A stretch of DNA of 60,687 nucleotides, counting the filler, from Dirinaria sp. TL-2023a (Eukaryota): the NCBI GenBank assembly GCA_051941275.1. It is 2 parts of 2 records of this genome, joined end to end, with 100 filler letters (N's around TTAATTAATTAA, not from the genome) between each part and the next. Parts side by side here need not be neighbours in the genome. Positions count along the whole stretch, not along the records: positions 1 to 30,296 come from JAVEBF010000101.1; 1 more part is not named here. One strand, 5' to 3'. Position numbers and translations under genes: made by a program. Positions 1 through 60,687 of the stretch are shown here, one piece after another. The notes beneath the pieces are model-generated. The model was not told the origin of the DNA. It searched no databases and saw nothing but the letters and a program-made list of their open reading frames with translations. Position 1 is the stretch's first letter. The number at the start of each line of letters is the position of its first letter.

Positions 1-459
1 TTGATGTCCTGAGCACGAAAGGTTACGGTAGTGGAAAGTTTGCTCCCCAAAAACATCAGTCTCTGTTGAAATGTCTGGAGTTAAGCTCCTTGGGAAATCT
101 TGCGCCAGCAGTCTTAATGATGCCTATTTTGTTTAAGTAACTCGTGTAGGTCAGAAATGAAGCCTTTAGTATCAAAGTCTGAAACCCATTTTGTACACAA
201 TCGACACAGTAGATTCAGCTATTTTGTAGACAGACATGACTAGCTCAAAAAGCAACTATCTCCACAGAGGTATATCAATCCCCCCCCCCTGCGTTGCTGG
301 ATGATTAGAATACAGTTCGACATCGATTGTGACTCACTCTCTGTCAGTTAGCTTGAAAAGTAGTCAATCGTCTATGAAGAAGCGAGTAATCTTACGTATC
401 TGTTGCAGGCACAGAGGCCGCAATACTTCGAAATCTACCAGCGAATTACCTCGGGGGCG

Positions 460-878
460 TCAATGACGCCACAGCCGTATACACGAGGCTTCAGGCGCCT
501 CATAACACCCTTCTCCTGTCCCATTTCCGTAGCTTGTTATGAACTTCCCGCAATGCCACTCTTGAGCCTGACCTGAATCTTCGCCTTGTTCGCTGAGATC
601 AAGTTGCTCATCGACTTTCAAAGCGCGTGAGAGGTTGAAAGATCGAAATAACGAAGGGAAAAGAACATAGTCGTTAGCGTAGTCAACGTCTAGAATTGTC
701 CAATTACCACCCTGACAAGAAGAGTTCGTGTACATGATTGCCTGAAGTTTGAAGGAAGTCCATGGTCGTAATCCGTTACTGACGTTCTACGCGCTCGGTT
801 TAGTCTAATTCATCATCTGTATAGTATGATTCGAGACTTACGCCCTGACTAAGATGGAGAGTGGACCAGGTACATTGA
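460..878 (-). CDS. 3' exons of a small cysteine-rich, probably secreted protein; 5' part uncertain or degenerate
   Basis: Exons 878-842 and 741-460 join via a GTAAGT...CAG intron to give QCTWSTLHLSQG|AIMYTNSSCQGG...FRSFNLSRALKVDEQLDLS...CGKFITSY...GCYEAPEASCIRLWRH*. A hydrophobic signal-like stretch at ~1290-1360 is frameshifted in a T-run. Confidence 0.55.
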
Positions 879-1895
879 CTGTAAGAAATCATGCACAGTG
901 AGCCAAGGATCAGGATGAGACCTGCTCTGATCCGATTCATGTCTGGCAGTGTGGACAAGCACAGAACGTGAAGTGATAAGAGAGGTTGAATGAATATTCA
1001 AAGAGCTTTTTCGAACAGGGTTAAAGTTGAATCCCTTATATATGATGGTAAAACGTAATGGCATCCCAATCCGGATCCTTCGTCAAATTTGCACAGAGGC
1101 TTCAGCAATGAATACATCAAAGACTCCACAACTGAGAAACGGTGAAAAACATACTTCGCTTCCTGAATTCAACTCGAGCTCACTACGACGCTGATATTCT
1201 AATGCGTGTACTCTGTGAGGACTTATTACGATGACTTCCTGGGGAATGACAGTGTCATTGTGGAAACCAATACCTTTTAGTAAGTGGCTCAACGTAGCCG
1301 AAAGAAAAAGTAAAAAAGGGAAAAAAAGGAAAAAGAAACGAAAGCACTATCGCACGTATTTCTAACCCTCTTCACAGTCCCAGCATCGGTCTTCAGGATT
1401 GAGCTTATTCTCTTATCAGCGAGACCCTTCACCTAATATGCTATATCAACCGACGAGAAAAGTATGATCGATTCAAAGAGTAGCGAAAAAGTAAAACGAT
1501 CTAACAGAATGAAAAAGTGAACTGTTTGACTGATAAAAGAGCTTGTTTGGCTCAATAGAAAATGCACGATCAGAACATAACAACATCTAGAAATGACTTG
1601 CGAGTTCTTCTCACTCCAAACTAGAATTGCGCCTCACAGCTTCAGCCTCATTCAATGAGGGTCATTTAAATGAGAAGTAAGATGCGAATGCAAGAATCAA
1701 AAGAAATGCCCTTGAAGCAGATGCCATTAAAGGCTGTCTTGCAGGCTTGTAATACGGGCACGAAAATTATTTGAGTCTGCAAACCGTCTCACAGAACCAT
1801 ATCATAATCAAAGCTTCATCGATATCACATCAAACGTTTCGATTCATCGCAGGCATCGAACTAATAACTTGTTATCTTCTTCAAGCAAAAGTGCA

Positions 1896-3120
1896 ATGGC
1901 CGCGATTGCGGTTGATCTTTTGCCCTATCTTACGCCCTATCTTTTCCGCTTGGCCGAGTCTGCAGTCAAGTTGCACAAAGAAGATGACAAAGTCTTCTTC
2001 TATGAACTCCACAAACAGATCGCAAACAGGATTCTCGCGTGTCATCCGTCTAAACATTCAGAGATCTTAGCTGTGAAGGAGTCAGTAAACCAAGTAGCTG
2101 TTATCGCAGTCTTCAACGTATTGTCAAATCTTCTACGCTCTAAAGATAATATAGAAGATCAGTACGAACTTGTTCAAAAAGCACACGACTGTTAGTATAT
2201 ATTTCGCGAGTCCTTGAAACGCTGCTGACGCGAGCTAGTGATATGAGAGGCAATCAAATCGTTGAGAATTGACATGATCGAGTTGAACGATAACAATGCA
2301 ACGCCACTCGCATTTTCGGACAGTAACCGCGGAGATACATTAGAGGTCGCCGAGCAGATCAATGATGATTCAGTGTTTATAGATTCTCATTCTCCGCAAT
2401 TCGGTCAAATCGATGCTGTCAAGAGAGAACACACAACGGGTAAGAATCAAAGAAAATTCGGACTTCCACATCCCCCTTCGAGCAGTAGCTTGCACGGTGA
2501 ACATACTAGATCTCAGCAGAAGAGCGTCTTCGGATCGTCACTTTTGCATCTGACAGAGTCGGTCAAGACTGGAAAAGATACCGCGCTCAGAGTAAAGGGT
2601 TCTTTTGAGTCATCTCATTTGACGTCAAACGAATCAACCTAAAGTAATCAAATAATGGTTAAAAATTACAGTGACGTTTTAGAACGTGGTCGACAAGACC
2701 ACGTTGCGATAATTTTGACAGAAGCTGACTTCGCTAAATCAATGTTTGCGCTGCGTTTGATATAAAGTCTAAGAGAATCAATTTTTGCTAGCAAACTAGT
2801 AGCTTTCAGAACATGCTTCAATAAATGTTTCGAAAGATGACAATCAACGAACGCTGATGGGTCGTCTCGTAGCTAGTTGTCGCGCAGCCGGTCTGCTTAT
2901 GACCTAATCGACTAACTGTTACATCGTGAGTTAGAACAGCATCAACGACTTCACGAATCGCATCTGTCCCCTCTGATATCAAAAATCTCAGACATCTTAA
3001 GCGGTTCTACATGTTACTTACTCTAATGCAAGAGATGGAGAAGATTTAGATCAGATCGCAATTGCGTTTTTTGCGAACAAGGACTCGTCATCTGCAAATT
3101 TTTATAGTCGCATGAGAGTT
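1896..3120 (+). pseudogene. Degenerate gene of unknown family
   Basis: Successive protein-like frames (MAAIAVDLLPYL..., RIDMIELND..., DVLERGRQDHVAIILT...) interrupted by stops in CC/GG-poor sequence. Confidence 0.35.
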
Positions 3121-4899
3121 AGTACTAATATCATCTGATAAGGAGAAGCCGAAATACATGATAAATAGTACTTGTTTGAGCAGGGAAGTCCAAAAAAAAA
3201 AAAAAAAAAAAAAAAGTCATCCACACAACATCTATGATCTTCAAAAAAGACTGGATGTGCACCCCATAACGTCCTTCCCTGCGTGCCGAGACACCCGCCG
3301 TGCCGAGAAATTTGATAGATACTTCGACTTCGAGCCATCCATACTCTGCACAATCATCGAATTTCTACTTTTAAGGTATATGAATCCATGGTGTAGCCAT
3401 TTTTGAACACACAACACTCTGCTTACTTTAAAAAATACATTTGCGTTGTCACCTTTACGCCTGTTTTGCGCACACCTTTTTTCATTGACTAATCGTGATT
3501 TTTTCACTACAGTCCATCTTTTAGTGTTAAGAAGGGCAATAACCACCTACCTGATGTTGTTGGGGATGGTTTGACCAAGTAGGCTTAGCGCGGTTCACTA
3601 GAGGCTTGGCACCCACACACCGGGTACTTAGCACCTTTCCTTCTCACCTGCTTCATACTTTCTTCCAGTAGTCTCTACACAATACATACTATGCACCCTA
3701 CCTTGCTACTTGCACCTTATCCTGGATCGCACCCTCATAATCTTAACAGTGTCTATTTGCAACGGCTTACAAACTTCATTTTGAATGGCTTTCCAAACGC
3801 GAACGTAGTCTGTGCTGATGACATACCATATAGGAGCATATCGATCATTGAAACTCTATTTGTCGAGGTCTTCACAGCGAAGTGCACATTGCCGGTGGAA
3901 GCGTTCGCCGTACTGACACTGTTTGGGGTGGTCCAAATTCTTATCATGAGAGCCAAGCCTTGGGCGAAGGCGTTTCAACCTCTTTGAAGATGATTCTTCG
4001 AAAGAGGGATACTCTATTGAGCTCCCTATGATGCTGCGCTCGTCCAGAAGGTCCCTTTAGAGCATTCAGCTGCTCAACTATACTATGTCTCCAGTCACCG
4101 TTTGGTTCTGGGTCAGAATCGCCCCAGTTGAGAGTATAGACTATGCTCCAACAACTGGCAGCTCTATATGTGTCTTCCTTTTCCCCAATGAGGGCTAAGT
4201 ATCGAAGCCATTCGCTGCATTCATGGCACCTGCTGCGGCAATAGTTTGCTTTTGATTCTTCTGCTGGCTGATCTTAAGAAATCAATATCCATATTAAGTA
4301 CTTAGGCCCTTCTAGCAATTCTACCTGTACTCATGCTCGCTCCCAACACTTAAACTCTAGTATCCAGTCATTTCCAAACAATCGCTGGGCTGATGATGTA
4401 CGTCAGGTCGGAATATGGTATTTCACAGACGCCAAATCCGGAAAAGAGAAGGGCAACACTCCACATTCTCCCGACTTTGCTTCAAGAGTGATCAGGCAAG
4501 TTCTCTCCAGTACTGCTCGCAGCCAGCTTTCACTAATTGGTCGATTTCTAGATACAATGGCCCTGCTCCATTACTGACAGTCATGTAGGGAGCATAAATT
4601 TCAAGATCTCTGTGGAGTCTCTCCAGCTACAGATAATACTGCCTAGCCACCCAGCCACTATTCTCGATAAGTCTTCTCTGCGTCATCATTCAGCGTCATG
4701 TATCAGGATATCATACTAAGCAGCTCAGCGAAGCTAGCAGATCTTTCAATGCCTTCAATGAATGGGGTATACGACATATCTTGAGCGCGCACGACAATCA
4801 CGACTACTGTTCTCGATCAGACTTGGACATGAATCACGTCAATCTGGGTTTCTAATGCATCTCATACTGCTCTAAACAATTTGACTGAAGTCCACTTAT

Positions 4900-5890
4900 A
4901 GCTCTGAAAAAATTCCACCGAGCTGAACCTCTTCGCTATCCTCGTTCATAATGTCCGTGTTTCTATTCTCAGACTTGATTATCTTAGAGGCCGCTTTACG
5001 TTTCGCTTTGCCGTTGTTTGCCCTGATTGCCTCAAGCGCCCTTTACTCTTCTGCTTTAGCTTTTCCCTCCGCCGCCTCATTCATGCGAGCCTTAAATCTT
5101 TCTTCAAGACTATCGATGTCTTTCTTTGCCCATTTGTCCTCCCAAATAGTCCTAAATGCACCCAGGTGTGCCAAACTCGACGTTTCGCCTGACTTCAGAA
5201 GCTTGTCCCAGACCCCTTGTATCACGTGGTCTAAGTCCGCTTGATGTGTGACATCATTGATTTTGATGCCGCCTTCTCCCGGCTCTATGGTGTCGAAAAA
5301 TTCGTTTTTCATGTGTTCTATGACGAATTCAATGGCGTCGCGCTCAAAATATGTTAGGGCACCGACTAGGGATGTTCTCAACTCATGGGTATCGGCCTCC
5401 AAGGTTCTGCCCAGATCGTTCCATTTTCGCTCGGCGATGAGCTGACGAACATCGTTGTGGACCAATTTATTCCGATCTGAATATAGGCGAACGAGTTGCC
5501 GGAGGTGGACATACGGAATTTTAAAGACAGCGGCCACCGACAACAACGCCTTAATGGTGACATGCTCCATATTGTCGTCGTCTTCCTCGTCCAAAAGAGC
5601 CTTGTTGACATCGGTCCAGTATAGTGACTGAGCTATACTAGTTGAATATGTGAGAAGCCCTTAATGTAATCATCATTGTTTCCCTTACCTCCGCCTGACA
5701 TCAGCCAGAAATTTGGAAATGTAATCGCCATAGGCACCCAGCAGACGAAGTCTCTCAGACTGCTGAAGTTTGTCTTGCAGCTCACCGACCATATTTCGAA
5801 GCTCTGTGCTTGCCCGCAGAGGCTTCGTCAAAGACGCCGCGCCGTGGTAGAGCTGCCTCAATGCGCTAATGGCGGATACATTCGCGTCGC
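4900..5890 (-). pseudogene. Intron-containing helical protein gene of unknown function, probably pseudogenised
   Basis: Exon ...GELQDKLQQSERLRLLGAYGDYISKFLADVRR joins via GTAAGG (~5688)...CTAG (~5638) to SIAQSLYWTDVNKALLDEEDD...LYSDRNKLVHNDVRQLIAERKWNDLG (ORF 5043-5594). No clear start; the stop at 5043 looks premature. Confidence 0.5.
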
Positions 5891-6645
5891 TTGGGTTCTA
5901 TCATCGTATGTATGACTCACTATGAAGATTTAAATGAAACAAGTACGACTGATTCAGTTGAATCACCAATCTGTGATCAAGAACACAGGCCAAAAAACAA
6001 GGTCCAAAAGGTGGGAAGTGGATGAAGTTCTATTGCCACCAGAAACTACCTAATATGCTAAATCTAATCACACGTGAAGGGAAGGAACCCCACATTGGTA
6101 GAGAAGGTAGTCACGCCGAACAATAGTCCTGGACCCTCAATATCTTTTAGGTGCTGGAGCACCTAAACCAAAGCGAGATATTCCCAGAGATTGCATCGAA
6201 GCAATCTTCACGAGATGCGAAATGAAGTCATTAGAATCTAAACATCGCTGTCGCGGTCGCTGGATGCATTGATTGCGATTTCCTTACCGGCGACACGATA
6301 ATGAGCGTCGATTGCTATGACTTTGAAACCGATGTTGGTCAGAAACCATTCAGTCATTCATTGAACAACTGATCAGTCGACAAACACAATGAGCTTGCGC
6401 TTACCGACGAAGCAGATAGGATATGCCATGTCGACGAGAAAACGAAGTTCATTCGAAATAACGTTTGAGTATCACATCATGTCTGCACAAGAAGCTGAGA
6501 GTTGAGTGTCAGAATTGACTCTCTGTCGTATGGTGATCTCGCTGACTGGTAAGATCCATGAGGGTGGGAGATGAGCCTTACCCCTAGGCGCTTGCCCTTG
6601 GATCCTCAGATACTCCCGTAACACTGACATTGAAGCGAAAAGCCA

Positions 6646-7290
6646 TCATCGGTAATCCGCTGTCGTATCACTCGCATCATATTTGTCGTCATCATTATCT
6701 TCATCTTGAATTTCGTCGATGAAAGGATCTGGACTGCTTGGCAATTGTAAGTTGAATGCTTTCAGGTTAGCAATCTTCTCTCCTAAGGTCTTCACTTTTT
6801 TTAAAGCCTTGCAGATCTTTGTAAACGAGCTTCTCATTCGCTCTGTCTCTGATCTTGATCTGTTCTTTGCTTCAGCGTTGATGGACATATAACGTCCCAA
6901 ATTTAGTCGTGTACTTGTACTGAGCTTCGAAATTTTCGCGAACTGCCTTTAATCTCTTGAGGACTTTCAGAATCCGGTCATCCCGCCTCTCTGGCAAAAT
7001 GTCGCAATTTCCAACTTCTCTCGTTGTCTTTGCTAGAGCTTTGTTCTCATTCGTGGGTTTGACTTTATCCCAGCGTCAACAATGTTTTTCTCACGATGTA
7101 TTCAGCTTTCAGTATTCTGTAATCCAGGTAATTCTGTACGTCTTGATAGCCGGAGTCGTCGGACACTTCTAGTATCCAGTGACGTGGACATGGAAATGTG
7201 CATTATTGTGTCGCTAGATCCTTACCGTGGCCGTCGTACTGCGCGAGCTTCGAAACCAGTGATCCCAGCCAGAACTTTTAGTTGGCGAGT
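6646..7290 (-). pseudogene. Degenerate intron-containing gene with coiled-coil/acidic C-terminus
   Basis: GTAAGG...CTAG intron at ~7225-7169 links GSLVSKLAQYDGH to EVSDDSGYQDVQNYLDY; frameshifts follow; acidic tail in ORF 6646-6900. Confidence 0.35.
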
Positions 7291-7999
7291 GATTCAACGA
7301 CTATAGCGAATGGAATGACTCGAGAAAAGGGAAAAATTGACAAGGTTCTCCAGCCCCAGACACGGAGGCAGGGACAACCCCCGAATTTGATGCTTGAGAA
7401 TTTGTGGTATTGACATAAAATATCCATCCAAAACCGCATGCGCGAGGTCAGTGTTACAGTCTCCGCTCGCTGTGTCATTGTCCAGTGTGTTATAAATGCA
7501 CTTCTGGGCTTGTATTATGAGAGTTTTTAGTATAGTTTTCGGAACGATACTTCGATGTGTCCGCGACGTTAGCTCCCAATTCGCTTGGAATCAAACTTGT
7601 AGCTTCTCAGATTGGGGGTTTGACGAGTCAACTATTACCTTGACAGTTAAATTGAAGAAGAACGACTAGGAGAATTCAGTTCTATGGGCATCAGATAGAG
7701 CACAGCATGATCGTCCAAGAAAATCTCATCGCAGATTTTCCCTCATCTCGTCAAGTCGTCAATCGACCTTCTCGCTCGTTTAACAGATGTCATTTCAATC
7801 AATTCCGAGTCACAAGTGACCGAAATATCTCCCTCAGATTTTTGTCCGTCTACAGATCAGCGAGAGAGATCCGATCATGTCTGCAGGCAGTATTAAGAAT
7901 TAAAAAAAAAGAAAAAAAACCCCCCTCCCATCACGAAGAGTATTCATCCGTCTAACAGCGACTGCACTGAAGTAATACAGCCACGTCATCTCTCCCAAA

Positions 8000-10900
8000 C
8001 TGTACTCTGAGAGCGTTTTGCAGTCAACGAGCGATCCGGGCCTGGGCCTTGATCGACAGTTTGTTCTTCGAAATCAGATCCACCAAGGAATACTCACTGT
8101 CTAGCTCTCGATGTATGAGCAGGGCTTTTCTTCTCGTAGAGGGTCAAACCCTCCATGGTATGATCCCACTTCTGATCGAGGAAAAGGTTGCCCAAACAGC
8201 TTCGTGAACATGAAGTTGAGTTTTGGACGAAGTATACGTTGGAACCGAGATAATTAGCTTGGAAACAAATGCTTCTTGATTTGGTAGCTTTTAATAGATT
8301 CTCCACTAGCCCAGGTGGCGCAGGATGGATGTAGGGTAATGGGAACTCTCACTATTGCATTGCCATTGCGTTGGCTCCAAATAGAATATACCTCGCTTTG
8401 GAGAACCCCAGAATACTCTCCAAGCTGCTGCTTGAGTACTGAGACATCCCGGAGTCCATCTTCAAACCGGGGGAGCCGAGCATGCTGCGAAATAGGGTAT
8501 GATTCGAAATTGGAAGCCAACAAACTCAGATTAACTTATGTTCAAATACAAAAGACGCTGGTGACGCCATATTGGCTAGAAATGGTCGATACTCTGGGCT
8601 TGAAGGTCTTCGTGTTGAAAACCGTCAAAGATTAATAACTTTGCCGATCTCGAAAACTTGTCCAATTCGTTTCAAACGCCTTAATCCAGAAGGCTAGTTG
8701 CGGCGATTCGCGTTCGAAGAGTGGACTCGACAGTATCCCTTTTTGAGATGACTTACTCTTCTATTTTTTTCGAGATCTTGAGCAAGACTTACTTTGCTCC
8801 AGTTTCAGTATGTGTCTCATTGATTATATATACGATCTCAATTTGAAGCGATGCTTGATCGTATGTCAAGAAGCAAAGAGGCTGCTTCGTTCAACATCAT
8901 GTTGTCTACTCCGCCGGCGATATAGAATATGAGCTCGATCCAAAAACAGCATCTGATGTGCTTTTAAGCATCGAAATTTGAAAGCGAGAGCGTGCGAATT
9001 CTAAGTCTGAGAGTCAGTCGAAATCCCGAGAAAAAAAGAGTTTATTTTCGGTAAGCTCAGTTGCTGACACGTTTCGATGTATTCGAGAGTGCGAGCGATC
9101 ACGAAGTTTAACTGTCTTTGAAATTTTCAAAAAATATTGCGATTTTGATCAAAGAGAGTTTTCAGATTGAGATTCAAGACGACGTCGAGCTAAACTTGTT
9201 CGAGAAAACGAAATTCGACGTCATTCGTCTGTCTCATGACGATTTCGGTACATTTTAAAATCTCTTCGATACTATGCACGATTAGATTTTTCGATCAGAT
9301 GATCTAAGCTTTCTTGCTGATTTTTAAAACGAGCTTTTCATGCTCGATCGCGCTGAAAGTGAGAAAAAAATTGCGAGGTTCGATACTTTTATTATGATCC
9401 GAGACGACATCGATGATTTTTTCGAGCTGTGTCGTCAGAATTTGAATAACCCTATCCTAATACTTTCCGTCGTACTGGCCGTTAAGTCCGGTCTGTCAGA
9501 ATCCATGATCTGGGTCCATCTCCTTGGAAAACGCTTCTGTGAGCCAGGCTTCGCGCCAGAATTTATTTCTCTCAGCTGTTGCTTGATTGCCAAAAAATCC
9601 CAAAGGTCTCTGAGATCTGTGCAGTGGGAGCAGAGCCTCTGAAAATGCTAATCTTCTTATCAAAAGATTTCTCGATGAGTTTGCATTGAGAGGAATTAAG
9701 AACCTAAAGCCCAAACTGTCGGATTTGAGCCAGCGATATTATTCTCGACGTCGATGCAAGATATGGATACGATGCACTAAAATGACGAGAAATTAAATGT
9801 TAACGCCGTATTTTCTTAGGCAGTCTGTAAACTAGGTAAGTTCCACTTTCGCGTAGAGGATAGCCGCTGTTTGTTCAGCTCGTTTCTATGAGAATTTTGA
9901 TAGCGCAGTAGCTGAAGTCAGGCGCTTTTTTAAGCAAAGTTGTGTCGTAAAAAAATTGAAGTGAGCCCTTATTTAAGCCATATCCTTGAGAAGAAGCGAG
10001 GTATTTGAATCGCTCAAAGGGGGTCAATGGGGTAGCTGGATCATCAGAATCTGGAAGGGTTGTTATGTGGGACTCTATGTCCAGCCGATGAGAAGGATTT
10101 GTTGCATCTTTTCTTATCGATTGATCGAATTGATATAATATATCCTTCTTCGAATGAGAGCGAAGTACTTGCTGACTCTAAGATCGTCGTACTTGCCATG
10201 TCATTGTGTGACGTTCTTGAACGTGTTCGGTTCGAGATTGAAGTTAAAGAAATAAAACCAGTTCAGCTTGAGATTGACGATGACATGACAGAGCCGACGA
10301 TAATCCCTCATGTTGCGCAGGTTAAACTCTTTCTGCTAGTGGTAATCTCGATTTGAAGTTTTTATCGTTTCCTGATGAATGCGAGCGTACAATTTCATCT
10401 CGTTCTCATCGATTTGCAGCTCGGCGTAAGATCGCTACGCATGAGAAAGGTCTTAATCGATACGCATAGGTTGATGTGCGACAAATTTTTATCATCGAGA
10501 CAAAAGCCCATCGCATTTGGAAAAGGGCAGAGAATGAACGGAAGAAGAACTCGATCGATATCCGAATCGATCTGTTCTCTCGAGACAAGTGGCTCAGATC
10601 ATCTGCGAGATGTCGTCAAGTCGAGAAATCAGCTATACTTCAGTAAAATGAGACTCGTGAGATCTCATCGCTTCCAGAATCGCCAGCGCGCTCTCGTGCA
10701 GGTTTCAAGTCGAGTAGGAATAGCTTTCGCATGGAAAGCTTGAATATAACTCGTGCAGCAGCAGAAATGAAAGAGCTGTTGCAACGACAGCGAGAACGTC
10801 TTCCTTTTACCAGTCGCTAGTAGAGGAAAAAGAACAGCGAAGCTGATGCAAGCGCAGAATGAGAGATTTGGATGCGACAGCGAGGAAGATGAAGCAGATA

Positions 10901-11300
10901 CACAAAAAGAGGTTCACATTCCGATTCAGGGAACCTGAAACATCCAGAATCAAATCGATGATTGAACAATAGTATAAGTCTTATGTGTGTGCTTTCATCA
11001 GCGCAGAGCAGCAGAAAAGAGGCTCGAAATGCTCGATAGTTTTTGATCGATGCTCGTCCATGATATGCTTCCGTCAGCTTCCAATGGTCTCCGCTAAAGC
11101 TTGAGATCAGATGTCCATTCTGAGCTTCCGCTTTGTAAGTCCCACCGTACTCCCTAATCTCACCTTCTTTGAGAATCTTGAGAGTATTGACTGTCATGAC
11201 TTCTTGTTCGACCATTGAATCAATGGTAATACTCGTAAAGTAGACCTTCTCATCGATTGTCGTCACACGAGATACAGCCTCACTCGTCAGAGCTGACAAT
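8000..11300 (-). pseudogene. One or more heavily mutated gene remnants of unknown family
   Basis: Minus-strand protein-like frames (8094-8523, 9496-9714, ~10080-10350 KEFNLRNMRDYRRLCHVIVNLKLNWFYFFNFNLEPNTFK, 10817-11299) punctuated by stops. No domain recognised. Confidence 0.35.
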
Positions 11301-13479
11301 TCGTTCGCAGCTCATATTGTTCCAACGCAGATCAGGATTCAGACCGAGAGACTCGAAGTCGAATTGTCTTGAAGATCGGAGAAAGACTGCGAGGGAGGAA
11401 TCCAGTTCGAGTTGGTATAGCAAGCAGAAAGTTGAGAGTGAAAATTTGAGTTTCAATGTATGCTGTCGAAGATACCTACCTATATAATACTTAATTAGCT
11501 GACCCGAGACGGGGATTCACAAGTGCGTTCGTAAAGATCCACGCCTTCCGTTCATCAATCTCTGGGGACCAAGTGTGCGACTCAAGTGGCTGTGAACGCT
11601 GCAATTCAGTCGTCTTCCGAAAGTTACATGAGGGATTAGGGACATTTTGGCCCATGTCGTACTGAAATTCGCCGTCGCTCCTTCGTCACCGCTGTTAGCC
11701 ATCGCAATTGCCTATAGCACCATAGCAAAAGCGTGTAGCTAATCGCTGGGTTCATTGATTCTTGCAAAGATTTAGATAAATATAGAGACTATTTCAAAGT
11801 TGAACAGAAAATTGTACCCCAAGATGTTAATTCTTCTCTTTGAAGACATTGTCGTGGCCGTTGACTGTGAGGATGAAAGCTCAATTGCTAACACCACTGT
11901 CATATCCTTGCTGAGATCGATAGTATGCTAGTGTCGATATAAACGACATTGCACAGATTGCTATACGTCGTGGGCGGCAATTAAGGTAGGTACCTGTAAT
12001 GGGACAAACAACATAGCTTCTGCCGTCCCTTGAAACCCTTCCCGAGCTGCTCGCTGAATACGCGGATGACATGTCATGTCCCGTAAATCTTTAGCACGAG
12101 TATAGCGTTAGCTAAAAGCTCGTGTGTTGATCTGTCCACACGATCAAATGCTTTCACAATGATTCTCTTGACAGCCATTTCGTGATAAGGAAATAGGCTA
12201 GCGACAGAGTGATCGAGTTAGAATAATACGCATGTGCAACGATTGGACTCTGTATTAGAAGTGTAATGCCACTGACTTCGAACAGACTTGTGTTCGTAGA
12301 CTTTGTCAGATCTTTCTTATTCACAAGTTTCGTATTCGCTTTATTCTCTTTCGAGCGGCAGCAGCAGAGAACTATATCTGCTTCGTGTCAGTCCTCGACA
12401 TGACAATCATGAACGAGCGAAAAGCAATTTTCTTTTTCCCGTCGAACTCAGCGATTAAATTACGCGCGATAACATCGTCGCAGTTGAGACTCTGACATTT
12501 CGAGCTCGATGTACTGTCAGCGCGACACTGACACGTTTTGTTCAATAGTCACATTTTGCTCGTTCATCGATTTCACGACGAAAACGAAGATTCTTCGAAG
12601 TTGATAAATGATCAAGATAAAGAAAAAAAGAATGAACGTTACGTAAAAATTCATTTGATCGTCTGTAACGACTGAGACGAAATGAGAGACGAGATCGTGA
12701 TAATTGAGAACTCATTTAAAACGATCGATATTATTCGAGAACAACAAATCATGAGTCGCTATCGTCAATGCGACGAGTGTTCAAGCAGATGTGTTCCTCC
12801 ATAGTGTTGTGCCTATAGTGTTGCTCGGCACTAGCGTGGTTGCCTCGGTGAGTTCTACCTTATTAGAACTCACACACACACATACTTCATAGACTTCAGA
12901 CAATGCTATGCTTCATGTATGCCACCAAGTGCATTGCTCAGTGCTTCAACAACGAGTTCTTGATAGACGTCGACATACTTGTTCAAAATGATTCTATCAT
13001 TCTGCTCATAATTCGAATGAGCTCACTTCGACTTTCACATCATTCATCATGGAGATTGCGCTGTACGCATTGATTCTGTCGACGTTCAAACGAACAACAG
13101 CGAAATGAGTCAGAGTTTTCTTCGATTTCATTTTCTGAGCTTCATCAAGAACCACTCGAAAAGAAACCTCGAAACAATAAAATTGAACTTAATCGTTTTT
13201 CTCAGCGTTCAGCTCGTTCTCATCATTCCTTTGATCGGTATCATCATTTTTTTTTTTTTTGACTCACGAGTCCAGTTCGATATCATTCTTTGAAAAACCG
13301 CTCAAAATTTTAGATCGAGCGGGAAGAATCCTGCGCATCACGAGAGAAGAAAAGTTGAGTCTCTCAAATAGCTAGAAAACTTCTTGATAGCTCAAATCTT
13401 TAAGTTAAACCATGACTCATTGATACTCTTGGTAGCCATTATGTCTTAGTCGCGATCCCAAAATGTAATTTATAATATA

Positions 13480-14960
13480 GTTTATTTGTAATGATCCAAA
13501 AATGTTGGTTTATGTTCACGTTTATGAGAGGGATGAGGGAAATTGAAAGAAAACATTGTCTTCAGATACAGATCTCGCACCAGATTAGCGAATGTAAAAT
13601 CTGGCCTGTCCAGAACGAAATCCCTCAAGTTCATCGAGCTGCTGCTGAATTGCGCCAATTTGAGCAAGCGTGTTCAACAAGGCGGCTTCTTCATTGGCAG
13701 CTTGGAAATTAGCCGTTTCGTAAATCCCTTCGCCACATTGTTTTGCATCTTGTCAAAGAATATCAAAGTTAATTCCAGCTAATAGAACGCATTGAAATCG
13801 TGTAGTTGGCGGATCCGCACGATCTCGTACGAATGGACATCTACATCATCTTCCACGCTGAGACTCCTCGTACTTGGTACGCTATGGACAAGCCCAATTA
13901 ATCGCTGGTCTCCGAACATTATCGCTGAACTTCGTATGAGGCTTGTATCCGAGATGCATGGAAAGGAGGGAGACAGAGTGAGCGTATGGGGCTTCCATCG
14001 GACGAGCTTCCTATGGTACGCAGCCAGCATTGGAGTCTCTCGTGATCAAATGAAGGACGAGCACTTACAGTCCGGTGAACCTAGATGGAGAGGTTTGTGC
14101 ATTGATTGTGGACGGGTCGAAATTGAGCCAATGGTGAGCTTAGGATGTAAATTAGCAATATTGTTTTGTATAGAGCAATGCTAATGGTTATTTGGAGTGA
14201 AGATTGAGGGTAGATTGATAGCACAGTGATTAAGAATTTATATATAGAAGAATACGAGGACGTTCTCGATAATTTCAACGCCGCTCTTGAGGAAAGATCT
14301 GTAATCAACAGGTCTGAGGTAGTCGTAGACCAGCGCATTCTGCTCCGAAGAGTGAGAGAATCCGCGCATGATCAAAGTAGCTGGATTCTTTAGCGTCCTT
14401 CTCCTCCCTCAGGGATGCAATCACTTCGAGCAATGTCCAATTTGCCATATTGAATGAGATAATCTCTGAGTATCGATCGATTTTTGAGTCGCTAGAAATT
14501 TCGGCGAATAATAGAAAGCCATCAGCCCATTTGTAGAATTGATAAACTTTATCAACGCTGAAGAACGCCCGAAGAGAAGAAAAAGGTAGATTATTTATTC
14601 TGACATTGTTGGAATGGATCAAAAGTATGGGTTATGTCTGCTAAACCGAGAATGCCGTCGGTAGAAGATGGGTGTTGATCGTCAAACTCTTATTTCACGA
14701 CAGCAAATGCCGCTTTGGGTGTATTTAATTCAAAAGGCTCCCTATAATTCGAGAATGTTGATCAGGGCCAGCGTATAGATGAACTTATTCTCATCATAAA
14801 TTCCCGAGGAAAATTTTCCACAAGCTGATCGGAACTTGTTTTGAGTATGAGAAAGCCTGCCGTTTTTTGAGACCTTTCATTTTTTTTCGTAAAGCGGCCG
14901 TCCTGGAGATGTATCGAGTAGAGTAGTATAGCACAAGGTTGCTTTATTGTTACTTCTTTC
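13480..14960 (-). pseudogene. Degenerate gene remnant of unknown family
   Basis: Chain of same-strand short ORFs (14762-14962, 14305-14622, 13779-14030, 13482-13667) with protein-like composition. Confidence 0.3.
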
Positions 14961-17900
14961 ATTACTCATAAGCATGGTTGTTAGTGCAGCAACTAAAGCT
15001 ATGTCGTAAAACCGAGGGCACAGGCAGCTAGCTCAGTAAGACATACAAAGTAAGGACAAGAAGGACACTAAACTCCATGGTCGAGCTTGATATAGCCGCA
15101 GCAAAACTCTGCGTACTGAAGTCAGCGACCAAAGAGCAAAGACATGCAAATTATCTACCGCGGAATAAAGAGTCTCTTGAAGATGCGTCATTGCGTAAGC
15201 ATTGAACGCCTTCTCGTCCTTGGGTGGTTTATCCATCTGGCAGGATCCATTATGACCAACTATTGAAAATGATGTTGAATAAGAGTTCTTGTTCCCAGGG
15301 TGGATTTTGACGCCATTCGATCGCTTTATTTGTCGCGATCCAGTCACGCTCAGCGGTGCTGAGGTTGTTTCACCGCTTTGGGGTTTTATCTTCCATTTGG
15401 ACGCATTTGGAAGAAATAAAAAAAGGGGAGTTCACCGGAGACAAGAGAAGACGCAGGAGGATATGGACGTAAGGCAGAGGTTTACACGTTTGTTAGAGCG
15501 GCACATTTGACTTTCACTTGAGATACCTCTTTGAAAGTCTTGTGACCTGGCGAGCTGATTGAAACTTGTCACCAATCACCAGGAGTCGACGCATAGCCGA
15601 TATGCATTGTTCCCTTGCCTAAGTTAAGCCATAATTAAACATCAAGGACGATGGAGTGCTGCTCTGCGTTCCAAATCAAAAGATGATACGACAAATGAGT
15701 TGAGACTGATGAGCTGCTTTTGAACTTGCAGCTTAAACCCTATTTACCAGGATATTCCAGATTGTGGCAAGATGAACTTTTCACTCAAGAGCGAATCTGA
15801 ATTCTTGACAGGTTGTCCTTGCTTGGGAACTATTCGGGCGCTCAACCCATCTTCGAAGATTAATATGCGTGCTTGTTATTTGGTATGTCGGCTTTCTTTT
15901 TCACTAGAGTTCTTCCATAGAAGGTCCACCGGAAAGCATGAGAAGCAAGTGATGTTCTTCCTTCGGTACAAGTACGAGTATTGAGTGCCCAACAGCTGTA
16001 CCTAACCAGCTCTGGATCGGTAGGCTTGACACGAGGAGAGAAGATAGATTCCTCTCAGTATGATCCGGGCCCGTCGCTTGACGATGCTAGAGCGGATCGG
16101 GTATTGCTTTACCTCATACACTCGTAACAAATAACCGAACTTCTTATCAACATCGATATCTGGTCGATAATGAATACTCAAAATCCTGAGGGTTCATGAT
16201 CTTTTTCCCGAATCCTAATAGTAAATTGCCATGGTGGTCAGGTAGTACCACGAGAGGATGATTCCATATTTCGCACGTCGGAAGAAGTGTGTGAAAACGT
16301 TCTACTGAAAAAGAAACGCTTGAAGTTGATAGGAGAACAACGAAGACAACCGATACAAAGACCGAAGGAGAAATAAAACATACTGAGTAAGAGTTAACCG
16401 AATGACATGATCTTAAGGAAGAAAATCTTTGAAAGTGGTTCCGGAATCTCGTTTTGTCTGTATCGCGATATTTCAGCGCTTGTGTTGATGAAACGACAAC
16501 GAACCTCGCAAAGTAATGCGTAGTGCAATCGGAATGTATCAAGTTATTCTTTTGTAATTGTATCCATCAACGTAGCCGTGATATTCTTCTGTCACCATCC
16601 GTCTACACAGTAGTGTTCTCTCCCTGGTGAAGTTATTGTTTTGCAGACTTCAAGGCTGGCAAAATCCCCGGAGCGCTTCATATTCCCTCGTCGAAGTCAA
16701 TCCCTTATGGTGGCAGGATTCTTACATACGTCGTCTCATGATAGATTCCTCCATCCCCACACGCACTTGAGATCCATGAGATGCTGATCTACCTCGCATT
16801 CCATAGCACTGTAAAAGTGGTCAGAACCTTTCCAATACGTTGTTCGCCTTCACAGATGCCCACGCATCTATTTCTGTATCTTGTCATTATGTAATGCCAA
16901 TCATAGTTTCAGCCGGCCAACTGGAAAGGCTTTGATTATCGTATTGACCTAATAAAACTGTCAATGTGCGATGGCTTGTCAGACCATTCGTTTTTCAACC
17001 GCCCAATAGCGACGCGGTAATCGCAATCCGTCCAGCATCGCTGAATATCTCATTGAGTCAACTTTATCGCTCATCATCTAGCGGGTCAAAGTCCTGAAAT
17101 GGGCTTTATTGGTCATGGTTTCCACTTTTGAATGAACCAGTCTATTCTTTTCGCAGGGTGACGGATCTCACACAGGAGTTCTTCCGGATTCGTCTTCGCA
17201 ACTGTGGCAGCTCTGTCTACGCTTTCAAGTCATTAGGTGCTTGGCTATTCTACTGTACACTGTTTTCAATCCATCTTGAGATTGAATTTGCCTGATCAAA
17301 CAGATGGAAAGAGAGCTGAGATACAAGATTTAGATCTGAATAAATCTCAGAAAAAGACTGCATAGACCTGAGCCTCGCGTTAAAAAAGGCGACGCGCCCT
17401 TTTTGAGAGTGTTTGGCTTCTTCTTGCCGGGGACCTATATGAGTAGGTGGCGGAAGTGGAAGAAGAAGACTGAGAATCCGTGTAGCAGACGGTGTAGAGT
17501 AAGGTAATTAGAGAATCAGGTGGATATATAGTTTAGAAATGACAGATTATCGTAGGCACTGGTGAGAATACTGATCATGAGCTGAGATTTTGATGGTCTA
17601 AGGTGGAAGAATCGTAGTCAGAAAATACCGGTTACTTTTCAGAAGCCGGTCCAGTCGTCACTACTGATTGCGACGTTTTCCAGGGTTCGTTCATTGTCAA
17701 GAATATGATGGAGAGCTTTTCCGGCGGCTAGAAGTTTTTGCAGGTCTTTCCAACAAGGATAGAAAATAAAGAAGCGCGAAGCTAGAAGTTTTGCATGCAT
17801 GTGTTGTCACTTCAGTCACCTTTTCACTCATTTAAACCATAGATGAGCACCCACTTGTCTTAGTTAGCAATGCATACAGAAGCCAGTGCCCAATAGCCAT

Positions 17901-19020
17901 TTTAAAGAGATTTAGATAGAATGGCTTAAGCTCTGAGCAAAGAGATTATGGAGAGCCAAGATCCTATAACAGGATGGCCAGGAGGTCATCTGCACGCTCC
18001 TGCACTGCAACTTTGAGGGTGATTTTCTAGCCGGGTCTGCCACAGATCTTATTCTGGAAATCCCACCGTGGAAATGGGCGCACGGGGCTGGCTCTGCTAT
18101 TCGGTACTGACTAGAAGAACTCGTCAGATTAGTACAGCTCAATACAGGCTCAACAGATTTCAATCTACTAACTTGTATCGTTCTCGAGTATAAGTACTTT
18201 GAACATAAGACATACTTCCCTTTTTCCTCGCTTGGATATTGCTGACGATGATTTGTGGAGGAGTTTCTCCACAGCAGGATCTATACGAAAGTAGTCATTA
18301 TCTTTCTTTGCAATACTCGTATCGATCACCGCAAAAGCGATTCTTGCCTCGAATTTGCGCAGATAATGTATCGATCTAAAGCGGAAAGTGCAACCCGGCT
18401 CAGCGAATCTCTTATCGATATTCTGAGTATTGCCATGGACTCAATTGCGCCTGCCTCTTGGATTCTTCAACCATGTCGTCTATTTCCATTTTACACTCGT
18501 ATGATGGTGCGTCTGGCGCACTTAGCACTTTCTTTATCAGGAATTTGCTGTAAACGACCGCTGCGTGAACCTCGAAATACTCCTTCAGCTGAGTACTCAT
18601 CATTTCCAGCTCAATATACTGTCATCGAGACTTCGATACATTTTATTCAATGATAGCATCACGATCATTGACGAATTTGATGACAGAAATGAAGATGCGA
18701 CGAAGCTGAAAGGTGATTAAGATCGGGGGGAAAAAAACGAGATCACGTGAGAATCCATTCGATTGCCGACGATGACCATCGAAAATGGATGATGAAATCT
18801 TGAGAATTGATGTATACTCAATTAGACGCAGGAGAAGAGAAGAAAGAAGTGTAGGTGCGGAAACAATCCGGTCGACAAAATTGTCCTGAAGACCCTTATA
18901 CAATGAATGCCATAATAAAATTTGAGTACTGAACACACTTTGGGGGTACCACTGAGTTGCTGCCCATGAGTAGACTCTCACCTGCTTATATTGAAAGCCT
19001 TAGTCTCACGTAAACAGGAG

Positions 19021-19924
19021 TTAGATCTTCCCGGCTAATACCTCTGCTGTCTTCTCATTGATAGCTCCTTCCTCGTCTTCTTCGTCGTCTTTTTCGAGAT
19101 CCCTTATCAGCTGTTTGAGCTGTATAGTCATGTTCTTGGCCTCCAGACTCTGCCAGTCACGGCGCATCTGGAGAGATGCTTGCTTTATGTCAAGCGCCTC
19201 TTCGTCGTCGGGTTTGAAAGAAAAAAGCTGAAGAAAATGCACTCGACGACGAGGTGCACATGCGGAAATTGAATCTTCCGATAAGTGGTCAATTCACATT
19301 CGGACAATTCTTTGAGGTGGCCCACCTTCTTACATTTGTTGCAAATTCCTTTGTCTAAGTTTGGACATTCTGAATTGATCGTATGACCAAATGCTTTACA
19401 CCGAGCAAAATGATAGTCATGCCCTTAGCCTCCATACTCTGCCAGTCACGGAACATCTGAAAAGATGCTTGCTTTATGTCAAGCGCCTCTTTGTCGGCGA
19501 AATTGGGAAAGAAAGCTGATATATATGAAACGTACTGACCAGAGACGTGCGTATACGGGCATTCAATCTTTGGATAAGGGGTTAATTCGCATTCGGACGA
19601 TTCTTTGATATGGCCCACCTTTTTGCATTTGTTGCACATTCTTTTGTCTGAATTTGTCCATTCTGGATTGATAGTATGGCCAAACTCTTTGCAACGAGCA
19701 CAACGAAGGGCGAAGTTATCATGGTCTCGATGGCCAACTTCTACACACCTATGATAAGTCTTCTGACCGTTTTTTTTTTTTTTTTTTTTTCACTCCACGC
19801 ATTTACAGGCCACATGGTCAATGCTGCTGCAATTTCGACAGACTACGCTGCCTGTTTGCTGCTCTTGTTCTTCGAGGAATTTTAGAACCTTCGTAATAGC
19901 TAACTTGAGGTAAGTGCCGCTCAT
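19021..19924 (-). pseudogene. Multi-CCHC zinc-knuckle protein gene, disrupted
   Basis: Knuckle-like motifs CRNCSSIDHVACKC, (Y)HRCVEVGH, CARCKEFGHTINPE(W), CNKCKKVGHIKESSEC, CKAFGHTINSEC and CNKCKKVGHLKELSEC. Interrupted by a stop, a 21-nt homopolymer (19770-19790) and frameshifts; acidic C-terminus. Confidence 0.65.
19124..19690. repeat. Diverged ~290-bp tandem duplication (2 copies)
   Basis: 19124-19397 aligns with 19413-19690; shared blocks include ACTCTGCCAGTCACGG, AGATGCTTGCTTTATGTCAAGCGCCTCTT and TGGCCCACCTT. Many differences are transitions. Confidence 0.9.
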
Positions 19925-20254
19925 AGAGTTTCGCTTGAACAGTGTAGACGACCTTCTTTCGGTTGTAGTACGTAAAAACAATATGCTCAAAAAGAATTCG
20001 CCGGGCGACAACAGCCTAATGGCGTTTTTGCAATGGAATTCTTATAAATATGGAGACTTAAGTAGTGATGTTTAAGGCTATATCCTTCTGTCATTCCTCA
20101 GGAGTGGAAAGCCAGCTCTTAGTAGTCACTGTGAGGGCCTTGCGTGAACTTGCGTTTAGAAGTAGATGAAAGATTGACTTAGCAAATGTTAGAATTATGA
20201 GAAAGTATATATAAGAGTTTCAAGCTGTCAAAGCATTCGATCATTTGTATAGGA

Positions 20255-21002
20255 TTAAGTGTGCTTCTTCCTCGATGTACCACGGTCCGTCGTCATGTTG
20301 TCAATATTGTTGATTTGGGTCGCGTACATTAACACGGTGTAGTTCAGGTCTGAGTCTTTGAACGATTTGAAGTCAAAGTAATTTTTTACTCTTAGGCTAG
20401 AGATCTCAAAATATCTTTTCGTAAAATAAGAGCTTGTTCGCACTTGGTGAAGCCAGATGGCTAAGAGGTCTGTCAATTAGCGAGCGAGCATTGAATACCA
20501 AGAACAATTTAACAAGACTCATTGAAATACCACTGCTGATAGTAGTGAGTTTCAGTTGCCAGAGCGAGTCAAAAGATGGATTGGTCTCGAAGAAAAACGC
20601 CTCGCGCCAGATCTCCGCTTGTTTCTTACCAACTCTTGAAGCCTTGTGTCTATTAGAGCTAAAGACTTCTGTATTGTATTCTCTTGTCCCTGTTGCAATC
20701 AGTGATCTTGTTCGAGAGCAAATTTGAAATCTGAGACTAGGTGAGAAATGCGAAGTATCGAAAAGATGATCTATTCTGACGAAGAATCGAACTTCTTTAG
20801 CGCATTTATTGAAGTAGTGAGATTCGACGCGAAGATCAGCAATTGTCGAGACGAGGTAAGCAGCGATCGTTGACTCGAGAGAAGCAACGTTTGTAAAGTG
20901 AAGAGGGGGGTTCGAAGCGGAAGGGTAGGAGGTGAATGCGAGAACGCTAGTTATCGTTGATGCTTGATCTGCAGACAAATGAATTAATCTTAATTTCGAC
21001 AC
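20255..21002 (-). pseudogene. Degenerate gene of unknown family
   Basis: 198-codon frame without ATG (20406-21002) that continues past stops as ...IVQRLRPELHRVNVRDPNQQY*QHDDGPWYIEEEAH; CC/GG-poor. Confidence 0.35.
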
Positions 21003-23856
21003 AAAATGCTTTCAATGACTTAAGATAGAAGCCTTCAGTCTTGAAAATCGTCGGAAAAGAAAGAGGTTGAGAAAGATCCATTTCCTGGAGATCAACGTAT
21101 TAGTTCCTATTGATTGAGTAAAGGGAGAGAGAATCACCTTTCACAACGCCTACCAAGCTTGACAATGGCTCCCATGTCAGGCATGTTTGACATTCGACTT
21201 CATGTTCCAAGCAATATACCTTGCCTCACGACAAATACATAGTAAATGGCCAATTGCTTTACCCGCACGAAATCTGAGGTAGAACATCAATTTTGTCTTC
21301 AGCACGTTTTAAGATCTTGGACAGTCGATCGTCTGATTTTGATGGTCTTGAGAAGCGATTTGATAGAGTATCATTAGGAAAAAAGCAATGTGAATAGATG
21401 ATCAATCCGAAGGAAGCATTTTGAAAACATGGTTAGAAGAAGGCCCATATCCATCTAGAGACACAAGATGTATATAGTACAAAGCAGACAACAAGAATTT
21501 CATATTCGTCGTTGCAAGAGCAACGTTAGAAGAAACCAAAAGCCATATAACAGTCCTCTGCTGATTTAATGTTGGTTGCCGAGCAGAGAATTTCAATAAT
21601 TGAACAGCATGATAGCTGTCGAATTTCGAAGTCAGAAGAGCCTAAACCAGAAAACTAACTACTAAAAATATTGATGCGACTTACGAAGCGAAGATCGAGG
21701 AGGATTTGAGAACAGACATTATGTGAAAAAGATCGCATACCAGCGATCGTGAGCATGTGGCAATTCACCAACACGCTGTGGATCCCATGACTGTTTACGT
21801 CTATAAGTTTGACGTCAGTCAAACAGAACAATAAGAATGCGATCTGCCAACTCGAGCTTCCGATTACGGTGGTTCCGAGTGTCATAGTCCCGATTGCCAC
21901 AGTCCCAGTTGCCATAATTCTGACTTCGATGGTCTCGACTGTCGTAGTTCTCTGACTCTGCAAGTGGGGTTCATACTGATTGGCGAAAATCTGAAGACAA
22001 AAGAGGTTCTAGTTGCAGTCTAAGTAATAATTATTGGAAACAGTCTTGGCTCACTTCTCTGATTTCGATATGCCTCAAGTACCTTGGTCTGCTCAAGAGC
22101 ATGGCGTTTTGTGAGAAGTTCTCGGCCTCTGAGGAAGCCACTTTACTTCTCGAATTCTAGTTCGGCGAGCGCCAGCAGTTGATTGTCGATGCGTCACGCG
22201 TTTCTGAAAGCGGCAGCCTGTGTAAGGAGTTGGGTGACAATTTGTAACTTTGAAGGCCCGGGAAGAGCTAGTGATTAGCTGCGTCAGCTCAGGCTGCGAC
22301 ATTATAAGTAAGGAATGTCAAGATTATTACAAAGTTATTAGATCCAAACGTTATGAAAGTTGAAAATCGTTAGATGAAGCATGGAAACAATAAGCAGTGA
22401 TTCTTCGCTTTTGATCAGGTGTGAAGGCGTTGTCGAGAACCTGTAATGAAAGGGACAGCATGACGATCCCGGTGTACGGTGTTCTTGATCGAAGTGGCCG
22501 CAGTGATGAGTCTTCAATGGCCGAATCATGAAGTCATCTTGGTCAGGCAAGACTTGCTGCTATCAGCGAGTCGAAGAGGTAACAAAACCTCTTTGATCCT
22601 TTCATTCAATTCACGAAGACGTTCATGTTCTGAGGAGCTCCGACCCTGCGAGATGCAAATGTCTCACTAGACAAGCTATCAGCAGTCGTGAAGGCTGCCA
22701 TTTGCTGCAGCACTTCAAAGATAGGATTCTAGACTGATAACAACTTTTCAGCTGTTACAGTCGGTTTCAAAGCAGTGACTTGCGATCTCGCCCGTCGGTT
22801 GTCTCATGCGCTGACAAAGTTCTGGTTTCAAAGTACATCATCAATTCCTGACACAAAAATATTGACGAAATGAGATGACTATTCCATCTTATAGACGCCA
22901 TTACCTCATAGACGACTGCTCAGCGTGGTATCAATATGATGATCCAAAAACAAATCATGAATTGAACAAGAGAAATGAGGGAATGCGCTGATATAATTAG
23001 CCCGGATGCTCGAAACTGCTAGATCTGGTCTTCATGTGATACGGCTCCTTTGAGGGCTCAGGCGCATGGAATCTCCTTAGTATGTAGGTGAAAATAGTGA
23101 GATCATCCTAGTAGTATAATTGCTGTGATCTTTCGACGCATGTAAGCTTCCAAGCATTATTCCATTTGACTAGATCTTCCCCTAAAAGCTTTTTCCAGCT
23201 TCATCTGGCCACCAAAGCCAAGTTACAAAGTACAGTAAGATCGCTCTTCTCAGCGGATGAGCTTGTAGGCTGCTTTCACACAGTATGAGCTCGCAGTTTA
23301 AGATCGTGATATGCAGTACAACGAGTTTAATGAGTTATAGATTCACCATTGAACCGTTCAATCCATTTTTCGCCACGAATTGACTTCGAAAAGTTACTGT
23401 CTCCTTTACTCTCGACGCTAGGAGTATATCTTTGATCGAAGTATTAACGCGAACTTTGTACGACAGTAAATGTAAATTCTGTTTCACAAGGATCATTTTT
23501 TGAGAGAGAGCCACACCTAGGAACTTTCTCTTACAAGCGTAGCAATGAATATTGAGTTACCATCAAATACTGTCGAGTGAGCTCTAGCTTTGGCAGGTAT
23601 GTGCACCTGGAAACATCTAGAAATGGCTTTGTGCATCCTTTGGCGTTTCAGTCGAATTTTCGCCCTCCGATCCGCGCGAATAATTGCAGCGTCTTCTAAG
23701 GTTGAAGCGTCAAATCTTTGAGCAGTCGGTAGTGTTGAAAGTAAGCGTTCAAATTACTTTATCGAAAACGTCCGCGTTGCGCGTTTGGGGAATTTTTATT
23801 CCAGGAGCTTCTTTCTTGTTTGCTTTGCCAAATCTCGATCAGCTACAGGCGTTAGT

Positions 23857-24456
23857 ATGATACCATTCCTTTTATGCCGAATCTTTTTGGTTCTAGCAAC
23901 CCTCTGCTCGAAATCTTTAGAGATTGAGTGCTTCCATGCTCGGAGCGCTCTTCCGTATATTTCCCATTGTCAAGACCTCAACAATGCAATTGCTTGGCTA
24001 GCTCGTATGCCTGGTGAGAACAACGTTAGGGCATGGGGTCGGCGCCTCCCTACTACCGCAGAGACCCAGAAGATCCCCAAGTTGTACTTTATAGACGGCC
24101 CGGCGATCTCTACAACCTGTACCATCAAAGTTGACGTTGATCGTACCGACTCCTTTGCGGTGGACTCGTTCCGACTTAGTGATGTTGCGGCAGCTTCAAC
24201 AAGAGTTGTGGATGATTGTTTAGTGAGGCAGCGGCTCATTGGTTTGGACTACCCCAGTGAAGCCGGGCATGTTTATGTGAAGATCATGAGGACGGATGCG
24301 CCAGGCGAACTGAAACTACCTCGCAGATTTGACATGCAGAACTTGTCGTTGCCGAACTCAATGAGCGTACTGCACATCGTTTCAGGGGAGGCAGCCAAGA
24401 AGGAAACAGGGGCGTCAAGAAGCAATAGCTCGATGGACCAGATTAATGATCAATAG
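23857..24456 (+). CDS. Small secreted cysteine-containing protein (199 aa), effector-like
   Basis: Intronless ORF. ATG at 23857 gives a hydrophobic signal peptide (MIPFLLCRIFLVLATLCSKS-LEIEC) and a mature part with four spaced Cys (EC...HC...TCTIKVDV...VVDDCL). Confidence 0.75.
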   Translation: MIPFLLCRIFLVLATLCSKSLEIECFHARSALPYISHCQDLNNAIAWLARMPGENNVRAWGRRLPTTAETQKIPKLYFIDGPAISTTCTIKVDVDRTDSFAVDSFRLSDVAAASTRVVDDCLVRQRLIGLDYPSEAGHVYVKIMRTDAPGELKLPRRFDMQNLSLPNSMSVLHIVSGEAAKKETGASRSNSSMDQINDQ

Positions 24457-25541
24457 CGATATCGCCTTTCCCATCTAGAGTTTATGACACTTCTTCGACA
24501 AATTTTTCCTTGTGTCGGTAACTTCGCAATTCCTTCTCAAGTATTAAGTATTGAGGACTAAGAAGCGACAGCTCATAAGACAATCACAGACGTACTCAGC
24601 GACTACCCTTCAGTGTTAAAGATGTCAAGTCCGAACATATTAGTCGACTTACACTCTGTACCGTTCATGCCCATGATGTCCGACCATCTGCTGTGTGGAG
24701 GCGTTCCACTGTAGGCGAGCCTTTCTCCCTATTCATGACATCTCTCCGAACTCGGGGCCTAAGGCCAGGCAAGCTTTTGACATTGAGGCTGGCAGTACCC
24801 AAATGGCGGCTGCAGTGGCAAGACCCAACAGACCTTGAACAGCTGTCATTCCAGAGATTTGTACTTCGGGTGGTACGAAATCAGGCAGACTAATTATAGC
24901 TTGCACCTATACATCAGAGAGGCGAGTTTTAGGATGACTCTACTACAGCATAGACGAGAGTTGATCCCGGCCCTCCGTAAGCCTTCACTAGCGATAAGGT
25001 GTCGCAGCCGACTTAATTACCTCGAGCGTCAAATATGCTTACCAAACCTCTTGCATGGCGTGAGCGAATCCCCACCCTTGATGGATATGCTACAGGGCGC
25101 CTTCGGATAACCAGAGCTGGTGTAGTAAGACGACTAAATCCAGGATGCACATTAGTCCTTGCTACCGTTGGATCTGCATGAAGAATAAGTTTGATGTCCA
25201 CTTGAAGGGTGAAAGTCGCTAAGCAAAAAGAGGATGGTGAGCCAAGTGTCGTCCGAGCTTGCAAATATATGTTCTATAATACCAAAAGCAAAGAATTCCA
25301 TGGCGAATTTCCCATTTCACCTGGCTATCGGATCGAGAAATCGCGTGTTATTGTGAGACACAACCTGACGTGGCCGTGAGATTTCAAGTAAGTTTCTCGG
25401 CGAAGAGTAAGCGCATACATCTGTACTAGGTAGAGTCTCGTGAGCGACAACAGCTGTGATTCGTGACATCCTTCTATATCAACAAAATTTCATGCAAGCT
25501 TTCCGCGCTTGGTGCCTTCACTAAGATGGTATCGCTGGTCT

Positions 25542-26819
25542 TCATGCTGCGCCATATGTTATCTGATCCCGGTTGTCTCGGGTTAATAGAGATCTTTCAT
25601 CTTCTCTGCTTCGCAGTCTGGCTGGCCTTGGACTGGGTATCCATCCCCTCATCCATCCACTTACTCTTCGCCAACGGCCCCGTCCTCGATCATCCATTAC
25701 GACAACCACTTTCCTCTCTTCCCCATACAATAGAAATTGAACTCCTACAGTGGCATCCAAGGCTAGCACACCGGCGGCTCCCAACCAAAAAGGGGCCGCG
25801 AGGCTGACCCACGTAGCACGGTCACTGCCCTCGGGGCCAGCCCAGCCATCCAATCCATAAGGTGGGTAAGAGGCCCAGGCAAGAGGATTAGTGAGAAGCG
25901 AGGAGCTGTAGAAGAGATTGCCGAAGAACGCGGCGATGAACAGAACGGGCGATAAACCTGCTGTGGATCGGCGGCGGGCATTCTTGTAGATCTGGGGAAG
26001 ACGAGAGCCAAGATAGCAAAGGGTGGAGATCCAAGAAAGAAGCCGGCCTGCACCCTCCACGCCTGAGGTCAAAGACCGTATCGGTGCCGCACTTTCCTCA
26101 GTGGCGTGCAAAGGTGATGCGTGAGCGAGCGTGACGCAGAGAGTTGTGACGAGAAGTAAAGACTTTGGTGAAGGATGAAACGGACTAAGAGAGTTGTGAG
26201 AACTGGGGATGGATTGATGAGATGAATTCGGAATGTCCTTTTCGCTCAGTAAGCCTGAAGATTTGGAAGGTTGAGCACGATCTGGCTTTGCGGGCGGAGC
26301 TCCAGTGCTCCTCTTCGCTTTGTCTTCTGGCTCCGGTGCGTTACCGGATAATTTCGCATTATTATTCTGTGGGAGGGACACAAGCGTATCGCTTGAGTCA
26401 CCATCCCTTTCGCCACTGTCCCTCTCTGTATCCACTATCAAGGTCGTTTGCTGCCATGGTTTGATGTGCGAATACCAAAGATATTGGTATACCAGAATCA
26501 CATCCACAGTGACATAATACGCCGCAATGACCACTTGCCACGTCGCCTGCTTTGTCAACAGCGCACCCAACAGATTTGTAGCGTCCCCCAAGAGCCATTC
26601 TGCGAGAAAGTACGCAGAGAGACCGGAGGCTGATCCGAGGGTGTAATTCTTAATGATCTGAGGTAGCTGAGCGCACAGCCAGGAGAGGATGCTAAGAACG
26701 CCCAGCAGGGTCGAGAGAAATGCGAGAGGGGTTGGAATGCAACTATCGAAGGCGGTGGAGACGGTAGAAAGGAAGCTAGTCCTGGGCATGCAATGGGATG
26801 ACAGGTTCGAGGTCTGCAT
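25542..26819 (-). CDS. PQ-loop vacuolar membrane transporter (Ypq/PQLC2-like cationic amino acid transporter)
   Basis: Two PQ-loop motifs (SWLCAQLPQIIKNYTLGSASGLS and YLGSRLPQIYKNARRRSTAGLS), multiple TM segments and a hydrophilic linker. Likely start MQTSNLSSHC at 26819; the frame stays open to ATG 27023. Confidence 0.9.
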   Translation of the reverse strand: MQTSNLSSHCMPRTSFLSTVSTAFDSCIPTPLAFLSTLLGVLSILSWLCAQLPQIIKNYTLGSASGLSAYFLAEWLLGDATNLLGALLTKQATWQVVIAAYYVTVDVILVYQYLWYSHIKPWQQTTLIVDTERDSGERDGDSSDTLVSLPQNNNAKLSGNAPEPEDKAKRSTGAPPAKPDRAQPSKSSGLLSEKDIPNSSHQSIPSSHNSLSPFHPSPKSLLLVTTLCVTLAHASPLHATEESAAPIRSLTSGVEGAGRLLSWISTLCYLGSRLPQIYKNARRRSTAGLSPVLFIAAFFGNLFYSSSLLTNPLAWASYPPYGLDGWAGPEGSDRATWVSLAAPFWLGAAGVLALDATVGVQFLLYGEERKVVVVMDDRGRGRWRRVSGWMRGWIPSPRPARLRSREDERSLLTRDNRDQITYGAA

Positions 26820-28068
26820 AGCGAGAGTGCACAACCCTATGAAGGTCACTGGTGCTAGGTAAGTGAAAGTCGTCCCAGAAGCTTCTAGCCATTGTCCGTA
26901 CCTTAGGGTGAAGGGATCTCGTTCCAGCACGTAGTCTGAATATTGCGGGCCAGAGGAAGTAATCCCACGGGGATCTAGCAGAATAATCCCTCCTTGTGGG
27001 AGAACTGTACTTGTATAGACCATCCGGCTATGTTCAATACAAGAGATGTGTTAACGAGCCGATCAGGACATCTAGAGGCTTCGGTGAAGGACTGTTGGCA
27101 TTATCTGCATTGGAAGAATCCGGTCAAAGAAGCAGCTGAATAGAAGAGTTGCATGAACCCGCCGTCTATGAAGAATGCCGCCAAGCAAAGCCCGAACGAG
27201 GAGAATACAACGAGCGAGAGAAGCAGAAGAGATTTCACTCAAAAGAAGTGAAAGATGCAGTCAGAGGTAGATTCAAGATGTCCGAGTAGGGGTAAAGTGC
27301 AGTACGTAAAGAAAGCAGGGCAGTCATGCTACCCCACGCTCGGGATCGAGTCAGGCGGGTTGGAGGCTGCAGCATGATCTCAACGGGGCGATCAGATGCA
27401 GAATGTGGAGGATTAGATTAGGTAAGTAAAGGTAGGTACGGAGGTAGGTACGGATGGGTACGGAGGTGTACGAGTACGGGCACACAGTGGTCGAGTCGAC
27501 GCCATACATAAGTAAGTCTTACCTTACTATCTAAGGTACATGAGTCGCCTCGGGGACCACCCGAGACTATCACCCAGACGCGACAGTTGGCTGGCTTTAA
27601 TCCACCTGTGCCCCCCCAAGCACACCTGTACGAGTACTCAGTACCAGCCCAATCTTGGCATACATTGCGCTAGCCGGGACTTCTGATGTCGATCTCGATG
27701 ACACGCCCTTCATTGGGAGACTTGTGTTCTGGTGTGTGCTTACTTTTTCAATAATACTTACTTTTATGTACTTTATGCAGAAGCAGCCGATAAGCACAAG
27801 CTGATAAGGTCAGAAGATTGGACCCCTCGGACCTCAGTTTATGCTTCCTTGGGTTTAGCGCCGGAGGTGTTCTTCCGAGAGTTCAGCCAATCTAGATGGA
27901 TTATTTGAACTCCCGTCGCCGAAACAACAGTACCTCAACTGTAATCGAATGCATTTCGATGAATTATGTACACTACAAGATGGGCGCTGACGTTGTCTTT
28001 GCCTACACCCAAAGATCATGCCGCAAGGTTAATGCCAGCGAATTGTTACAGCCTTTTTTTGCCTCTCT

Positions 28069-29111
28069 TCACACTCGATCTTGAATCTCCTCGGTTGCTG
28101 TCTGCCTGTAACCGGAGTCCGCTCCGCTGTAAGGTGGTCTACGCTGCTACTTAGTATGGATCAGGAGAGTGAAGCCGGCGCGATCTCACCTACCTGGCGA
28201 GGTTCTTCGCCGTGACGATGGCCGCACTGCCCGCTGCGTACGCGCCCAACAAGTTCCTCCAGCTGCCGCTCTGGCCGACTGAAAGTGCGACCAAGTCGTA
28301 TACCAAACAGCCTCCGAAGATCCAATCGCTCATCGCGCTTGCACCAGCGAAGCCAAGGCCGGTCAGGACCTTCACCGTCATGCTGGGCTCGACTCCTTTG
28401 AAGAACGCAGCACTGGTGTTGTGAAGTAAATCGAGAACCCCGATGCCGGCGAAAGTCTTCGAGACAATGTGGGTCAATATGGAGCTCGTGGATTTCGTAT
28501 TCATGGGCCCAAGCTTTGCGGTGATGTAGTAGAGCTGGGATAAACTATTGACTGTGACAAAGATATTCGAAAGGTCAAGGCGATCATTGTTCCAAAAGAA
28601 CATCCACGCTGTACCTGGTCAGCGCCGATGTCCTGGAGATCGTGGGTGCACAATTACATACTGCCGATGCAAACATTTCCAAGTGCATACCAGGGTACGA
28701 AGTCCACTGAAGCTCATCGTCAACAGCGCCTCTACAGCATAGGAGCTGATGGTCTCCTACCTATCTGATCCAATTCGCCACGTTCCGCGGGTTTCCTGCT
28801 ATCGAGTCTGTACAAGCGATACAGCCAAGCAAGCTGGAAGAGCTGCTGAGGGAAGAAGAAGCCGCCAATGAAAAATGGTTGAGGACTGAAGGCTGCCAAG
28901 TTGCGATCGTGGATGTCTTTCATGTTAGGGCTGGAGAACATGCCATATTGCTGGCACGCGAAGTCGTAGAGGAAGGACACAGGCGCCTAATCAGACAAAA
29001 CGATCAGCCAATCTTGAATGCTAGCAGCGGTATGGCGTTGAAAAACAAGTTGAGATGATTCGTTTCGAGAGAACTTACAAGCCATTTCGCAGTGGAGTAA
29101 GATATTCCCAT
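28069..29111 (-). CDS. Fungal multi-pass membrane protein of unknown function (5 exons)
   Basis: Exons splice in frame with GT-AG introns: MGISYSTAKWL|APVSFLYDFACQQYGM...ELDQI|VDFVPWYALGNVCIG|TWMFFWNN...KNLA|RPPYSGADSGYRQTATEEIQDRV*. Confidence 0.8.
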
Positions 29112-30226
29112 GGTGATGGAGCTTGGTAGCCAATTGACTGAAGCTGGTCTCGGGCTGTTAATCGCAAGCTATTCCTCTATATAGATGCTGCAGCAGGAAT
29201 ATAAAGAGAACATCCAGGCTGCCACATATCTGCGGCGACATATGTCGTCATGAGTTTGATGACGGGAAGTAAAGGACGAGTACGGAGTAGTCGCTCGGAG
29301 TCGGAGCCGGATTCATCCCAGTCCGAAGATTTGCCGATGCCAACGGGGCCTCAGGGGGGCCTCGGGTCGCTGTTTCTGGTCGGCGGGGAAGCTCTCTCAA
29401 GTCTCAGCTCTGTTGAGGAAATAATAATATGAAGTGATGACTGATGGCTCATGTTCCCTTCCCTTACTCCTACTCCATCACTTCGATGCTTGATTGCTGA
29501 CACTGATGATGGCTGACTATGACTGACACATAAGATGACAGCCAGCAGATCTGGATCGCGCAGTGCCCAAAGTCTACTACCTTCAAAAAAATCAATCGCA
29601 CTCGTTTTCCAGGTCAATTTTATGAGCCACGAGTATGTTGCAGATAGCGACGCTGATATCTCTTCTGACGCTGCCCACCGAATGGGCAGCGATGAAACCT
29701 GGAGTATGCTGTAGAGGGGATCGAAGATTTGGCTTTACTGTGCCATGCGCTAACGCGCCGGAGACATTTCAGCGAGCACGATAATAATAATAACGCCTTA
29801 GAGCAGGGGCATGGAGCATTGCTGAAGTGGTACGCCTGCCGAAACCGTTGAAAGCATTGGTAGATGGGTCGCGAGGCTGAAACCTGAAACATTCGCCACC
29901 TGAAGGCTTCGGCATGCCCTAATCACTAAGGAGCTGTGAAGATCAGGCGCCCTTCAGCATTAAGGCATTTCATTTGCCATCTCCTCCGTTTGAAAGTAAA
30001 TTAATCCCAGAGCCTTGGTTGCGTGGGACCCTTCCTCCTTCTCTTCATGTCTCTTTTTTTCCCTCCTAGACGAAAAGTCTAGTAGTCTGAATTCCCGTTT
30101 TTATTCCTCGCTTTCCTCCTTTCGGTGACGGGCCAGGTAGAGGAGAAGTGCTTTCATCTTTGAGTCTCCAACAATCTAATCCGCTAGCGTGACCCTCTAC
30201 GTCGAATCCCTCACAGTCAGCGGATC

Positions 30227-30296
30227 ATGTCTTCTCAAACACCAACGATCGTCAACAGTACGTGCTATTCTGAGGATGGGACAATCTCCCAAGACA
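30227..30296 (+). CDS. Probable first exon of a gene truncated by the gap
   Basis: Pyrimidine-rich promoter-like tract at 30030-30125, then ATG 30227 (MSSQTPTIVN) and a GTACGT donor at 30258; sequence ends at the N gap. Confidence 0.4.
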
Positions 30297-30396
30297 NNNN
30301 NNNNNNNNNNNNNNNNNNNNNNNNNNNNNNNNNNNNNNNNTTAATTAATTAANNNNNNNNNNNNNNNNNNNNNNNNNNNNNNNNNNNNNNNNNNNN
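30297..30396. other. Artificial contig-join linker (44 N + TTAATTAATTAA + 44 N)
   Basis: Exactly 100 bp and symmetric; the palindromic TTAATTAATTAA supplies stops in all six frames, a standard concatenation spacer. Confidence 0.97.
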
Positions 30397-33300
30397 AGAC
30401 CATAGACTGCGGTTTCCGCCGCCGCCCCGAAGGCCGGGTGATGATGAGATCGTCGTCGTCGTCGTCGTCGTCTTCGCTTCCATTCGCGCTGTCTGCTTCT
30501 TCTCCTTCTTCTCCGCTAGCGAGAGTCACAGCCTGTACCTTATCCCGCAACCCATGATCCCGTGACGAAACCCCCTGAGCCTTGATCTGTGAAGGAAAAG
30601 AAGAAGATGGAACATGCGGTGAAGATAGCGGGGTCTCAGTCATCGCGTGATCCGCACTGCTACTGGCCGACAACTCACGTTTCGCCCGTGATGGCGATGG
30701 CGGTGGTGGCGGCGAGGAAGAAGAAGATGCCGCAGCAGCAGCAGCGTCATCACCACCACCACCATCGAGGAACATGATATCTGCATCCGCCTCCTCTTCC
30801 GAAGAAGAAGCAGGAGGAGGCGAAGAAGATCTTCTTTTCTTCGATGATCCACGCGCGTCGTGAAGGATTCCTCCCTTCCTTTTCGCCTCCTTCTTCGCAA
30901 CACCCTGCACGCCCTCCGCTTTCTTCTGCACTCTCCCCGCTTTCAGAGCCTCCATCACCCGTCCCGCTTGCCCCTTTCTCCTCTCTTCCTCCTTCCTGAA
31001 GAATACCGCGTCAGCTTCGCTGTCGCTGTCGCTGTCACCTACGAACTCGGCGCTCTTGATCTTCAGCCGTTTCTCGAGATCGGCCGCTAAGCGAGCCTTT
31101 CGTTTTTGCTCCCGCGCTTCGTCGTCATCGTCGGGAGTTGCTTCTTCGTCGTTGCCGGTGCCGCTGTCGCGCCTGCGCCGTCTGCGCTTTTTCTTGAGTT
31201 TTTGCAGCGCGTCTGACCGGCGGGTTTTATCGTCCACCGGCCCACCGGGGGGGAACAGGAAGCCTTCTTCGCCATCATCTGTTCTTGCGCCTTCCGAGGA
31301 GGAGTCGTCGTCGTAGTCCGCTCGCTTCTGCCTCGCAGCCGTATTTGGTTTTCGTCGGAGCATTTCTGCTGCGTCGAATTCGCCGGTGTCGCCATATTGC
31401 ATAACTGGGTCTCGGCGATGTCTGTCGATGCAGTCGTGCGTCTCCTGGAGCTCGCGCGCTGTTAGACTGGAGGGGACGATCCAGGTAGCTCCGGGCTCGT
31501 CATCGACGCCGAGCCGCTCGAAGTCGGAGAGGGTCATAAGGAGCCGGAGTTTGGCATCTTTGAACATGGCCGTGGCGCGATCTGGGGTGTCTGCGTTGAC
31601 AACTGAAACGCCACGAATCAGTACGTTTGCCTCGCAAGTCATTCTGGTTCTGTGCTTACCGATGGTTGGCGGTTTCACTTCACTGTCCTCGTTCTCCGGA
31701 TCAAGATTCTCGCCAGCCTCCGCTCTCGTCGCCGCAGCTTCGGCCTCCCAGCTCTGTCGCTCACTCCCAGCTTCACTCAACACCTTCGCAACCCAATCGA
31801 CGTGCTCGATCTTCTCATCATACAATGCCGCGACCACAACACCAATTTGCTCTTCTCTTGTCATCTCACCCTTAACCTCGAGCGTTGCCGGTGCTCTCGG
31901 CTTCGAAGCTACCGTCTGCTCCTCATAGCCGTATTCCAAGTAAAACACCGTTGATCTTATCTTACTGAATAGTAATTCGACGGCCAATTCAGGCCGCTGC
32001 TGCATCTTCTTCACCAGTTTCTTAAGCAGCTGCCTCACCAACTCGTCCCATTCCTTAAACATTGATGCTGCTCTATCGAGACCCTCGGGACCTTTGATGA
32101 TGCGATAAAAAAGCACAATGATATCAAGGCGAAATAGCATGACGCTCAATTCTTGCTTGAAAGCGACTCTATAAAAGAAGCGGTGTGCACGCTTTAGCTG
32201 CTCGGCGTTGAGGTCGCTGTAGTACTTGGTGAAAGCGACGAATGCGTCGACACAACCTTGAGTCATGAATTTGGCTGAAAAGCGAGTGAAGTCGAACTTG
32301 CGCTCTTTGGACACGCGTTGTGCCTCGGCTATCTCTTCCATCTCAGATGCGTTATCTGCGTCATTTACATCATCAGTTTCACCGTGCTGCCTTGCGGCTG
32401 CGGCTTTCTTGGATTTGCGAGCTCTCCGCCGTGAGCGGACCTGAAGATCGACGTTCTCGCGGGAGTACCGCTCCAGCATGCGCAGGAAGACGTGTGAGAG
32501 CTCGGTGCAGGAGTCAAGATAACCAAAACCTTGGTCTTGGTACGTGCGAAGGATGGCGATGATACGGTCGTGGGTGGTTTCTTCGTAAAAGATGCGATTC
32601 TGTATGTTTTCCGCGATGTCTTGGTCTTCTTCGACCGGCGACTCCGCCATGTCCTGTACGATTAGCAGAATTTGAGTAAAGCAGCGCATACCAGCGTGGA
32701 CGTCTCGCCATGCTTTCATGTCTAGGCGATCTTGCATGAAACGGTTCAGGAGGACGAATGTTTCTTGATTGAGAACGCTGGCAACTAGAGCGAAGCTGTC
32801 GGCTTCGAAATCCGTGATGATTTTGTCTTGGACTTTTTTCTTCTTTTTGTCAGCTTCAGCTTTTCTCCTTCGACGCGCGCGCTCGACTTCGAGGAACCAG
32901 GAAACGAGGTAGAAGTATTGTTGTGCATGGGCTTCGAGGACCCGATCAGCTTCACGCTCAATTGCTTTGCGAATGTGGTTAAATAGCGGGTTGAAGCTGG
33001 AGTCGAGGAACTCTTCGACGAAGGAGCGTAGGTGGCGGTTTGCCGCTTCTGACAAGGGAACCGGGAGATCGAAGCGGTCCGAAGACTGTTCGCTGTCCTT
33101 GGAGCGTTGTTTGGGCTTGTTCCATTTCTTGCTTTCGTCCATCTTCTTCAAGGTCTTTTCTTGATCCTTCAATACATCCTGGCCTGATACAGTCGACATC
33201 CCTCGAGCATTGTCACGCTGTACCCATATCATTGTGCCAAAGCGATTGTGCCGTGTTGGTGCTATTTTGGCATAGCCTCTGTGCATATTTGCTTCCTTCC

Positions 33301-34281
33301 TCAGCAGTGACTTTAATTGATCTGTATGTGAGGCATCTCTCTGTTCATTGTCCATGAAAAGCTCCTCTACGTCAACACCTTTTAGTAGATGGAACAAAAC
33401 TTCTAGTATTACAGTGTCTTGGGTCTTGAACTCATCACCAACATTTGATGCAATAGTAAGTAGAAGCGCTAAGACTTCCTGTTTGTGGAATGCTTCAATG
33501 GTTGCCGACCTCGAAATATCACCGTGGTTGCCCTCGACTGGCAAATTTGGCGGCGCTGCGACCATGGCGACATTTCTGAAGAAGTACAGCAGGAGCTTCA
33601 TAATACCTTCATCTCTAGAACTTCGATCCCCAGCTGGGAGCGCCATAGAAGGAAGCCCAATGCGCACCGCGGTTCTAAGAATGGCTGCGTCATGCTGGAT
33701 AATTGCTCGCTTGTATCTTGTCTGCGCCAATTGGAGATATGGGACGTGGCGATGATGATTGACAGTCATCTGCATTTCGGTTTTGTCGATTGGCCATGTC
33801 AATGGTACCAAAAGCTCTACTGCACAATCATCAGTTAACCTTGGTTCCGAACTGTGCTCATCCACTCACACGCTGCCAGTGCAATCTTCGAAGCCAATCT
33901 ATCCTCAGTTGCCTCCTCTGGCCATGCGGCCAAAATCTCCAACAAGTCGCCATTGACCAGATTGGCCTCGGCAAGACACCGTGCAACGTCCAGCCGGTTC
34001 GCTTTCTCATCGTATAGCTTGAGCCATTTCTTGATATCTTTCAGACAGGCTAATGCGTCGTCACCGAGAACGTAGCGACCATCTTCGTCGGCACCGTTAC
34101 CTCCAAGCTATGTGTATAAATGAGTAAAGCCGCTGCTTGTGATGATTGTAGATTGACGTACCGCAGAGACGAGGCTATAAACATACGCTCGCACTTCGGG
34201 ATCGACTGTGCTATATGACTTGGGATCAAGGGAAGTGTCGCCCCCATACGTTGGCACGGCATCTTCTTCCTCCATGTCCAT
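30397..34281 (-). CDS. TOF1: Topoisomerase 1-associated factor 1 (Tof1/Swi1/Timeless), replication fork protection complex; 3' end cut by the gap
   Basis: N-terminus [18 protein letters not shown]...[18 protein letters not shown]; Timeless-type segments [35 protein letters not shown] and [14 protein letters not shown]; acidic/basic tail. Introns near 34.11-34.16, 33.82-33.87 kb and at 31603-31659. Confidence 0.95.
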
Positions 34282-34354
34282 AACCGAAACATGAAAGCTC
34301 AATTGTTACAGTCGATGATTCCATGTCAGGAAGTTCATTGATTGCTTGGCACAC

Positions 34355-34375
34355 ACGCGGGTGCACGCGACGCGT
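34355..34375. promoter_or_regulatory. MCB (MluI cell-cycle box) cluster upstream of TOF1
   Basis: ACGCG (34355), ACGCG (34365) and ACGCGT (34370), 75-95 bp upstream of the ATG of a G1/S-type gene. Confidence 0.7.
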
Positions 34376-34547
34376 CACAATGCCAAGACTTTCACATGCT
34401 TGGCTCTTGGGATGCCCAAGGAGAAAGCGCAGAGTCACTAGGGAAACACTGTCGGAGGAACACCCCAAAGTCAGGATCGCTTGCTTATTATTCAAGAGTC
34501 AAGTTGAAGCTGCCAATGATGACCCTGATTCAGAATATAGATATGAA

Positions 34548-35658
34548 TCAATAATCGTAGAAGCCTTTTCCACATTTCTTCCCCACCCATCCGGCATCGA
34601 CCATCTTCGATAGCAGCACGCTTGGCCTGTACTTGGAATCACCCGTTTCCGTGTGTAAGACCTTCATGATAGCCAAGCATGTGTCGAGGCCGATGAAGTC
34701 TGCCAGCTGCAGTGGGCCCATGGGCACACTTGTTCCGTTCTTCATGATGTTGTCTATATCATCTCTCCCACCTACGCCTGTCTCAAGGCATATTATCGCT
34801 TCATTAATATAAGGCATCAAAATTCTGTTTGCAAGGAATCCAGGAGAGTCTGCGGATCGCGATGGTACCTTGCCCATTTTCTCCACGAACTCCATAGCGG
34901 TGTCAACGGTGTCCTGCGAAGTCTGCAGCCCAGTAATGATCTCTACACCCTTCTGGACTGGTACTGGATTCATAAAGTGGGTACTTATGACTCTTGATGC
35001 CGTAGTGACGTCCGTAGGGTCATCCTTTGGCGTAGTCGAGGCCGCGATTTTAGTAATAGATATCGATGAGGTGTTGGTGGCGAGTATGGCGTGAGAAGGG
35101 GCGATCTGAGCTAATTGCGAGAATATCGAAGTCTTGAGATCCAGTGATTCTGGTACTGCTTCTATTATGAAGTCTACCGAGGCAAGATCTTCCAGATTCG
35201 TGGTAGGTGTAAGGCGCGACCGGGCTTCGGAGGCTTCGGATTGGGACAGGCGTGATTTCGAGACATCTTTCTCGAGAAGCTTGTCTACAATAATCAGATT
35301 AGCTGCAAGATTCCACATGTAGAAAGGCTGAACACTGGGAGAAGCCTGACCTGCGAACTTCAAGCCTTTGTCGATTGCGGCTTGCGAATTATCCACCAAC
35401 GTCACCGGGATTTGAGCCTTTTGAGCCGCCACGAGTGCGATACCTAACCCCTTATCTCCTTCAATTAGCTCTCGTATACCTACAGGATGAGCACGTTGAA
35501 TAGGCAATACGAACCATCTGACCAGCTCCTACTACACCCAATCTTTTGACCTCTGCTGCAACCATTGAGGAACTTGAGCTGAGAGCTCGATGACGAAATG
35601 CCACGGGCGGATTACCCAGGCCGCGAGCACAGGTTCTAGATAAGCGAGGCAATATCAT
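34548..35658 (-). CDS. 3-hydroxybutyryl-CoA / 3-hydroxyacyl-CoA dehydrogenase, probably mitochondrial
   Basis: Arg/Ser-rich presequence, Rossmann motif LGVVGAGQM|GLGIA, then IIEAVPE, ATNTSSISIT, HFMNPVP, PGFLANRIL, PMGPLQLADFIGLD and GKKCGKGFYDY; two introns. Confidence 0.95.
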
Positions 35659-36436
35659 TGTAGAGGCTGAAGAAACTGTGAGAAAGCTCTAGATATCACA
35701 ACCTCGACCCAGATGCAATCTGACGTAGGTACATTTAGTGACAATACCTTAAGCGCGTACTCTTGGCAACCCTCTTGGCTAAGTACCTAAGGTAAGTAAT
35801 AGTACCTGAAGGTACCTATGTACATACTTTCAGAAGGAAAGCTACATTATGCACATGACTTATCATATCCACTTCGTCACCGGAACGCTCGAGTGTAATG
35901 AGTATCAATGAAATAGATTTCATCGATTGACTTGATTAGGATACTCATAATCACATTGCCTATATAAATTCTGAAGAACAATCGGAGCAGCACACTCCGA
36001 TCCCTTGGTAGATGTAAGGTAGCCAATTCGTGGCCATGTAAGGTAGTCTATTAGTAATCTTCGATCCATCTCTTGCATACATGTGACAACATACCCAAGA
36101 TTTTTCAAGACGGATAATTGCAGAAGGTAATCCTGAATCCAACACCATATAACTATTTATTGTCACAAACCGGTGCCTTTGTACCACCGGAGTTTCGCGC
36201 GGTTTGTGATACTGAATTAGCTGTTGGGTCATCTGCGATGGCTCCACTCTCTGCTGGCTGACACGAGCAAGGCGGAATTGTGTTTGCCTAATCAAACACA
36301 CCTCAACCCAACCCAACCAGAAAGGCAATCTTTAGGGATCCGTGATAGATGTTGCTGTAATAAATATCACCGATCCTTCCATGTAAGTCTCCATGCACAC
36401 CTCATTGTCAAAAACGCATCGCTTACGTCTGTGGCA

Positions 36437-36988
36437 ATGAGACCTCGAAGAGAAGACCCATTCATTGACACCATCCATGGCCCGATTCCGCCTCGACACC
36501 CGCGAAAGCGAGCCGGGCAGATGGTGTGGCCGCGAGACCAGAACAGCAGCACAATGGGGACATGGAGCAGGCTTAAGGACGTCTTCACTGGCAAGGGACC
36601 CGATATCTGGTGCACTCGTCGAGGGAGCTTGGGCCCAAATCGCCCAGTCTGGTCCAATTGGAGGAGTCAGGACCCTTATCCTCCGCCTTGGGATAATCTA
36701 GGTTACTATTATGATGACAGAGGAGATGGACCTGCTTGGTTCTACGCCGGACGTCCGGATAATGTTCGGTACGACTTCAGGACGCGCAGATACCGTGTTC
36801 CTGATGGTCAAGTGTGGTCCGATGCGAAGTATGATAGAAATAACAACGAGATGTACCATCGGACCGCTCTGCGCGGAAGACACGCGTGGGAGGATCGTTG
36901 GCATGACCCTGAGCATCCGCACAGGCATCCTTTCGAATATAATCCAGATACTGCCGGTTGGAACGGAGACGAAGTACCGCTTTTCTAG
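36437..36988 (+). CDS. Hypothetical Trp/Arg/Asp/Pro-rich protein (183 aa)
   Basis: Intronless ORF from ATG 36437 with strongly non-random composition (RYDFRTRRYRVPDGQVWSDAKYD). No domain recognised. Confidence 0.65.
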   Translation: MRPRREDPFIDTIHGPIPPRHPRKRAGQMVWPRDQNSSTMGTWSRLKDVFTGKGPDIWCTRRGSLGPNRPVWSNWRSQDPYPPPWDNLGYYYDDRGDGPAWFYAGRPDNVRYDFRTRRYRVPDGQVWSDAKYDRNNNEMYHRTALRGRHAWEDRWHDPEHPHRHPFEYNPDTAGWNGDEVPLF

Positions 36989-37007
36989 CAACAGCAAGAG
37001 GCCCAGA

Positions 37008-38030
37008 TCAAGAGCATTGTGCGTGTAGAGCCTGCCATTCTGTCGAGGCTTCATTCCCAGTTGCTACTGGACGTTTGCTGCGTCTTACGACTGGATACTG
37101 CGCACCTCGGTCAAGGAGTCGTCCACATTTGACACATGGCTTAGACCTTATATCAGTGTATGAGGCGAGCATGTCCTGAGCTGTTCAGCATCAATGCAAA
37201 AAGGAATCGACACAAGGGACATACTAGGAGGTAGTCGATGGAGTTTGGATACCGTCGAGCAGCGACAGATGTAAGGATCGAAGAGTGCATCTTGGTCTTT
37301 TCCTTCGCAGTCACCGCAAAATTGCAGTGGCCAAGATCAGTTTCAACTCGGAAGTGTATATAGGCAGGAGAAGGCAGGTGGATCTGTACCAGTCAGTTTT
37401 AGAGGACAATAAGTGCAAGGCAGTTCATACTTCGAAACTATGTCGGTTGCTATCCAACTCGCTCACTGCGATGCCTGGATGGTTCGCTTTGAATTTCTCG
37501 ACTGCTGATGAGATCGCATCGGCTGATGGAAAGGGTAGGTCGTCGCCCGCATGCTGGCTACTGTCCGTAGCCACAGCATCACTGTCAGCGCCTAGATTGC
37601 GCACTTCTAACCAATCGGGATGTTCTGTGACCATCCAGGGCTGAATGCCTTCTGGATTGGTGGCTCTGCTACTCTTGGCTTTTTTGAGAGTCTCCTGGGA
37701 GCTGGGCTCCTGCATAAATTTTGTGAGCGCTTTGATGGCTTTGGCGGTGTCTAAAGTGCTCGTTGAATAATTCGAGTAGAGATCTTCAGGTGAAGCGTGA
37801 TGTGCGAGCAGAGGTTCGACAAGCCGAGGCATGGTTTCTCGTAACTGGCGGAGCTGTATTTGTATATGAGAACGAGTTGCCGTAACATTTGATGGCCATG
37901 ATTGACTTACCTGAATATGCATGTTCTGCAGTTGATCCAAAGAAGAGGACATCCTACCCTCGTCCCATTCTGCTTCGAGGGTGGCTACTGGCTCATCGAG
38001 GCCAGTATTGGTTGTGGACATCGTGGCCAT
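37008..38030 (-). CDS. MED27: Mediator complex subunit 27 (fungal Med27-like)
   Basis: N-terminal WDEGRMSSSLDQLQNMHIQ|LRQLRETMPRLVEPL; last exon DMLASYTDIRSKPCVKCGRLLD...EWQALHAQCS* gives the CxxC...HxxC zinc motif; three GT-AG introns. Start could also be 38021 or 38060. Confidence 0.8.
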
Positions 38031-38649
38031 TGGGGATTCGATTTCTATCTGGGCGTTCATGTCAGACTTGGATTGTGAGGAATGCTCGAGCCAGGGAATG
38101 CTCACAGTTTAGAAGTGCACATGACGGAGTCACTAATACGGTGCATGTGTGCAGGTGAATTGGTTGAGGTGAAGGAATTGCGCCTCGTCGGGCCGAGTTT
38201 CCTATTGTCCCATTGTCCTCCTTTGACAGCAATTACCGGTCGAGCCGGTATCAATTGGAAAGCTTTAGTCCCAAATAAGAGTTTCAGCATTGTTTTTCTA
38301 TCCATGAGATCAAGCATTCCATTCACTAGTATACGAGCTTCCAGATTGGATCGCTGCGTCCATGAACATGTTGTTCATCAATGCATGTGCTGGTGCGCGT
38401 TGATTTCGACCGGTTGAAGCTCACTCAGTTCAACCTCCTTTAATGTGGTTAAGAATCGTTGCATCAATTATAACGCGCTTTAGACTACCTTATTCGTCTG
38501 ATTCTAAGGTACAGAGAAAGGTGTATTCTATGGCCGACGCTGCGCTCACGTGACATACACAAAAATTTTTTTTGGAAAGTTCGGCGTGTGCAAGCGCTCG
38601 ACACGATTGTTGCGGTTGATGATCTGAACGCGATCCCACGCAGCCATCA

Positions 38650-39772
38650 CTATCTGAAGCCACGCCCTCGAGGTCGGGAGTAGAGATCGTCACTATATAG
38701 CGGCCGATAGCTCTTCTCCCTTCCAGCGTCCCTGGATCTGCCTTCATCCCTTCGGCTGGGTTGCCATTTGTCTTGACGATCATCCACATCAACTTCCATC
38801 TCATCGACTTGGGTATCGAAACCATAGCTACCATCTTGAAATTCTGGATCAGCCCGCCTTCGGTTGCGATCGTAGTGTTCACGCTGGCGCTCGTAGGACG
38901 ACGGAGCTTCAGTATCGGGTGTAACAGGTGGTTTCTTTGCAGGGCCGGTGGGCACAGCAGGAGAACCACGAGCTTTCATATATATGTGGAGTAATCGTCC
39001 GTCAGCCTAGCACAGCTGATTAGCTTAGGCCACGACGGCATGCGCAATATCAGGAACCTTCTTATTGTTATATAATTCGACTAAGCTCTCTGCGTCCTGC
39101 TTGTCCGGGAACACGAGTTCCGCTATCACGGTCGGGGAGGATGTTAAGATGCGGCAGCTTTGTAGTGTAATAGTACTAGGAACCATGGCTGATTCTATAT
39201 CGGCGGCAGTAGTTCCAGGGGCGAAATTGCTCCCAATCACGACGTATGGGCCTGCGACGCCGCGAATGCTCAGGCCTCCGCTATCTCCATTGCTAGCCTC
39301 TCTTTGCAAAGCGTTAAAAAGGCGATTATTGCGTTGGTCAACCCGAGGTGAGCGGGTCATGGGATTCACAAGTGCAGAATTACGGGCTGGTCGGTTGCGT
39401 AGGCTAGTGACAGGCGGTGAGCCATTCTTATCTGTGGCCAGAGTGGCCTTCGGTTTAGGCGTCAATGATGCGGATCTTTGGGAAGCCTGCAGTTTTATGT
39501 CAGCTTCAGATCAATAATCGCTGGCGGCATGTCCAACTTTGGCGACTCCGACTCTACTCGCAAGGCTAGGGCCGCTGCCATGCTTCCGCAGGCCATTGGC
39601 AGGTGTACTTGCTCGACGAGATGTTCCGAGTATTTCCTGGGCAAGCGCTTCGTTCTTTCTACGCTGGCGATCTTTCAAACTTAGTGGAGCAGCTCTAACG
39701 TACTTATGCTTAGACGAGCTCACCTGCTTGAATTATGGCATCGAAGGACACAGTCTCCTTGCTGGCGGCCAT
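38650..39772 (-). CDS. Conserved fungal protein with a degenerate RRM-like domain
   Basis: Exons MAASKETVSFDAIIQA|DRQRRKNEALAQEILG...SLASRVGVAK|...GLSIRGVAGPYVVIGSNFAPGTTAADIESAM...VIAELVF...YNNKK|ADGRLLHIYMK...LYSDDLYSRPRGRGFR*. Confidence 0.8.
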
Positions 39773-40616
39773 ATGTAAGTAATACAGACACAACCTATGC
39801 AAGCCCAAAGGCAAGCGAAGGACAGCAAAGCCTCGTGCACAGTATTGAAAACGAATAATAAAGCTACTGACAGCTACCTGGATTCAACCCAGTGTGAACG
39901 GTGTGTCTCGGTTGATTGGTAGGTAATTTACAGCTAGACCATTTATGTATGTAATATTACGAATGATAAATGACATCACTGGCATAAGGGAAGCATAAGG
40001 GAAGATACCTACCTTACTGTACTTTCCCTTCTTCTTGAAGCACCTTCGACCTTCAATTTGAAATTAGGTCCACTAAATGGATATCCTGTTTGCTAATGGC
40101 CTACGGTTTTCCAAGGGTAATGTCGTCTATTATTCCGTCTTCTTGCTAATCTATCAGTAATCAGTGTCTCGGTATTGTTCTCCGATGTACCGAGTAATAC
40201 TTGGTTAAGTCATATATTTCTGAGCTTTGGACGCTTTCTGCGGCCAGATGCTTTCAAGGAAACAGTGTGCCTCGACTATGAGGCTCATTGCCTCTTGGCA
40301 AGTTGAGCAATCTGTGTCTACTATTGAGAGCATTCTTCGGGTTCTAAAAATGCAGATTCTATCGGCAGCATTGCCAGGAGACGGCCAATTTTCACGACGT
40401 CTCTCATTTTGGGAAGTCGCGACATGTGGAGCTATCGTCTGCACTTTCTCAGCCACTTTGAGCTCCTCTTGCCTTTTCACTGCTTTCTATTTTGATCTCG
40501 ATGCTCTCTCCATGATCTGTCCTTTAACGTAGCATGCTCAACTTCTTGGTGTAATTAGACATCCCATCCCGCTTGACAGATTACTAGCTGTCTGGCTTGC
40601 GTGAATTCTTTTCACA

Positions 40617-43564
40617 ATGTCAACTATTCGTCATAGGCTCAGCCAGCTAGTAGGCCTCAGCGAGGACTCAACCGCTGACAGCGATGCGAGCACCAGCGCT
40701 CTTAGAAGCCCTAGTACCCCATCAGAAACCAACACTGACATTTCAGCTAGCACTGGCAGGAGCCGCGGGAACTCGATATTCTCTGCCGCTTCGGAGTGCT
40801 TCGGCACCGCGGCGAGTAGCCTTGAGCAGACTTCGGTTCTCACTCCAAGGCCTGATAACCCAAATTCCCCAGGGAAGCTCAAGAAGGCTGTCTCTACAAC
40901 TTTCCAGACCTTTTCAAACACTCTTAGATCGAGAACCCATATATTCTATGCAGCCACAGAGACCGACAGGCCAAAAACGCCACCATCTGAGCAAAGCAAC
41001 GCTTCCGACAATCTCTACGGTGGTCAATTGTGCTCTCCAGGCAAGAAGGGGGCCAGCCGTAGCCCTCGGAAGGCATTGAAGGATATTTTCACAAGTCCTG
41101 GAAGATCCACTTCGCGAGATAGGATAGGTTGGGGGTTATATCCCAGCAGAGACATTTCGCCCAGCCCGATGCGTAGTTCTTTATGGTCTTCTATTAAGGG
41201 ACGGGCAAGCCGCGAGCACCAAATCGCTGTTGGTGTTGGTCCTGCTGAACCTGACTCACAAAGTTCACCTCAATCGTTGATTGAAGACTCTGCGCCTTCG
41301 CTCGATGTGGACATTCCTAATGGTTCTCTTACAGTATCCCAGCTCCCTGAAGGAATCAGATCCCGAGCTTTGAGAGGCAGCTCAAGCCGTCCTTCCACAC
41401 CAATTCAACTTTCTAAATCTTCAAGGGAAATGTCGAGTCAGGAAGCCCTACACCCGAGCGATCCACGAACAACGCCAGATCGCACCCACGTCCGGTTCCT
41501 GGAATTGACACCGAAGTCACGCGTTTCGGGAGTACAATCGGTGAGAAAGAGCTCACCTAACCCGTTCTTCACGAACGGGAATAGCAGTATAAAGCATAGC
41601 ACCGGCGTTATCGGACATGCTGGGTCTTCTCCACGATGCGACGAACCAGATGCGAGCCAAGAAGCACCCACAGCATCGCCAAATACACCCAACATGGGCC
41701 CGAAAAATGTCTGGGAACAAGCACGAGCCGACCGTGAAAGCAGATACCGTGCTTTGACTGACTCAGAGACCAATTCAGACCTGGAGCTCGAGGAGAGCCT
41801 TACGACGAAATCGGACTACCGATTGGGCCAGCCGTACGTTAAGCTTCCTCTTTCATCTCCTTTCGTAAGGCAACTCAAAAACTTTCGGGCCTGATTTCTG
41901 AGCCAGCCTACCAACCTGTCTTTTACAATCCATTTATATTTCCATGAGAAGATATGCTAACACCGTAGACATGAAGGTATTCAACGGAGCTAGAGTCTTC
42001 CTCTCGAACATCAGAACTACCCAAAAGTGAGCTGCAGTATGCGGTCGAGGCAATTGACAGATCACCGGGTGAGATCTCAGATACGTCCGATCTCTCAAGG
42101 CCGAAGCCCTCGCCTTACGTTCCTGACTTCAGCGGTGACCTACATTATGCTGTAGAGGCCATCGAGAGGTCGCCAGGTACACTTTACGACGTTGCAAGCT
42201 CATCGAGCTCATCAATTTCAGATGTGCATCAAAATGAGCCTCAGTCTCCTAGTCCCGATATTCGATATGCTATTCAAGCAATGCAGGGCGTGTTCGGTAC
42301 CAATGTCAACTACCTCAGGTCCGGAGTCAGTTTCAGTGTCGACAAAGTGAACTCAATACATTGTGAGGAAAGGATGAATGCCATCTATGACTCCGAGGGA
42401 ACCGATGATTCCATTTCATTATCTAGGCCACCTACTCGTGATAGCTATACAAGGGACAATCCTGATCTCCCACCCTTGGCAGCCCCACCGTATCCGGCTC
42501 CTCACTCTTTACGAAAACTGCGTGAAACCAATGATGTGGTCGCAGCGGAAAATCTTAACTTGACGGCAGCCGTCGGTGACTCCTCGCTAGTTAAAACCCC
42601 TGCCGAAAGAGCTGATACGGCCTCTCAAGCACTCGAATCAGACCATGGATTCGATCAGCAACCTGTGACAGGGGGTGTCTTCGACCCCAATAAGGATATG
42701 AAGCACACTGCAGAGCCGCTCACATTTGGCAAGGGTCGTATGCCGATAGAAGAACAATTAGAATTGACCGCACAAGCAGACTCCCCAGGCAAAGAACAGA
42801 TGCTTACGCCAGCAAGAGTTCCCTTGCCTGCCAGTCCATACTCAACCTCTCGTGGTTTCGATTTGCCAATCAGACTGCGCAGCCAATTGTACAAGCCGGT
42901 CTTGGACAATCAGAGTCAAAATGGGCCACAAAAGGCGGATGATGTGGAGAAACCTTTAACTGATTCGAAACCCCCTGTCTTCACCGAGCCATCTACTTCA
43001 ACAGGCAAGAAGAAAAAGAAGAAGTCGCCAAAGCGTAAGAAGTCTCTCAAGAAGCTATCTCCGTCGAAGAAAGATAGCCGTGCTCTTGTCGAGATCTCCG
43101 GTAATGCCGAGAAGGAATACTCGTATTCACAGATTGCAAACGGGGACCGCCAGGTTGATACGCTCAAAGAAGGTTTTAAAGAAGCGCATCTCGGTACCAA
43201 GGCGGACACACCGGAGGTAGCCGAACAGCGTTGTCAAACTAGCAGCCCGGAAAAGGGAGTGTGGTGGGCAAGGGAAGACGAGTCCATGGGGGAGTCAGGA
43301 TCACCATCATCCCCTACATTGAAGCGAGCACTACCCCATAATTGCCTCGAAGGATTGCGAGAACAGCAGGAGTCGGCCTACAATAGTAATGCCAACAGAT
43401 TTTCCGCACTCCAACACACGGAGCGTGAAGCGATGGACTCGACTACTGACGGGCCATGGGACGAAATAGATAAGGCTGCCGTGGCCGAACACCTCAGGAA
43501 TGTGGTCGAAGGTATCACCAGGGACTTGAAGGAGAACAAGCCCAGGCGCGATTTCGTACAGTAA
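40617..43564 (+). CDS. Large Ser/Pro-rich, largely disordered hypothetical protein (2 exons)
   Basis: Exon 40617-41833, intron GTACGT...GCTAAC...AAG (41834-41976), and exon 41977-43564 in frame. Many SP/TP sites and a Lys-rich NLS-like run (KKKKKKSPKRKK). Confidence 0.75.
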
Positions 43565-43839
43565 TAGTATACTTCAGAGGTCATCAGGAGAGAGAGGGCA
43601 CAGGGGCGACTAGCCGAGTATCTGTTACGAAAGGGCTATCGATACTATTTCTAGTCATCAGCAGCAGCATCACGAACGGCTAAACCGAGTCTCAGTCAAG
43701 CCTTCGCTTCAGCATTTTCTTGGTGGATGCGGAAGGTAAGAGAGCGGGGCGGTTAATTATTGTTTTCCTCATAGCAGGCCGCTTCGCTGGCATTAGATAT
43801 CGATACGAGCACGGGTAGTTCTTAGAAAATCAGAAAATC

Positions 43840-45200
43840 AGGAAATGGAAAAAGTGAATTTTCATAACCCCTTTCTTTATTTCTTGCTTGCTTGCTTGTT
43901 GTGTTCTATGGATTTTTGGAAGGGGAGGTATCTATCACCATTTTTAACTTTTCATTCATTCATTATTCAGTCTCTGTATGTAGATGGATCTCTTCTCGAC
44001 TACTTACTCTGTTGTACTTTTCACACAAATTTTTTTTTTTTTCCCCCCCTTGTTCGCTCACATCTCCCCCTCTCTCTTCGTGCTCGTGTTCCCCGTACAC
44101 TCAATCGTAAGGCATACAATGCAACCTTTCCTGTTTTTTGGGAGGAAGGATTCCCGGTCGATGGTGTATTACTCTTCTCTCTCTGATCTTGAGAGGGGAG
44201 AGTGGGGAGTTAGAGTGAACTTTAGAGGAGGGAGAGAGGAAGAAGGAAATGCTGATTTCGTTTCTATAGGTCTTTTTAGGCTATTTTTGTTTTGTTGAGG
44301 AAGAAGGTATACATACACGAGCTCTTTGGCTCTTGATATATACACCTGTTAAATTTTCGCGATGGAAACGTATACCAAATAACTAATACCATTCTATCAT
44401 GATCCTGATCGTAGTGTTTTAGTGTTCTAGGGGAAAATCATCGATTGATAAAGGAAGGAGAGAGGGGGGGGGGTTGTTTTGATGTTAATCTTGAATTCTC
44501 GGTTCGATATTGATATCGGTACTAGTATTGGGGTATAGAATAGAATATATATGAACAAAGGAAGCAAGAGGTAGATATTTATCCCACACGAGACTCGAAA
44601 CGAAAAGAGAAAAAAGAAAAAGAAGAGCAGGTAACTCTCATATGCACATATAGTCACTACTACACTACCTCCCCTCTCAAGTGCCCTCTCTCTCAAAAGG
44701 CCCGAGCAACATAACGAGGAGGAAACAAGACATCCGATTTTTTTTTTTCTTTTCTTTTTTGTTTCTTTCTTTTGCGGCATAGCATAGCATGAGCATACTT
44801 TAGGATTTTATCAAACTATGGGTGGGTATATTATGTACATACACAAACCAAACCAACCGACTAATACCCCAGATTCCACAAAACAAACACGCAAAAACTC
44901 ACGAGTTCTCGAAAGCCAAAGCCAAAGCCTCTCGAGAACCTTTCTTTTTGTAGCAAAGGACTCGCACGGGTCGGGGTTTTGGACGTGGGAAAGAAAAAAG
45001 GGAGTTCCTGTGATTTAAAAAAGAAAAAAAGATTTCTTGTTCTTATCACACAATTCAAGAAAGCTTCGAAGAAGAAGCTAGCTAGCTACTACGCCCACGG
45101 CGGCATGTTGATTGATCGCCACGCGCGCACTTTTCTCTCTCCCTCTCTCCCTCTCATATGCTGATGAAACCATTCCTCTCTCAACTTCTCTGAAACCAAG
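43840..45200. repeat. Low-complexity homopolymer/microsatellite-rich region between convergent genes
   Basis: Numerous poly-T, poly-A and poly-G runs plus CT/GA repeats between the 3' ends of the 40617 gene and eIF4G. Confidence 0.7.
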
Positions 45201-45637
45201 CCAGTGCTCGCAGGCGCTGCTGCCTTTTCAGAATGTTCCTTCCGTTTGCTTTTCGGCTCTTCTTTCATCCCCACGAGCGCGAACTGTTATGACCGTGGCC
45301 CCCCTTTGGTGTGCGTGTGTGGGTGTAAAAGGGAGGCGATCGCCGACGAAAGATTACCAAGATGCTGTCAGATGGTCCCGGATTGATCGCAAAATGCCAA
45401 AGGTTGCTCTTGCCCGACTTGCGCCATGCTCTTGCCGTCTAAGCTAGCGCCGGTCTGGATGAAGGAAAGGTGAAAACAAACTTTTGTTGAGACACGTTCT
45501 AAGTGAAGTAATGCACATGCTGTTGCTGATGCGTGCTGGGTCCGGCAGTCGGATTATATGCACGCTCTGATGCTGACCTAATGGCCGATGGTCTTGGTGG
45601 CCTTGTGGAAAGATTTCGACGGTGGCTAGAGGGACTC

Positions 45638-48600
45638 TCATGATGTTCCCTCATTATTCGCCTTCTCTCTGCCGAGAGGTGACTTAGACCGTTGAGCACC
45701 TGCAGGCTGGAGTTTCGTTGTGGGAGGGGAGCCAGCGGAAGAAGCGTTATCGGCAGCTTCGCCAGAATCAAGGCTTGCAAGAGCACTACTATTGTTAATC
45801 GCCAAACGTTTAAATCGGAGACAGTTGTCATCCTACCTGAAAGCATTCTTCGAAGTGTCCTTGTCCTTTTCATCTTTCTTCTCCTTCTGAATAGGTGGTG
45901 TATTCGTCCGGCTTGATGCACTGGAATCGTCGCCCGGCGTGCCAAATAGTGGTTTCCGAGTGTTGGAGCCTCTCGCACTAGCGAACATCGAACTTGGACC
46001 GAACTTGGGAGGTGCTTGATTGCTGGCCTGCCTAGAACTACCGCCTCTCTGCTGCAGTCGCTTTATATCGTCGACTCCAACAAGCGAATTGGCAGCTGGC
46101 GGGGGCATCGGCCCACCACCTGAGAAGTTGCGCGCATCGCCGCGACCAAGGGGTGGACGTCCTCCGCCGCCTCTCCGCGACGCAACCTCGCTACGGATAC
46201 GCTCTTGCTCCTTTTCTTGTTCAGCGGCAACAGCCTGCGATAATTTTAGCGACATTGTGTAAACAAGGGCTTGAAGATCTTACCTGTGCCCGAACAGCAT
46301 CAAGCGTAGTGGGGCCTTTGATGGCCCCATCCTTCGTGTGCCACCTGGCCTTCCGCAAGTCGACAATGTCCTGAGCAGAGTCAATAACGTTTCCTTCCTC
46401 ACGATCACGTAAGTACTTACCATCAACATGAATTTGAGACGGCTTGGTAAGCCTTCAGTACCAATCATGCTCTGGATGCGTGTGAAGTAAGCCTCCATCA
46501 TGGCCGTGCCCCGCTCATTGCTATCCAGAGCTTGTCCGATGGTCTTCAGTAGACTGGTCAATGACTCGACTTCGGCTTCATCTGGAACGCCTTCCGTGTC
46601 CAGGAGCTTGTGAACGCATTGGTGCATGATACGCTCAGTAAGCATACCGAGCTTGTACAATTCTCCAATGAACCGCACCAGTCCAAGACCACGTCTCTTC
46701 GCAGCGGCTGCGATGTAGTACTCGTCTGACAGCATGGCAGCTTCTTCCGATTCGCCTTCGGGCTTTTGCGGCAGATCGATCTTCCAGCCTCGCTCGAATT
46801 CCGTCTGGCATCGGTTGAGAAGGTACTTTCGGAATAGGGCGCCTCCGACGACAACTTGGCCGTCCTTTTTGACATTCTCATCTTTGATCTCGGGACTCAT
46901 CGACTCCAGCATACGCTTGCAGAATTCGGCGTACATCTGAGCCCAGTGAGCTTCATCGGTAGCCTTTTCAAAAGTAAGCTGGATGACTTGTCTCAACGTC
47001 CGACCGTCGGTCTCATCCTTTGACTGTCCAGCGATAGCAAGGATTTGATCGGCAATCTTCGGGAAGTTGTTCGGTGTCATCTTGTTCAGATTCGACTTGA
47101 CTTTACGCTGAACCACATCGGGGGCCATGTGACCATCACCGCCGGGTGCTGGGCCAGCCAATCCAAAAGCACCCTGGCCCACAGACATTGGCTTCCAACC
47201 AGTGGCAGAGACTTCGATAGGTTTGAAGTTCCCATTCGCTGTAATGGGCATCGCCTTGGCTTCCTTCTCAGTTTCGCGTGCGGTCTTGCCCGTTTTGCTA
47301 CCACGAGTAGATCCACCACGTTGGCTGGGAGTGCCGCGCGGAGAATGAGGGTGCGCAGCTCCCATTCCTGTCGATGAAGGCGTTCGATCCATGGACTTTG
47401 TTGCCGTCATTAGGAAGCCACCAGGCCGTTGTCCAGCCACGAGCGAAGCCAAGGGATTTTGCATTGACCGTTGCCCAGGAGGACCTTGCAAAGCATTGTT
47501 TGCCGCTTTAAAGCGATCTTGGGAAGTTGTACCGGGGGGTAACGTTCTCCCACCCTGCACATTGAAGTCGCCCATACGTGTTCGGTTGACTGACGGCTGG
47601 CGCGCACCCATCCCTCCCATTGGCGGATTATTGGCGCGAGTGGATGATGATCGGGCTGCTGATGTTGGCTCGGTGGAGTCTCCCATGATCGACTTGATCT
47701 TGTTTTCCCAATCGTCGTCTGGCTTCTCCGTGAAGACACCTCTGAACTGCATCAAGAAGTTTCTGTCATAATTGAACTTCCCTGGCGGTGCGGAGGTATT
47801 CAACGCTGGGTTTGGCGAAACGAAGCCAGAGGGATATGCGACATCGTTAATATCCAGGAGTCGTCGAGCAGACAAGAGTGAGGTGAGCTGCGCACTTCGT
47901 TGAGGCGCTTCGACTTGTTTGGCCGTCTCAAGCTTGAGGGCTGCAGGCTTGGGCTTCGCACCAGTCACTTTGATGGGCGGTGGCATTGTTGCTTCCGATG
48001 CTGGCGTTGCAGTTCCACTTCCTTCTGCTGTTTCGGCCGCAGGAGGCTCACTCGATGGCGTGCCAGGGGTCTGCTTCTGCAAAGCAGCGAAAAGATTTGT
48101 CCGCTCCTTCTGGGATTCATCACTTTCGCCTTCTTGCAGATTTTTGATTCTTGCCTCCTCAGCTGCTTCGGCCTCGCGCTCTGCTCTCTTCATATCTTCA
48201 GCGGCCGTCTTGGCAGCTTCTTCCTCTTTGCGTGCTTGCTCTTCTTTCTCGGCTTGCTTTTTCCGCTGGTACGCCTCTTCCTTTTCACGCTCTTCGCGCT
48301 CTATGGCCTCCATCTCGGCCTCGATTCGAGCGAAGTACTCGTCTTCCTCTCGTGCTTTCCTAGCTTGTTCCTCAGCGTCATCTTGAGCTTTCTTGGCTGC
48401 CTTCTCTGCATTCTCTGCTTGGGCCTTAGCCTCCCTCGCGGCATTCTCTGCTTCCATCTGTGCCTTGGCTGCTTCTTGTTGTTTCGCATCAGCTTCCTCC
48501 TTCTCTTTGAGGGCTTGGGCTTCCGCAGCTTTCTTCCCTTCAGCAACCTTTGCCTCGTCTTCGTCCTTCTGCCGCTTTTCCTCAGCCTTGTCAGCCTCCA

Positions 48601-50497
48601 TCTTCTTAGCGATAGCGTCTTTCATGTCGTTGCGCTTCTCTTCATCGGACTTGACACTCTTGCTCTCAGTGCGATGGTGATGAATGTCTGGCTGACTTCC
48701 ACTGTGTGGGAGAGGCGGGGTTGTCAACGAGGAAGTGTTGGCTGGAGAGCTCTTGGGTGCGGGGGAGACAGCCTGTTTGCTGAGATCCACGATGTTCCCG
48801 TTTTGGTCTTTGATGACAATACCGCCAGCTTTTCGCTGGGGCTTCTGGAAGGTCGCAGATTTGGGACCAGGGCTAGCAGTTGGACGGCTCGGGGCCGCAG
48901 CTTGGCTGACTACGGGAGTCGTACTGGGCGCTTGCGACCTGCCCATAGTCGAACCAGGTCGATCAGTGGCAGACATGGCCGACGAAGTGCGGGACATGGA
49001 TTGCGGCTGCTGCTGGTTTGGGTATTGTCCAGGGAAGTATTGCTGACCTATCGGTTGATGAGGCTGTTGGGGACGCGGCGAGCTCGGCGGCTGTTGCATA
49101 TACATCTGTTGCGCCTGTTGCGGGTTCATATTGTATGATGCGTAGAATTGAGCAATATTTGGGTCAAGGAAGCTTTGCGGCGGCATGGCGTAGTGAGCCT
49201 GATTTCTATCTGTCAGAAGGCGCTCAAAATTGCCGGACGCTGGTGACAAGTCTGGAGTGAAGGGACCAAATGTCCCATTAAAAGAGACCTGAGCCCTGGG
49301 CAGCTCAGGTGTAGGATGATTGACATGCAGGGGCAAAGAAGATCGAGGATTTACTTGAGGTCCCATGCTTGGTGGATAGCCTGGGTAGTGTTGAGGGTAC
49401 ATGGGCGAGCCCATTGGTACCTGACCCTGATGCTGATGCACTGGTTGCGCTGCCGCTAAAGCAGGGCTGCGAGCGCTCTGATGCGGTGAGCCCGGGTATT
49501 GGCCTAAAGAGCGGCCTGGCTGCTGATAGCCAGGGTTGATGTTCTGTGCGCCGCTGCGGGACTGGTTTGGATTAGGTCGATAATTGTTGGGTGCCGGAGA
49601 GTAAGGCAACTGCTGGTTATTGTAAGGACTTGGGTAACCACCTCGGCCACGGTTGCCTTGGGGTGGATATCCTGCTCTGCCCTGTCCAGGGACGATGCCC
49701 TGATTCCCAAAGTCGTTATGTGTTGACTGGGACGATTCGCGTCTGAGGTGACTAGTTTGAGGAGCTGTAGGGGGGAGACCTTGTGAAGGGCCACCAGCTC
49801 GCATTTGGCGCTTATACGGAGTCAGTATGAGAAAACTGGGTTCAGTGCAAAAACGACTCACATTTGGGTCTTCGCCGTTCATGGAACCGAAATTCACGTT
49901 GTTTCCTTGGCCCTGGAAGCTCGACGGTGGTCTGCCTCCGCTCGCAGGCGGCTGAGGAATGGGCGAAGGTGACGACGTAGGTGACGTAATTCGTGGGTTC
50001 GGATTGTTGACCGACAGTGAATTTGTGGATTGGTTCATCTGCGGAGTTGCGTTTGGCAGGGCTGGTGACCTGTCGGGGTTGAACGCCCCAAACTGGATCC
50101 CATTACCGCCTGTTGGCTTCCCTGCGACAGGACCCCCATTAAGCATATATCCTGGAGGCCCAGTGGCGCTGATTGTGACGGAGGACTTGCGGCTGTGATC
50201 GCCAAGGCTGGCATTTGAGCTCATTCCCACATTTGCTCCATTGGCCGCGGTGGGAGAATCTACGGTGGGGACGGCGGGCACGATGGGGTTGCGCCCATTC
50301 ACGGAGGAGACAGTGTCGGATCGAGCATGTTGGGTTTGCCCGGCACCGCCGACTGCGCTGGCGTAGTTTCGAGCAGCCGAACCAGCGGCTGGAGAGGGAG
50401 TTTTTCCGCTCGTCGATGCCAACTGTGCCGGAGTCTGCGTGATGGTTTGCGATGGGTTGCTTGGTGCTTGCGGTGGTAGGAGGGGTTGAGAGATCAT
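45638..50497 (-). CDS. TIF4631: Eukaryotic translation initiation factor 4G
   Basis: eIF4E-binding motif FNYDRNFLMQF (YxxxxL-phi); MIF4G domain VQRKVKSNLNKMTP...FEKATDEAHWAQMYAEFC...LFRKYLLNRCQ...KRRGLGLVRFIGELYK; five introns; last exon ends ...NNEGTS* at 45638. The symbol is that of the yeast homologue. Confidence 0.95.
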
Positions 50498-51557
50498 TTG
50501 ATTTGTAAGATTCCGCGAGAAGTTCTCGTTTCGTTTGTGATAAGTTGGACGTGGATGCGATCGGAGTCGTATTAATGTCCAGATCACAGATCCAGGACGC
50601 CTCTAGGAGGAATAAGAAGAGAAAATGAAGGGATGGGGTTGATAAAGGTGTTGAAGTCTGTAGGTGTCGTTGAACACCAAGTCGCGGTGTCAGATGGGGG
50701 TGGGTGGTGAAAGGCTTGCTTGGCCACCGACAGGGTTGGAGGAGTGTTCCTAATCCAGATACACCGGTGGGGTGATGGGATTAGGAGAGACTCTTGGTGG
50801 AGTTAGAGACTGCGATGACCCCAAGGGATTCGCAGCATGGGGGGTTTTTGGTGAGATGTTGGTGATTAAGTTGGTGGATAGAAATGGGGGAGTTTTCGAG
50901 AGGTTTTTTTTCCTTGAAGTTACTTCTTCCCATTCGGCTGGCGCACTATCCCTGTTTCGGCTCTGGGCCAATCAGAAGGCGGGAAGCGGGAAAGTAGGGC
51001 AAACGGTTCTCTCGGAGCAGCCGCTACTCTAGGGTAAGGTCAAGTAAGGTAATGTAATAATGTATTAGGTAAGATAGGGTCTATCCTGTCCAACACAAGG
51101 GTCACTTCACACAATAATTCACTTCCCTACCTTACTTTCCCTTTGTCTAAGGTACAAGTACATCGGCCTTACAAATACTCTGAACCCCGCTTCTCACAAT
51201 TCACTCCTACCTCTGCATCATGCTGAAACCATTGTTCCCAAACAGCAAAGATCAATTCACTCGACACCTCAATACAATTGTCATCTTCCCACACCGCATG
51301 GAAAATTTGAGTAAGCCCCGATCCTACCTTATTGTTCTGCCAAAAATAACCTCCACCGAGGCACCGCCTAACCCTAAGGTGAGGTAAGTCATAACCTAAA
51401 TCACCTCAGATACTGCCTTAAGGTAAGGTACGGTACCTATGTAACTACCTTATGTAAGTATGTAATGTATCAACAGTTGGCATATCACCTTGACAAAGCC
51501 CAAATGCAGAGAAGAATTATGACTCCATTTTCCCAATAATAATGTGATTCACACGCC

Positions 51558-52127
51558 ATGCATAACCCTCAAATCGATACCTAATAGGGTGGTGCATTTG
51601 CCGTCACCGGTCGTCTTCCTCCCGCTTGCTCTTCAACGGCAGCCGCAAACCAATGGATGCCTTGCCCCCCCTTGTGGCTCAGCTCAGGCAAACAAGTGAA
51701 ACGCTGTCGTTACGCACCAATGCCTCCCCAGCTGATACCCCTTTTTCTTTCTCGCCTCCTTCGCGCAGGCGATTTTATCTCAGTGATTTGCGCAGGGAGA
51801 AAGGAACGGCCGCTCTGCTCTGCGGTTGGCAAATGCTGTTACGTAGAGGAACCTGTGCCAATGGTTATTCCGTGCATGCTTAGCGGGATCTGTGGAGTGT
51901 GGGCGATGACGAAGATGCGTCGGAAGTGCATGAACTTATGTGCCGCCACGTTGGTTTTCCCGGCTCCCCGGTCCAGAGTCGGCGCTGGCCGTTCGGCACT
52001 GTCCTGGATCTTCCAATCATGCTTGTGTCTTCTACGTGGTATCAGATGGCTCGGGATCGTTGATGTTCGAACTTCGGGCCTAGCCCTAGGAGTGATTGGA
52101 GGGGGCCGCGAAAGACGGCAGACAATG
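51558..52127 (+). ncRNA. Candidate structured noncoding RNA, family unassigned
   Basis: Nested helices found by eye: TTGCCGTC (51598) with GACGGCAG (52114); AACGGCA (51635) with TGCTGTT (51834); GCCGCA with TGCGGT; TTCTTTCTC (51745) with GAGAAAGGA (51797); ACGTAGAGGA (51841) with TCTTCTACGT (52028); GGCTCGGG (52048) with TTCGGGCC (52073). Non-Watson-Crick pairs are mostly G-U on the + strand. Confidence 0.55.
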
Positions 52128-52439
52128 AGACAAATCAGTACCTTGGTTCTACCAAACCCCAATATTCTATATCAACAAGTTTTACCCACATACTACACAT
52201 TGGCGAGGCCAGAATTGGTCCTCCTGCACAAGACGTCGGGCTGAGGAGACGTTGAATTTCGGGAGAAGAACGATATTCGTGCCTTTGCCACAATGGAACA
52301 TATGCCCGGTCCTGAAACCAGCAAAAAGCGTTTCGATTGTATGTTTTTAGTTTCATGTCATGTTTAACTATGCGTATGTTCACCGTGGAACACCTGATGC
52401 GCAAATGTGGTACCAAAGCCCGTACAGGAGTTCAGGAAT

Positions 52440-54597
52440 TCAGGGGTCTTCGTACTTCATGATACCTTCTTCCATCGCTTTGATTTGCAGCGCCAGCATC
52501 CGTGAGAAATAACGGCATAGGGCAAGGTTGCCTCCAAAGAACCAGAAACCCGGATGACCCGTCCGCCTCCACATAGTTCGCAGTTCGCCCTCGTCATCAA
52601 AGCCCCACACGTCCTATGCCATCACATGTCAGCACCTGCAGAAGGGGGTTGTCTGTGGGAACTGGGAAGGCTTTACATTGACCCGTTCCGCCAGCTCCTT
52701 GCCGAATATCTTGCCAGCCGTCCCGCGCATATTCTCGTATCCAGTTGCGAAGATTATGACATCAGCCGGTAGTTCTGTACCGTCCGCAAACAACAGGCCG
52801 TGAGGTTGGACCTCTTCAATCTCTTGGCCTTGCTTGATTTTGATCTTCCCGTCGATGATGAGCTGTGAGCAGCCGACGTCGATGTAGTAGCCTCCACCAC
52901 GTTGGAAGTATTTCATGAAGAAGCCTACGAAACCAGTCAGTGTTCACTCGTCTGCTGCATGGACAGACACCCTCGCCACTGATGGTGCCTGGAAGGGTTT
53001 TGGGCTTACCTGCATCATCAGGACCTTGGTCGATCTTGAATCCGGCTTTTTCCAAACCTGCCAACAGATCCTTATCTCGCCTGGAGATCTCGGCGGTCGC
53101 GTCGACATGCATGCGTTTGAGCATCTTATTGGGGATGCTCATGAACATGAGATCAGCATCCTCAGTATCTGGGCCCCCTTCTTCGTACAAGCCGTGGAGC
53201 AGAACGTCAAGCCCCTCCTTTGAAGACATCACATACGTCGAGGAACGCTGTACGATTGTTACATCATAGCCATGCTCATAGAAATCTTGGGCAATATCAT
53301 GCCCTGAATTGCAGCAGCCGACCACAATTGCATGCTTCTCTCCGGACTGCAACTTCTTGGCACCTTTGAATTGGCTAGAGTGACAAAGCGTCTCCCCAGC
53401 GAATGAATCCATGCCCTTAATCTGTGGGAACTTCATCTCACCACTGTGTCCAGTAGCTTGGATAATATGCCGAGGATGAAGGGTTCTCTTCTCAATCTCG
53501 CCCGATGCCGTCTTGCGCTCCAGGTGCACGGTCCACTGCCGCTTTCCTTCGTCCCAATCCGCACCGGTGATGGTCGTCGAAGTCCAGACGTTGAGCTCTA
53601 GCAGTCGAGCATAAGACTCGAACCACTCCGCTAACTTGTCCTTTGGCGTAAAGATTGGCCAGTGTGAAGGGAACGGTATGTAAGGCAAGTGATCATACCA
53701 GACCGGGTCGTGCAACACAAGCTGATGGTACCTATAGTATGTTTAGCAAATTTAGATTGTAAAAACAAGACAAGACAGACCTATTTCGCCAATTATCACC
53801 TACTCGGGGGTTGCGGTCGACAATAAGAGTAGGCACTTGAAGTTGCTGGAGTCGAGCGGCGGACGTTAGACCGCCCTGTCCAGCGCCTATAATCATGTGA
53901 GCAGCTGTAAGAGGTGCTCCTCTCCAGGCTAAAACAAACCTATGATAAGGACGGTAGGTTCAAGGTCCCCTTCGAAATTCTCCGTAGCCGTTCGTCGTTC
54001 CGCCCAATTTTTCCGTCCAGGTTGCCCACCGTGAGCGACGCCATGTGGACGGCTCGTTCCCACAGTTTCTTCGTGCTCCTTGAGCTCGTGCATAGCAGTG
54101 AAAAGTGTGAATGCCTTCCATCTCCCGCTACCGTTGGGATCTTTCAGTAGCCGGACTAGACCTCTTCCTCTGCCAATATCTGTTTCAATGGTGAGGAAAG
54201 AAGCAATCCCGTTGATGTTACCTTTGTAATCCACGGCCGAGATACTGGGCTGGCGCGTGGAATTGCTCTTGTCGATGCTGACGCTTTTGATTCGACTACC
54301 CTTGGGAGCGGACTTGAGGAACGCAATGACCTTTTCTGGGCCTGCGAAAGTGTGATAATCCCACGAGAGACCTAATTGGTCTCGCCAACATGCTTCAGGA
54401 AAGAAGATATCCCGGATGGCGCTGTAATCTAGCCCATTGAGTGCTTTGGTTAGAGCAGCCACCCACTCCGAGGCTATGGTATCTACATCTTCGGTCACAG
54501 GAGGAGAGGCTTGCGGGTAAGAGACAGCTTGGAGTTGGCAGGAGCCAGGTTCTACTCGATTATAGGACGGGATGGATTCAACAGCTGCTGCGGCCAT
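52440..54597 (-). CDS. Flavin-containing monooxygenase (type II FMO/BVMO-like, with N-terminal extension)
   Basis: FAD motif VLII|GAGQGGL, GDNWRNR|YHQLVLHDPVWYDHLPY, ATGHSG, FAGETLCHSSQF, NAD(P)H motif VVGCCNSGHDIAQD, GGGYYIDVG and FATGY; four introns; ends GIMKYEDP*. Confidence 0.92.
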
Positions 54598-55450
54598 GAT
54601 GAGAACAAGAAACACTTAGGGAAGGAGGAAACAACAGTATTTTATGGACTGTTTCTGGAGATTTCTGAATGTCGAGAGAGAGATGATAGATGAGTCAGTG
54701 GAACGAGAGGAGACCATCCACACGGACAAACGGCTTGAAGAGTAAATTACCTTATAACCTCCGAATGTAGGTACTAAGGCAAGTATGGAATTCCATTCTA
54801 CATCCCAGGAAGGTTTCATCGCTCCACGACCCCGCCGAAATGTCGGAGATGTATGATGTAAAGCATGTATTCCCCGCATCGAAAAGGAGGTGTCCTTGGC
54901 GCCGATCGTGGAAAGAGATGTCGTTCTAGACTTCGATCGAGAATTCTTGCCTTATCTACTGTACAGTACTTGACCTTACCTTCGCTTTTCGGTAGACCGA
55001 TTGAAGCAATTAGCGAGACTGTCGTTGGGTTGACGCACAGCCAGCTGGATGTACCTACTTGGTGCAGAGCGCTACTACGGCTTCCACAACAGAACCTTTG
55101 CACCCCAAGCTACTCGCAGGAGGGGTATGGAGTCAGACCAGTTGCAGCATGTTCAGGATGATCACCGACAGCTGGATGAATCCAGGCTTTCGGTCAAAGT
55201 CAGTTTTCATGAGGCCTTCACGAAAGGGCCAACTGTCGGAAGCTTCCTGGTTTCAGAGCCTGGAAGAATGGTAATCAAGAAGTATAGATTGATATACAGG
55301 TGAGTAAAGTACGGCCTGTGTGTTTAAAGAAAGATAACATGAATACTGTTAGGATTATTAGGATTATCGGGCTTATCTCAGGAAAGCTTGCAAGTTGCAA
55401 CACTGTAAAAAAGAATGGGCAGGTTTACCCGAATCGCCAAGAAGCAGGGA

Positions 55451-55481
55451 TCGCGTCAACCACGCGAAGCTTTTAACGCGC
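55451..55481. promoter_or_regulatory. MCB-like CGCG cluster upstream of POL1
   Basis: TCGCGT (55451), ACGCGA (55462) and ACGCGC (55476), 130-160 bp upstream of the POL1 ATG. Confidence 0.65.
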
Positions 55482-55611
55482 CTCAAAAGCTTTTCGTGCT
55501 TCTGCTGGAGTAGAGCGTCTACTTGACACTACTACGAATTCCACCAAATATGGAACAGACGGTAGGAGCGTCAAAGGCTGAATTGTGAGTAAGGCGTCTT
55601 AAAATCCCAAA

Positions 55612-58600
55612 ATGTCGTCGAGAGCTGCACGTTTGGCCGAGCTCCGGGCCCTTCGTGCGTCGGGAAAGTCTCGACTTTCGACTTATCAGGTAGAGGACGA
55701 GGAAATTTTGTATGAGGAAGTCGATGAGGAAGGCTACAAAAAGGTTGTTAGAGCTCGATTGGACGAAGACGATTTTGTTGTGGACGACAATGGGCAAGGT
55801 TATGCAGACGACGGCCGAGAGGAATGGATGAGTGAGCGGAGGTATGACAGTGGGACTGGTAGTGAGGAAGAGGCCCCGTTAAGGGGCAAAGCTGGTAAAT
55901 GCTTATCGATCTGTTTCTCGAACGTATTCACTGACGCATGGCTGTTGCAGCGAAGAGAAAGCGCGAAGAGGAAAGACAGAAAACTGAGACGACGAATCAC
56001 AACATCAACAAGTACTTCAGCAAGGGCACAGCTACCGCCGTACCTAAGCCTAAGGTACAATTCGTTTGTTCATGTTCTTGGCTCGCTTGCTGATTAGCTT
56101 TGCAGCCTGTTGCCACGGTTGAGGATGCGGCGTGGATGGCTGATCTGCTGTGCGAAGTCGATACGAACATACCGTCCCGGTTACCCACCAAGACCATCAA
56201 GACGGCTTCTCGTCGGAAAACTCGAGTCTTGTCGCCGCCTGTGTCGCAGGAGAAGAAGATGATGCAATTGCCGAAGACCAAAGATTTCGGAGAAGCTGAA
56301 CACATGCTAAACACGCCACCGATGGAAACGGCGAATGATGACAATGTAGCCTTCCATCATGTTGCGGATGATTACGATGCACCTATGAGTGATCCTCTGC
56401 CATCATCTCCGATTAGCAAAGCAGTGGAACGCAAAGGCCAGCAGGCTGTTAAACAAGAGATGGAGGATGATGACATGCTGGAGATTGCCCAAGTCGCTGG
56501 CGATCATGATATCAAGACTGCTGGTGTGAGCATGTCTGGATCTCGTCCTGCTCCGAAGGTTGATAAGCAGCCTGCATACCCCTCACCAGAAAGCTCCTCC
56601 CCTACGCGGCCGCCAGCCGATGCTGTAGATCCGGCTGCTTGGGTTGACGTTACATCAAAGCTCAATGTTCTCAGTAGCCAGGGTACAGAAACGGCCAGCT
56701 ATGGTAAGATTGATTTGCAGCATGTCACTGAGGAGGATGGTTCTATACGAATTTTCTGGAGCGATTATACCGAGGTCAATGGTTGTCTATGCTTGTTTGG
56801 TAAGGTGAAAGATAAGAAGACCAATACCTATGCTAGCACTTTCATAAAAGTGGACAACATTCTTCGAAAGCTGTACTTTCTTCCCCGAACATATCGTCAC
56901 AGTAAGTCCTCATCTTTACTAACGCGGGATTGGGTAAGCTAACCTGAACAGAGCATGGACGAGATTCATCGACCGAAGTCGAGATGAGTGATGTCTATCA
57001 GGAAGTTGATGAGGTCATGAGCAAACTCCGAGTTGGCATGCACAAAATCAAGCCATGTTCTCGGAGGTATGCCTTCGAATTGCCTGAAGTGCCCAAAGAA
57101 GCTGATTATCTCAAATTGATGTATCCTTATGACAGTAAGTACTCTAGCCTCGGGCGAAAATTATATAACTAAACGGAACTTTAGAACCGGCGTTGCCGAA
57201 TAATATGACCGGGGAGACATTCTCCCATGTTTTCGGTACGACTACTGCTTTGTTCGAGCAGTTTGTCCTTTGGAAGAATATCATGGGTCCATGCTGGCTT
57301 AGTATTAAGGCAGAGGAGTTTGTGCAGCTCAGCAACGCCTCGTGGTGCAAAGTGGAACTCCAAATTACGAATCCTAAAGCTATTACACTTGATCAGGATT
57401 CGGACAAGAGCGATGCACCTCCTCTCACTTTCATGAGCATCGCTTTGCGGACGACGTTGAACGTCAAAGAGAATAAGCAGGAAATTCTTGTTGCCAGTGC
57501 TCGTGTTTATGAGAACATCTCCCTCAACGATACTACGCCCGCGGAAAAACTTCCTTGCAAGTCATATACAATCATCCGACCAGCTGGAACGTCGTTCCCT
57601 ACTGCCTTCGAAGCAGTGAGTAAGAAGCAGAAGAGTAGTATCATACTGGCAAAGAGCGAGCCATTGCTGTTGTCGCAATTTCTCGCTTTGCTGGAGAGGA
57701 TAGATCCAGACGTACTAGTTGGCCACCAACTTCAAGATGTTGATTACCCGGTACTATTGAGCCGAATGAGAGAGAGAAAAACCCCTGGCTGGCATCGAAT
57801 AGGACGGATGAGACGCAGCGACTGGCCAAAGAGCATGGGTAAGGGTGGTTCAAGTTTCTTTGCCGAGAGACAATTAGTATCCGGCCGCTTATTGTGTGAT
57901 GTGGCCAATGACATGGGGAAGGTAAGAGTGATGTAATGCGATGCTCTATGGTTGTGCTGACCTATGGTAGTCACTCATGACCAAATGCCAGTCCTGGAGT
58001 CTGACTGAGATGTGCTCGTTGTATCTTGGCGAGGGTAATTCTCGACGAGACGTTGACAATGAAGATGCACTTAAAACTTGGGCAACAACAAAAAATGGCT
58101 TGTTGAGCTACGTTAACCACTGCGAGGCTGATACATACTTCATTGCAGCTCTCGCACTAAAGGTACAGTTACTGCCGTTGACCAAAGTTTTAACCAATCT
58201 GGCTGGTAACTCCTGGGCTCGAACGCTGAGCGGTACTCGAGCTGAGCGCAACGAGTACATTCTACTCCATGAGTTTCACCGAAACAAGTACATCTGTCCT
58301 GACAAGATCTACGGCAAAGGCAAACCTAAAGTCGAAGAGGAGCCCCAAGAAGGTGAAGAAGGGGTCGATGTCAAGAAAAAAGACAAGTACAAAGGAGGCT
58401 TAGTCTTTGAGCCTGAAAAAGGACTCTACGATAGATTTATCCTCGTGATGGACTTCAACAGCTTGTACCCCAGTATCATCCAGGAGTACAACATCTGCTT
58501 CACTACGGTTGACCGATCCGAGCAGGTAGGTTCTCAGTTCTTAAATCACGAGCAAGGCAAAACTAAATCAGTGGCAGTCCGAAGATGACGATAAAGTACC

Positions 58601-60384
58601 CGAAGTACCGACAGACCAGAACCAAGGCATTCTACCAAAGCTAATCGCCACCCTAGTCAGTCGACGAAGAGAAGTGAAAAGGCTGATGAAAGATAAGAAG
58701 GCCACCCCTGACCAGCTTGCAACTTGGGATATTAAGCAGCTTGCTCTGAAGCTAACCGCAAACTCCATGTACGGTTGTCTTGGATATACGCAATCCCGTT
58801 TCTACGCCCGGCCTTTAGCAATGCTTACAACTTTCAAAGGCAGAGAGATCTTACGGAGTACCAAGGATCTGGCCGAGAGCACCCAATTGCGCGTTATATA
58901 CGGGGATACTGATTCCGTCATGATCAATACAAACGCAGACAACATAGAAGAGGCGTATAAGGTCGGCAACGACTTCAAACGCTCAGTCAACGAACGATAT
59001 AAGCTTCTCGAAATCGACATTGACAACGTCTTCCGCCGGCTCTTGCTCCACGCGAAAAAGAAGTATGCCGCCATTAATATGATCGAAGTAGAGGGCAAGT
59101 ACGTCGACAAGCTCGAGGTCAAAGGTTTGGACATGCGCCGACGAGAATACTGCGCTCTTTCGAAAGACGCCTCTTCTTGCCTTCTGAATATGATTCTCTC
59201 GGGCGAAGAGGCCGAGGTGGTCGTTACCAAGATCCACGACTACCTCCGCGAGCTTTCGGAAAAGATGCGTGAAGAGAAGGTCCCCGCCTACAAATACATC
59301 ATCTACACGGTAACAACCCTTTCTTCTCTCCATTTCGTATTTCGCCATTGACTGATCGCCACGACAGAAACTTGGCAAAAATCCCAAAGATTACCCCAAT
59401 GCAGCCAGCATGCCTCAAGTCCAAGTCGCTCTGCGTGCTCTGGCTCGTGGCCAATCCGTGCGGGTCAACGACGTGATCTCCTACATAACGACCTCGACCG
59501 CCAGCTCCGGCATCCCTTCCTCCGAGCCAGCCGCCAAACGCGCTTTTGCTCCGCCGGAAGTGACCGCAGCCTCCAGCGAGCTAAAGCCGGACATAGAGTG
59601 GTACCTCTACAAGCAGATCTTCCCACCCATCGAGCGACTGTGTGCGCCGATCCCAGGAACAGACGCAATCCAGCTCGCCGAATGCCTGGGCCTAGACACG
59701 AAGAAATACTCCATCGGATCCTCCTCCTCCGCGTCCGCCGCACAAGCAGTCGACATCTCCCCGCTCGAATCCCAGATCCCGGACACGGTCCGCTTCAAAG
59801 ACTGCGCGCCCCTCACCCTGCGCTGCCGCCACTGCAAGCACTCCTTCCCCTTCCTCGGCCTGCCCGCCTCCCTCGCCTGCGTCACCCCGGAAGGCATCCG
59901 CTGCCCTTCCCCGCCCTGCGGGAAACTCCTGCCCACGCTCAGCATCGTCGCCCAGCTCGAGCACGCCATCCGGCTCCACACCGCGCGCTACTACGACGCC
60001 TGGCTCGTCTGCGACGACCCCGCGTGCGGCAACCGCACCCGCAGCATCTCCGTCTACGGCCACCGCTGCCTTGGCCCCAAAGCACGCGCCCGGGACTGCT
60101 TGGGCCGCATGCGCTACGAGTACCCGGAGCGCGAGCTCTACAACCAGCTGCTGTATTTTCGGAAATTGTGGGATGTCGATGGGCCTGCTTTAGCGGCCGG
60201 GGTGAAGAAGGAGGAGAAGGAGGACGGAGGAGGTGAAGGTGAGGATCGAGAGAAAGTGAAAGCGGTCAGGGAGTGGAACCGCGAGAGGTTCGGCACCTGT
60301 ACAAACGTGGTCGAGGGCTATCTGGGCAAGTGCGGCCGGGTGTGGGTGCAGATGGAGGCTTTGTTTGGGTTTGCAATGAAGTAG
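55612..60384 (+). CDS. POL1: DNA polymerase alpha catalytic subunit (8 exons)
   Basis: N-terminal [20 protein letters not shown]; family B motifs [32 protein letters not shown] and YGDTDS; C-terminal Zn fingers (CRHC, CDDPAC). Exons 55612-55894, 55951-56054, 56106-56901, 56952-57134, 57185-57921, 57971-58525, 58578-59309 and 59368-60384. Confidence 0.98.
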
Positions 60385-60687
60385 AAGATCCCAAGAGAGA
60401 GAGAGAGTATGCGTGTGAAGTTTCTCACACAATGAACCTTACCTAAGTAAGATACCTTACCTTAGTCTGTTGGGTCGGCGCATTGAGAGTACTCATACCA
60501 GTACTCGTACTTATCTGGGTACCTTAGTGTAGTGTAGTGTAGATTGGGGTTCGCATACGGATCGATACTCCGGAGCCAAAAAAGAAAAGAGCGAAGTATG
60601 AGATAATCTGAATTATCTCTTTTTATGGACGTTTGTTTTTATCTTGTTTTTTTTTTTTTTTTTTTTTTTAATTTTTGTTTTTTTGGC

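Follow-up and report, generated by a model that had tools for sequence, protein, structure and literature searches.

CC/GG-free tracts in a gene-poor block of a Dirinaria genome are consistent with hypermutation at CpC

A gene-poor block with CC/GG-depleted tracts

The window, i.e. the whole stretch of DNA analysed here, comprises 60,687 nucleotides (filler included) from assembly GCA_051941275.1 of Dirinaria sp. TL-2023a. Positions 1–23,500 form a gene-poor block of lower GC content (0.43) that holds all of the tracts described below and borders on normal genes from a lichen-forming ascomycete of the Lecanoromycetes; on the contig that carries the tracts, ordinary fungal genes lie at 24–30 kb. 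ENA contains proteins that are 82–87% identical to the Timeless gene of the window. CC and GG are mildly depleted in this block outside the tracts too: the remainder has a CC+GG observed/expected ratio (o/e) of 0.82 and a (CC+GG)/(TC+GA) ratio of 0.52, as against a CC+GG o/e of 0.93–0.96 in the gene-rich half of the window and values of 0.96 and 0.76, respectively, in the non-ORF parts of that half.

A scan of the window gave a maximal run of 357 nt without CC or GG at 12440–12796, referred to here as the core tract. A preliminary description of this DNA had reported that both dinucleotides are absent from 12441–12795 (355 nt) and that CA/TG and CG are plentiful there, and the counts bear this out: CC was observed 0 times against 11.9 expected and GG 0 against 15.8, CG is enriched 2.3-fold (32/13.7), GA (43/25.3) and TC (29/17.3) are also enriched, TA is depleted (15/32.0), and CA (21/21.9) and TG (21/20.0) stand at expectation. 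Because these expectations were derived from the tract's own composition, base composition fails to explain the depletion. The length of the run is likewise unmatched; in 300 dinucleotide-preserving shuffles of positions 1–23,500 the longest CC/GG-free run averaged 118 nt (sd 16.5, maximum 181), and none reached 357 nt or even 197 nt. The core tract contains TCGA seven times (14 when strand-symmetrised), the tracts are complex sequence in which no tandem repeats were found, and searches for Rfam families and tRNAs returned none.

Depleted segments were called with a two-state HMM (normal versus hypermutated) and scored by LLR. In 1–23,500 the called tracts sum to 2,919 nt, arranged as a patchwork, a total reached in none of 100 shuffles (mean 233, maximum 1,120), and over 24–60.7 kb the model calls only the N gap and one poly-T end; some short segment also appears in 66 of the 100 shuffles, and short calls are individually unreliable. 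The core tract lies in a segment at 12271–12796 with four CC/GG in 526 nt (LLR 55.1), overlapping a 470-nt GG-free run at 12358–12827. Its edges are sharp, with 357 nt of zero CC/GG giving way to an island of 136 nt (12797–12932) in which CC/GG density is normal, after which depletion resumes at 12933–13409 (10 CC/GG in 477 nt, LLR 33.1). The island has no second copy within the window and shows a modest fold (z −2.0); it may be a unique insertion that was spared by the process or one that arrived later. A second large segment, at 8740–9447 (12 CC/GG in 708 nt, LLR 53.7), includes a CC-free run at 9027–9399 (373 nt) and a CC/GG-free run at 9051–9247 (197 nt). The latter is one of the further tracts listed in the preliminary description and exceeds every shuffle, but another, at 1451–1549 (99 nt), is within what chance alone gives. 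At 20690–21032 depletion is strand-asymmetric, this tract having no CC in 343 nt but 12 GG (25 expected) and enclosing an HMM segment at 20697–20904 (LLR 21.3), and within 1956–2858 there are two weaker segments (1956–2297, LLR 14.5; 2600–2858, LLR 14.7).

Coding remnants in the block are faint. A 60-codon ORF remnant at 13009–13188 on the minus strand shows a weak likeness to motifs II–III of SNF2-family helicases, matching Pfam SNF2-rel_dom with E 0.012 and 15.2 bits, under the cut-off of 24.9 (12.1 bits and E 0.1 in the read-through frame). Its first hit in the ESM Atlas was an SNF2-related cluster (0.93; 176/256 features; 19/30 hits), and the PDB gave no SNF2 support, with six chance-level matches (best E 0.23). 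These matches suggest that the depleted block at 12.3–13.4 kb may be a dead SNF2-like gene, which we offer as a lead and not as an assignment to the family. In Pfam, none of the 36 ORFs of at least 90 aa in the block had a match at E ≤ 0.01, nine of 126 shorter ORFs had sub-threshold matches, none at its own cut-off, and with TGA read as W neither the read-through ORFs (0/8) nor the two main blocks in all six frames gave anything above noise. For the ORF at 6241–6948 on the minus strand, a suspected likeness to an SNF2 C-terminal helicase domain is unsupported, since a homologue search with the block's longer proteins, this one included (TGA read as W), found none. For the ORF at 18643–18999 on the minus strand, phmmer against 1.84 billion proteins gave 0 hits and the ESM Atlas no usable hit. 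TGA stops at ~17.5–17.65 kb had been offered earlier as a trace of CpC mutation, but they prove uninformative, as TGA already makes up half of the stop trinucleotides across the whole block (1154 of 2315). One frame in that interval has TGA at six of nine stops, the presumed frame of the relic at 12 kb has it at 11 of 16 and is equally uninformative, and read-through of TGA lengthens ORFs no more than expected when TGA is half of the stop trinucleotides.

Mutation models and paralogous pairs

The preliminary description had proposed that C was converted to T at CpC on both strands (CC>TC, GG>GA). We simulated a saturating CC>TC change, in which the 5′ C becomes T (GG>GA for the opposite strand), on the window's gene-rich DNA (GC 0.51), which gave a GC content of 0.39 and o/e values of 1.55 for CG, 1.74 for TC+GA and 0.45 for TA; the tracts as observed have GC 0.37–0.42, CG 1.55–2.35, TC+GA 1.53–1.70 and TA 0.43–0.52, with CT+AG at 0.76–1.16. 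Dinucleotide-class distances (×100) were then computed for four tracts under six models, with 400 random gene-rich segments per model. The 5′-C model fitted best (5.3–10.8) and beat the 3′-C model (11.2–16.2) in all four tracts; distances were 13.7–20.1 for no mutation, 14.9–22.1 for CpG, 17.2–20.2 for CpT and 21.6–25.2 for CpA, and since the tracts were chosen or modelled for their lack of CC/GG, the independent evidence in this comparison is that of the other nine dinucleotide classes only. For example, the 5′-C model predicts a GpC of 3.8%, down from 6.9% (observed 3.1–5.0), and an ApT of 9.1%, up from 6.2% (observed 7.9–9.3). When the tracts are pooled, their trinucleotide frequencies correlate with those of the transformed gene-rich DNA at r 0.93 (0.41 untransformed), and at r 0.87 (0.53 untransformed) over the 50 trinucleotides that lack CC and GG. 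The core tract does deviate from the model, with CG higher (z 2.3) and CT+AG lower (z −2.7), and the CC/GG sites that survive in the hypermutated tracts (n=42) show no clear extra sequence context.

A similarity search of 1–24.5 kb (exact and sensitive blastn, six-frame tblastn) found only two paralogous pairs, with no copies of the other tracts within the window; the tracts are also dissimilar to one another. The first pair joins the core tract (12481–12707) to a diverged paralogue at 18586–18810 (65.8% identity over 228 nt, E 1.9e-19), which has normal CC/GG overall yet is CC/GG-free over 101 nt (18611–18711). This copy carries CC/GG where the core tract has TC, GA, TT or AA. Over 12471–12715 and 18576–18820, CpC in the 18.6-kb copy corresponds to T in the tract at eight of 12 sites, as against 20 of 84 for cytosines followed by another base (Fisher p 0.005). 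The second pair is a tandem duplication at 19124–19706 (19124–19413 and 19413–19706) whose minus strand has ORFs resembling CCHC zinc knuckles, with weak matches to zf-CCHC; further units of this 290-nt repeat did not align. Here C followed by C shows a C/T difference at 12 of 49 sites, and C in other contexts at 25 of 207 (p 0.04), both copies having a modest CpC bias, and sorting by the 5′ neighbour instead gave no enrichment (5/49 for C after C, 32/207 otherwise). Among metagenome contigs, a pattern built from the alignment of two paralogous ORFs gave 595 matches, none of which was confirmed, and a 23-letter consensus pattern gave 0.

Relative to opportunity, C/T differences are enriched at CpC in both pairs, but the majority of them lie outside CpC. 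The largest C/T class in the 12-kb/18-kb pair is CpG, with 14 sites at which the tract has CG and the 18.6-kb copy TG or CA, and transitions make up 64–66% of mismatches (37/58 in this pair, 55/83 in the tandem pair) in what are two-sequence comparisons with no outgroup. Other processes thus dominate the divergence of both pairs. In all, the 5′-C model being the best of six and the context-normalised paralogue comparisons agreeing with it, the data support C-to-T conversion at the first position of CpC, on both strands, a direction of change that we infer from these comparisons. The target cytosine would then be set by its 3′ neighbour, the CpN rule of RIP (repeat-induced point mutation), as indicated by the fit of the 5′-C model in four of four tracts and by the C-then-C enrichment in the tandem pair.

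Possible sources of the depletion

There are several possible explanations for these tracts. In the one we prefer, the starting material would have been ordinary DNA of ~50% GC, which at the core tract probably belonged to an SNF2-like gene of the minus strand that has become a pseudogene. Near-saturating C-to-T change at cytosines that precede a cytosine, on both strands, would have acted on sharply bounded segments of 0.2–0.7 kb within a decayed, gene-poor block of 23 kb and left the neighbouring genes untouched. Because a target set by the 3′ neighbour follows the CpN logic of RIP and RID, RIP-type hypermutation is the most likely mechanism, presumably by a RID/DIM-2-like enzyme shifted to CpC and acting repeatedly until its target dinucleotide was exhausted. 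We assign this explanation as a whole a probability of about 0.6. A role in genome defence is plausible though unproven, and a homology-guided defence with CpC specificity in this Lecanoromycete, in the least-used context of both experimentally characterised RIP systems, is a tentative proposal that we regard as possible and rather doubtful. Sharp edges and a spared island are compatible with homology guidance, and one tract has a 66%-identical paralogue of 228 nt that is itself depleted only locally. Against a RIP reading, the 18.6-kb paralogue is undepleted overall and RIP normally hits both copies. Additionally, 249 of the 1,071 possible single changes in the core tract would create CC or GG and none of them is present. 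Divergence since the last purge would be below about 3.6%, compared with 35% from the only visible partner, so a homology trigger would need a closer copy lying out of view.

A chronic, homology-independent and context-biased mutation of a heterochromatic block, e.g. by CpC-preferring non-CG methylation followed by deamination, would account for the mild depletion of the whole 1–23.5 kb block outside the tracts (o/e 0.82 versus 0.96), for a purge of the core tract long after it diverged from its only visible paralogue, and for the modest CpC bias in both copies of the tandem duplicate. A domain-wide process should leave neither such abrupt edges nor an unaffected stretch of 136 nt, and, CG being fully retained, CpG would have to be exempt from any methylation. 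DIM-2-dependent mutation in Neurospora, too, is reported to require homology, and on balance we consider this explanation unlikely.

Alternatively, no hypermutation need have occurred, if the tracts belong to a family of sequences, from a mobile element or of foreign origin, that natively lacks CC/GG, or if there is selection against these dinucleotides. The direction of change does rest on comparisons that lack an unmutated ancestor, and a first-order Markov chain of 1–23.5 kb with CC/GG forbidden already raises TC+GA to 17.0% (sd 1.6), with 20.5% observed. The same chain, however, underpredicts CG (5.1, sd 1.0, versus 9.3) and overpredicts GpC (5.2 versus 3.1), and host DNA transformed by the 5′-C model fits all four tracts better and also fits the trinucleotides (r 0.93). 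The homologous 18.6-kb copy has CC/GG at positions where the tract does not, and the tracts are mutually dissimilar and therefore not one family; native composition is thus rather improbable.

Editing of single-stranded intermediates by a cytosine deaminase, on retroelement cDNA or on a transcribed or replicating strand, before or during integration, would suit the strand-asymmetric tract at 20690–21032 and the gag-like CCHC zinc-knuckle ORFs nearby. We consider it very unlikely, as depletion in the main tracts extends to both strands, the block yielded no remnant of a reverse transcriptase or integrase (Pfam, ORFs and frames with TGA read as W), the 3′-C model fits worse, and the products are TC/GA and not the CT/AG of APOBEC3G-type CC>CT change, so that the target is set by the 3′ neighbour. 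Errors of sequencing or assembly, or a chimeric contig that came from another member of the lichen metagenome, are scarcely credible even though the window consists of two contigs joined by N runs and the tracts are known from assembled sequence alone, since we know of no error mode that would remove every CC/GG over hundreds of bases by substitution and leave the flanks intact, and since ordinary fungal genes lie on the tracts' own contig.

RIP-type hypermutation at CpC, if confirmed, would have practical consequences. RIP is usually detected by TpA-based indices and low GC; in a lineage that mutates CpC, repeat relics would keep a moderate GC content (~0.39) and a high CpG ratio, escape standard RIP scans, and mislead gene and repeat annotation. 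A CpC-guided defence would silence duplicated DNA, preserve CpG and leave no AT-rich, TpA-rich relics, and would mean that RID-type enzymes can change their reading of the flanking base completely; it would offer a naturally occurring change of specificity with which to study how the base beside the target cytosine is read, by RID/DIM-2-type enzymes or by another deaminating activity. Lichen fungi are hard to cross, and genome defence in their sexual cycle can be studied in few ways other than through such genomic footprints.

Comparison with known hypermutation systems

APOBEC-type deaminases read the 5′ neighbour of the target cytosine, and the 3′ neighbour is what guides RIP and enzymes resembling DNA methyltransferases, RID among them. 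APOBEC3G edits retroviral cDNA on one strand at the 3′ C of CC (CC>CT, read as GG>AG). The tracts resemble its products as dead copies hypermutated by apparent cytosine deamination at CC, but differ in that the 5′ C is converted (TC+GA 1.53–1.70, CT+AG 0.76–1.16) and both strands are affected, three of four tracts being depleted on both. O6-alkylguanine-type mutagenesis changes G to A at purine-G, e.g. in the temozolomide signature SBS11. It shares with the tracts GG>GA and, secondarily, AG>AA, the core tract having a CT+AG deficit (z −2.7); chemical damage, in contrast, would not be expected to saturate bounded segments of 0.3–0.7 kb and spare their flanks. Methyl-CpG decay is excluded, in line with the preliminary description, with CG o/e at 1.55–2.35 and CA+TG at or below expectation in the tracts.

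The closest parallel is RIP as found in Neurospora crassa and other Pezizomycotina, where it depends on RID and DIM-2. Both would involve C-to-T and G-to-A change on both strands at a target defined by the 3′ base, bounded segments in which the preferred dinucleotide can be exhausted, and dead genes in lower-GC, gene-poor blocks beside intact genes. Homologues of RID and DIM-2 have been reported in another Lecanoromycete, Cladonia rangiformis. Canonical RIP at CpA is excluded, again in line with the preliminary description: against thresholds of TpA/ApT > 0.89, (CpA+TpG)/(ApC+GpT) < 1.03 and a positive composite index, the core tract has a TpA/ApT of 0.45 and a composite index of −0.46, and the other tracts have composite indices of −0.47 to −1.04. 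The related claim that standard RIP indices would miss the tract holds for those of the Margolin type but not for RIPCAL, which already defines a (CpC+GpG)/(TpC+GpA) index whose value of 0.00 in the core tract, versus 0.83 in the gene-rich half, exposes it. No description of CpC-dominant RIP was found in the literature searched. The tracts invert the published orders of preference, in which CpC comes last (CpA > CpT > CpG > CpC in N. crassa; CpG ≥ CpA, CpT > CpC in T. reesei), and their GC falls only to ~0.39, compared with about 16–35% reported for RIP-affected DNA in Cladonia. Reports of CpG- or TpCpG-biased RIP-like hypermutation in MATE elements of Aspergillus nidulans and Ty1/copia elements of Microbotryum offer a precedent for a lineage-dependent context of RIP-like mutation, with the difference that CpG is depleted in those elements and is kept and relatively enriched here.

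Tracts lacking CC and GG in the gene-poor block

The preliminary description had reported no CC or GG in ~355 nt at 12441-12795, and this is confirmed, as the maximal CC/GG-free run covers 12440-12796 (357 nt, the core tract). Across 300 dinucleotide-preserving shuffles of the gene-poor block (1-23,500), such runs had a mean maximum length of 118 nt and never exceeded 181 nt. Chance therefore does not account for the core tract, nor for the 197-nt run at 9051-9247, which bears out a similar tract proposed at ~9053-9245. Base composition as the sole cause was also checked, with ~28 CC and GG expected from the core tract's own composition and none found. CA and TG both match expectation there and CG is in excess (32 versus 13.7 expected), in line with the description of both as plentiful, while GA (43 versus 25.3) and TC (29 versus 17.3) are raised and TA is low (15 versus 32.0). 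Counted on a single strand, CC-free outliers lie at 9027-9399 (373 nt), 12440-12796 (357 nt) and 20690-21032 (343 nt) and a GG-free outlier at 12358-12827 (470 nt), against a density-based expectation of ~180-200 nt for the longest run of either kind. The 20.7-kb tract is strand-asymmetric, with no CC and 12 GG left versus 25 expected.

Tract extent was assigned with a two-state HMM that sets gene-rich transitions against transformed (CC>TC/GG>GA) transitions. Nine segments were called in 1-23,500, together 2,919 nt (1452-1616, 1956-2297, 2600-2858, 8740-9447, 10542-10674, 12271-12796, 12933-13409, 18611-18711 and 20697-20904), and nothing in the gene-rich half (24-60.7 kb) except the N gap and a poly-T end. 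The last stretch of the window, 60578-60687, is low in GC (0.21) and has a run of >25 T. Shuffling 1-23,500 100 times gave a mean called total of 233 nt (maximum 1,120). Some short segment turned up in 66 of these shuffles, however, and the three large segments (LLR 33-55) are the only ones that can be trusted individually. A tract noted earlier at ~1455-1545 is thus recovered by the HMM but is not among these three. Outside the segments, 1-23,500 is mildly depleted, with a CC+GG observed/expected ratio (o/e) of 0.82 and (CC+GG)/(TC+GA) of 0.52, compared with 0.96 and 0.76 in non-ORF DNA of the gene-rich half.

Mutation models and paralogue comparisons

Six saturating processes were applied in simulation to gene-rich DNA from the window itself, and the products were set against four tracts, with distance taken as the mean over ten strand-symmetric dinucleotide classes (x100; 400 random gene-rich segments per model). 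Canonical CpA RIP (CpA>TpA, 21.6-25.2) and CpG decay (14.9-22.1) do not fit, as had been argued from the sequence, and CpT>TpT (17.2-20.2), no change (13.7-20.1) and mutation of the 3′ C (CC>CT, 11.2-16.2) are also more distant than mutation of the 5′ C of CpC (CC>TC, 5.3-10.8). As the tracts were chosen for lacking CC and GG, that class is necessarily empty, and the evidence of fit rests on the remaining classes. Applied at every site (C before C to T, G after G to A), the 5′-C rule turns DNA of GC 0.51 into DNA of GC 0.39 with o/e of 1.55 for CG, 1.74 for TC+GA and 0.45 for TA; the tracts show 0.37-0.42, 1.55-2.35, 1.53-1.70 and 0.43-0.52. It also rightly predicts the drop in GpC and the rises in ApT and AA+TT. 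With the tracts pooled, the correlation of trinucleotide frequencies with gene-rich DNA is 0.93 for transformed versus 0.41 for untransformed sequence, or 0.87 versus 0.53 for the 50 trinucleotides without CC or GG. Residuals in the core tract are CG above prediction (z 2.3) and CT+AG below it (z -2.7).

Sensitive self-comparison gave only two related pairs, in which C/T differences were normalised by opportunity. Part of the core tract (12481-12707) has a diverged paralogue at 18586-18810 (66% identity over 228 nt), and a 290-nt tandem duplicate lies at 19124-19413 and 19413-19706 (79% identity). In the first, the tract has T at 8/12 positions where the 18.6-kb copy has C before C, versus 20/84 for C in the remaining contexts (Fisher p 0.005). 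For the tandem duplicate, counting both directions, C before C differs at 12/49 versus 25/207 (p 0.04) and C after C is not enriched (5/49 versus 32/207), consistent with a CpN-type rule. CpC is therefore enriched in both pairs, but most differences fall outside it, which counts against a strong CpC reading, as does the low share of transitions among mismatches (55/83 and 37/58). CpG forms the largest class in the first pair, the tract having CG and the 18.6-kb copy TG or CA at 14 sites; two-sequence comparisons do not prove direction of change. The 18.6-kb copy has no overall depletion, with a 101-nt CC/GG-free stretch in its homologous part. We place the probability that the tracts arose by C-to-T change at CpC, claimed beforehand for both strands, at roughly 0.6.

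Decayed sequence and its fungal setting

The window is of fungal origin. From ~24 kb on, large ORFs code for a PQ-loop protein, Timeless/Tof1, eIF4G, 3-hydroxyacyl-CoA dehydrogenase and a flavin monooxygenase-like protein; for two of these, the top named relatives are Lecanoromycetes (Heterodermia, Physcia, Letharia, Cladonia), and other database entries reach 82-87% identity. Two contigs make up the window, with N runs at 30297-30396 between them (44 bases each, 30297-30340 and 30353-30396, separated by 12 bases); the second contig has 30,291 bases. Timeless and the dehydrogenase adjoin at 30341-35528, and the locus tags of their best matches in Heterodermia aff. obscurata, both on the same 113,832-base contig, differ by two, which suggests that this local gene order is conserved. 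Within the intact Timeless ORF (CG density 8.0 per 100 nt), 31001-33000 has o/e of only 0.63-0.72 for CC+GG and as much as 1.24-1.31 for CG. This probably reflects acidic/serine-rich coding sequence rather than mutation, so moderate CC/GG depletion is not by itself diagnostic. A 1-kb low-GC interval of the gene-rich half (44001-45000, GC 0.41) has the reverse bias, with o/e of 1.27 for CC+GG and 0.63 for GC.

GC is 0.41-0.45 across 1-23,500 versus 0.47-0.59 beyond. In this block none of 36 ORFs of at least 90 aa reached a Pfam threshold, matches in 9 of 126 shorter ORFs were all sub-threshold, and searches for tRNAs, Rfam families and notable tandem repeats found none. A 60-codon ORF at 13009-13188 (minus strand) matches a Pfam SNF2-related domain at E 0.012 (15.2 bits, below the cut-off of 24.9), and an ESM Atlas feature search returned SNF2-related clusters (0.93; 176/256 shared features; 19/30 matches). 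We take its 'VLDEAQ' stretch to resemble helicase motif II, with a degraded form of motif III after it. An SNF2-like gene, now dead, is thus the probable origin of the depleted block (12271-13409), although the match falls short of the family cut-off. No relatives of the paralogous ORF (18643-18999) were detectable by phmmer protein search or in ESM Atlas. ORFs at 19185-20041 (minus strand) carry CX2CX4HX4C-like CCHC zinc knuckles, with three knuckle-like motifs across 19.2-20.0 kb and sub-threshold Pfam matches only; they may be remnants of gag-like or zinc-knuckle genes. Translated with TGA as W, 6241-6948 (minus strand) resembles by eye the start of an SNF2-type C-terminal helicase domain; Pfam (E <= 0.1) and protein searches gave no match.

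Possible trigger and comparison with known RIP

The tracts point to a target cytosine set by its 3′ neighbour, with both strands affected. Depletion begins and ends abruptly, and within the depleted block 136 nt (12797-12932) form an island where CC and GG have their normal density; homology-limited RIP would yield both features, provided that no other copy carried the island. The island has no other copy within the window. It contains a (CA)6 run, a 9-nt direct repeat (ATAGTGTTG, twice) and a palindrome with a 10-bp stem (GAGTTCTA...TAGAACTC). Of the 1,071 single-base changes possible in the core tract, 249 would introduce a CC or GG; none of these is seen, from which we infer divergence below ~3.6% since the last purge (Poisson 95%). 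Set against 35% divergence from its only visible partner, this requires either a closer copy elsewhere in the genome, a recurrent process or a homology-independent one. The narrower reading of a homology-triggered, RIP-type defence is accordingly tentative, and we consider it somewhat doubtful.

The footprint is real and statistically strong, and is best read as RIP-like, CpC-directed C-to-T hypermutation across ~3 kb of one window, which would add a new variant of RIP-like mutation. The literature searched, of incomplete coverage and hence no proof of absence, held no description of CpC-dominant RIP. In the RIPCAL paper, CpC>TpC is among four formal possibilities with a matching index defined, and biases are cited for CpG/CpA in Aspergillus nidulans and TpCpG in Microbotryum. 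Canonical indices of 1.47 and 0.70 have been published for the lichen-forming Eurotiomycete Endocarpon. Reports on Lecanoromycetes describe RIP-affected DNA much lower in GC than the Dirinaria tracts, with large affected regions in Xanthoria and, in Cladonia rangiformis, a peak near 16% GC along with RID and DIM-2 homologues. According to a review, RIP preference runs CpA > CpT > CpG > CpC in Neurospora crassa and CpG >= CpA, CpT > CpC in Trichoderma reesei, so that the context ranked last in both is the apparent target in the Dirinaria tracts.
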